41,523 nt of DNA from a virus (taxonomy: Duplodnaviria > Caudoviricetes), in the IMG/VR virus record IMGVR_UViG_3300022930_000007, positions 1-41,523 of that record, one strand, 5' to 3'. Of the stretch, positions 1 through 41,523 are shown in pieces; position 1 is the stretch's first letter; each line of letters opens with the position of its first letter. The notes under the pieces were generated by a model that saw nothing but the letters and a program-made list of their open reading frames with translations, had not been told where the DNA came from and made no database searches. The translations under genes were made by a program, and so were the position numbers.

Positions 1-127
1 CTGAAAAGTTCGATAGTTCAGGACGGGTAACTGAAAGGATTACCGAAACTATAAAAGCAAAATCTGCTGATAACTCTAAGCGTTCAAACAAATCTAGCTA
101 CGAAATTACCACAACCGTTAAGATGGT
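1..127. repeat. Terminal direct repeat identical to 41397-41523 (circular assembly overlap)
   Basis: Exact 127-nt match between the two ends; the spanin ORF reads through the join. Confidence 0.95.
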
Positions 128-275
128 TATTACTCAGACTAAGTTGAGAACTTTAAATATTCACACTAAGGATAAGCAAAAGTCCACCACGACTAATCGC
201 AATGGACTCTACTATTTATTAGGGGTTTTAGGAATAGTTGGATTAGCTTTTTGGCTTAAACCTTGGGCTAAATAA
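1..275 (+). CDS. 3' part of putative unimolecular spanin (starts at 41183, wraps origin)
   Basis: Frame continues from 41183 and ends ...NGLYYLLGVLGIVGLAFWLKPWAK* (TAA 273-275), a C-terminal TM helix. Confidence 0.75.
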   Translation, partial: EKFDSSGRVTERITETIKAKSADNSKRSNKSSYEITTTVKMVITQTKLRTLNIHTKDKQKSTTTNRNGLYYLLGVLGIVGLAFWLKPWAK

Positions 276-276
276 T

Positions 277-483
277 TTATGGGTATTCTATCGGCTTAAA
301 AGTTTTATTATCAATATGCTTTTTAGCTTTTTCGATTGATGAATGAGTATTTATTCTATCTTGTATCCAAATCGGAAACCACCAATACCTAACCTGTACT
401 TCATATCCACAATAACTATCTGCGACTATCCTATATCTTGTTCTAAATATAGATTTATTATTTGTTTTATCTTTGTATTCCAT
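277..483 (-). CDS. Hypothetical protein (likely start MEYKD at 483)
   Basis: ORF track; ATG directly after the dUTPase stop. Confidence 0.65.
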   Translation of the reverse strand: MEYKDKTNNKSIFRTRYRIVADSYCGYEVQVRYWWFPIWIQDRINTHSSIEKAKKHIDNKTFKPIEYP

Positions 484-484
484 A

Positions 485-901
485 TTAGTCCCCTGTGCTT
501 CCATATCCGTTTTCACCTCTTTCTGTTTGGCTTAATTCTTCCGACCATTCCGTTACACAGCTTACAAATGGCACTATAACCAATTGCGCTGTTCTGTCTC
601 CAAGTATATACATGTCACCATGTTCTTTAACATCGAATACAGCCATTATTTCCCCTCTATAAGAACTATCTATAACTCCAACAGAATTACTTAATCTTAC
701 ATCTCTACTTTTTATACTTGATCTTGGGAATAGTAGGCCAACATTACCTTCTGGTATTTCAACTGACAATCCGTAGAAGTGAGTTTCTTTTTTACCTATT
801 GTTGTTATTCTCGTTACAGTCAAATCTAATCCGGCATCACCATGTTTAGAATGACTTGGCAAAATTGCATTATCTCTTAATTTCTTGAATTTTAGTTTCA
901 T
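485..901 (-). CDS. dut: Trimeric dUTPase
   Basis: Motifs AGLDL, PRSS, GVIDSSYRGEI, AQLV, RGENGYGSTG. Confidence 0.97.
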   Translation of the reverse strand: MKLKFKKLRDNAILPSHSKHGDAGLDLTVTRITTIGKKETHFYGLSVEIPEGNVGLLFPRSSIKSRDVRLSNSVGVIDSSYRGEIMAVFDVKEHGDMYILGDRTAQLVIVPFVSCVTEWSEELSQTERGENGYGSTGD

Positions 902-1029
902 TTTAATATTTTAGTTGTTAGTATTTGTTTACCATTCCAATCATTTATCACCTTAACAGCCGTTTGTTTTATCGCCTCGGAAACTTTTAAGTCTCGGATA
1001 ACCTGCCATTGTAAATGAGTTGTAATCAT
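898..1029 (-). CDS. Small hypothetical protein, 43 aa (not in ORF track)
   Basis: MITTHLQWQVIRDL...; ATGA overlaps with both neighbours. Confidence 0.6.
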   Translation of the reverse strand: MITTHLQWQVIRDLKVSEAIKQTAVKVINDWNGKQILTTKILK

Positions 1030-1217
1030 GGCTGCTCATCTAAATCCATTTGTATAGCTTTAGATGGATGTAAACCCATCATAAAGTAAACTAGCCAAGC
1101 ATCGTGATCTAATTTATCTTTATACTCAATAACTGAGTAATTCCACATTCCTTTTTCTTTGCCGATCTGCCATAAGGTATTTAACCATATAGTAAATCCA
1201 TAAGGGTAAGTTTTCAT
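1026..1217 (-). CDS. Hypothetical protein
   Basis: ORF track; translational coupling. Confidence 0.65.
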   Translation of the reverse strand: MKTYPYGFTIWLNTLWQIGKEKGMWNYSVIEYKDKLDHDAWLVYFMMGLHPSKAIQMDLDEQP

Positions 1218-1297
1218 ACGTTCGTATAATTATACATCCACACCGCAATACATACGAATGGGATTAGTAGGGTTAGGGATATTAGTAGGGGTTTCAT
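1214..1297 (-). CDS. 27-aa hydrophobic peptide (not in ORF track)
   Basis: MKPLLISLTLLIPFVCIAVWMYNYTNV; ATGA overlaps at both ends. Confidence 0.55.
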   Translation of the reverse strand: MKPLLISLTLLIPFVCIAVWMYNYTNV

Positions 1298-1692
1298 GAT
1301 AAAAATAATTCTTTTTCTGTTAAAGAGTGGTAAAGGTTTTGTAATTGGTGGACTGTTTTTATTCTATAATAGAATCCTGTAACGGATATTTTTATCAGTC
1401 CATTTTGTTCTAAAACTATAAATTCAGAATTGAATTCATCATCTTCTTTTTTACAAAAAATATTTATTGAATTGCAACCTGTTTCATTATTCTTAATAAC
1501 AAAACCGAATTTTAATAATATTTTTTTAGTTAGAATTATAGGTTCTATTTCTTTTAACAAAGCCTCTCGGCATCCTAATACTGAATCTTCAACTACAATA
1601 CAACTTTTATTAGGTGAAATGCTATCAGCATCTATGCTATTTACTACTCCTAAATCTACTATATTGCCTATCCTTAATTCTGTCACTTTCAT
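1294..1692 (-). CDS. Phage hypothetical protein
   Basis: ELRIGN...IEPIILT...IKTVHQLQNLYHSLT pattern familiar from Bacteroidota phage small proteins. Confidence 0.75.
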   Translation of the reverse strand: MKVTELRIGNIVDLGVVNSIDADSISPNKSCIVVEDSVLGCREALLKEIEPIILTKKILLKFGFVIKNNETGCNSINIFCKKEDDEFNSEFIVLEQNGLIKISVTGFYYRIKTVHQLQNLYHSLTEKELFLS

Positions 1693-1880
1693 TTATTATC
1701 CTCCCTTGATTTTTTAGGCAACAAATTATATACGGTTGAAAAACTAACTTTAAGTTTCTTAGCCTGTATTTTAGCCCATTGCGTTTTACTACCACCTTTA
1801 AAGGATTTATTGAATTCCTCTAATATCGAATCGTTTCTTTTATTTCGATTCTTTTGCTGATCTGTATATATTGTTTCCAT
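1689..1880 (-). CDS. Small HTH DNA-binding protein
   Basis: AKKLKVSFSTVYNLL helix-turn-helix; first gene of the leftward operon. Confidence 0.65.
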   Translation of the reverse strand: METIYTDQQKNRNKRNDSILEEFNKSFKGGSKTQWAKIQAKKLKVSFSTVYNLLPKKSREDNK

Positions 1881-1975
1881 AATTCAAATGTATGTATTTA
1901 AATCGAATATTAAAAATAAAATAAATTTAATAATAAATTTGCATAATAACTTTAGACTCCGTACTATTGCTTAAC
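1881..1975. promoter_or_regulatory. Divergent early promoter region
   Basis: Minus: TACATTTG (1892-1885) 4 nt before ATG 1880. Plus: TTTG-N20-TACTATTG upstream of ATG 1990. Confidence 0.7.
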
Positions 1976-1989
1976 AATTAGAAACAACC

Positions 1990-2115
1990 ATGAGAAAATT
2001 AATCTTACAACGAATCACAGAACTAGAGGCCGAATCATTAACGAACGGTATGCTATGTTTAATGAACAAAGCTATTATAGCTGAACTAAAAAACTTATTA
2101 ACTGTAAAAAACTAG
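1990..2115 (+). CDS. 41-aa hypothetical protein (not in ORF track)
   Basis: MRKLILQRITELEAE...; follows the promoter, A-rich start region. Confidence 0.55.
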   Translation: MRKLILQRITELEAESLTNGMLCLMNKAIIAELKNLLTVKN

Positions 2116-2120
2116 AAACT

Positions 2121-2393
2121 ATGAAACACAAATCAATACAGCTTATAAATCAAATACACCTTGATGTTGTTCAATCTACAAATTACCAAAAGAACATTAA
2201 CGCTTATGGTGAACATTCGGATACATGCTTAATTTGCGGCAAAAGAGTAAAAGATATTACAAAATCTAAATTAGTTCATTTACTAACTAATGGTAATTTA
2301 ATAAGCACAGATGAGGCCCATGAAGATTCTCAGGGTTTTTACTCAGTAGGTTCTGATTGCGCTAAAAAACTTATTATTTCATTTTCATTTTAA
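2121..2393 (+). CDS. Hypothetical protein, possible Zn-binding
   Basis: CLICG and GSDC motifs. Confidence 0.7.
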   Translation: MKHKSIQLINQIHLDVVQSTNYQKNINAYGEHSDTCLICGKRVKDITKSKLVHLLTNGNLISTDEAHEDSQGFYSVGSDCAKKLIISFSF

Positions 2394-2397
2394 AGAC

Positions 2398-2727
2398 ATG
2401 TCAACAAAACACAAATCAATCAATCCCAAGTTTATAGACTTTAGTGCTACTGCATTATACTCAAACGCCAATATCGACATTAAGGATATTACAGGCATAT
2501 CTCCTAAAGACTCTGTTCAATGGTATTTCAAAGATGGTTATCCGGCTTCAGAATTACTAGTCTCAACAGTGCTTAAATGGATCGAAGCTAATAACCTACA
2601 CGTTCCAGAGGATATGCTTCCATTTGAATGCGATTCACTTAAATGGTTAGATGACAACTTTGAGTCGGCTACACGTGATTATTTTATGGCGGTATATGCA
2701 AAGGAAAGTGAGGTGGGGCATGACTAA
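2398..2727 (+). CDS. Hypothetical protein
   Basis: ORF track, tight operon packing. Confidence 0.7.
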   Translation: MSTKHKSINPKFIDFSATALYSNANIDIKDITGISPKDSVQWYFKDGYPASELLVSTVLKWIEANNLHVPEDMLPFECDSLKWLDDNFESATRDYFMAVYAKESEVGHD

Positions 2728-2902
2728 CAAAGAACTTGCCAACGCTATCGACTCAAGAATAGCAAACATGCAGTTAAGCACTCAGAAAATAAGTAAGCTA
2801 ACAAATGATCCGGAAGAAATACTAATGTGTCTCTCCCGTGAAATAGCCTACCAAGAATGCAGGAATATCATATTAAAGGTAATGGAGGAATCGGGATGTT
2901 AA
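2720..2902 (+). CDS. Hypothetical protein (likely start MTNKEL at 2720)
   Basis: Internal ATG overlapping the upstream stop. Confidence 0.6.
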   Translation: MTNKELANAIDSRIANMQLSTQKISKLTNDPEEILMCLSREIAYQECRNIILKVMEESGC

Positions 2903-3147
2903 CTATACAACATATAAAAGATTTTGTAGCAAAAGATCATGGATATTTAGACTATAAACATATCAGCAATTTTCATGCTACAGGAGTAATTAGTTGTTAT
3001 TCATTTGAAGATTTCTTGGAAGATTGCATGATCGAGTACCGTAACCAAGGCATTGAACAAGCTGCTAAAGTATGTTGTATTCATATGACAGATGGATTTA
3101 GTATATGTAGTGAATCAGCCGTTTTGGCTTTAAAGGAGGAGGTGTAA
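2896..3147 (+). CDS. Hypothetical protein (likely start MLTIQ at 2896)
   Basis: ORF track; coupled start. Confidence 0.6.
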   Translation: MLTIQHIKDFVAKDHGYLDYKHISNFHATGVISCYSFEDFLEDCMIEYRNQGIEQAAKVCCIHMTDGFSICSESAVLALKEEV

Positions 3148-3148
3148 T

Positions 3149-3355
3149 ATGAGAATACCAACTATAGAACAGATGCAAGATGCTGCCGACAAAGCAAACG
3201 GATATTTATTATTTAGTAAAGAGACTAAAGCCCCAATATTTAAAGAAGGGTTCATGTCTGGTGCTTCCTATATGGAACAACAACTAGAGCCGATCATCAC
3301 TGACTTAGAAATGCAAATCGTTAAACTTAAAAAACAATTAAATGAGCGCATATAA
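3149..3355 (+). CDS. Hypothetical protein, C-terminal coiled coil
   Basis: ORF track. Confidence 0.65.
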   Translation: MRIPTIEQMQDAADKANGYLLFSKETKAPIFKEGFMSGASYMEQQLEPIITDLEMQIVKLKKQLNERI

Positions 3356-3470
3356 AAGATTCCCCTTCGTTCAAGGATGGTTATTCGTAATGATACTGAT
3401 ATTCTTTATCCTGGTAGTTTTGCATTATATGGGCGGTATTGAGGTAACGAATGTATCAGGTATTGAGTAA
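3342..3470 (+). CDS. 42-aa single-TM peptide (not in ORF track)
   Basis: MSAYKRFPFVQGWLFVMILIFFILVVLHYMGG... Confidence 0.55.
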   Translation: MSAYKRFPFVQGWLFVMILIFFILVVLHYMGGIEVTNVSGIE

Positions 3471-3535
3471 CGGCAATGTGACTAACAAAGAAGTAGATAA
3501 TAAGTAAATTGCATCATAAAATAAAAAGGTTTGTT

Positions 3536-3706
3536 ATGGAGGAAAATAAAGTAATACCATGGAAATGGATAAGCGGAAAACACTGGATCAGTTCAGATGA
3601 AAAAAGGTTAACAAATGAAGAATACAAAAGCGGTCTTTATGCCATAAAACCTAGCTTAGGTTGTTGGTCTAATTATGAATGGTGTCTAGTTACTGACCTA
3701 TACTAA
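3536..3706 (+). CDS. Hypothetical protein (likely start MEENK)
   Basis: ORF track, internal ATG. Confidence 0.55.
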   Translation: MEENKVIPWKWISGKHWISSDEKRLTNEEYKSGLYAIKPSLGCWSNYEWCLVTDLY

Positions 3707-3763
3707 CAAGGCCAATAATATTGAACAAAATGAATGAATTAGTAAAACTAGAAAACAAATAAA

Positions 3764-4429
3764 ATGTCAGAAAAAGAAGAAGAAAAACCATTAGGATTAG
3801 CCTTGTTGAAAGCTAGTGATCTTACAAAAGTTGAGAACACAATACTAAACCCCTTTCAGCTTCAAATGCTGTTAAAGAAAACGCCTAAAGCATACATAAA
3901 AACGAGGCCAGCTAAAGGTGGTGGAACTTGGGAATTTGTTTCCGGTGGATATTTCCGTAAAGTTTTAAACATGATGTTCGGTTGGGATTGGGACTTTGAG
4001 ATAAAAGATAAACAGTTTATGTTTGGTCAGGTAATAGTTGAAGGTAGGCTAACTGTTAGAAGCAACGGAACAACAGTTGTGAAAGAGCAAATAGGCAGAA
4101 AAGATGTTATATTCAAAAAGGGAACTACTGACCCTTTAGATATTGGTAATGACTTTAAAGCTGCTGCTACGGATGCTCTTAAAAAGTGCGCTGCTGAACT
4201 AGGTATAGCTGCCGATATTTACAACGCCAGTGAATTTAAGGAGATAAAAGTTGATGTTAGCGATGAGTTAACACCGAGAGAAAAAAGCAAAATAGCAGAA
4301 GAAAATAGGCTAAAAAAACTTATTGATTCATGTTTGACAATAGATTCTTTGTCCGAATTAAGAGATCATATTAGCGAAGTTTTATTACCTTATTACAACG
4401 AAAAATGGAACGATCTGCAAGAGAAATAG
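3764..4429 (+). CDS. Rad52/Sak-like single-strand annealing protein
   Basis: LNMMFGWDWDFEI and KAAATDALKKCAAELGIAADIY match the Rad52_Rad22 pattern. Confidence 0.85.
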   Translation: MSEKEEEKPLGLALLKASDLTKVENTILNPFQLQMLLKKTPKAYIKTRPAKGGGTWEFVSGGYFRKVLNMMFGWDWDFEIKDKQFMFGQVIVEGRLTVRSNGTTVVKEQIGRKDVIFKKGTTDPLDIGNDFKAAATDALKKCAAELGIAADIYNASEFKEIKVDVSDELTPREKSKIAEENRLKKLIDSCLTIDSLSELRDHISEVLLPYYNEKWNDLQEK

Positions 4430-5271
4430 CTAACGAATTTAGAATCCGTGGTAGTGCTACAATTGAAATTGTTGCTGGCGAAATTGGTTTATCTGAAAAA
4501 CAAGCAGCAAAGTTAAAGGAATATAAAGAACGTTCTATAGGAATAGGCAGACCATTGACAGCTAACATGAAAGCCGAAATGATTGATCTTAAAATAAGAG
4601 AAGCTAATCCTGAATTACCAGAAGGAGCAAAAACGCATTGTAAAAAATGGCTTAAATCCTATCTATTCAAACGTAGGGAAGAACTAAAAAATAAGTACGT
4701 CAATAAAGGTAATGAAGGTGAGGAGGATGGATTTACTTTAATGGCATTGCAACTTAAGCTAGGAATGGTTTATAAGAACACTGAACGCAAACGTAACGAC
4801 TTCGCAGAGGGTGAATGTGACCTTAATCATAATCGGGTTATATTCGATAATAAATGTTCCTGGTCTTTAGATACATTCCCTATGTTTGAAACTGAAATAC
4901 CAGATCCAAAATATTGGTGGCAGTTACAAAACTATTCAACGCTATGGGATGCAGATAAACTTTGCTTATGCTATACACTTATCAATTCAAGTTATGAAGC
5001 CGTTGAACAGGCTATAAAGTGGGTAGAATCGCCAAATGAAAAGTATAAGATAGCTGAGAGGATGGTTTACACTCAATTTGAATTTGATGTACTGAAAGAT
5101 CATTTCTTTTCAACGTCTGACAGGAATACATTTATTGAGATACCAGAAGAAAAAAGGATTAAAGCATTCTACTTCGATATTGATAAGGATGCTCAAAAAA
5201 CAATTAAGGTAAGGTCTGAAATGTGTAGAGAATACATCTATTCACTTTTAATTAATATAGGGTATGCTTAG
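4405..5271 (+). CDS. YqaJ/lambda-exonuclease-like nuclease
   Basis: KGNEGE, GECD, DNKCSW, YWWQLQNY motifs; adjacent to the SSAP. Confidence 0.75.
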   Translation: MERSAREIANEFRIRGSATIEIVAGEIGLSEKQAAKLKEYKERSIGIGRPLTANMKAEMIDLKIREANPELPEGAKTHCKKWLKSYLFKRREELKNKYVNKGNEGEEDGFTLMALQLKLGMVYKNTERKRNDFAEGECDLNHNRVIFDNKCSWSLDTFPMFETEIPDPKYWWQLQNYSTLWDADKLCLCYTLINSSYEAVEQAIKWVESPNEKYKIAERMVYTQFEFDVLKDHFFSTSDRNTFIEIPEEKRIKAFYFDIDKDAQKTIKVRSEMCREYIYSLLINIGYA

Positions 5272-5608
5272 AATGACAAACGCAGATCGATTAATATATG
5301 TTAGAGATAACTATTTAATTTATTCCGACTTAGAATTATCTAAAATATTACATGTAAGTCCAAAGACTGTAGCATCAGACAGAAAATCCTTAAATCTTCA
5401 TAGGCTTAAAGGTAGACCACGGGATAAAGATAAGATAGCTAATGTATTAACGCTTCATAGTAATGGATTTGGAGTAGGTAAAATAAAAAATGTTACCGGA
5501 TTAGAACGCAACTCTATTTACTATATAATCAATTCGTATCTTAAACCTTTAGAAAGGTCTGTAAATACTATTACATTAATCATCGAAAGTAAACTTAACT
5601 ATCAATAA
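5264..5608 (+). CDS. HTH DNA-binding protein (two HTH-like segments)
   Basis: ELSKILHVSPKTV and GKIKNVTGLERNSIYYII. Confidence 0.65.
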   Translation: MLRMTNADRLIYVRDNYLIYSDLELSKILHVSPKTVASDRKSLNLHRLKGRPRDKDKIANVLTLHSNGFGVGKIKNVTGLERNSIYYIINSYLKPLERSVNTITLIIESKLNYQ

Positions 5609-5817
5609 TGTACCCACCTTACCAAAACACAGGAAAGCCAGTAGGATTAAACACCCTGAAAGCTGGAGATAAATACAGATGCAACGGATATGCAAGCGAG
5701 AATACTATTATGGCGGTAATGGAGAGTTACCTAAAGATCAAGCGCCAGGATGGTTGGATAATTAATTTGAGCCTAGAAAACCCAATGTATAAGCAGATAG
5801 TTTATGTTGACCGCTAA
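5608..5817 (+). CDS. Hypothetical protein
   Basis: ORF track; TAATG overlap. Confidence 0.65.
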   Translation: MYPPYQNTGKPVGLNTLKAGDKYRCNGYASENTIMAVMESYLKIKRQDGWIINLSLENPMYKQIVYVDR

Positions 5818-5947
5818 TCAACTAGCATTCCACAACTGGCAAGATGGGTTGGATTGGGATTATAGTAACATCATTGATACAAAAACTATCATACAATTAA
5901 CGTTATTTTGTGAGGAACTTAAACAAGAGAAAAATGAAAACTATTAA
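5804..5947 (+). CDS. 47-aa hypothetical protein (not in ORF track)
   Basis: MLTANQLAFHNWQDG...; fills the gap, overlaps both neighbours. Confidence 0.5.
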   Translation: MLTANQLAFHNWQDGLDWDYSNIIDTKTIIQLTLFCEELKQEKNENY

Positions 5948-6107
5948 ATTTCACCTAATACAATATCAGGCCTTTAGAATGTTGTTTAAAGGTTCGTATT
6001 ATTACAAGTCTTTTGGAATACCTGTATTTCCTTTCTGGTCTGAAAAAAATATAAATTCATGTCAAGCTAAAACAATCAAAATAGAAAAATATGAAAACAG
6101 GAGTTGA
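5934..6107 (+). CDS. Hypothetical protein (likely start MKTIK)
   Basis: ORF track, internal ATG. Confidence 0.55.
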   Translation: MKTIKFHLIQYQAFRMLFKGSYYYKSFGIPVFPFWSEKNINSCQAKTIKIEKYENRS

Positions 6108-6384
6108 ATTAATCGCTATAGAGCGACAAGAACAAATTGAAAAGCATGGTTTTGATAATCAATACACAAAAGATCACCCAGAGTATTACTTAAATAAACA
6201 GTTGGTAATTGCTGCCACTGAATTATTAAGTCAGCATCCAAGTATCATGAGATTTCCTGAAAGCTGGGATAATAAAGCAACCATACACCGTATGGCATCT
6301 AAGTCATACAAAGAACGCTTAATAATCGCAGGCGCTTTGATAGCAGCAGAAATAGATCGGTTGCAGGCTACAGGAGGCCAATAA
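6091..6384 (+). CDS. Conserved phage hypothetical protein
   Basis: IAIERQEQIEKHG...AGALIAAEIDRL, a common phage pattern. Confidence 0.75.
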   Translation: MKTGVELIAIERQEQIEKHGFDNQYTKDHPEYYLNKQLVIAATELLSQHPSIMRFPESWDNKATIHRMASKSYKERLIIAGALIAAEIDRLQATGGQ

Positions 6385-6385
6385 C

Positions 6386-6496
6386 ATGACAACATTAGCA
6401 ATCGGCATACTCGCCTACTTCATCTTATTCACAATCGGAATCTGCATCGGTCTACATGGCGCTCAGGATTATGGCATTGATAGGGAGGGGTATTAA
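6386..6496 (+). CDS. 36-aa single-TM peptide (not in ORF track)
   Basis: MTTLAIGILAYFILFTIGICIGLHG... Confidence 0.55.
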   Translation: MTTLAIGILAYFILFTIGICIGLHGAQDYGIDREGY

Positions 6497-6498
6497 TT

Positions 6499-6732
6499 AT
6501 GAAGAAGAAACTTACTAAAGGACAAAAAAACGAATTGTCTAGACAAGCTTTTCAAGAACGTAAGACCGCAATTGAAAAACATGGATATAGTATTAAGTCA
6601 AGAAAATTAGGTTATGGTGAAACATCAGTTTCTTTATGGAAAGATGGTCTATGCTTACATCCTGGTCAATCTTACGAATACGAATTTCAAGTAGTAGATA
6701 TAGCAGAAAAATTAATAAATAAAATTATATGA
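6499..6732 (+). CDS. Hypothetical protein
   Basis: ORF track. Confidence 0.65.
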   Translation: MKKKLTKGQKNELSRQAFQERKTAIEKHGYSIKSRKLGYGETSVSLWKDGLCLHPGQSYEYEFQVVDIAEKLINKII

Positions 6733-6905
6733 AAAAGAAAGTAATAATTGAAATTGAAGTTGAAACTAATTCAACCGACAGAAGTGTAGATCAAGTCTTA
6801 AGATCACGTTTAGAGTTTTGGGAGGCGCTAGATGCTAATGCATATATTATAAATCCACAAATAGTCCAGATTGATATTTATCCAATAGAAAATGAAAATT
6901 CTTAA
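6729..6905 (+). CDS. 58-aa hypothetical protein (not in ORF track)
   Basis: MKKKVIIEIEVETN...; ATGA overlap. Confidence 0.6.
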   Translation: MKKKVIIEIEVETNSTDRSVDQVLRSRLEFWEALDANAYIINPQIVQIDIYPIENENS

Positions 6906-7539
6906 TTTGTATTCGTGTATTGGAGGTAATAGATACCTTTGGGGCGATGAACACGAAATAACCGCAATTGAATTAGATCCGGAATTAGCCAGGATGTATC
7001 AAGAAAGATTTCCTAATGATACGGTTATAGTCACTGATGCTCACCAATACTTACTTGACCATTATAAGGAATATGATTTCATCTGGTCAAGTCCTCCTTG
7101 CCCTAGTCATTCACGGGCCCGGTATTGGAGCAGTTCAAACTACGATACAACTACAGAAGCTGTTTATCCAGATATGAAGTTATACGAGGAAATACTTTTC
7201 TTGCAACACTACTACAGAACTGGTAAATTTGTAGTTGAGAATGTGATACCTTTCTATGAACCATTAATTCCAGCTAAGAAAAGAGGCAGGCACTTGTATT
7301 GGACTAACTTTAATTTGCCTTCTGACTTAGGTGATAGAAGGATACAGATAGGTGCCGGTAAAGATGAATTAACTGAGTTGGAAAAATTTCACAAGATTGA
7401 TTTATCAAAATATAATGGGGATCAGCGTAAAGATAAAGTAGCTAGGAATTTGGTTGATTATGTTGCTGGAAAAACTATACTAGATACTGCTATTGGTATA
7501 GTTAAAAGTAATCACGTACATCAATCGGCATTATTTTAA
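6892..7539 (+). CDS. Short C5-cytosine DNA methyltransferase (orphan)
   Basis: Motif I LYSCIGG, motif IV SPPC, motif VI VENV, motif VIII-like RGRHLYW. Confidence 0.85.
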   Translation: MKILNLYSCIGGNRYLWGDEHEITAIELDPELARMYQERFPNDTVIVTDAHQYLLDHYKEYDFIWSSPPCPSHSRARYWSSSNYDTTTEAVYPDMKLYEEILFLQHYYRTGKFVVENVIPFYEPLIPAKKRGRHLYWTNFNLPSDLGDRRIQIGAGKDELTELEKFHKIDLSKYNGDQRKDKVARNLVDYVAGKTILDTAIGIVKSNHVHQSALF

Positions 7540-7540
7540 A

Positions 7541-7563
7541 CCCCATTAATTTGGGCTTTTTTT
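7541..7563 (+). terminator. Probable intrinsic terminator
   Basis: Short CCCA/TGGG hairpin followed by a T-run after the MTase. Confidence 0.4.
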
Positions 7564-7596
7564 GGATTAATCAATTACAATATGTAAATTAGCAGA
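7561..7596 (+). promoter_or_regulatory. Promoter for replication genes
   Basis: TTTG-N20-TAAATTAG, then 4 nt, then ATG 7597. Confidence 0.6.
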
Positions 7597-7755
7597 ATGG
7601 AAAAAGAAATACTTATAGATCCTCAAAAAACATTTACTAAATCTGAGTATCACAAACGGTTTGGAACTAACAGAGTTAAGATCGACCAAATGATTAAAGA
7701 CAAAGAGCTAAAGACAATAACTGTTAAAGGCACTACTTTAATCCTAATCAAATAA
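7597..7755 (+). CDS. 52-aa basic protein, possibly excisionase/HTH-like (not in ORF track)
   Basis: MEKEILIDPQKTFTKSEYHKRFGTNRVKIDQMIKDKELKTITVKGTTLILIK. Confidence 0.6.
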   Translation: MEKEILIDPQKTFTKSEYHKRFGTNRVKIDQMIKDKELKTITVKGTTLILIK

Positions 7756-7790
7756 TTTTTAGGCGGTAAAATTTTACAAAACGTAATTAG

Positions 7791-8288
7791 ATGAAAGAAC
7801 TAATACCGATTGACACAGAGTATAAAGGATTATACTTTAGAAGTAGACTCGAAGCTAGATGGGCTGTTTTCTTTGATGCAATTAAATGGAAATGGGAATA
7901 TGAATTTCAGGATTATGTATTGCCATCCGGCAGATATTTACCAGACTTCTACTTTCCGGACATTAATTGTTACGGCGAAGTTAAACCATTTGAGTTAACT
8001 CATATTGAGCTAAAAAAGTGTTGTGAGCTATCAGAAATCATAAATGATAACATACATAAGATTGATGTAATATTGTTTGAAGGAACGCCACATTACGGAA
8101 AATTAAGAACTGTATCCGGTGGTGTATTTGGAATGGATGTAACCATGATGCCTGTAGGCGATACATATTATCCATTCTATTTTAGCGATCAAACTAAGTT
8201 TGTTTGTAGCGAATCTCACAGAGCAATTACTAAGGCAAGACAGGCCAGATTTGAGTTTGAATGGAAGGAGAAATACAACAATGGCTAA
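7791..8288 (+). CDS. PD-(D/E)XK-like nuclease
   Basis: FRSRLEARWAVFFD...YLPDF...YGEVK. Confidence 0.75.
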   Translation: MKELIPIDTEYKGLYFRSRLEARWAVFFDAIKWKWEYEFQDYVLPSGRYLPDFYFPDINCYGEVKPFELTHIELKKCCELSEIINDNIHKIDVILFEGTPHYGKLRTVSGGVFGMDVTMMPVGDTYYPFYFSDQTKFVCSESHRAITKARQARFEFEWKEKYNNG

Positions 8289-9000
8289 GGAATTACCATA
8301 CTTCAAATTTTACATCAATGAGTGGGTCAATGGTGATATTACTCTCGAAGATTACGAATTGCAAGGAATATTCATAAATGTTTGCGGTTATTATTGGTCA
8401 AAAGACTGCGATTTATCTCTGATAAACTTGAATAAAAAATTCAGGGGATTTGAGGATAAAATTAAGCAATTAATTGACTCAAAAATAATTAAGGTAATCG
8501 GCGAAAATGTAGCTATATCGTTCTTAAACGAACAATTAGAGAGCAAAGAGGTGCAGATTGTAACTAACAGAATCAATGGCGCAAAGGGTGGTAGACCTAA
8601 GACAATAAAAACCGAAGAAAAACCGAATGGGTTAATTTTCGCTAACCGAAACATAACCGAAAGCATAACCGAAACGAAAGCGAAAGATAACCCAAACATA
8701 ACCAATATAGAGGAGAGTAGAGTAGAGAAGAGTAAAGAAGATAATATAAAAGATCTTTTTGATATTTTTTGGTCTAAGTATCCAGTTAAGGTTTCAAAGG
8801 CAAGTTGCTTCACTAAATTCAAAAGCCTTTCAGATGTTCAAAGGGGAAAAATAATTTCAACAGTTGATGCATTTGCTAAATGGAAACAGTTTGAAAATTG
8901 GACACACCCAAACCCACTAACTTACCTAAACCAAAAAAGGTTTGATGATGACTTAACCGTTCAATCGCAATTGCCTTTAAAATCTAAACTTCAATACTAA
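8281..9000 (+). CDS. Replication initiator-like protein (likely start MAKELPYFKF)
   Basis: PYFKFY..W..G N-terminus, NGAKGGRPK, FDIFWSKYP, HPNPLTYLNQKRFDD; upstream of the helicase; internal iterons. Confidence 0.75.
   Translation: MAKELPYFKFYINEWVNGDITLEDYELQGIFINVCGYYWSKDCDLSLINLNKKFRGFEDKIKQLIDSKIIKVIGENVAISFLNEQLESKEVQIVTNRINGAKGGRPKTIKTEEKPNGLIFANRNITESITETKAKDNPNITNIEESRVEKSKEDNIKDLFDIFWSKYPVKVSKASCFTKFKSLSDVQRGKIISTVDAFAKWKQFENWTHPNPLTYLNQKRFDDDLTVQSQLPLKSKLQY
8607..8706 (+). repeat. Iteron-like AACCGAA repeats, probable replication origin
   Basis: Five AACCGAA copies (three as TAACCGAAA at 11-12 nt spacing) plus degenerate TAACCC/TAACCA, followed by a purine-rich tract. Confidence 0.65.
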
Positions 9001-10754
9001 TGGAAAACCACACTTTACTTTCAAACCTTGGCATAGAGCTAAAAAATATCAAAACATCTGGTAAATGCCTATGCCCAAAATGCAGCCATACCAGGAAGAA
9101 AAAATCAGATCCATGCTTAAGCGTTGACATTGAAAAAGGAATGTACAATTGTCATAACTGCGGGTGGAAAGGATTCGTTTCTACCGACTCTGAAAAATCT
9201 GCAAAGGTGTACTCAGTTCCAGAATTTAAGAACCGCACAGAGGTGGATAAAAAGACAGTGGACTGGTTTTTCAAACGGGGCATATCTCAACAAACTTTGA
9301 TTGATTTTCAAATTACTCAAAGCTCAGAATGGTTACCGCAAACCCAGTCAAATCGAAACTGCATAAACTTCAATTATTTTAGGTCTGGAAACCTTGTAAA
9401 TATCAAATTTAGGGACGGCAGTAAGAATTTTAAATTAGTTAAGGATGCAGAACTTATATTCTATAACGTAGATTCGATTTTAGATAGCCTACAAGCGATT
9501 ATTTGCGAAGGAGAGATAGATTGTATGTCTTGGCATGAAAGTGGTCTTAAAAACGCTGTATCAGTCCCGAACGGAGCTAGCCAAAATCAGAAATTAGAGT
9601 TCGTCGATAACTGCTGGAAATATTTTCAAGATAAAGAACGGATTTATCTTTCTACGGATAACGATGAAAAGGGAATAAATCTTCGTGATGAATTGGCTAG
9701 AAGATTTGGATTTGAGAAGTGTTATAAGATAGATTTTAAGGAATGCAAAGACGCGAATGAGTACTTAGTTTTATACGGTGCATCAGCATTGGCAGACTTA
9801 CTAAATGATGCAAAACCTTTTCCTTTAGAAGGCGTGTTTACAGTGACCGATGTACATGATAAAATCATGGATATTTACTTCAATGGTTTACCTACTGGAG
9901 ATAAGACAGGAGATAAATTATTAGATGAACATATTGGATTTATGCCAGGGGAGTTAACAATGGTGACAGGTGTTCCATCGCATGGTAAATCAATCTACTT
10001 AGATCAGGTTTCTTTAGGTCTTGCAATTAATTCAGGATGGAGATTTGGAATATGTTCTCCAGAAAGTCACCCTTTAGAGTTTTATTATACCAGGCTTATT
10101 AAGCGTATTGTAGGTAAGAAATTCTCAAGTCACAATATTAACAGGCTTGAATTAGAAAATACTTTAGAGTGGTTGCAAGATAGGTACAACTTAATCTTAC
10201 CATCGGAGGGATTTAGTTTAGACTCCATACTATCAAAAGCAAAGAGTTTAGTTTTACGTAAAGGAATTAAAGGATTAATTATAGATCCTTGGAACAGAAT
10301 CGAAAACACATTACCGAACGGATACAACGAAAACAAGTTTATATCAGAGCAATTACTTAAAATAATTAACTTCGCTAAATCAAGTCAGGTTCATGTATTC
10401 TTAGTTGCACACCCTACTAAAATGCAAAAGGTAATTGGATCAGATAATTATGTAGTTCCAAACCTTTACAGTATATCAGGATCTGCACACTTCTTTAACA
10501 TGACGCAAAATGGAATGACAGTATATCGTAACTATGTAACTGGCATGACTGAGATACACATACAAAAAGTTAAGTGGGAGCATTTAGGTAAGATCGGAAT
10601 GGTCGAATATAAATACAATGAAGAAAACGCTAGGTTTATATCTGATGGTATCGAAGCCGATCAAAGCTGGTTAGTGGATAACTCTAAACAATTACCCATA
10701 CAAAGCGCATTACAACCTAATTATAGTTTCGATGAAGAAACAGCACCCTTTTAA
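9000..10754 (+). CDS. Primase-helicase (Twinkle/T7 gp4-like)
   Basis: Zn finger CPKC...CHNC, Toprim CEGEID/DNDEKG/KDANE, Walker A GVPSHGKS, IIDPWN, LVAHP. Confidence 0.92.
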   Translation: MENHTLLSNLGIELKNIKTSGKCLCPKCSHTRKKKSDPCLSVDIEKGMYNCHNCGWKGFVSTDSEKSAKVYSVPEFKNRTEVDKKTVDWFFKRGISQQTLIDFQITQSSEWLPQTQSNRNCINFNYFRSGNLVNIKFRDGSKNFKLVKDAELIFYNVDSILDSLQAIICEGEIDCMSWHESGLKNAVSVPNGASQNQKLEFVDNCWKYFQDKERIYLSTDNDEKGINLRDELARRFGFEKCYKIDFKECKDANEYLVLYGASALADLLNDAKPFPLEGVFTVTDVHDKIMDIYFNGLPTGDKTGDKLLDEHIGFMPGELTMVTGVPSHGKSIYLDQVSLGLAINSGWRFGICSPESHPLEFYYTRLIKRIVGKKFSSHNINRLELENTLEWLQDRYNLILPSEGFSLDSILSKAKSLVLRKGIKGLIIDPWNRIENTLPNGYNENKFISEQLLKIINFAKSSQVHVFLVAHPTKMQKVIGSDNYVVPNLYSISGSAHFFNMTQNGMTVYRNYVTGMTEIHIQKVKWEHLGKIGMVEYKYNEENARFISDGIEADQSWLVDNSKQLPIQSALQPNYSFDEETAPF

Positions 10755-10763
10755 TAAATCATA

Positions 10764-11105
10764 ATGGAAAAAGAACTAAATTTTGAAATACCAAAACGGA
10801 TGAAGTACAGAAATGTTAAATCCGTAATTGATGGAATAACCTTTGATTCAAAGAAAGAGGCTGCTTATTACGCTAAACTTAAATTGCTTAAATTAGCTGG
10901 CGAAGTAACAGAATACGAATTACAACCTAAGTATTATCTTGTCGTAAATGGCGTTAAATGTGGTTTTTATAAAGCCGATTTTAAAGTTACATGGAAATCA
11001 GGTTTAACCAGGGTAGTTGATGTAAAGGGCATGAAAACATCAGTGTATCAACTTAAGAAGAAATTAGTGAAAGCTATTTATGGAATTGATATTCTTGAAG
11101 TATGA
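10764..11105 (+). CDS. DUF1064 family endonuclease-like protein
   Basis: KYRN...DGITFDSKKEA...ELQP...YKADF...VDVKG. Confidence 0.85.
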   Translation: MEKELNFEIPKRMKYRNVKSVIDGITFDSKKEAAYYAKLKLLKLAGEVTEYELQPKYYLVVNGVKCGFYKADFKVTWKSGLTRVVDVKGMKTSVYQLKKKLVKAIYGIDILEV

Positions 11106-11151
11106 TTTGGTACGTTAAACATTATGGCCGCCCAGAAGTAATGCAGATAGC

Positions 11152-11201
11152 TATAACAAAAATGTTACAAAGTGGTAAAGTATAATTAGGTAATTTTGGA
11201 T
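11152..11201 (+). promoter_or_regulatory. Palindromic operator-like site plus promoter
   Basis: TATAAC-AAAAAT-GTTACA (11152-11169); TAATTTTG (11191-11198) 3 nt before ATG 11202. Confidence 0.55.
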
Positions 11202-11372
11202 ATGAAAGGATTTAACATCGGAAGCCAAAACTCTGAAAGAATTATTAATATTGGATCAGAAGAAAGAATTAAAGAGCTTGAGCAACAAGTTAGCGTTTTA
11301 GAAACGGCATTAATAATAGCAAATGATAGGCTAAAAGATTACATAGAACAAAATGAAGATAACCACAATTGA
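11202..11372 (+). CDS. 56-aa coiled-coil protein (not in ORF track)
   Basis: MKGFNIGSQNSERIINIG...ERIKELEQQV. Confidence 0.55.
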   Translation: MKGFNIGSQNSERIINIGSEERIKELEQQVSVLETALIIANDRLKDYIEQNEDNHN

Positions 11373-11487
11373 TAATAAAGTTTATGAATGCGTAATGGTA
11401 GATTTCTACATTGGATATGTTTTAATAATAGCAAAAGAAGGTGAACTGAGAATAGATATATCCAATATAAACTTTATAACCGAATAA
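11353..11487 (+). CDS. 44-aa hypothetical protein (not in ORF track)
   Basis: MKITTIDNKVYECV...; ends 2 nt before the next ATG. Confidence 0.5.
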   Translation: MKITTIDNKVYECVMVDFYIGYVLIIAKEGELRIDISNINFITE

Positions 11488-11488
11488 C

Positions 11489-11740
11489 ATGAAAACACTA
11501 ATCTTATTCCTCCTACTAGCTCTCGCCTCATGCAGCAAGGACACCACACAACCAGAATCATACTACCCAAAGAAAGGCGATACTCAAAAGTCTGTTATAG
11601 ATCATTGGGGGATTACTAAAGAGGTGGTTAAGTTCTCCAAATCGTTTAACGATGATGGTGATTATACCTATCAGGAACATAATACAGTAGTCAGGATAAT
11701 TTCTGCTAGGGTGGATAAGGTTAGTAAGATAAAAGATTAG
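11489..11740 (+). CDS. Small lipoprotein
   Basis: Signal II MKTLILFLLLALAS-C, then SKD. Confidence 0.8.
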   Translation: MKTLILFLLLALASCSKDTTQPESYYPKKGDTQKSVIDHWGITKEVVKFSKSFNDDGDYTYQEHNTVVRIISARVDKVSKIKD

Positions 11741-11748
11741 TATATTTG
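11741..11748 (+). promoter_or_regulatory. Bacteroidota -7 promoter box for the terminase genes
   Basis: TATATTTG 17 nt upstream of the terS ATG. Confidence 0.55.
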
Positions 11749-11765
11749 GTTTACAATACTTTACA

Positions 11766-12200
11766 ATGACTGAACAGAAGAAAAGATTTGCTGATAGATA
11801 TTTTGAGACTCTAAATGGTTCTCAATCAGCTATTTATGCGGGTTATTCTGAGAAAACAGCTAGGCAAATAGCGCATAACTTATTGCAAGAGCCGGAGGTA
11901 GAAGAGTATATTAGTGAATTAAGAGCTTCCTATCAAGAGAAATCAGGTATAAATAAAGATTGGATTATAGAAAGATTCAAGGAAATATCTGATAGATGTG
12001 TTCAAGAGATTGATCCGATTACAACGCATGGTATGCCTACTGGTGAATATAAATTCGACTCCGCAGGGGCTAACAAAGCAACTGAAATGCTAGGTAAGAT
12101 TATTGGCGTGTTTGAAAAGGATAACGATCAGTCTAAACCTAAAACAACTAACATCATTAATCTAGGGGGAGGCGTTAAACCCGATGAATCTACTACCTAA
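11766..12200 (+). CDS. terS: Terminase small subunit
   Basis: QKKRFADRY...NGSQSAIYAGYSEKTA...ATEMLGKIIGVF. Confidence 0.92.
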   Translation: MTEQKKRFADRYFETLNGSQSAIYAGYSEKTARQIAHNLLQEPEVEEYISELRASYQEKSGINKDWIIERFKEISDRCVQEIDPITTHGMPTGEYKFDSAGANKATEMLGKIIGVFEKDNDQSKPKTTNIINLGGGVKPDESTT

Positions 12201-13491
12201 GCAAGAGAATGCAATCTACTATCTTAAAGACGATGTTACCGAGGAATTGCTTTATGGAGGTGCTGCTGGAGGTGGAAAGAGCGCATTAGGTTGTCTTTGG
12301 TTAATTGAGAACTGCCAAACTTACCCAGGATCAAGATGGGTTATGGGTAGATCGAAATTAAAGACGCTTAAAGAAACAACGCTTGCTACATTCTTTGAAT
12401 TAACATCTAAGTTGGGGGTATGGGATGATTTTCATTATAACGACAATAAAGGATTAATTACTTATAAGCCTAATGGCAGTCAAATAATACTTAAAGACCT
12501 ATTCTTATACCCTTCAGATCCTAACTTTGATAGTTTAGGTTCATTAGAGATTACAGGCGCATTTGTAGATGAATGCAACCAGATCGTTTATAAGGCATGG
12601 CAAGTATTAAAGTCCAGGATAAGGTATAAATTAACTGAGTTCGCTTTAATCCCTAAAATGCTAGGATCTTGTAACCCTGCTAAGAATTACGTTTACACCT
12701 ATTTCTATAAACCATCAAAGGATGCAACCTTACCTATCTACAGGCGTTTCATTCAGGCTTTACCGACAGATAACCCTAATCTGCATCCATCTTACTTACA
12801 ATCGCTTCTAAGGCTTGATAAGAACAGCAAACAAAGGTTGTATTATGGTGATTGGGAATATGATGATGATCCGGCAGCGTTAATGACTATCGATGAGATT
12901 AACGATATATTCACTAATACATTCGTAGCGTCCGGTAAAAAGTATATAACAGCGGATATAGCCCGTTTTGGTGCAGATAGTACTATGATTGGTTACTGGA
13001 ACGGATTAAGACTTGAAAAGGTTATTGAGCTTAAAAAGAAATCAACAACATGGGTTTCATCTGAGATAAGAGAACTTGCTAAAGCGTTAGATGTCCCTAT
13101 GAGTCAGGTTATAGTCGATGAAGATGGTGTAGGTGGTGGAGTAGTAGATCAGTTGGGCTGTAAAGGATTTGTAAACAATTCTAGCCCGTTGTATGGCGAG
13201 AACTTCGAGAACCTTAAAACACAATGTAGCTATAAGCTGGCAGAGATTGTAAAGGCAGCATTACTATACGTTGGCATCAGTGACACTGACATAATCGCTA
13301 AGTTAATTGAAGAACTTGAGCAAGTTAAGCAGCGCGATATGGATAAGGATGGTAAGAAAAAGATAGTATCTAAAGATAAGATCAAAGAATTGTTAGGACG
13401 TTCTCCAGATGTATGTGATATGGTAATGATGAGAATGTATTTTGAGATAAAGAAATTTGTTAACACAGATAATGATTTCTTTGCAGGATAA
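12184..13491 (+). CDS. terL: Terminase large subunit
   Basis: Walker A YGGAAGGGKS, Walker B FVDE, SCNP, nuclease DIARFG.D and SPD. Confidence 0.95.
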   Translation: MNLLPKQENAIYYLKDDVTEELLYGGAAGGGKSALGCLWLIENCQTYPGSRWVMGRSKLKTLKETTLATFFELTSKLGVWDDFHYNDNKGLITYKPNGSQIILKDLFLYPSDPNFDSLGSLEITGAFVDECNQIVYKAWQVLKSRIRYKLTEFALIPKMLGSCNPAKNYVYTYFYKPSKDATLPIYRRFIQALPTDNPNLHPSYLQSLLRLDKNSKQRLYYGDWEYDDDPAALMTIDEINDIFTNTFVASGKKYITADIARFGADSTMIGYWNGLRLEKVIELKKKSTTWVSSEIRELAKALDVPMSQVIVDEDGVGGGVVDQLGCKGFVNNSSPLYGENFENLKTQCSYKLAEIVKAALLYVGISDTDIIAKLIEELEQVKQRDMDKDGKKKIVSKDKIKELLGRSPDVCDMVMMRMYFEIKKFVNTDNDFFAG

Positions 13492-13496
13492 AGTAT

Positions 13497-13532
13497 ATTG
13501 CACTATTCTAATTTATTCACTACTTTTGGATT
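13497..13532 (+). promoter_or_regulatory. Portal promoter
   Basis: ATTG-N20-TACTTTTG, then 4 nt, then ATG 13533. Confidence 0.6.
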
Positions 13533-14900
13533 ATGCAAATAAAAAAGGGCCTACAAGTAATGTTTGGCAAAACGATTCAATCAATAGGCAAGGCTTATCC
13601 AAATTTAGGCGCAGGGTTTCCGTTAGTATTCGGAAAGAAATTTGCATTATCAATCGCTGGCAATGATGCTTATAACAATAAGATATTCTATGCAGCAACT
13701 AACATACTCGTATCAAAGCTAACAGAAGCACCTATAATGTTCTCGCAGAACAAATCTAAGGCATCTAAGGCGCTATTAAATCATTTCTACAGTAAATCTA
13801 TAAGCAACGAGAAAAGAATCGCTCTAAAGGCTTTAAATTTAGAAGAGGTAGAAAACCATGAACTGAATAAGTTATTCGATAACCCTAACTCATACCAATC
13901 TGGAATAGAAATGATGCAGGACTTCTGGCATCAGTATACATTTGGGGATGGGTACTTGTATTTTGAGCCTATTGGCGATACGTTAAGCCGGAATAAGAAA
14001 CCTGTAGCTGTTCATTCATTAAGCCGAAATAGAGTTGAACCTATACAGTCAATGGATAATTTCGATAATATATCTCACTATGTATTTACCGCTTGGAATG
14101 GAACGCAGATTAGGATAGAGAAAGAATACATATTACACCTTAAACATTGGAATCCAAATATAGCCAGTTTAAAGGGGCTAGGAGTTGATGAAGTAGCATC
14201 TATTGATGTTAACCTTAACAGGCAAAATAATTTAATGCAAGGATCCGCATTCGTTAACGGTGGTAGGGGAACTTTGTTTAGTTCTGATAGCACAATCACA
14301 GCAGATGGTGAGCAGATTAAGAAGATGACTGCCGCCCAAATGTCCTCGCTTAAAGAAACGATGATGCGAGATTACCAGGGCGCAGAGAACTATAAGAAGA
14401 TGCACTTTACTAATGGATTGGTAAATGCTCAGAACTTTGGTGATACATTGATCGAAACAGACGCTATAAACGCAGAAGATTCTAACTGGAAGAATATTTA
14501 CACTATTGTTGGTGTACCTGTTGCGTTATGTCCAGCAGCAACTAGCTTTAGTGAGAATAGCGTTATTGTGGGCTTTAAGTCTTTAGTAACGAATAAAGTT
14601 ATACCTGAATTAAGAAAGTATGACCAAAAACTAAACAAAACAATCCAACAATGGTGGCCGGATATAATCGCTTGCCATGATTTAACCGAGTTTTCAGAGC
14701 TTGCACCTGACTTGAAGCTAATGAAAGAGGTTTATGGTCAGCCATTGCTTAGGGTTAATGAGCAACGTTCTATATTCGGATGGGATGATTTAGAAGGAGA
14801 GGAAGGTAAAGCGATATTAGTTGCATCAGGGTTTATGAAGCTGGAGGATTTATTAGGGGGTGAGTTTGATGGGTTAGATCCTAGTGATGAGGAGTTATAA
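13533..14900 (+). CDS. Portal protein (HK97-like)
   Basis: NPNSYQSG, FGDGY, ILHLKHWNP, GVP, VNEQRSIFG; follows terL. Confidence 0.9.
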   Translation: MQIKKGLQVMFGKTIQSIGKAYPNLGAGFPLVFGKKFALSIAGNDAYNNKIFYAATNILVSKLTEAPIMFSQNKSKASKALLNHFYSKSISNEKRIALKALNLEEVENHELNKLFDNPNSYQSGIEMMQDFWHQYTFGDGYLYFEPIGDTLSRNKKPVAVHSLSRNRVEPIQSMDNFDNISHYVFTAWNGTQIRIEKEYILHLKHWNPNIASLKGLGVDEVASIDVNLNRQNNLMQGSAFVNGGRGTLFSSDSTITADGEQIKKMTAAQMSSLKETMMRDYQGAENYKKMHFTNGLVNAQNFGDTLIETDAINAEDSNWKNIYTIVGVPVALCPAATSFSENSVIVGFKSLVTNKVIPELRKYDQKLNKTIQQWWPDIIACHDLTEFSELAPDLKLMKEVYGQPLLRVNEQRSIFGWDDLEGEEGKAILVASGFMKLEDLLGGEFDGLDPSDEEL

Positions 14901-15122
14901 ACTTGTCTGCTTAGATATTTTACACCAATCAGCACCATCCATTTCACAATTGTTCAAGAAAAACCAAACCCCATTATCATTAGTTGCATATATATGCCAA
15001 GAATCTTCGTGTAAATCTTGCATTAAGCCGTAATCGTATTCTATTTCTTTGTGATGATTACCTTTTAATGCAAGAAGTTTTATGTTTTTCCTTGATATAT
15101 AAGTTTTATGTATGTCTTTCAT
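14895..15122 (-). CDS. Hypothetical protein (antisense island 1)
   Basis: ORF track; convergent with the portal gene. Confidence 0.6.
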   Translation of the reverse strand: MKDIHKTYISRKNIKLLALKGNHHKEIEYDYGLMQDLHEDSWHIYATNDNGVWFFLNNCEMDGADWCKISKQTSL

Positions 15123-15144
15123 TATTATTAATTATTTACATTTT

Positions 15145-15252
15145 ATGACCGTAACCCTAGATGCTACCGATTTAATTGAGGCTTATCTAAAAGGCATGGA
15201 GGATGCTACTTTATTGTTGGTGGAGTTAAACACCCTAACCGATGATGATTAG
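15145..15252 (+). CDS. 35-aa acidic peptide (not in ORF track)
   Basis: MTVTLDATDLIEAYLKGMEDATLLLVELNTLTDDD; CACCCTAA/TTAGGGTG hairpin over its stop. Confidence 0.4.
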   Translation: MTVTLDATDLIEAYLKGMEDATLLLVELNTLTDDD

Positions 15253-15263
15253 GGTGAATGGAA

Positions 15264-15518
15264 CTAAATTAGTTCAATAAGCTCGGATGCTGTGATTTCC
15301 TGTTGAGAACACCATACCTTAAATTGCGATTTAACGGATTCAACGTAATCATTATTTGATCTTAATCTGTCAGCATTAAGTACATTCCTTTTCTCAAGAA
15401 TCTTGATTAGCCTAGCATTATGTTCAACATCTTCCTCTAATTCTAAATTAGTTAACTCTTGTTCTTGCAACCATTTATAATGGCCTTTAATGTAATTAGC
15501 GTTTACTTCGTCTATCAT
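15264..15518 (-). CDS. Coiled-coil hypothetical protein (antisense island 1)
   Basis: ORF track; minus-strand TATATTTG promoter at 15550-15543. Confidence 0.65.
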   Translation of the reverse strand: MIDEVNANYIKGHYKWLQEQELTNLELEEDVEHNARLIKILEKRNVLNADRLRSNNDYVESVKSQFKVWCSQQEITASELIELI

Positions 15519-15542
15519 ATTCTATTCATTTTAAGTATACCC

Positions 15543-15589
15543 CAAATATACCCCTAATTCCTTATCTTTGATGTAACAACTCTGATACA
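15543..15589. promoter_or_regulatory. Back-to-back promoters plus operator
   Basis: Minus TATATTTG 15550-15543; plus TATCTTTG 15563-15570; TGTAAC-AACTCT-GATACA 15572-15589. Confidence 0.7.
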
Positions 15590-16443
15590 TGCCAACAAAA
15601 GCCAGACCATCCGCAGTAATCCAACTTTTACGACAAGAGCGTATAGATTTCGCTAAATTTCATAAAAATGCGGAGAAACAGATATTACCTATAGTTCGTA
15701 AGGCATTAAAGAAGTCGATAGCACCCGTTCTTACTTGGGTAGAAGGTAATGATGTGTATAATGTTCCTGTTGCTATGCTTATAGATCAGAATGTATGGCG
15801 TGATATGTACCTTAAGATATTTCAGCAGATCGGAATGAGTATGGCTAGGAAAGAGTATTACTACCAACGCAGGATTGAAGGTGGAGCGACTAAAGCTAGT
15901 GCGATAGAGTTTCTTATTGATGTGTGGAGTACAACGCTTAGGGATTATGCTTTGACTTATACTTATAAGATCCAACGGGAATTAAACGATAGGACAATAG
16001 AGATACTAACACGTGCATTAGGTGAAGATTACTCGTTAGGGATTGATAGGTTAGGCAGGACTAGGTTATTTGAGAAAACGGTTAATGGGCTGTTTAAAAG
16101 TAGGGGGTTGACTATATCGAGAACCGAAGCGACGACTGTAGCGAATCTCGGTAAAGAGATTGGCGCTCGTAGTTGGATAGATGAACAAGGTGGGGGAGGT
16201 TATAAGGCTTGGTTAGGTAGGAATGATGAGCGTGAAAGGGAGTCGCATAGAGAAGAAAACAATATTATCATTCCTATAGATGATTTTCATATCGTTGGAG
16301 GTGAACAATGTCGATGCCCTGGCGATGTTAACTTATCTGCTAAGCAAAGAATTTTTTGTAGATGTACCGAGACTTATATGTCGCAGAATAGGTATTCCCA
16401 ATATGAGAAACGAGGCAGAATTGTTAATGGGAGAATTGTATAA
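15589..16443 (+). CDS. MuF/SPP1 gp7-like minor head protein
   Basis: TISRTE, KAW...DERERESH, CPGD, CRC. Confidence 0.88.
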   Translation: MPTKARPSAVIQLLRQERIDFAKFHKNAEKQILPIVRKALKKSIAPVLTWVEGNDVYNVPVAMLIDQNVWRDMYLKIFQQIGMSMARKEYYYQRRIEGGATKASAIEFLIDVWSTTLRDYALTYTYKIQRELNDRTIEILTRALGEDYSLGIDRLGRTRLFEKTVNGLFKSRGLTISRTEATTVANLGKEIGARSWIDEQGGGGYKAWLGRNDERERESHREENNIIIPIDDFHIVGGEQCRCPGDVNLSAKQRIFCRCTETYMSQNRYSQYEKRGRIVNGRIV

Positions 16444-16475
16444 AAAAGCTTATACCAAGTTAATGATATAAGCTA
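16442..16475 (-). terminator. Intrinsic terminator for the minus-strand island (possibly bidirectional)
   Basis: AGCTTATA...TATAAGCT hairpin preceded by an A-run. Confidence 0.55.
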
Positions 16476-16525
16476 ATAAGGATTTTACCGTACGTCTACA
16501 AAGAGCCCTTAACCTCGCAGTACAA

Positions 16526-16810
16526 TTATAAGAATTTTATATGAGTTATTTTAGCTTTAGGAAACTCTTGGCTTAATAATACTTCTTTGCCATTATCGAA
16601 CCTTAACATTATTTTATCGTAAAGAACTGTGTTTAATAATTTCGCCTGTTCTATAGTTATTTGAGTCCATTCAATCCAAGGGCTAATCCTATTTATCGTC
16701 ATATCTCTATACCATTTAGCGCCAGCAATCCATGTCTCTATTTGATCAGTAGAACTATATTCACTATTATCACGATATCCGTAATCTTCAATTTCTTTAT
16801 CTGTTATCAT
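16526..16810 (-). CDS. Hypothetical protein (antisense island 2; likely start MITDK)
   Basis: ORF track; WIAGAKWYR motif common in small phage proteins. Confidence 0.65.
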   Translation of the reverse strand: MITDKEIEDYGYRDNSEYSSTDQIETWIAGAKWYRDMTINRISPWIEWTQITIEQAKLLNTVLYDKIMLRFDNGKEVLLSQEFPKAKITHIKFL

Positions 16811-16817
16811 TCTAATT

Positions 16818-17066
16818 TTAATTATATAATTCAGATAATAAATCACAATCTGATATGATTTTTATTTCATTATAAGGCTCTCCATCTAATATTATTATAG
16901 CAGTAGCAATATCTAAAAAATTATAAGAATTAGGGTATTTCCTAGCCTGTTTAAGATGTGATTTCAAATTACGAATCTCGCTAAGTGTACTAGCTGGACT
17001 AGCATTAACTTTAAAGTGTATCCCTTTGTTTTTATCTGTAATATAAATTGTATGCCATGTTTCCAT
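16818..17066 (-). CDS. Hypothetical protein (antisense island 2; likely start METWH)
   Basis: ATG 3 nt after minus-strand TATATTTG. Confidence 0.65.
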   Translation of the reverse strand: METWHTIYITDKNKGIHFKVNASPASTLSEIRNLKSHLKQARKYPNSYNFLDIATAIIILDGEPYNEIKIISDCDLLSELYN

Positions 17067-17069
17067 ATT

Positions 17070-17141
17070 CAAATATAGCTAACCACTATTTCTATTTGTG
17101 TAACAATGTTGTTGCATATTCAAATCTATTATTTATATTTG
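17070..17141. promoter_or_regulatory. Divergent promoters plus operator
   Basis: Minus TATATTTG 17077-17070; TGTAAC-AATGTT-GTTGCA 17099-17116 overlapping the -33 box of plus TATATTTG 17134-17141. Confidence 0.7.
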
Positions 17142-17148
17142 CTTTACT

Positions 17149-17265
17149 ATGGATGAGAAATCAAACGAAAAGCTAAAGCAGTTGAAGGATAAAATTAAAG
17201 ATCCTAAGATTGTCAAAGCGATTGAGGATAAGCAAGTCTACATTAATAGAGTCATCAAGAAATAG
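17149..17265 (+). CDS. 38-aa basic peptide (not in ORF track)
   Basis: MDEKSNEKLKQLKDKIKDPKIVKAIEDKQVYINRVIKK; between the promoter and the protease. Confidence 0.55.
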   Translation: MDEKSNEKLKQLKDKIKDPKIVKAIEDKQVYINRVIKK

Positions 17266-17266
17266 C

Positions 17267-18055
17267 ATGAGATTAAACCTACCATCATTCGGAACAAATA
17301 AAGCACTGATTGAATATCTGGTTGCTAACAAATCTGAGTTAATTGATTTAGGTAAATCTGAGATTAAGAAGTTTGTAGATACGCCATGCCATTTAGTTAG
17401 TGATTCTGGATTAGTTTCTAAGGCGCTATCAAGTAGCCAAGATACAGATGAAGTAATTTACCGGACTATTGTAGGTAATACTTACAATTGGATGGATTCT
17501 CATGATGATGTTCATTTAAATGGCATATTTGGGCAGTCTATTAAAGATAAGCAAGGCCGAATCTATCACAGACATGACCATGTTAATCAATTAACGGCTA
17601 AGGTTGGTAAATTCTCCAGAGTATATGAGCAAGTTGTTAATTGGACTGATGTAGGTGTTAATAAAGCAGGGCAAACTATGGCTTTGCTTGGTGATTCAGC
17701 TATTAAAAAAGCGTATAACCAATTAATATTTGATTCTTATAAAGATGGTGAGATAGATCAACACTCAGTCGGTATGCAGTACGTAAAGATCGCATTAGCG
17801 GTAAACGACAAAGAGAATAAAGAGGAATTTGAGACTTGGAATAAATATATAGGTCTTATTGGTAATCAAGAGAAAGCATTAGATAAAGGCTATTTTTGGG
17901 CAGTCAAAGAAGCTAAACTAATTGAAATATCTTGCGTTACAGATGGTTCTAATGAACTAACAGGAATGTACAACCCGCCTATTGGCAGTGTAAATATAGA
18001 CCCGCCCGCGAGCAGTCAAAAAAGCAATTCATTTTTATCACATTTTTTAAATTAA
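17267..18055 (+). CDS. Prohead protease (HK97-like; likely start MRLNLP)
   Basis: DSHDDV, HRHDH, DQHSVG, LIEISCV; precedes the capsid gene. Confidence 0.8.
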   Translation: MRLNLPSFGTNKALIEYLVANKSELIDLGKSEIKKFVDTPCHLVSDSGLVSKALSSSQDTDEVIYRTIVGNTYNWMDSHDDVHLNGIFGQSIKDKQGRIYHRHDHVNQLTAKVGKFSRVYEQVVNWTDVGVNKAGQTMALLGDSAIKKAYNQLIFDSYKDGEIDQHSVGMQYVKIALAVNDKENKEEFETWNKYIGLIGNQEKALDKGYFWAVKEAKLIEISCVTDGSNELTGMYNPPIGSVNIDPPASSQKSNSFLSHFLN

Positions 18056-18061
18056 ACAAAC

Positions 18062-19456
18062 ATGAAAAAAGTATTCTTGCCACAATTGGCAATCATGGGA
18101 GCGGGTTCAGCATCAGTATCAAGATTCTTCCGCGCTCAATTATCACCAGACGGTTCTAACGGAGGACTAACAGAGGCAGATAAAGCGGAAGCCATTAAAG
18201 CCGTTGAAGAAAAAGCAAAAGACGTAGCACAACGCTATGTAGCCGATAACCTAGCTAAACTGTTGAAAGCAGAGGTAGGATCAGATGAGGCAAAAACATT
18301 GATTAACGGTATTGCAGAAGCAGCCTTTAAATCATTGAAATTAAAAGATACAGCAGATAACCAAGAGAAAACTCTTGAAACTATCTTTGCTGAAATGCAG
18401 AAACAGCATGATGACATTGCGAAAGTTGTTAAAGGTCTACAGACTGGCGATGCTAACGTAGTTAAATCATTCGAGGCAGAACTTAAAGACCTTGTAGAGA
18501 CTAACAAAGGTGCGTTAGAAGCAATGTCGAAAGATCAGTCTGGTAAGGTTAACTTCACCATGAAGGCTGCTGGTACTATGCAGATCAGCACTAACTATAC
18601 TGGTGTAATTGGCCTGACTAACTTCGATACTGAGTTTGCTCGTATTCAAAGACGTCAACCGTTTATGCGTGAATTAGTTCGTATTCTGACTACTGATAAC
18701 ATGTATATTGCATGGGCAGAACAGAAGAATGCAGATCCAGGCGTTGCAGGAATGGTAGCAGAGGGAGCGTTAAAACCGCAAACTGATTTTGATATTGTTG
18801 AAGCTACTGCAAAGGTTGAGAAAATCGCTGTTTGGATTAAAGTATCTAAAGAAGCCTTGGCAGATATTAAGTTCTTACAAGGTGAGATCAATACTGAGCT
18901 TCGTGAGTTAGTTGCTTTGAAATTAGATGAGCAGATTCTTTCAGGTGATGGTACTTCTCCAAACCTTAGAGGTATTTTAACTGTAGCGCCTACATTTGCT
19001 GCTGTATCTACAATGGCATTGCTTGTACCTACACCGAATCGCTTTGACGTTATGGTAGCTGCTGTTGCTCAAATCGCTGCTGCTAACTTTGTGGCAGATA
19101 CGATTGTAGTTAACCCTGCTGATTACTACGCTATGCAATTAGTAAAGGATGCAGAAGGCCGTTATTTGTTGCCTCCATTCAGTTCTGCTGACGGAATGAC
19201 TATTGCCGGACTTCGCGTTGTTGCTAACAATGGTGTAGCTGTTGGAACGTTCCTAGTAGGAGATTTCAAGAAAGCAACACTGGCTATTCGTGAGGATGTA
19301 AATATCCAGATCGGTTATGTTAACGATGACTTTATCCGCAACTTAGTTACAATCCTTGCTGAAATGAGAGCGGTATTGTATGTTAAGTCTAATTGGTTGA
19401 ATGCGTTTGTTAAAGGTACGTTTGCTACTGCTCAAACTGCTTTGACTAAACCTTAG
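18062..19456 (+). CDS. Major capsid protein, HK97 fold, with N-terminal delta/scaffold region
   Basis: VAEGALKP, KVSKEALAD, DEQILSGDG, VVNPADY, GDF, DFIRNLVTILAEMR. Confidence 0.95.
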   Translation: MKKVFLPQLAIMGAGSASVSRFFRAQLSPDGSNGGLTEADKAEAIKAVEEKAKDVAQRYVADNLAKLLKAEVGSDEAKTLINGIAEAAFKSLKLKDTADNQEKTLETIFAEMQKQHDDIAKVVKGLQTGDANVVKSFEAELKDLVETNKGALEAMSKDQSGKVNFTMKAAGTMQISTNYTGVIGLTNFDTEFARIQRRQPFMRELVRILTTDNMYIAWAEQKNADPGVAGMVAEGALKPQTDFDIVEATAKVEKIAVWIKVSKEALADIKFLQGEINTELRELVALKLDEQILSGDGTSPNLRGILTVAPTFAAVSTMALLVPTPNRFDVMVAAVAQIAAANFVADTIVVNPADYYAMQLVKDAEGRYLLPPFSSADGMTIAGLRVVANNGVAVGTFLVGDFKKATLAIREDVNIQIGYVNDDFIRNLVTILAEMRAVLYVKSNWLNAFVKGTFATAQTALTKP

Positions 19457-19483
19457 TTTTAAGTTTTCTAGTTTTTTCATATT

Positions 19484-19516
19484 AGCCGGACAGTCGAGAG
19501 ATAGTCCGGCTTTTTT
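19484..19516 (+). terminator. Intrinsic terminator after the capsid gene
   Basis: AGCCGGAC...GTCCGGCT followed by a T-run. Confidence 0.85.
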
Positions 19517-19520
19517 GTAT

Positions 19521-20048
19521 TTACTCACCTGTTTGGGCTAAGTAAATTTCCTCTATTTGTTCTGGAGTTATGACTCTGCCATATTGGTCTATGTAGTTTT
19601 TATTTTCACAAGACACATAACCAAGAATAGATTTCAACTTAATTTTATTTTGATCTTCAATCCATTTTTCGGCGGCTTCTTTGGTGGAGAATAAGATAAT
19701 TTCTGTTGGTTTTTCTGGTATACTAAATACAGATAAAACAGGACTCATATACTTACCATTTTTTTTTAAAACAGTCCAATAGAAATTATCTTTGTGATAC
19801 AAATCAACTCCATCCTCTGACTTCATAATAAATTTACGTTCCGGTTTTTCCATGATTATATCAGCCCATTCTTCGCCATCAAAAATAGCATAATCATTAG
19901 TATCGTGTATTCTAGGTAAATCATATCCATCGGCAAAATGATATTCGCCAGTGCAAACTATTATACCGCCAAATTCACCCCATTGGCATTTTGTATCTTT
20001 AGGATACTTATCATATGCGTCTTTTAATAATTTCCATTTCTTTTCCAT
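19521..20048 (-). CDS. Hypothetical protein (antisense island 3; likely start MEKKW)
   Basis: ATG 3 nt after TATATTTG; SEDGVDLY and FSTKEAAEKWI motifs. Confidence 0.7.
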   Translation of the reverse strand: MEKKWKLLKDAYDKYPKDTKCQWGEFGGIIVCTGEYHFADGYDLPRIHDTNDYAIFDGEEWADIIMEKPERKFIMKSEDGVDLYHKDNFYWTVLKKNGKYMSPVLSVFSIPEKPTEIILFSTKEAAEKWIEDQNKIKLKSILGYVSCENKNYIDQYGRVITPEQIEEIYLAQTGE

Positions 20049-20051
20049 ACC

Positions 20052-20106
20052 CAAATATACCACACAATAAACCGTTTGCATCTATGTATTAAAAATGTTA
20101 CTTTTA
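20052..20106. promoter_or_regulatory. Divergent promoters
   Basis: Minus TATATTTG 20059-20052; plus TTTG-N20-TACTTTTA. Confidence 0.6.
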
Positions 20107-20126
20107 CTCTAATCAACAACATCACC

Positions 20127-20432
20127 ATGCAAGAAAACCCACAATTCAAAGTACAGGCGTTAACTAGGTTTCTTTACGCTCCTACAGGCCGTATATACGA
20201 TGCAAACGATATATTCGAAGTAAAGACCGAATCGGATTTTAAGTACCTTACAGAGGAACATAAGCTATGTAAAGTATCACCTAAAGATGCAGAGGTAACC
20301 GAAACTGAGCAGGATAAGCAAGACCGAGCGCACGAAATCGAACAACAAAGAGTTGAAGCGGAGAAAGCAGAAGTGTTAAAGGTTATTGAGGAAAAGCCAG
20401 TAGAGAAACCGAAATCTAAAGCCAAGAAATAA
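20127..20432 (+). CDS. Small post-capsid protein (likely start MQENP)
   Basis: Acidic then Lys-rich tail, typical of the gene between capsid and connector. Confidence 0.65.
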   Translation: MQENPQFKVQALTRFLYAPTGRIYDANDIFEVKTESDFKYLTEEHKLCKVSPKDAEVTETEQDKQDRAHEIEQQRVEAEKAEVLKVIEEKPVEKPKSKAKK

Positions 20433-21025
20433 TGTCATACCAAATCATTGATTCACCGGATATAACCGAACCAATAACGCTTGCAGAACAGAAAGCGTAT
20501 TCACGTATTGATGCGGATTACTCATCTGAGGATAGTGATTTGAGTGGACTTATTAGTGCTGCTAGGGCTGTTATTGAGGGATGGTTAAACGTTGGATTAG
20601 CTAATCGTGATGTTCAGGTACAATGGAATGGTTATCCATTGCAATTGCCTTTAAGCCCTAATGGTGCTGTTGGCTCGGTATCGGATGGTACGGACACATT
20701 ACCTACTACCGATTACACTGTTTCAGCATGGCAGAATAAAACTATATGGATAAACTCAGAGTCCGCCAAGAATGTTGAATGGTTTTACGCTCAAGATAAT
20801 TCATATGTTACGCCTTGGTATGAACACGTTAATAGCACTTGCACAATTTACACAGTTACTTACAATACAGGGTATACATCTGAGAACCTACCTAAAGCAC
20901 TTAAACAGGCCATCATGGCTCAAGTTGATTGGATGTATAAGAACAGAGGTGAGCCGAACGCATCAAGTGTATGCCCTCAAGCTGTGTTGATTGCTTCATC
21001 TTATTCCCGTAATCTAGTGTTATGA
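20432..21025 (+). CDS. Head-tail connector (gp6-like adaptor)
   Basis: EPITLAEQKAYSRID...LISAAR...PKALKQAI...WMYKNR. Confidence 0.88.
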   Translation: MSYQIIDSPDITEPITLAEQKAYSRIDADYSSEDSDLSGLISAARAVIEGWLNVGLANRDVQVQWNGYPLQLPLSPNGAVGSVSDGTDTLPTTDYTVSAWQNKTIWINSESAKNVEWFYAQDNSYVTPWYEHVNSTCTIYTVTYNTGYTSENLPKALKQAIMAQVDWMYKNRGEPNASSVCPQAVLIASSYSRNLVL

Positions 21026-21693
21026 TTAAGACAGGAGAACTAAATCAGCGTATTGAGATAATGGCATTTGCCGATGTGAGCGATGGAAGTGGAGGTGTAA
21101 TCTCAGAAGAAGTCGTTTACTGGTCTACATCTGCCAGGGTTAAGCCGATTAAATCTAGTTCATACTTACAAGCTAATCAGGAGTCATTAAAAGATGGGTT
21201 CGATATAACTGTTAGGTATCGCATAGATAAGTCTATTAAACAGGATATGCGGATTAAATACAGGTCGGGGTATTTGACGATTACGAGTGCGCCAACAGAC
21301 TATGAATCGAAAATCTATGTTCAGTTCAAAGCAGTTTGGTCACAACGTCCTGAAACAACAGAACCAGCACCACAAACATTATACTCTTATTACGGATATT
21401 TGAATGAAGGGGAGGTATTAACTGAGGCTAAGATACTAGCTGGTGAATCATTCGGCATAACTAACAACGGATCGGTTACAGTGCCTTTTAGTACCTCAGA
21501 TTTCAAATTACTTTGGTTAGCATTACCATCGGGTCAAACGGCCAAAACTACGGTTACAGATTTGAATAATGATTCGGTTACTCCAATAGGTGAAACTGGA
21601 ACGTTTGGTGAGCCTGTTACTATTGGTGAGTTTGATGCTTATGTGAGTAATTTCGCTACTGTTTATGAGGGGGCGGGGTTGATGTTTAGCTAA
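21022..21693 (+). CDS. Head closure (stopper) protein with C-terminal accessory domain
   Basis: GELNQRI...DGSGG...ITVRY...DMRIKY, then a Pro linker and ~105-aa extension. Confidence 0.85.
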   Translation: MIKTGELNQRIEIMAFADVSDGSGGVISEEVVYWSTSARVKPIKSSSYLQANQESLKDGFDITVRYRIDKSIKQDMRIKYRSGYLTITSAPTDYESKIYVQFKAVWSQRPETTEPAPQTLYSYYGYLNEGEVLTEAKILAGESFGITNNGSVTVPFSTSDFKLLWLALPSGQTAKTTVTDLNNDSVTPIGETGTFGEPVTIGEFDAYVSNFATVYEGAGLMFS

Positions 21694-21722
21694 AAAACCT
21701 ACCCGATTAAGAGTAGGCTTTG
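21692..21722. terminator. Bidirectional terminator candidate
   Basis: A-run, CCTAC...GTAGG, T-run between convergent genes. Confidence 0.55.
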
Positions 21723-21724
21723 AA

Positions 21725-21991
21725 TTATAAAACTGGGTGATTCTTTAAAACATATTGGCTAAACTTCTGAAATAAAGGCTGAATAATAAAACTCATTTTA
21801 TCCCCATCAGGTTGTTTATTGTATTTCGGTATTTCTATGTTTTCCGAAAGAAGAAACTGCTTCATTATTTCCGTGCATTGATTCAATGCTTCATTTCTAG
21901 TATTCATAGTTACTTTAATTCTTTGGGTTCTTTGCAACCAAAGGTATATCCCGTTTAATGCTGTTTTCTTTGATGCGTATTGATATCCCAT
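21725..21991 (-). CDS. Hypothetical protein (antisense island 4)
   Basis: ORF track. Confidence 0.65.
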   Translation of the reverse strand: MGYQYASKKTALNGIYLWLQRTQRIKVTMNTRNEALNQCTEIMKQFLLSENIEIPKYNKQPDGDKMSFIIQPLFQKFSQYVLKNHPVL

Positions 21992-21993
21992 AT

Positions 21994-22281
21994 CTACCTT
22001 TTATTAATTACTTTTTTATACCTCAATAATCTACTTAATATAGAATTAAGCTCACCAACTCTTTCTGATCTTTTCTTAGATTTCTCTATCGCTTCTGGAT
22101 CATTTTCAACTCCTATATTTTTGTAAACATTAATTCTTCCTTTAACATCTAGAATCATTGTGTTTATGGCTTCTAATTGGCCTTGTTCAAATAGTGTTTT
22201 CATATTGTTATTTATAAAATAAGTTTTTTTTAATTCTGATGGGTTATCGACTATATCTAATTCCATTTCTAGATTTTCCAT
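21994..22281 (-). CDS. Hypothetical protein (antisense island 4)
   Basis: ATG 4 nt after TAACTTAG. Confidence 0.65.
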   Translation of the reverse strand: MENLEMELDIVDNPSELKKTYFINNNMKTLFEQGQLEAINTMILDVKGRINVYKNIGVENDPEAIEKSKKRSERVGELNSILSRLLRYKKVINKR

Positions 22282-22285
22282 ACCC

Positions 22286-22332
22286 CTAAGTTAACTCAAT
22301 TCCTTATATTTGAATGCAACATCTTAGTTACA
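22286..22332. promoter_or_regulatory. Back-to-back promoters plus operator
   Basis: Minus TAACTTAG 22293-22286; plus TATATTTG 22305-22312; TGCAAC-ATCTTA-GTTACA 22315-22332. Confidence 0.7.
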
Positions 22333-22337
22333 ATACA

Positions 22338-22847
22338 ATGGCATCACAAGTACGCGGTTTTTCAGAAATGGTTGCTAGGCTTAATAGTTATAGCGCAAAT
22401 GTTCAGCAGGAGGTTAAATCTTTGACCGAATACTATTTAGGAGAGATTGAAACTGAGGCTATTGCTGCTGCTCCTAGTGGGGGTGATAAGATCATGACCG
22501 AACACGGTCCAATTAACCAGGAAATGATAGCCGATAAACGCAGGGGCTCATTTGTGCCGATAAATCAAGCTATAGGGATAACTTTAGATCGAAGTGGATA
22601 TAAGGGTTCGGTTTATGTTGAGAAGTCGGCTGGAGAGATAGCCGTATATTGCGAAATGGGAACAGGTCAATCAGCTAAATCATATCTTGCAACCGTTCCA
22701 ACTTATTGGAAAGCTATCGCCCAACTTTATTATATAAACGGACAGGGCAGTATCATAGCCCAGCCATATCTTCTACCCGCATTTTTAAAGAACTCAATTC
22801 TATACAAAAAAGAATTAAAACAGGTATTCAAAAGAGTTAGGTTGTAA
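22338..22847 (+). CDS. HK97 gp10-like tail completion/neck protein (likely start MASQV)
   Basis: VRGFSEM...YCEMGTG...AQPYLLPAF. Confidence 0.8.
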   Translation: MASQVRGFSEMVARLNSYSANVQQEVKSLTEYYLGEIETEAIAAAPSGGDKIMTEHGPINQEMIADKRRGSFVPINQAIGITLDRSGYKGSVYVEKSAGEIAVYCEMGTGQSAKSYLATVPTYWKAIAQLYYINGQGSIIAQPYLLPAFLKNSILYKKELKQVFKRVRL

Positions 22848-22863
22848 TTCATTATATTTGATT

Positions 22864-23334
22864 ATGCAAACACCAAGCCTAGCCTTAAGACAGGCCCTCT
22901 ACGCTTCATTACAAGGCATAGTATACAACACTAAAACTATTCCGGTATATGAGGAAAAGGCTAGCACTACTCCGCCCGTTGCAATAGTAACCATCGGAGG
23001 CGTTCAAGTCCAATGCTACATTATCCTACTTAACCAAACTGAAAACGATGATTCACCTAAGTGCCATAAGAATGATGCTTGCTCAATTCAGATTCAGATA
23101 AATACGGTATTCCCATTTACTAAAGGCGGATCTAAAACAGCAGAGGAAATAGAGAACTTGGTATATGCAAAGTTATTCCCTACTAGTTCATTAATGACGG
23201 GATTAGTATTGCCCAGCCCGTTTACTTTATGGAAATCGGTTAAGCAGGGAAGTAGGAGTATACAGTATGATACCGAGACAAATTCTTGTTGGACTCGTCA
23301 AATCACATTTAGTTTATGGATCGCACAGAGTTAG
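22864..23334 (+). CDS. Tail terminator-like protein (start MQTPS)
   Basis: LRQALYASL; position before the tail tube gene; TATATTTG 3 nt upstream. Confidence 0.7.
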   Translation: MQTPSLALRQALYASLQGIVYNTKTIPVYEEKASTTPPVAIVTIGGVQVQCYIILLNQTENDDSPKCHKNDACSIQIQINTVFPFTKGGSKTAEEIENLVYAKLFPTSSLMTGLVLPSPFTLWKSVKQGSRSIQYDTETNSCWTRQITFSLWIAQS

Positions 23335-23453
23335 AAATACAAGCTGAACAGGTATATCCCATGCCTTTGAATCCGTGTGTGTGGACTATTAGAAAGATTG
23401 AGTATTTGAGGGAGGAATGGGTTAAGGCCCGGACAGGTATCTATTCAAATTAA
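23316..23453 (+). CDS. 45-aa hypothetical protein (not in ORF track)
   Basis: MDRTELEIQAEQVYPMP...; fills the gap before the convergent gene. Confidence 0.45.
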   Translation: MDRTELEIQAEQVYPMPLNPCVWTIRKIEYLREEWVKARTGIYSN

Positions 23454-23462
23454 AACGCATTT

Positions 23463-23696
23463 TTATCTACACAGCCACCTAATTAATAGTTTTGCAGGCT
23501 CTGTTTCATTAAATAATGTCGCTCCCTGTTCGCTATGGGGTATTATAAATACAAGTGTTTCCCCATTATTTAGGCACGATATATATCTGTCATAAGGGTC
23601 TACCTTTGTAATAGTAACTTCAGGAGTTTGTCTAGCTGTTCTTTTGGCTAATGGATTTTCTCTATATAGAGCTTTTTTAATTTCGTTAGTTGTCAT
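23463..23696 (-). CDS. Hypothetical protein (antisense island 5)
   Basis: EIKKALYRENP...PAKLLIRWL; minus TAGGTTTG box upstream. Confidence 0.7.
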   Translation of the reverse strand: MTTNEIKKALYRENPLAKRTARQTPEVTITKVDPYDRYISCLNNGETLVFIIPHSEQGATLFNETEPAKLLIRWLCR

Positions 23697-23718
23697 AATA
23701 TTATTATCTACTTGAACC

Positions 23719-23779
23719 CAAACCTACAAAAATATTTAATTCCATTTTGCAACATTACCGTTACAGTTTCATATATTTA
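23719..23779. promoter_or_regulatory. Divergent promoters plus operator
   Basis: Minus TAGGTTTG 23726-23719; TGCAAC-ATTACC-GTTACA 23748-23765; plus TATATTTA 23772-23779. Confidence 0.65.
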
Positions 23780-23803
23780 CACTAACAATTTAAAAACAAC
23801 ATT

Positions 23804-24268
23804 ATGGCAACTAATCTGATCGGTACACCTTATATGCTTGAGGTAGATACTACCACAGTTACAACAAGCGTCAGAGGGACTGAGGCTAATTACAAGTTAC
23901 TTGCTTGTTTGACAACTAACGGTGTCGAATTTAACAACGCTGAACAGAACACATCTAATAAGTGTGATGGTGGTTTCGCTACTTCTGTTAGTGGTATTGG
24001 TTCGTGGTCGTTCTCTGCGGATGGTCAAGCGGTATCATTAGAAACTGGAGAGGCGGCTACTAAAACGAACTTCAATGCTATTTTAAAGCTTGCTAAGGAT
24101 AAAACTATCTTCTTTGTTAGAATGACTAACACAGCCAAAGATGTTTACCGCGAAGGTAAGGTTAGGATTTCTACTTACTCTGAGACAGCACCGAACAGTG
24201 ATGCGTATACATTTACAGCGACATTTGTAGGGATTGGTGAATTATTCTTAACACCTCCAACACCATAG
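23804..24268 (+). CDS. Major tail (tube) protein
   Basis: ACLTTNG...TSNKC...SWSFSADG...TFTATFVGIG; precedes the chaperones and TMP. Confidence 0.85.
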   Translation: MATNLIGTPYMLEVDTTTVTTSVRGTEANYKLLACLTTNGVEFNNAEQNTSNKCDGGFATSVSGIGSWSFSADGQAVSLETGEAATKTNFNAILKLAKDKTIFFVRMTNTAKDVYREGKVRISTYSETAPNSDAYTFTATFVGIGELFLTPPTP

Positions 24269-24269
24269 T

Positions 24270-24656
24270 ATGAGCGCAGAGCATAACGGTTTAGTTGAAA
24301 TTACTGTTAAAGGTAAAAAGCATCTACTGAGGTTTAGTTATCCGGCTTGTATGGATTTCGAGATCAGAGTATTTAAAAACCCTTCAAGCAATAATGGTAA
24401 GATGTTTATTGATCTTATCTATTCGGGTTTACTTGGCGACGCATTGAGAAATGAAAAACCTGAACCTGCTTATTCTGAAATATACGATTTAGCTGATAAA
24501 CTTACAGAAGAAGATAACTTCCAAGAGCAACAAGCTAAAGTTTGGGAGGCTTACAATCAGAGTAAATGGGGTAAGGAATGGTTGGCAAAGATTGAAGCGT
24601 TTAATAAAAAAAAAGTAGAAGAGGAAAACCAACAGATCCAAGAGAAGGACATTTAA
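24270..24656 (+). CDS. Tail assembly chaperone (G-like)
   Basis: Between the tube and TMP genes; A9 slippery run near the end. Confidence 0.8.
   Translation: MSAEHNGLVEITVKGKKHLLRFSYPACMDFEIRVFKNPSSNNGKMFIDLIYSGLLGDALRNEKPEPAYSEIYDLADKLTEEDNFQEQQAKVWEAYNQSKWGKEWLAKIEAFNKKKVEEENQQIQEKDI
24606..24614 (+). other. Programmed -1 frameshift site
   Basis: A AAA AAA; the -1 frame opens right after TAA 24605-24607 and runs into 24683-24958. Confidence 0.75.
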
Positions 24657-24682
24657 GAGTTTACGAATTTGCATATGGTAGA

Positions 24683-24958
24683 ATGGGGTTATCTGTAGAA
24701 CAATTTGCAGCACTAACCCCATTTTCTTTTCAACTCAAATGCCTTGGATTGCGTGATTACGATAGGTTGCAGGAATCGTTTTATAGGAAATTAGGTTGGA
24801 TTACATATGCTGTTAGTTCAGATCCTAAAAGTAAAATGACTATAGATGATGTTTGGCCTATAGCAGATAAGAAACCTGTTAAACCTCAAGCGGGTCTATT
24901 TGATAAGAAACAAATTAATAAGTTATTAGCGGATTTCCGTAAAAATAAAGATAAATAA
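24683..24958 (+). CDS. Tail assembly chaperone GT C-terminal part
   Basis: GLSVEQFAALTP; -1 frame relative to the upstream chaperone. Confidence 0.75.
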   Translation: MGLSVEQFAALTPFSFQLKCLGLRDYDRLQESFYRKLGWITYAVSSDPKSKMTIDDVWPIADKKPVKPQAGLFDKKQINKLLADFRKNKDK

Positions 24959-24960
24959 CA

Positions 24961-27093
24961 ATGGCAGATGCTTCATTATCGGTAGAATTAGAGGCCAGGG
25001 TAAGTAATTTTGTTAGTGGTATGCGCCAAGCTGGTACTGTATCACAACAAACAGCAAAAACGGTTACCACCTCAACAGACAAGATTGGCTCTGCTATTAG
25101 AAGTCAATTAGCTAGCGCGTTTTCTGCTGCTGCATTTATTTCTTTCGGTAAGGCTGTATTAGATGTTACTGCGGAATTCCAAAAGTTTAATGCAGTATTA
25201 GGAAACACTTTAGGCAGCTCTACGCTTGCTAGCTTAAAGCTAAAGGAAATACAGGATTTTGCAGCTAAAACCCCATTTGGCGTAAACGAATTAACAGGGG
25301 CATTTGTCAAGTTAGCTAACTCAGGTTTTAAACCTACAGGCGATCAGATGCGTGCGCTAGGTGATTTAGCCTCTAGTACAGGTAAATCATTCGATCAATT
25401 AGCAGAAGCGATATTAGATGCTCAATCTGGAGAGTTTGAAAGACTAAAGGAATTCGGTGTTCGTGCCAAAGATGCTGGAGATAGTGTAATATTTACCTAT
25501 AAAGGAGTTCAGACTCAGGTTGCCAAGACTAGCGAATCAATCCGTAACTATATAACCGATTTAGGTAATGCGGAAGGCGTGTCTGGGTCAATGGCTAAGA
25601 TAAGTGAGACTCTAGGCGGTAAAATAAGCAATCTAGGCGATTCATGGGATCAGATGTTGCTATCTGTTGGTGGGAATACTGAAGGTGTATTTAATACAGC
25701 TATTGATATTATTTCTAAGGCTATTAATAAGGTTACCGATTATAATAACGAATTAGCATTAGCCTCTAAATATGATTTGGGTAATGGAGTTGTAGATTTT
25801 GGTCAACGTATATCAAGCGCTTTTTTTGGTACAGGCAAAACTGACCTAGAATTACAGGCTAGTATAATTCAACAAATATCTAAAGGTATTAACGACACTG
25901 CCAACAGAGCTATAACGGGGGCTAAAAAAGTAAGTGACTTTGGTAAAGCAATAGCGGAATTAAAAAAACAAGGCGATACGCAATTAGCAACAGCCACTAA
26001 AAATGGCGCTAGTTCAGGTCAGATAAAAGCTATTTCTGATGCTTATCAATTCGGAGTTAAAGCGTTGCAAGATGCGCGTACGGCGTTTGGGAATCAGAGT
26101 AGTAGCGATGCTAATTTTGGGGATTCCAAAAAAGTCAAAACATTATCCGATGTTTTAAAAGTATTAAATATTGATCTTGAAAAATCTAGTAATCAATTTA
26201 AATCTACTTTCTCAGAAGAAAACGAAGCTAGGATAAGTTCCTACCAAAAAGCCATTGATGACTTAATTGAAATTGGATATAATAGAACTTCTGCCGCTGT
26301 AATTAAACTAAAAAAGGAACAGCAAGGATTATTCCTATTAACAGGAAATGACTCTACTAAAGGCACGCAAGAAGCTTTAAAACGTTATAGGGATTCTCTT
26401 AAGCAACCAGAATTATTAGGTAATACATCTGTTAATATCCCATCATTAGAAAACTCTAGCCGTGTAAAAGAATACAATCAATTATTAGCCGAACAAGCAC
26501 AATTCAAAGCAGATTATGAAGAAGGGTTTAGACAGCTATCGTCTGGAGCAATAAGCGATGCTATTGGCGGTGGTTTTAGCGCAATAGGAGAGGCCATGGT
26601 TAGCGGTGGTTCAGTAATTGAGGCTGCGGGTAATGCTTTGTTAGGCACGCTAGGATCATTCCTTAACGAACTAGGCCAAATGTTAATTAAGAAAGGTTTA
26701 GCTACGGTGCTTGCAGGAACAGCATTAAACTTTTTATTCCCAGGATCTGGAGCTAAAACAACAGCAGGAGGTTTTGGTTTAATCGCTGCTGGTGCTGCTT
26801 TATCATTAGGATCGGGTATAATAGGGGGTGCTAGTCGAGGTGTAAATAACAGGAATACCACTAACAATGTAACAGCCTTTGCAAGCGGAGGTATCGTTTC
26901 AGGCCCTACTAACGCTTTGATAGGTGAATACGCAGGAGCTAGAAACAATCCAGAAGTAGTAGCGCCATTAAGCAAATTGAAATCAATGATAGGAGGCGGA
27001 GAGCAAATCTACATCGCGGAAAACGTTATCAGAGGTCAGGATATAGTAACGATATACAAGAAAGCATCAGGAACATTAAGGAGGGTTAATTAA
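24961..27093 (+). CDS. Tape measure protein
   Basis: FAAKTPF, LGDLAS, TLGGKISNLGD; C-terminal FASGGIVSGPT...GEY...PEVVAPL. Confidence 0.93.
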   Translation: MADASLSVELEARVSNFVSGMRQAGTVSQQTAKTVTTSTDKIGSAIRSQLASAFSAAAFISFGKAVLDVTAEFQKFNAVLGNTLGSSTLASLKLKEIQDFAAKTPFGVNELTGAFVKLANSGFKPTGDQMRALGDLASSTGKSFDQLAEAILDAQSGEFERLKEFGVRAKDAGDSVIFTYKGVQTQVAKTSESIRNYITDLGNAEGVSGSMAKISETLGGKISNLGDSWDQMLLSVGGNTEGVFNTAIDIISKAINKVTDYNNELALASKYDLGNGVVDFGQRISSAFFGTGKTDLELQASIIQQISKGINDTANRAITGAKKVSDFGKAIAELKKQGDTQLATATKNGASSGQIKAISDAYQFGVKALQDARTAFGNQSSSDANFGDSKKVKTLSDVLKVLNIDLEKSSNQFKSTFSEENEARISSYQKAIDDLIEIGYNRTSAAVIKLKKEQQGLFLLTGNDSTKGTQEALKRYRDSLKQPELLGNTSVNIPSLENSSRVKEYNQLLAEQAQFKADYEEGFRQLSSGAISDAIGGGFSAIGEAMVSGGSVIEAAGNALLGTLGSFLNELGQMLIKKGLATVLAGTALNFLFPGSGAKTTAGGFGLIAAGAALSLGSGIIGGASRGVNNRNTTNNVTAFASGGIVSGPTNALIGEYAGARNNPEVVAPLSKLKSMIGGGEQIYIAENVIRGQDIVTIYKKASGTLRRVN

Positions 27094-27094
27094 A

Positions 27095-29308
27095 ATGGCA
27101 ATAAACATAACGGCAACACCTACAGACGAGACTACAACTGGCGCGAGTGATGGAACTATATCTATACAGGCTTATAGTTCGGGCTCTCCTGTAACGGCTG
27201 ATGCATATAGTATCAATAACTTTATAACTGAGCAAACAGACTTCTTTTTCGGTGGACTACCTGCTGGAGTGTATAAGGCTAGAGCTAGGTTAGCTGGGGA
27301 ATTATCGGAGTTGCAATACATACCTATTGCAACTGCTTCACCTACTCCAGATCCAGAACCTCCTATTCCTCCTGTTCCGATTGTTTATGAATACCGAGAA
27401 ACTTATACGGGATCATTCTGCGATAAGAAAGGGGTAAATATATTAGTCTCATTTAAGAGGCGTGTTCCAGTTGATAGCATTCCTACTGCGCCTAGTGAAA
27501 TACAATTCTCGGGCGAAAATGATTCACCTATTGTAATTGATTATCCTGACAACGGTGATTATAAGTTAACTCCTGTCAATGGTAGCCAATGCGAGATAAG
27601 GATTAAGGCTATCGGTTCGTTCGAGCTAAGTTCAATGTATACAGCCGATGAAAAGGAATGGCGTGTTGATATTTCAGGCGGGTGGAAATGGTCTGGATTT
27701 CTTATTCCAGATAGCTGTATTGAACCGTTTGCATCAAAACCTTATGATGTATCAGTTAGGGCTACAGATGCTTTAGGCTTGCTTAAAGATGAGCCATTCC
27801 AACAAGTAGACGCTACTAGATATAAAGGCTATTATTCTGATAAGGAAATATTACGTATTTGCTTAGCTAAGACAGGACTTGCGCTTAAGATGAATATTGC
27901 GGTTAATACCTACGAAGGCACTATGGCTGTAGGTAATCAGCTTTCGCCAATGGGGCAATCTTACGCTAATACAGAGCCTTTCTTAAACGAGGATGGAACG
28001 GCAATGGATTGCTATGCTGTAATGGAATCTGTTTTATCGCGCTGGGGTTGCAGGTTACATCAGTTCAATGGTATATGGCAGATAGTCAATGTAATGGAGC
28101 AATCTTTAGCTGCTGTTAATACATTCCCTTTTAACAACGCTGGAGGGGCTGATGGCGTTCAGTTTGCTTTAGGTAATTTCGTGCGTGTAGGAGGTCAGAA
28201 CAGAGCTATCCGGCCAGTTGGTGATACTTCATTTGCTAAGGCATTCAAACAAAGTTCGGCTTACTATAAATATGGTTATATATCCAATGCTTTGTATAAC
28301 GGTGACTTTGATATATGGACTTCTAAGCCTACTGGATTACCTAACGGATGGATAATGACAGGAGGTACAACTGGAACTACGAAGATTCGTTATCAAGATG
28401 GTTATGCTACATCGGATTATTATATTGAGATAGGTAGCGATGGAAATGGGGGCATTCAACCTGTTACTCCTGTTCAGATTAGGCAGTATGATTTTCCTAA
28501 GATTAGCTTTGATTTGTATTCTGTAGAATCGTTGACTTATGGTGCTTCTGGAAGGGGGCGCTATATATCTGTATTCATTAGTAATAACGATGGGTTATGG
28601 TTTACAGAAGATGGCTGGAAAAATACTACGAGAGCTTATGTATTCAAAAAAGATTCAAATGATTTTATCAAACAACAACGATTTGAAATTACAGTAACCC
28701 CATTAGAAGAAGATTACCTAATGACTATTACTATACTTGCTGTTGGTCTTGCTGATGGAACACATTTCAAAACGAACATCAACAACGTTAATCTGAATGC
28801 AGGATTTGGTACAGGCAGGGAAAAGAACGCGATAGGGGAAACTAATGAGCAGGTACTATTAACTAAGCAATCATTCATTCCTGAAGTAATAGAGGTATTG
28901 CATTCTGATGATACCAATGATACGCGTACATCTGGGCTAAAGATTAGTTCTACTGAGGACGGTTTAAAACTAGCAAGTCCTGCTATGGCTAATTTCAGTT
29001 CATTATGGAAGCGTAATGGCATTACTGAGTTTGCTCCACTACTGCGGATAATAGCTAATAGCGAGTTGAGGTTACATCAAAAGGCGTATAGAATAATAGA
29101 CTTTGAATATGTAACGGATTGGAGTAGCTTAAGCACTGATAAGATAGATATAAACACTTTGCTTGCTGTTGATTTGCTAGATAGCTACTTTATATTCTTA
29201 TCAGGTTCATTCGATTTAAAATCTGGAATACCTAGATTGAAATTTGCTCAAGTGCTTACTGAGGCAGTGATGGTAAATGAGACGCTTAAGATGGATTATG
29301 GGGATTAA
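27095..29308 (+). CDS. Tail tip/hub protein with N-terminal SprB-like repeat
   Basis: Follows the TMP; WSGFLIPD...ATDALGLLKD; N-terminal GASDGTI...YSI...FGGLPAGVY. Confidence 0.7.
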   Translation: MAINITATPTDETTTGASDGTISIQAYSSGSPVTADAYSINNFITEQTDFFFGGLPAGVYKARARLAGELSELQYIPIATASPTPDPEPPIPPVPIVYEYRETYTGSFCDKKGVNILVSFKRRVPVDSIPTAPSEIQFSGENDSPIVIDYPDNGDYKLTPVNGSQCEIRIKAIGSFELSSMYTADEKEWRVDISGGWKWSGFLIPDSCIEPFASKPYDVSVRATDALGLLKDEPFQQVDATRYKGYYSDKEILRICLAKTGLALKMNIAVNTYEGTMAVGNQLSPMGQSYANTEPFLNEDGTAMDCYAVMESVLSRWGCRLHQFNGIWQIVNVMEQSLAAVNTFPFNNAGGADGVQFALGNFVRVGGQNRAIRPVGDTSFAKAFKQSSAYYKYGYISNALYNGDFDIWTSKPTGLPNGWIMTGGTTGTTKIRYQDGYATSDYYIEIGSDGNGGIQPVTPVQIRQYDFPKISFDLYSVESLTYGASGRGRYISVFISNNDGLWFTEDGWKNTTRAYVFKKDSNDFIKQQRFEITVTPLEEDYLMTITILAVGLADGTHFKTNINNVNLNAGFGTGREKNAIGETNEQVLLTKQSFIPEVIEVLHSDDTNDTRTSGLKISSTEDGLKLASPAMANFSSLWKRNGITEFAPLLRIIANSELRLHQKAYRIIDFEYVTDWSSLSTDKIDINTLLAVDLLDSYFIFLSGSFDLKSGIPRLKFAQVLTEAVMVNETLKMDYGD

Positions 29309-29342
29309 AAAAAGCTGCCCTATGTAATCTATAGGGCAGTTA
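29307..29342. terminator. Terminator (minus strand or bidirectional)
   Basis: A-run, CTGCCCTA...TAGGGCAG. Confidence 0.7.
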
Positions 29343-29345
29343 AAA

Positions 29346-29567
29346 TTATTCGAATTCAGCTCCAGCGTAACCAATAATTGTATCTTTTTCGTGTAATTTT
29401 TTAATAATATTATCATTAGTTTCTTTAAAAAGCGATTCGTAATAATGTTTAGCTTGATATGTTAAATCATTTAATTCGCTATCACGTTTCAATTTCAAAA
29501 AACAATAATCATATATTGCTTTCAAATCTGCTATTGATTGATTTTCCATATTATTCTGATAAAACAT
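29346..29567 (-). CDS. Hypothetical protein (antisense island 6)
   Basis: ORF track; start uncertain. Confidence 0.6.
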   Translation of the reverse strand: MFYQNNMENQSIADLKAIYDYCFLKLKRDSELNDLTYQAKHYYESLFKETNDNIIKKLHEKDTIIGYAGAEFE

Positions 29568-29838
29568 TTATTAAGTGGACTCCTACATAGTGTTCTTCTT
29601 CTTTAGTTGTAGATTTCCATTTATTTTCAGATGTTTCTGATAGTAAAGGCTGTTCATTGTCTAAATCTTCGTTATCTGATAATATCTCTTTATTAATTTC
29701 AATTACCATTTCTAAGGCTTTTATCCTAGCCAATTCTTTATTATTGACAAATAATTCTTTTTCATGATTTACATAAGGAGCATAATGACCTCCTTCGCAT
29801 TCCTCTATTTTAGTATAGAGCACTTGATATATTTCCAT
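29551..29838 (-). CDS. Acidic hypothetical protein (island 6)
   Basis: ORF track. Confidence 0.65.
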   Translation of the reverse strand: MEIYQVLYTKIEECEGGHYAPYVNHEKELFVNNKELARIKALEMVIEINKEILSDNEDLDNEQPLLSETSENKWKSTTKEEEHYVGVHLINVLSE

Positions 29839-29839
29839 A

Positions 29840-30004
29840 CTATATAGCTTTTAAGAAATCAACAAAATCTAACCTATCTCTAAGTTTTTGCATAATAATA
29901 GATTCTTCTTTAACGTCGATAAAATCTTTATTAGTTTGCAAATGCCATCTAAGATTTTCTATTTGGCGTTCGTACATTTCGATAATTTGTTTTACTTTTT
30001 CCAT
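29840..30004 (-). CDS. 54-aa protein, paralog of 30737-30955 (not in ORF track)
   Basis: MEKVKQIIEMYERQIENLRWHLQTN...DFVDFLKAI. Confidence 0.7.
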   Translation of the reverse strand: MEKVKQIIEMYERQIENLRWHLQTNKDFIDVKEESIIMQKLRDRLDFVDFLKAI

Positions 30005-30005
30005 G

Positions 30006-30329
30006 TTATAAAAATTTATATATTAAAATACATCCTACAGCAATAGCTAATGAAATTCCTAATACTAATCCCCATATAAAAGCCTCATTAGGATTGACTG
30101 CCCCATGATTAATTAACCTATTTTTAGGAGGTGCAGGTGGATTTGGTATTTTTGAATATATTAAATTAAATACTTCCATTGTTACTAAACCTGGTTTATT
30201 GCTAATAATAGTTTCGCTATTTGTATTGTCGTTAAAAGTTAAAACATACATATATTTATTGCCTCCTGTTTTCTGAGGCAGACTCATTACACTCATAGAG
30301 TATACTGAATCAAATAATGCTTTATTCAT
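30006..30329 (-). CDS. Hypothetical protein with C-terminal TM (island 6)
   Basis: Pro linker, then AFIWGLVLGISLAIAVGCILI. Confidence 0.65.
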   Translation of the reverse strand: MNKALFDSVYSMSVMSLPQKTGGNKYMYVLTFNDNTNSETIISNKPGLVTMEVFNLIYSKIPNPPAPPKNRLINHGAVNPNEAFIWGLVLGISLAIAVGCILIYKFL

Positions 30330-30483
30330 CTTTTGCTTTATTTATATTCTCATGTAGTATGATATGAAGAAATACTATTATAATAAATTCTCCAAAAGAC
30401 AACATTTGAGTTTGATTAAATATGTACATAAACATGATTATGTTTATTACCAAAACTGTTTTGTATATGCGATTTCTATTCAT
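30322..30483 (-). CDS. 53-aa hydrophobic peptide (not in ORF track)
   Basis: MNRNRIYKTVLVINIIMFMYIF...FIIIVFLHIIL. Confidence 0.5.
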   Translation of the reverse strand: MNRNRIYKTVLVINIIMFMYIFNQTQMLSFGEFIIIVFLHIILHENINKAKDE

Positions 30484-30500
30484 CTTTCTTATATGTTTCA

Positions 30501-30734
30501 TTATTTTAATCCTTCTAAATTAAATGCATAAAGATTAGCTTCTGGTATTAGTATTTTACAATTAATATAGTTTGATGTAAACATTCCTGGATTTACAACC
30601 GTAGCTGATTGTAATATTCCTCCATGTCTTTTCATTCTATCGGTTATAACTGTACGCCTGTATTCACTCATAATTGGCATTTCAATCAGAACGTATTTTA
30701 ATCCGTTTATAAGGTATATGATATCGTTTTCCAT
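30501..30734 (-). CDS. Hypothetical protein (island 6)
   Basis: ORF track. Confidence 0.65.
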   Translation of the reverse strand: MENDIIYLINGLKYVLIEMPIMSEYRRTVITDRMKRHGGILQSATVVNPGMFTSNYINCKILIPEANLYAFNLEGLK

Positions 30735-30736
30735 TA

Positions 30737-30955
30737 CTAAATGGCTTTTAAATACGTTATAAAATCTTTTCTTTCTCTTATTTGAGTGTTAATCAATTCT
30801 TTTTTAGATTCATTAATAATACTCGAGTTTGTTTCTAAATGCCATTTCAAATTACCAATTTGTCTTTCGTACATTTTAATAATTGTAACTATCTTATCTA
30901 ATTTTCTAGCGTATTCAGATAGAGTTATTGTAAGCGTGTCTTTTATAATAATCAT
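30737..30955 (-). CDS. Hypothetical protein (island 6, first gene)
   Basis: ORF track; promoter TTAG-N20-TAAGTTTG upstream. Confidence 0.7.
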   Translation of the reverse strand: MIIIKDTLTITLSEYARKLDKIVTIIKMYERQIGNLKWHLETNSSIINESKKELINTQIRERKDFITYLKAI

Positions 30956-30978
30956 GTTTTCTAGTTTTAATTGTTAAT

Positions 30979-31044
30979 CAAACTTACGCCTCTTATATCA
31001 GTATATCTAATTCATCACAATATTGTTACAATTCATTATATTTG
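30979..31044. promoter_or_regulatory. Divergent promoters plus degenerate operator
   Basis: Minus TAAGTTTG 30986-30979; CATCAC-AATATT-GTTACA 31013-31030; plus TATATTTG 31037-31044. Confidence 0.6.
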
Positions 31045-31060
31045 ATAAAAATACATAATC

Positions 31061-31207
31061 ATGGCAACAGAGATATTAGACCTATCAAATGATCCTTTTG
31101 TAAAAGGAATTACAGAAAAAGTTAAAGAATTAGAGTTTCATCTTAAAAAATGCCAAGTATTATTTGATGAACTTAAAGGTAATTACGGTATTGATTTAGA
31201 GGCATAA
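31061..31207 (+). CDS. 48-aa hypothetical protein (not in ORF track)
   Basis: MATEILDLSNDPFVKG...; TAATG overlap with the next gene. Confidence 0.55.
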   Translation: MATEILDLSNDPFVKGITEKVKELEFHLKKCQVLFDELKGNYGIDLEA

Positions 31208-31998
31208 TGTACAATTCTAGCGACTATGTCGTACTAATCGACACCATCACCCCTATCACAGCCAATAGAGGCACATACGCAAATTATCGGCCTGTGATAT
31301 GCGGTACAAGCAACGGTTTATCGGTGGAGTTCGAGAGTATTTCTTTCCGTAATAAATGCGATGGGGGATGGGATAGGTCGCAATCGGGCTACGGATCATG
31401 GGATTTCTCAGTAGATGGAATGGCTTATGCGATTAAGAATACAGATAAACTATTAAAGGCTAACTTTCAAGAAGTAGCTGAATTAGCATTAGATAAACGC
31501 ATATTCTGGGCTAAGACTGCTGATATTAACAGCACGATCGTTAGGGAGGGATTAGTTAGGATTGGATCATATAAAGAAACTGCGGATTTAGAATCACCTT
31601 ATACATTCAATGTGAGTTTCGTAGGTATTGGTAAACCGATATTTGAGGCAACACCAGAACCGCCAACTCCAGGGACTTTAGTAGCTTACTATGGTTACAT
31701 GAACGAGGGCGATACATTAGATACCGCTCGAATATTAGCAGGAAGTCAGGTAGCGTTTACCAATCTGCAATCGGTTACATTCCCGTTCGCAATCCCTTCA
31801 TTCGCTATCCCTTGGGTTGCTTTACCAGATGGACAGCCGATCAAAACTAGCGTAACGGATTTGTCAGATGATACTAGTTCAACTCCTATAGGATCTACTG
31901 GAACATTCGGGAGTAAGGTAGATATAGGATCATTCGATGCTTACATAGGAAACTTTGCAACTATTTACACAGGTTTAGGATTAAGATTTAACAACTAA
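31207..31998 (+). CDS. Second tail-tube-like protein with C-terminal accessory domain
   Basis: N-terminal ~150 aa align to 23804-24268 (NKCDGG, SG.GSW.FS.DG, REG.VRI..Y.ETA, YTF...FVGIG). Confidence 0.85.
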   Translation: MYNSSDYVVLIDTITPITANRGTYANYRPVICGTSNGLSVEFESISFRNKCDGGWDRSQSGYGSWDFSVDGMAYAIKNTDKLLKANFQEVAELALDKRIFWAKTADINSTIVREGLVRIGSYKETADLESPYTFNVSFVGIGKPIFEATPEPPTPGTLVAYYGYMNEGDTLDTARILAGSQVAFTNLQSVTFPFAIPSFAIPWVALPDGQPIKTSVTDLSDDTSSTPIGSTGTFGSKVDIGSFDAYIGNFATIYTGLGLRFNN

Positions 31999-32005
31999 TA
32001 TACAT

Positions 32006-34117
32006 ATGGCTTTCCCATCAATTGATAACATAAGAGTAAACGCAGCAAAACATACTGATGATTGGTATGCCGACGAAGTTGTGGCTGGCAAAGAACAGCC
32101 ATATACATCTGTTGCTGATGCTTGCTTCAAAATACCGAGCGCTGTAAGGATGAAAGGTAGGCCAGTATTGATTACAGTAGATGGGCTAACTGAAGCGTTT
32201 TGGTGGAAAGATAATTTAACAGATTCAGGATTAATAAGAAGGGATCAGCCTTTAATTGATGAGATTATAGCAAGACAGGAAATATCCGGCTTAGTTAAGC
32301 AAAACTATTTAAGCTACAACGCATTTAGAGGTCTTGCTTTGCCTAAAGAAAATGGAGGGATAGTTGCTATTGGGGATTCTAATTTAGAGGGGTATGTAGA
32401 TAACGCTGTAGGTGTAGGTGAAATAAACTGGTTTACAAGGTTAGTAAGGGATATTCAAAGTTATCAAGGCCCCCAATCAGGTATCGGATTTACCAATTTT
32501 GCAGACCCTACTAGATATGGATTTACTACATCTGGAACGACTACAATTGTTAATGAAGGGCCAAATAATAGGGCTATACAATTAAACGTAAATGCAATTA
32601 TACAATTCACCGAGGCTACTAATCTAGTAGAACTTTGGTTTAATGGTTCTGCTGGTAAATTAGAGTTTTATTACAACGATACATTATACAGAACGGTAGA
32701 TTGTAACTTATCCGGCACTACTAAAAATGTAAATACTTTCTTAAATCAAAATTATCCTATCACAGTTACACCATCCGTAAACTCTGGAGTATATAAAATT
32801 AAATGTATTGGCGCTCCTGTTGTAATTACTTCACTTAGTAAAAAAACATTAGGAACATCAACGTTCGATACTAACTACTTTTCAAGGTTTGCAGTTGCCG
32901 GATGTACATTTGGTGATTTTGATCCTAATGATATTGTAGCGACTACAGGATTAGGAGGGGAAAGGAATACATTGTATCTACTTAACTTAGGGACAAACTC
33001 GATTTACAGTCCTGACAAAGCCACTACTGCTGCGGTGTTTGGTGTTGCCTTAGGTAATTACATAGATATACTTAGATCAGCTAAATCCAACGTGGTATTT
33101 ATGATGCCTCCAAGGACTAAAGAGACTTCGTACCCTGCTGTTATAGAACCTTATACGAATTATTTAGCCGTAGCAATACAGGTTTGTAAAGATAAAGGAA
33201 TTGATTTAATTGACATGAATGATGTTTTAGCTATTGGTGACCCTTTTGGGGCTGATGGTTTACATTATTCTGCTTCAGGGCATTTGATTATAGCTAATTT
33301 CATTATAAACAGGCTTGCTAAGACTGATGTACAAAACACCAGGAAAATATATGAAAATACTTTAGCTACAGGAGGCACTTTAGATTCAGTAACAGATAAA
33401 GGGGCTACTACTGATAACAGCGCAAGGTTCGGATTATCATTAGGCGTAAAAGGCGCTGCTAATAATAACCCTGGAAATGGTGCTTTTTATGCTTGGGAAA
33501 ATCAAGAAAATCCTGCAAGCACAGCATATAGAGCTATTGTTGCTCAGTTAGGATTAAATGGAGACTACGTTTTATATCAATACAACGGTACAGCCTATAT
33601 AGAAACATTAAGGGTTAGTGGAACTTCAATTGCTTATAAAGGGAATGATTTACAAACTAAATTAGAAGCATCCTTAGGTACGACAAAAAAAACGGCTTTA
33701 ATAACCCCCACTGTTGGCGCTACAAGTGTCACTATTCCATCTTTAGTAAATCAGTTCGTAAACTTTGTTGTAAAATCTGGTGTAGTTTACCTAGTTGGTA
33801 CAACGGCGAATGAAGATGATCTAACAGTTTCTTTTAATTCGGCTACAGGGGCTATTACTTTCGCTTCGCCATTTCTTACAGGCGAAAAAGTATGGGCTAA
33901 TTATCAAGGTGTAGCGGGAGGAACAGGGACAGGAAATATAATCACAGTTCAAAACTATACAGATATAGTTCTTCATTCAACTTGGGGTGGTAGCGCTAAG
34001 ACTGAATATTACGTATTAACAGACAATCAAAATATGGGCGGTAAGAAAGGTGCTTACGTTTATATTCCTAACTTTACAGCTACACCAGCACAAATAGCAA
34101 TTAACTTTAACGATTAA
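32006..34117 (+). CDS. Tail-associated protein with SGNH/GDSL hydrolase domain
   Basis: AIGDSN, AVAG, NLGTN, DGLH blocks. Confidence 0.8.
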   Translation: MAFPSIDNIRVNAAKHTDDWYADEVVAGKEQPYTSVADACFKIPSAVRMKGRPVLITVDGLTEAFWWKDNLTDSGLIRRDQPLIDEIIARQEISGLVKQNYLSYNAFRGLALPKENGGIVAIGDSNLEGYVDNAVGVGEINWFTRLVRDIQSYQGPQSGIGFTNFADPTRYGFTTSGTTTIVNEGPNNRAIQLNVNAIIQFTEATNLVELWFNGSAGKLEFYYNDTLYRTVDCNLSGTTKNVNTFLNQNYPITVTPSVNSGVYKIKCIGAPVVITSLSKKTLGTSTFDTNYFSRFAVAGCTFGDFDPNDIVATTGLGGERNTLYLLNLGTNSIYSPDKATTAAVFGVALGNYIDILRSAKSNVVFMMPPRTKETSYPAVIEPYTNYLAVAIQVCKDKGIDLIDMNDVLAIGDPFGADGLHYSASGHLIIANFIINRLAKTDVQNTRKIYENTLATGGTLDSVTDKGATTDNSARFGLSLGVKGAANNNPGNGAFYAWENQENPASTAYRAIVAQLGLNGDYVLYQYNGTAYIETLRVSGTSIAYKGNDLQTKLEASLGTTKKTALITPTVGATSVTIPSLVNQFVNFVVKSGVVYLVGTTANEDDLTVSFNSATGAITFASPFLTGEKVWANYQGVAGGTGTGNIITVQNYTDIVLHSTWGGSAKTEYYVLTDNQNMGGKKGAYVYIPNFTATPAQIAINFND

Positions 34118-34122
34118 TATAT

Positions 34123-35832
34123 ATGGCATTTCCAGTGCAGTTAACCCAAAATGGGTTCCCAGTATCAGTTGAAAACTTAGAAATATATCCAAAAAAAATA
34201 GCTCATTGGGATTTTAGTAAATTGCCTGTAATGACTAACGGAACTAAAATCAGCATCCTACAGGATTTATCTGGGTTTGGAAATAATTTATCAAATACAG
34301 TAACCTCAACACAGCCAACTAAAGCAGCAAAAACAAACGGACTATCAATAGCTAATTTTAATGGCTCTCAAACAATTAGAAGTAGCGTTTTAGGGTCTTC
34401 ATTCCCCATTAATACACCTTATTTAGCGCCAATATCATTTACTTTTGTAGCTAGATTTACTACAACTCAAGCTAATCAATTTCCGCAACTTTTAAAAGGT
34501 AGTGGGACTAATGGTATTACTATACTAGCAGATAATAGTACGGCAATAAATTCTGGGGTCGTTTACGCTGCTGGGAATGCTTTAGGAACTTCTCAAAATG
34601 GGCAATCTTTTCTAGATAATAATTTTCATGTTTTTACTTTAAACTTTGGCTCTACAAGTTCCTCTATTTATGTGGATGGATTTTTACTCAGTACTAATAT
34701 TACTGGAAACCTTATTGCAGGGGGGCTATTATCACCTTTAATCGGTGATCAGGGTTTTACTGGAGATATTGCAGAAATAATTATATGTAATGAATTGTTA
34801 AATCAAGATAGGATAAATTATTCAGTACAACTTCTTTCTGATAAATGGGGTATAACCAAGCCAATAGCTCAAGCTGCTAATGGATCTTCTTTATACGAGT
34901 CAGGTTCAACTTCTGATGGAAGTACTTACAGGATATGGGCGCCAGCTAATCCTATAGCTAACGCTCCATTAATTTTATGGTCACATCCTCAAGGACAAAG
35001 TGAACAGATAGAGCCTGGTTATTTTGCCTACCCATATGTTCATGCTTGCAATGCGTTAGGATGGTATTTTGCTGCCTCATCTTTAGGAACAGGTTCTACC
35101 CCAGGAGGTTCTGCAAGCGCATGGGGGAACTCATCTGCTCAAACTGCTTTGTTAAACTTGTACAACTTATTATCCACAAGAAGAACATTTAATAACGTAG
35201 TGTTATTAGGGGCTTCAATGGGTAGTTTTACAAATGCATTAGCTGTTATAAAAAGTACCCTTCCAAATATTAAAGCTTCTTATTTTATAGATGGGGCTTT
35301 TTCTTTACTAACTATGTATAAGTCTGCCACATATTATCCAGGGATAAATCTAGCTTATGCTATAATAAATGGGACACTTTCGGCTATATCTACTTCTGGT
35401 GCTACATCTATTAGCAGTTCAGTTTCGTTTCCTACAGGGTCGATTATATTAATAGATCCTTTTGGCACTAACCCTGAACAAAAAACAACTGGATCACCTA
35501 CAGGAAGCGGCCCATACACTATACCGTTAACTACACCTTTAGATTTTGGTCATGCAAGTGGGGTAGCGGTAAGCGATTATTACACTAAAACTGTTAATCA
35601 AGATCCAATGATAACTACGATTACAAATTTTACGAACTTACCAACTAGATTTTTAGCATCTAGTACAGATGTTGTTACCGTTCAATCATCTCATACTACA
35701 CCTTTTAAAGCTAGATTAAACGGTATAGCGACTGGAAATGAAATAGTTCAGCATAAAGGTGGGCACCTTGGAGCAGGCTCTACTTATCCGTTAGATTTCG
35801 TAACTTTCATAAAAACAACATTATCTATTTAA
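34123..35832 (+). CDS. Tail-associated protein: LamG/ConA-like domain plus alpha/beta hydrolase
   Basis: DLSGFGN...IYVDG...FTGDIAEIII; LLGASMG nucleophile elbow, STDVV, HKGGH. Confidence 0.75.
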   Translation: MAFPVQLTQNGFPVSVENLEIYPKKIAHWDFSKLPVMTNGTKISILQDLSGFGNNLSNTVTSTQPTKAAKTNGLSIANFNGSQTIRSSVLGSSFPINTPYLAPISFTFVARFTTTQANQFPQLLKGSGTNGITILADNSTAINSGVVYAAGNALGTSQNGQSFLDNNFHVFTLNFGSTSSSIYVDGFLLSTNITGNLIAGGLLSPLIGDQGFTGDIAEIIICNELLNQDRINYSVQLLSDKWGITKPIAQAANGSSLYESGSTSDGSTYRIWAPANPIANAPLILWSHPQGQSEQIEPGYFAYPYVHACNALGWYFAASSLGTGSTPGGSASAWGNSSAQTALLNLYNLLSTRRTFNNVVLLGASMGSFTNALAVIKSTLPNIKASYFIDGAFSLLTMYKSATYYPGINLAYAIINGTLSAISTSGATSISSSVSFPTGSIILIDPFGTNPEQKTTGSPTGSGPYTIPLTTPLDFGHASGVAVSDYYTKTVNQDPMITTITNFTNLPTRFLASSTDVVTVQSSHTTPFKARLNGIATGNEIVQHKGGHLGAGSTYPLDFVTFIKTTLSI

Positions 35833-35833
35833 A

Positions 35834-36520
35834 ATGAAAAATAAACTAATACTCCCCTTGTTATTGATTGCATTTAGTGTTAATGCCCAAACACCAAACT
35901 ATACGGCTACTAAGTTTCCTAACGGATTAGTGCCTCCAAGTAGATCAACAGCACCAGTAGCATCTCCAGGTTCTTTATGGCATGACGTTATTGCTAATGC
36001 GATGAAATGGTATAACGGTTCGCAATGGGTTACAATCGGTTCAAGCGGAGGTATAACAACTGAAACAGATCCAACAGTACCGTCGAATGTTAAAGCGATT
36101 ACAGCGACTAATATAAGTAATTGGAATACTGCATTCGGCTGGGGTAATCATGCAAGTTCTGGATATGCCACACAAGCCTATGTAGATGCTAGAATAACTC
36201 AAATAGTTGAAATTACAGGAACTACTCAAAGTGCTGTTGCTGGAACAATTTACATTCCTCATAGCTCATCTAGGACAGTAATAACCTTGCCACCTTCATT
36301 AACAGTAGGACAATTATTTCAAGTTGTTGGCGAAGGAACTGGAGGTTTTAGGATAGCTCAGAATGTGGGTCAATCTATAGTAGGTGTTGGAACAAATACA
36401 ACAATTGGAACCGCCGGATATATGGAAAGCACTAATGCAAACTGTACAATTACATTAAGGGTTACAAATACAAATAAACTTACGATCACATCTAGTCAGG
36501 GGACTTTTACAACAAACTAA
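35834..36520 (+). CDS. Signal-peptide protein with tail-fibre-like segments
   Basis: MKNKLILPLLLIAFSVNA-Q; TETDPTVP...WNTAFGWGNHA; ITLPPS. Confidence 0.7.
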   Translation: MKNKLILPLLLIAFSVNAQTPNYTATKFPNGLVPPSRSTAPVASPGSLWHDVIANAMKWYNGSQWVTIGSSGGITTETDPTVPSNVKAITATNISNWNTAFGWGNHASSGYATQAYVDARITQIVEITGTTQSAVAGTIYIPHSSSRTVITLPPSLTVGQLFQVVGEGTGGFRIAQNVGQSIVGVGTNTTIGTAGYMESTNANCTITLRVTNTNKLTITSSQGTFTTN

Positions 36521-36521
36521 A

Positions 36522-37103
36522 ATGAAAAAATTAACACTACTCTTTTTGCTTATCACATCAGCATGTTTTGGGCAAACAATTACAGCGCCTTTATTAACGC
36601 CTGTAGGATCGGTTAAAAGTTTTACTCCTAATATTACATTGTTAAATAATACAGGCGTTGAGACTAGCTTATTAGGCTCAGTAAAGGATACTATCAAAGC
36701 TAATACCTTAGTTCCTTATAGACCTTACAGATTTGAACTAGCGTGTATCGTAACAACTCCAGCTTTATCATTACCTAATTTAGCATTAAAGATTAAGTTA
36801 GGAACGGCAACAGTTGCTATGGTTAATGCAACTGGAGTTACGGGCGGGTTAACCAATGCAGGGATTAGGATTAGAGGTACTATACTTGCAACAGGATTAA
36901 GCACTCAGATAGTATTAACCGAGATTATACAGCCTAATGGGGGGATTATTAACTTATCTAATGCTAATGCTTCATTCTATACAGAAACAGCAATGAACAT
37001 GGTTAATAGTCAGGCTTTAGATATTACAGCGCAATGGAGTGGATTAATTATATTAGGAACGGCAAGCATTCGGAGTGTTTGGTTTTATAGGTTTGACTTC
37101 TAG
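36522..37103 (+). CDS. Signal-peptide beta-rich protein
   Basis: MKKLTLLFLLITSACFG-Q; LDITAQWS. Confidence 0.7.
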   Translation: MKKLTLLFLLITSACFGQTITAPLLTPVGSVKSFTPNITLLNNTGVETSLLGSVKDTIKANTLVPYRPYRFELACIVTTPALSLPNLALKIKLGTATVAMVNATGVTGGLTNAGIRIRGTILATGLSTQIVLTEIIQPNGGIINLSNANASFYTETAMNMVNSQALDITAQWSGLIILGTASIRSVWFYRFDF

Positions 37104-37147
37104 TAAATAAATACTAAGAATTCACACAACCGATACAAGCACAAAGC

Positions 37148-37182
37148 AAAAAAGGCTATTAGAATCAACCCTAATAGCCTTA
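37148..37182. terminator. Terminator between convergent units
   Basis: A-run, AAGGCTATTAG...CTAATAGCCTT. Confidence 0.75.
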
Positions 37183-37185
37183 ATA

Positions 37186-37293
37186 TTATATTACCGATTC
37201 TAAGCATTGTAATATAAATATAAACAGATAAGCGCATACCGCTATTGATCCGTATTTGATTATTGATTCTCTTATATTAGTGGAAATAACCAT
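37186..37293 (-). CDS. 35-aa hydrophobic peptide (not in ORF track)
   Basis: MVISTNIRESIIKYGSIAVCAYLFIFILQCLESVI. Confidence 0.45.
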   Translation of the reverse strand: MVISTNIRESIIKYGSIAVCAYLFIFILQCLESVI

Positions 37294-37405
37294 CACGTAA
37301 ATAAGTGGCTGAACAAATAAATAATGCAATTAAAAGCATTCCTAGTAAAAAATAACCTACAAACTTTTCTGATTTTTCTTCTTCTGTATATTTAAACTTT
37401 CTCAT
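37277..37405 (-). CDS. 42-aa single-TM peptide (not in ORF track)
   Basis: MRKFKYTEEEKSEKFVGYFLLGMLLIALFICSATYL. Confidence 0.55.
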   Translation of the reverse strand: MRKFKYTEEEKSEKFVGYFLLGMLLIALFICSATYLRDGYFH

Positions 37406-37407
37406 AA

Positions 37408-37587
37408 TTAAAACTGTATCGCTAGTTTCTTACCCTTGTTCATTAACACCCATTCGTAAATCGCTTTACGGTCATTGGTCTGGAATTGGTGTTTAGCTAG
37501 ATGTATTACATAAGCTGGCACATCACATTTTTTAGCTGCGTACTGGATCTCAGTATTCGCATTGGAGATTTTAGTTTGGTCTTTCAT
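37408..37587 (-). CDS. 59-aa protein, DUF3606-like (not in ORF track)
   Basis: DQTKIS...EIQYAAKKCDVP...DRKAIYEWV resembles the DUF3606 pattern. Confidence 0.55.
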   Translation of the reverse strand: MKDQTKISNANTEIQYAAKKCDVPAYVIHLAKHQFQTNDRKAIYEWVLMNKGKKLAIQF

Positions 37588-37814
37588 AAGTCATGTTTTT
37601 TTAATGCATCTTTATATTTATCCAATTGTTCTGTAAAAGAATTTCTTTGTGGGTTTTCTTGATATTTAAATATCATAAAACACTCTATAAATCCATCAAC
37701 AAATATTTTATTTATTCCTTTGGTATCAACATCGCCGAACATATCTTTAGAATAAATCTCTGCTTTTACTTCGGCAAATTTTCTAAATTGTTGATATTCT
37801 TCATTAGCTGTCAT
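37584..37814 (-). CDS. Hypothetical protein (island 7)
   Basis: ORF track. Confidence 0.65.
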   Translation of the reverse strand: MTANEEYQQFRKFAEVKAEIYSKDMFGDVDTKGINKIFVDGFIECFMIFKYQENPQRNSFTEQLDKYKDALKKHDL

Positions 37815-37815
37815 C

Positions 37816-38025
37816 TTAAAGGCTGTTTAAATATGTGTTGATTTGATTGCTTACATCTAATATTGATGTTCCATTGAATTCTTTTTCAGCTTTACAATCA
37901 ATAGTTTTGAATCGAGCGTAACCCCAATATTTCATACCAGCAGACATCATTGACGAAAGTATTGATACACCTTCTAAGTTTGTTACATCAAAAATGCAGT
38001 CTTGTTTTTCTTTAGTTAAGTTCAT
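37816..38025 (-). CDS. Hypothetical protein (island 7)
   Basis: ORF track. Confidence 0.65.
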   Translation of the reverse strand: MNLTKEKQDCIFDVTNLEGVSILSSMMSAGMKYWGYARFKTIDCKAEKEFNGTSILDVSNQINTYLNSL

Positions 38026-38041
38026 GTTTTCTAGTTGTTAT

Positions 38042-38170
38042 TTAATGGAATAAATCTAAATCATCATCGTTTTCATTTCCGGAATCAATGTACCGATTGT
38101 ATTTGTCCGCTAGGAATACTAATAGTATCACTGCGACGATTGCTATAAAGCAGGTTAAGAATGGGTTCAT
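38042..38170 (-). CDS. 42-aa single-TM peptide (not in ORF track)
   Basis: MNPFLTCFIAIVAVILLVFLADKY... with an acidic tail; ATGA overlap. Confidence 0.55.
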   Translation of the reverse strand: MNPFLTCFIAIVAVILLVFLADKYNRYIDSGNENDDDLDLFH

Positions 38171-38373
38171 ATCAATTTAGCTAAGTTAATTCCTTCTATT
38201 CTTGCTATCTCTTTAGCCTCGTATTCCTTTACACGATTAACAGTGAAATGCAACACCATAAAGCACTTGTCTACCATTTGGGTAGGATAAGCCAATGAGC
38301 GCACCGATCTAATCTCTGGTACTGCATGGTGGCAAATAACCGTTGTCCCGTTTGTGAATGTTATTTGGGTCAT
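38167..38373 (-). CDS. Hypothetical protein (island 7)
   Basis: ORF track. Confidence 0.65.
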   Translation of the reverse strand: MTQITFTNGTTVICHHAVPEIRSVRSLAYPTQMVDKCFMVLHFTVNRVKEYEAKEIARIEGINLAKLI

Positions 38374-38606
38374 TACCAGCTAATTTTAATTAGGTATTCA
38401 TTCCTGTAAAACGATTCTTCTGACAATTCATAACCATCATTAACTAATACCTTTTTTGTTTCTGTAGGTATTTGATCGTAAACCCAGCATTCGAAAGAAC
38501 CTTTATTAGTTGCTTCCTTTACTGATTTCATTACTTTACTATAAATATGAGTATCCGACGCTTCAGATACTAATTTACTTTTTAATCTTGCTTGCTCTGC
38601 GTTCAT
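38373..38606 (-). CDS. Phage hypothetical protein (island 7, first gene)
   Basis: MNAEQAR...KG...GY...IKISW, a common small phage protein pattern. Confidence 0.7.
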   Translation of the reverse strand: MNAEQARLKSKLVSEASDTHIYSKVMKSVKEATNKGSFECWVYDQIPTETKKVLVNDGYELSEESFYRNEYLIKISW

Positions 38607-38620
38607 TTTCTTTTCTTTTT

Positions 38621-38650
38621 AAAAACGGGTAGGTAACCACTCCTACCCGC
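38621..38650 (-). terminator. Intrinsic terminator/attenuator upstream of the 38606 gene
   Basis: Minus strand CGGGTAGG-N8-CCTACCCG-TTTTT. Confidence 0.75.
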
Positions 38651-38945
38651 TAACCTAAACCTCAAACTATGCCTTGCTTTATAACTATCCGTATTGTTTA
38701 ATATTGCTGCTTGCATTATTACGAATATCATTACTTACAAGGACTTTACCTTTAATAAGTTTGCCTTGCGTTACAATTACTAGCCAAACAAGTACCATTT
38801 ATTAAATAAATACAAACCAGCATCGTTATTAACAAGGACTTTGTGGCAAGTGGGATTTTACGAGTCCCTATACATCCGGTTATGCTTGCCTACCTTCACG
38901 AAACACTAACTCCATAGTTGCTACGATCTTTCTAATCGCTCTCTG
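38621..38945 (-). ncRNA. Candidate structured ncRNA or leader RNA with tandem repeat hairpins
   Basis: Bounded by a promoter (ATTG-N19-TACTATTG) and a terminator; three-way junction at 38845-38890; two long hairpins with conserved flanks. Confidence 0.55.
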
Positions 38946-38948
38946 ATA

Positions 38949-39047
38949 CAATAGTAAGAAGTATAATTGAATGTACAATGATTGTAACAACAATGGTACA
39001 ATAGATTTTATGCAAACATAACATTTCGAAACTTATTGCTATCTTAG
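38949..39047. promoter_or_regulatory. Divergent promoters plus operator
   Basis: Minus TACTATTG 38956-38949 and TATGTTTG 39020-39013; TGTAAC-AACAAT-GGTACA 38983-39000; plus TATCTTAG 39040-39047. Confidence 0.6.
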
Positions 39048-39066
39048 CACAACTAAGAATATTCAT

Positions 39067-39210
39067 ATGTGTATACTAAATTCAGATTGTCCTACTGGGC
39101 ATCGTTGTTCTTCCGAATCAGGTCAATGCGTGCCAATTAGCGGTACTGTAGACCCAATTAAACCGCCTATAGTAAATCCTTTAGTGGAAGAACAAGAAGA
39201 TCAAAAATAG
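39067..39210 (+). CDS. 47-aa Cys-rich peptide (not in ORF track)
   Basis: MCILNSDCPTGHRCSSESGQCVP...; stop abuts the next ATG at 39211. Confidence 0.65.
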   Translation: MCILNSDCPTGHRCSSESGQCVPISGTVDPIKPPIVNPLVEEQEDQK

Positions 39211-39549
39211 ATGAAAATAGCAGCATGTTTTTCTTACTGTCTATTTACTATACTTTATGCATGGTATCCTTATGAAAGCACTGCCTATTTGCAGTTATTC
39301 AACATGGGTACTTTATTGTTGTTCATTTGCTTGCTTTGTGGATTTCAAACAAACCAGGTAGAAACAACTTATAAAGAAAGTATATTCTTTCAGTATTGTA
39401 TTTATTTATCCTTATTCCGATTCATATATACAGCCTATTGTATTTTTATGGGTAAGGGATGGATATTATACCATACTGACCTGTTTAACATATTTACTAG
39501 CATTAGTTTTGTTATTGTTATATTACATTGTTCATTTAAAAAAGTATGA
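39211..39549 (+). CDS. Multi-TM membrane protein
   Basis: About four hydrophobic segments. Confidence 0.7.
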   Translation: MKIAACFSYCLFTILYAWYPYESTAYLQLFNMGTLLLFICLLCGFQTNQVETTYKESIFFQYCIYLSLFRFIYTAYCIFMGKGWILYHTDLFNIFTSISFVIVILHCSFKKV

Positions 39550-39956
39550 ATGTGGTGATGAAAACGGTTTTAGCCTTTGCTGATTTCATGCTTATAAACG
39601 CTGTACTTATACCGTTCGCGGTATTTGACGTTGTTACATGGGCGTGGTATGCATTATGTGTCGTATTAGCCTTTGTATTGCGTTTAGGAATGGAGCATAA
39701 GAAGAACCGTTTAACCCGTTCATCATTATTAATCCAATCAGTTTACACAATAACATGGAGCTTCTTTATGGTCTTAATTTGGAATACATTTCTGAATTGG
39801 AATAAAGGGTTCGAAGTATATTTATTTATTAACTCTCTTTTTGCAGTTTTTATGGTTGGTCAGTTTGAAGTTATTTTCGAATTAGGCTTTAAAGAATGGA
39901 TTCGTGTAAAGTTAGGCAAGTTTCTTGCGACTGAAAGAACGGAGGACAAATCATGA
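39546..39956 (+). CDS. Multi-TM membrane protein, holin candidate
   Basis: 3-4 TM segments, charged C-terminal tail, in the lysis region. Confidence 0.65.
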   Translation: MNVVMKTVLAFADFMLINAVLIPFAVFDVVTWAWYALCVVLAFVLRLGMEHKKNRLTRSSLLIQSVYTITWSFFMVLIWNTFLNWNKGFEVYLFINSLFAVFMVGQFEVIFELGFKEWIRVKLGKFLATERTEDKS

Positions 39957-40312
39957 GTTTTGAACAAATTATAGGGTATGTTTTAATAAGCGCAATGATA
40001 GGAATAGTTTACTTAGCTACACGTGTAGTAAGTACTATTGAATACAGGGATAACGGAATTTACCATATAACAATTAATGCATGGTTTCGGGGTAATCAAA
40101 TTTATAAGGATTGGTTAAGGGATAACACAATTTACCATTGGCTTATAGTTTTAATCTTATGCTTAATAACTATTATACTTTGTCTTATACCTCCCTTTAG
40201 CCAAGGCAAGATGTTCAATAGGCCAGTACTTTCACTTATAGTTAGTGTGCCTCTATGGATCTCAATATACCATACTTATAGATGGTTATTCCGTAAGTTG
40301 GATATGATATAG
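39953..40312 (+). CDS. Three-TM membrane protein
   Basis: Hydrophobic segments; ATGA coupling. Confidence 0.65.
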   Translation: MSFEQIIGYVLISAMIGIVYLATRVVSTIEYRDNGIYHITINAWFRGNQIYKDWLRDNTIYHWLIVLILCLITIILCLIPPFSQGKMFNRPVLSLIVSVPLWISIYHTYRWLFRKLDMI

Positions 40313-40333
40313 TAAATCGGTAACTTCGTGTAT

Positions 40334-40903
40334 ATGAATACGAAATCATTTTACGATAGCATTCGAGTTAGCTTATTCAAAGGAGCTATTTCAGCGAAAC
40401 AGTTTCAGGGAATAGAAGCAATCTTAGAAGAATACAATAGGTTATGTTTAAATGATCCTAGAAAACTGGCGTATGTTTTAGCAACTGCGTACCATGAAAG
40501 TGCAATGACTATGCAACCAATACCAGAATATGGTAAAGGCGCTAAATATGATTATGGTAAGAAACTTAAAATGTCGCGTAAGCCATATACTACTCCAGAT
40601 AAACTATACTATGGAAGAGGGCTAGTGCAAATCACGTGGTATGAGAATTATCAAGCATTAGGTAAGCAGCTTGGAATACCGTTATTAGAAAATCCTGATT
40701 TAGCTTTACAAATGGATATTTCTGTTAAGATCTTATTCGTAGGTATGACTAAAGGAATGTTTACTGGCAAATCATTGAATAGCTATTTCACTGCGGATAA
40801 AACGGATTGGGTTAATGCTCGTAGGATTATTAACGGCACCGATGTAGCTGATAGAATAGCCAATTATGCTAAGATATTTTACAATGCAATTTTATTAACA
40901 TAG
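40334..40903 (+). CDS. Endolysin, GH19/lysozyme-like
   Basis: LAYVLATAYHES, YYGRGLVQITWYENY, ARRIING. Confidence 0.9.
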   Translation: MNTKSFYDSIRVSLFKGAISAKQFQGIEAILEEYNRLCLNDPRKLAYVLATAYHESAMTMQPIPEYGKGAKYDYGKKLKMSRKPYTTPDKLYYGRGLVQITWYENYQALGKQLGIPLLENPDLALQMDISVKILFVGMTKGMFTGKSLNSYFTADKTDWVNARRIINGTDVADRIANYAKIFYNAILLT

Positions 40904-40905
40904 GT

Positions 40906-41196
40906 ATGGTAAACGAAAACCAAACACCGCGCGCCATACTAGCTTACTTCTGGTCTGTTATTACGGCTATTATATTAGGTTATATCGTTTATCGTTGGGG
41001 AAGTGAGAAGGAAATATTAACGTTAATAATTGGGCTTATTGGAGGAACTATTGTAGGGGGTATATTTGGTGTTTACTTTGGTGCAACTCATAAAGCACCT
41101 GTTCCAGATCAGCAAAAGACTACAACGGAAATAACACCAGAAAGCACAACTATTATCCAGGAACCGATTAATCATACAGGCAATGAAACTAAATAA
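40906..41196 (+). CDS. Two-TM holin candidate
   Basis: Two TM helices ending GVYFG; between the endolysin and spanin. Confidence 0.65.
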   Translation: MVNENQTPRAILAYFWSVITAIILGYIVYRWGSEKEILTLIIGLIGGTIVGGIFGVYFGATHKAPVPDQQKTTTEITPESTTIIQEPINHTGNETK

Positions 41197-41523
41197 AATA
41201 TTACTATGTATTCTGATGATTGGAATGCTAGGCTGCGGAACTCGTAAAGCCAGCGTTAACCTAAGCAAGACAGATGTTAAAGAAGAATCTAAAGAAGTAA
41301 GTTCTGGGTCATCTAGCACAGAATCCAAGTATACAGGATCTCAGGAAACGAACGAACAGGTAGCCAAGACCGACGAGAAGCAAGAGAGCCGGACTACTGA
41401 AAAGTTCGATAGTTCAGGACGGGTAACTGAAAGGATTACCGAAACTATAAAAGCAAAATCTGCTGATAACTCTAAGCGTTCAAACAAATCTAGCTACGAA
41501 ATTACCACAACCGTTAAGATGGT
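41183..41523 (+). CDS. 5' part of putative unimolecular spanin (lipoprotein, 162 aa in total across the origin)
   Basis: MKLNKILLCILMIGMLG-C lipobox; Ser/Thr/Lys-rich middle; C-terminal TM after the wrap. Confidence 0.75.
   Translation, partial: MKLNKILLCILMIGMLGCGTRKASVNLSKTDVKEESKEVSSGSSSTESKYTGSQETNEQVAKTDEKQESRTTEKFDSSGRVTERITETIKAKSADNSKRSNKSSYEITTTVKM
41397..41523. repeat. Terminal direct repeat identical to 1-127
   Basis: Exact match. Confidence 0.95.

What the first reader, a model, noticed from the sequence alone, without database searches (positions are those of the whole stretch)
38621..38945. Candidate novel structured RNA: two tandem hairpins with conserved flanks, variable cores and complementary bulges
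Seen: on the minus strand, ~320 nt with no long ORF lie between a promoter-like ATTG-N19-TACTATTG and a strong terminator. Two units share both flanks. Unit A (38842-38757) is AAAGTCCTTGTTAATAACGAT-[43 nt]-AATTGTAACGCAAGGCAAACTT. Unit B (38747-38665) is AAAGTCCTTGTAAGTAATGAT-[40 nt]-AGTTATAAAGCAAGGCATAGTT. Each folds as a long imperfect hairpin closed by CCUUG/CAAGG. The cores differ in sequence but both still pair (GCUGGUU/GGCUAGU in A; UAUUCGUA/UACGGAUA in B). The 3' bulge of A (UUGUUU) is complementary to the 3' bulge of B (AAACAA). Inference: same shape with different sequence suggests selection on RNA structure. Possible roles are a cis antiterminator (HK022 put-like), an interlocking structural RNA (phi29 pRNA-like loop pairing), a protein decoy, or a two-unit guide array. 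I do not recognise the family.
Basis: partly seen in the sequence, partly recalled or inferred. Interest (0 to 1): 0.85.

Follow-up and report, generated by a model that had tools for sequence, protein, structure and literature searches.

The report
Phage hairpin RNAs between tRNA mimics
A group of uncultured phages keeps an uncatalogued ~85-base RNA hairpin, with base-pairing preserved through many sequence changes, wedged between tRNA look-alikes that have lost a normal anticodon, and host tRNA-cutting enzymes likely release it as a free small RNA that would act as a decoy for a host protein.

Summary
The two units are real and belong to an uncatalogued structured-RNA family: 10 units in 7 viral records, 40-90% identical, with 8 of 17 consensus pairs kept through double-sided changes and no Rfam match. 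8 of 10 units start right behind a tRNA-like acceptor stem whose anticodon arm is missing or spoiled (the window's is at 38891-38843). Where a mimic follows, it starts exactly 5 nt after the hairpin (3 of 3). Relatives shuffle the same modules: tRNA mimics, one or two hairpins, once a permuted tmRNA, then a FopS-like stretch and terminator shared with a bacterial chromosomal sRNA candidate. The bulge-bulge pairing is refuted: it is absent from both other two-unit cassettes, it is at chance level, and identical unit A occurs without unit B. Best reading (0.4): tRNA mimics punctuate an early transcript so RNase Z/P free a hairpin that binds a host protein through its invariant base and loop-E-like internal loop. 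Rivals: RNase III-type processing stem, put-like antiterminator, new ribozyme. No transcript has been seen.

The parts
38949..38979 (-). Promoter-like site: ATTG (38979-38976), 19 nt, TACTATTG (38956-38949); predicted start near 38945
   Evidence: same box at +1938 before early ORFs; the Bacteroidota TAnnTTTG consensus is recalled
38906..38939 (-). Conserved leader: small hairpin (38939-38923) and ACUAUGGAGUUAG element (38918-38906)
   Evidence: ACUAUGGAGUUAG is shared with L023, L257, L440, L448 and L463; function unknown
38843..38891 (-). tRNA-like element without anticodon arm: acceptor-like helix, 3-bp D-like hairpin, T-like arm with degenerate 9-nt loop
   Evidence: fold (z -1.39 alone); inside the 143-nt, 82% match to L257, whose copy has a canonical GGUUCGAAUCC T arm; a different sequence keeps an acceptor helix and T-loop in L440/L463; ARAGORN and Rfam do not call it in the window
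38759..38842 (-). Hairpin unit A: G-C, bulged base, P1 (6 bp), 5x3 internal loop, P2 (5 bp), bulged A, P3 (7 bp), deviant UUGUUU bulge, apical stem
   Evidence: (81.5 bits, training sequence); identical copy in a contig of run X5
38671..38747 (-). Hairpin unit B: same architecture, family-typical A-rich 3' bulge (AAACAA); its closing C is the first base of the next module
   Evidence: (z -3.07); 83% identical to the L448 unit
38652..38671 (-). FopS-like single-stranded stretch beginning CAUAG, antisense to a start-codon-like sequence
   Evidence: 17 nt identical to a chromosomal sRNA candidate in 4 bacterial genomes; that candidate scores 31.3-31.6 bits on RF04319, cut-off 56
38621..38650 (-). 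Terminator-like hairpin with GGAGUGGUU loop region and only five U
   Evidence: (z -3.03 with the upstream stretch); the loop sequence also matches the bacterial sRNA candidate's terminator
38373..38606 (-). First of a block of small early-type ORFs, starting 14 nt after the U run; replaced by different ORFs in relatives
   Evidence: (phrog_8208, E 7.8e-05, unknown function)

Best explanation
[quoted passage not shown] Steps: (1) shown: the family, its fold and its position against tRNA mimics. (2) inferred: an early promoter transcribes the cassette, and the five-U terminator stops most transcripts while letting some run into the small ORFs. (3) inferred: RNase Z cuts behind the discriminator base of the upstream mimic, making the hairpin's 5' end, and RNase P cuts at +1 of the next mimic, making its 3' end. 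In the window, A and B have no mimic between or behind them, so they would stay joined to each other and to the FopS-like tail unless another nuclease cuts. (4) inferred, weakest: the constant face (AAG, bulged base, P1, a loop-E/bulged-G-like 5x3 loop) is the protein site and the variable upper helices are scaffold. Given its neighbours (tRNA mimics, a tmRNA, a host-sRNA look-alike), the partner is most likely a host translation or RNA-surveillance protein, such as an anti-phage ribonuclease.
For: Covariation on a plain MAFFT alignment of 10 units: 8 of 17 pairs with double-sided changes (2/500 shuffles reach it), 95.3% of cells paired against 33-46% when slid. A model built from 7 units found 3 units it had not seen, at 79.2, 50.3 and 22.2 bits. 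The base is constant while the upper helices are free: P1 is 100% paired with 3 of 7 pairs invariant, and 7 of 10 pairs of P2/P3 change on both sides. The loop reads N-A-N-U-A / R-A-M in 9 of 10 units, which fits isosteric versions of the AGUA/GAA loop-E motif (motif recalled). 8 of 10 units start 1-3 nt behind an acceptor-like helix, 6 of 10 have a TTCRA T-loop 14-16 nt upstream, and the other two follow another unit. The linker to the next mimic is 5 nt in 3 of 3. L463 alternates mimic-unit-mimic-unit-mimic-tail. None of the Rfam-scored tRNA-like genes has a normal anticodon arm: 6-nt loop, 54-56-nt insert, GAAA-capped extended stem. The L462 unit keeps its tRNA-like neighbour at a different locus, before a portal gene. 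Precedent for tRNA-like punctuation by RNase Z/P: plant mitochondrial t-elements (PMC1920247, passages).
Against: No partner protein is identified and nothing here tests binding. The window's own mimic has a degenerate T loop and folds only weakly. Units A and B are not separated by a mimic and could misfold across each other. L462 does not take the family fold as its MFE, and its AGUA/GAA is offset by one base. The ten units are related and partly mosaic, and the structure counted came from the same alignment, so the shuffle counts overstate independence. Unit B sits exactly where L257 and the X5 contig have a tRNA mimic, which also fits the unit being a processing signal itself. 8 of 14 related viral records lack the unit, so it is dispensable.
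Confidence: 0.4

Rival explanations
1. The hairpin is itself a processing or stabilising signal, an RNase III-type stem like the T7 early sites, interchangeable with the tRNA mimics; the real cargo is the FopS-like tail and the mimics.
For: Lower stem, asymmetric internal loop and an 11-12-bp upper helix; internal loops can limit RNase III to one cut and leave a protective hairpin (PMC1540722, passages). Unit B occupies the slot that a Leu-type mimic holds in L257 and in the X5 contig, directly before the tail.
Against: The base sequence is nearly invariant across units only 40-50% identical overall, whereas aligned E. coli RNase III substrates showed no conserved sequence. A cut would be redundant 2 nt behind a predicted RNase Z site. 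The window and L440 carry tandem units with no cargo between them.
Confidence: 0.22
2. The hairpin is a cis-acting antiterminator (works like HK022 put) that lets RNA polymerase read through the cassette terminator into the early ORFs.
For: It lies between an early-type promoter and a five-U terminator, and the next ORF starts 14-18 nt later with no room for its own promoter (5 of 5). By eye, 5 of 7 distant relatives inspected have the promoter running straight into ORFs with neither cassette nor terminator. put works ~270 nt from its promoter and without tethering (PMC9378689, passages), so neither variable position nor cleavage excludes it.
Against: put is ~70 nt of two adjacent stems that together form the binding surface; this is one long hairpin, single in 4 of 7 records. 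A five-U terminator may leak unaided. Exact abutment to tRNA ends is not needed for antitermination.
Confidence: 0.12
3. The hairpin is a new small self-cleaving ribozyme that makes the 3' end of the upstream tRNA mimic, playing the role that theta ribozymes play.
For: Its 5' boundary lies at a tRNA-like 3' end in 8 of 10 units; theta ribozymes are defined by a cleavage site within 5 nt of a tRNA end (PMC10879173, passages). It has invariant unpaired bases and an A-rich bulge.
Against: The fold is an extended hairpin with no nested double pseudoknot; no Rfam ribozyme match; no hammerhead core inside any unit (the one CUGANGA hit lies behind the L448 unit) and no hairpin-ribozyme loop-B motif; two units have no tRNA in front.
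Confidence: 0.08
4. The base mimics helix P4 of RNase P RNA and titrates the RNase P protein or a P4-binding factor.
For: The bacterial RNase P RNA in G262 has AAAG-U-CCGGG paired with CCCGG-C; the units have AAAG-U-CCUUG paired with CAAGG-C, the same G-C, bulge, five-pair pattern.
Against: The bulged base is U in 7, C in 2 and A in 1 of 10 units. The GAGG before it, the ACAGAA and the UUA of the host RNA are missing. Inhibiting RNase P would work against the cassette's own predicted processing.
Confidence: 0.06
5. The two units interlock through complementary 3' bulges (phi29 pRNA-like), or form a two-unit guide array.
For: The window's bulges can form 6 pairs.
Against: Longest pairing run 2 in L440 and 1 in L463; self-pairing 0-2 in the four single-unit cassettes (bulges assigned by eye); chance level 55%; identical unit A occurs without B; the variable cores pair within each unit; no Cas or other RNA-guided effector was named among the window ORFs scanned (56 against PHROGs, 40 against Pfam), though many have no family.
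Confidence: 0.03

Closest known systems
Phage T4 tRNA-region small RNAs RNAC and RNAD (PMC3014915, one passage read)
   Same: Small non-coding RNAs of unknown role transcribed from a phage tRNA region.
   Different: Here the neighbours are anticodon-defective mimics, not working tRNAs; units come in one or two shuffled copies; no sequence comparison with RNAC/D was made beyond blastn of the cassette against GenBank phages, which found no unit match.
Plant mitochondrial t-elements (PMC1920247, passages)
   Same: Non-canonical tRNA-like folds whose ends coincide with the ends of neighbouring RNAs, cut by RNase Z and RNase P.
   Different: There they end mRNAs and the cuts are mapped; here they flank small RNAs in a phage and the cuts are only predicted.
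FopS sRNAs of Bacteroides thetaiotaomicron (RF04319; PMC11697453, passages and section 12)
   Same: For the 3' module only: single-stranded stretch antisense to a start-codon region followed by a terminator; a FopS sequence in a phage is noted in that paper.
   Different: Scores are far below the cut-off (17 bits for L257, 31 for the bacterial look-alike, cut-off 56); it is fused behind other modules; no targets were found.
HDV-like theta ribozymes (PMC10879173, passages)
   Same: A small structured RNA starting at the 3' end of a phage tRNA.
   Different: No nested double pseudoknot or J4/2 cytosine; the fold is a long hairpin.
HK022 put RNA (PMC9378689, passages)
   Same: Structured RNA downstream of an early promoter and upstream of a terminator.
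   Different: One long hairpin rather than two short adjacent stems; flanked by tRNA mimics.
Bacterial Y RNAs, YrlA (PMC4201824, passages)
   Same: tRNA-like module without a normal anticodon arm next to a long stem with a bulged base near its end.
   Different: No GNCGAAN0-1G motif, no Ro60 gene in the phage, and the tRNA-like part is a separate unpermuted module.

Membership tests
Any Rfam 15 family (hairpin unit) | Match at or near a gathering score | tested here: not met
   0 gathering hits in the window; no sense-strand hit on any unit in E-value scans of the window, L023, L257, L440, L448, L462, L463; one 25-bit opposite-strand hit to a human lncRNA model (cut-off 60) overlaps the L023 unit
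phi29 pRNA-like interlocking RNA | Conserved complementary loops between units or copies | tested here: not met
HK022 put | ~70 nt, two adjacent stem-loops forming one binding surface | tested here: not met
   one 81-89-nt hairpin in the 7 units measured; single in 4 of 7 records
HK022 put | Factor-free antitermination through the beta-prime zinc-binding domain | not testable with these tools
   needs transcription assays
Theta / HDV-like ribozyme | 5' boundary within 5 nt of a tRNA 3' end | tested here: met
   8 of 10 units, against tRNA-like elements
Theta / HDV-like ribozyme | Nested double pseudoknot with catalytic cytosine | tested here: not met
   the covarying fold is an unbranched hairpin that uses both ends; no Rfam ribozyme hit; pseudoknots were not searched separately
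Y RNA (YrlA/YrlB) | GNCGAAN0-1G or GGUCCGA motif near the 5' end | tested here: not met
   0 of 10 units
Y RNA (YrlA/YrlB) | Ro60 (TROVE) gene nearby | tested here: not met
   0 of 1 in the window's genome; relatives not tested
tRNA (window 38891-38843) | Anticodon arm with 7-nt loop | tested here: not met
   arm absent; 49 nt in all; ARAGORN 0
t-element | Acceptor-like helix plus T arm whose ends coincide with the neighbour's ends | tested here: met
   against predicted ends only; the window's T loop is degenerate
t-element | Cleavage by RNase Z/P | not testable with these tools
   no RNA data
FopS (3' module) | RF04319 score above 56 bits | tested here: not met
   17 bits (L257); 31.3-31.6 bits (bacterial look-alike); 0 of 5 over the cut-off
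FopS (3' module) | Single-stranded anti-start-codon stretch followed by a terminator | tested here: met
   CAU-containing stretch in the window, L440 and L023; AAU in its place in L257 and L463
FopS (3' module) | Pairs with start regions of target mRNAs | tested here: inconclusive
   no enrichment in bacteria (11 vs 18 control matches; 28 vs 43) or in the phage; true host unknown
RNase III substrate (T7 R1.1 type) | Roughly two helical turns of quasi-continuous helix, internal loop allowed | tested here: inconclusive
   7 bp + 5x3 loop + 10-12 bp + bulge + apical stem; box rules for Bacteroidota RNase III not tested

The most novel reading that the evidence does not exclude
These phages run a natural tRNA-punctuated RNA array: anticodon-dead tRNA mimics serve as exchangeable cut marks that release a new class of ~85-nt anti-defence decoy RNA (or a new non-HDV ribozyme) together with a captured host small RNA, so one early transcript delivers several RNA weapons against the host.
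Probability: 0.25. Interest if true: 0.85.

Novelty: new variant of a known kind. Interest (0 to 1): 0.62.

Why it matters
Small RNAs in phage tRNA regions have had no known role since T4 RNAC/RNAD. This family gives a compact test case: a covarying fold, a constant face to mutate, predicted ends fixed to the base, and natural variants with one or two copies. If the mimics are cut marks, phages evolved the same design as engineered tRNA-spaced RNA arrays (comparison recalled), and 'pseudo-tRNAs' in phage genomes would flag hidden RNA genes beside them. The 3' module suggests capture of a host regulator of the FopS type, whose known targets are outer-membrane SusC transporters (PMC11697453).

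Tried and rejected
Searches that led nowhere: the first two viral pattern scans were mostly chance (1 true relative among 237 loci; one search covered 9 of 64 parts). The one metagenome scan used too loose a pattern, covered 10 of 64 parts and gave no homolog. The GTDB species scan gave 17 matches, none with the family fold by eye (best nhmmer E 0.003, biased by the pattern); that pattern fits only 4 of 10 units. A pattern fitting 10 of 10 units found 0 of 401 genomes of the family of G262. Model searches of bacterial genomes (0 of 1, 0 of 68) scored few candidates per genome and show little. GenBank phages: no unit match. Expression: no RNA holder listed, which is no evidence either way. The downstream 77-aa ORF has one near-identical homolog only. 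Targets for the 3' stretch: no enrichment. The best own-genome duplex, at the primase/helicase start (-22.2 kcal/mol, about the 1% tail, best of 56), is not significant and could not be checked because 0 of 5 relatives carry that gene. Rejected by test: bulge interlock, guide array, Y RNA, theta and hammerhead cores, any Rfam family including 6S and SRP. A hairpin-ribozyme reading of the A-GUC start was considered and dropped (no G at the G8 position, no helix 2, no loop B; requirements recalled). Coding explanation: no ORF of 60 aa or more in the window stretch, and the changes between relatives follow base pairs; short ORFs in relatives were not compared one by one.

Full report
Setting. The window is a whole viral record with direct terminal repeats (127-nt end overlap). 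It carries siphovirus-type head, connector and tail genes, a primase/helicase and an endolysin; no integrase was named among 56 ORFs scanned. The major capsid protein is closest to Flavobacterium phages at 42%, so the host is probably Bacteroidota (inference). The finding lies on the minus strand between the tail and lysis blocks, ahead of small ORFs of unknown function.

Observation. The two units, their flanks and the promoter-like site are as described. Energy alone does not prove the fold. The 325-nt stretch has z -0.59, unit B z -3.07 and unit A z -1.09 with another MFE; trimmed to 84 nt, unit A does take the family fold. In tandem, a fold pairing A's 5' flank with B's 3' flank is 2.6 kcal/mol better than two hairpins. 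Rfam has no match at gathering level in the window and none on the units at E up to 10.

Relatives. Pattern scans of IMG/VR gave L023, L257, L440, L448 and L463. A covariance model built from the first 7 units then found the two L463 units at 79.2 and 50.3 bits and a distant one in G411 (L462) at 22.2 bits. That makes 10 units in 7 records, 40-90% identical. Of 14 related viral records searched with the second model, 6 carry the unit and 8 do not. It was not found in 401 genomes of one Bacteroidia family, with a pattern that fits all 10 units.

Structure. RNAalifold on a plain MAFFT alignment gives a G-C pair, one bulged base, P1 (6 bp), a 5x3 internal loop, P2 (5 bp), a bulged base and P3. 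95.3% of 169 cells pair (shuffles 82.3 +/- 1.6%, 0/500; slid controls 33-46%); 8 of 17 pairs change on both sides (2/500). These sequences are related and the structure was derived from the same alignment, so the counts are not probabilities; the three units found blind are the cleaner test. P1 is almost fixed in sequence, while P2/P3 are rewritten. The loop reads NANUA/RAM in 9 of 10 units; L462 has AGUA/GAA shifted by one base. This fits the loop-E/bulged-G motif as I recall it; it is untested. Above P3 lie an A-rich 3' bulge and a variable apical stem. L462 does not take this fold as its MFE.

The bulge idea fails. The window's bulges can form 6 pairs, but those of L440 only 2 and of L463 only 1, and four records have a single unit (bulges assigned by eye). 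Shuffled cores give an equally long complement 55% of the time. A contig in run X5 has unit A with no difference, followed by 115 other letters where B should be; those letters align to the Leu-type tRNA mimic of L257. Unit A is the family's deviant at this bulge.

Directly 5' of unit A (38891-38843) is a 49-nt acceptor-D-T fold with no anticodon arm. Its counterpart in L257 has a canonical T arm, and L440 and L463 keep an acceptor helix and T-loop with a different sequence. Across the family, 8 of 10 units start 1-3 nt behind an acceptor-like helix of 6-9 bp and 6 of 10 have a TTCRA loop 14-16 nt upstream (for the window and L257 the automatic search chose a different 5' partner than RNAfold did). 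The two exceptions follow another unit. Where a mimic follows a unit, the linker is 5 nt in 3 of 3. L463 reads leader, mimic, unit, mimic, unit, mimic, tail. The full-length mimics score 35-45 bits as tRNA but have a 6-nt anticodon loop, a 54-56-nt insert or a GAAA-capped stem; ARAGORN calls no tRNA in the window, L023, L440 or L448. L023 adds a permuted tmRNA (64.2 bits, cut-off 47). So the window holds one arrangement of a shuffled RNA cassette.

The 3' module. The 20 nt after unit B begin CAUAG and read antisense to a start region. A search of 301 Bacteroidia genomes with its complement hit 11 (18 matches for the reversed control). Four of the 11 are one chromosomal sRNA candidate with a promoter box, 17 nt identical to the window's stretch and the same terminator-loop sequence. 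A second search found 4 of 81 family genomes, the same four. The candidate scores 31 bits on FopS against a cut-off of 56, so it is FopS-like, not FopS. FopS represses SusC transporters by pairing at their start regions (PMC11697453, section 12). I found no target enrichment in bacteria or in the phage. The terminator has five U in 5 of 5 cassettes, and an ORF starts 14-18 nt later. Of 7 distant relatives read by eye, 5 run from promoter to ORFs with no cassette, one has a short remnant and one has other genes there.

Mechanism. Shown: the family, its covarying fold and its placement against tRNA mimics. Inferred: transcription from the early-type promoter, and release by RNase Z and RNase P, as for plant mitochondrial t-elements (PMC1920247, passages). 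Inferred and weakest: the freed hairpin presents its constant base to a host protein and decoys it; its company points to translation or RNA-surveillance proteins. In the window itself A, B and the tail lack internal mimics and would stay joined unless another nuclease cuts. I put this whole chain at 0.4. An RNase III-type signal (0.22) is favoured by B replacing a mimic before the tail. A put-like antiterminator (0.12) is favoured by the promoter-terminator-ORF layout, and put tolerates distance and loss of tether (PMC9378689, passages). A new ribozyme (0.08) is suggested by the theta-like position (PMC10879173, passages). An RNase P P4 mimic (0.06) rests on a partial pattern match to the RNase P RNA of G262.

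Novelty. Ten literature searches (listings read, nine papers opened by passage) showed no description of this hairpin or cassette; the library lacks most subscription papers. The closest precedent is T4 RNAC/RNAD, of unknown role (PMC3014915, one passage). PMC10690425 lists 8,495 candidate RNAs from IMG/VR. Only 3 of its 6 text-held supplements could be searched (no hit), and three larger files could not be read, so the family may be among those candidates. PMC11915505 (passages) counts 79 phage tmRNAs; I did not see their forms. PMC4201824 (passages) supplied the Y RNA tests, which fail. Earlier scan notes report FopS-like RNAs and tRNA mimics in other phages but nothing matching this sequence; they are unchecked leads.

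Verdict. A real, uncatalogued structured RNA inside a tRNA-mimic-punctuated phage cassette. Interest 0.62.

Noticed in passing
L023:2671-2913 (+): Circularly permuted tmRNA inside the same cassette (RF04321, 64.2 bits), in a phage with Bacteroidota-type promoters; the permuted form is described for alpha- and betaproteobacteria and cyanobacteria. The tag frame read by eye ends LRAVA; ARAGORN proposes another tag.
   Followed up: partly
L475-L478 (G201, G262, G167, G095), about 1420-1620 of each locus: Conserved chromosomal sRNA candidate: promoter box, an apparent three-way junction read by eye, FopS-like stretch and terminator; between efp genes and an ABC-transporter gene in L476. Not in Rfam at cut-off.
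   Followed up: partly
L440 about 1490-1470 (-); L448 about 2180-2200 (+): A second small recurring module, GAC-N-stem-GGAAAGAC-stem, with covarying stem (GCUUG/CAAGC against ACUCG/CGAGU), directly behind a unit.
   Followed up: no
L448:2220-2711 (+): HNH homing-endonuclease-type ORF inserted directly behind the RNA cassette (PF13392); contig ends inside it.
   Followed up: partly
L257:2996-2885 (-); L463:1711-1823 (+); contig in run X5: Leu-type tRNA mimic whose anticodon loop is replaced by an insert with a UUCG hairpin, nearly unchanged in three phages.
   Followed up: partly
L462:1420-1665 (+): Distant cassette at another locus, between a WYL_2-domain ORF and the portal gene: tRNA-like element with a long hairpin in place of D and anticodon arms, a unit, a hairpin, an AGAGCGUUUAAU motif like the leader of L023, and a terminator.
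   Followed up: partly
window 39067-39210 (+): 47-aa Cys/Pro-rich ORF ahead of the lysis-side membrane genes, with look-alikes at the same place in L023, L257, L272, L440 and L448.
   Followed up: no
window 14895-15518, 19521-20081, 21725-22281, 23463-23696, 29346-30955 (-): Several blocks of small minus-strand ORFs with no PHROG family are interleaved with the structural genes.
   Followed up: no
window 8970-9012 (+): Start region of the primase/helicase gene pairs best with the 3' stretch (-22.2 kcal/mol) but is not significant as best of 56.
   Followed up: partly
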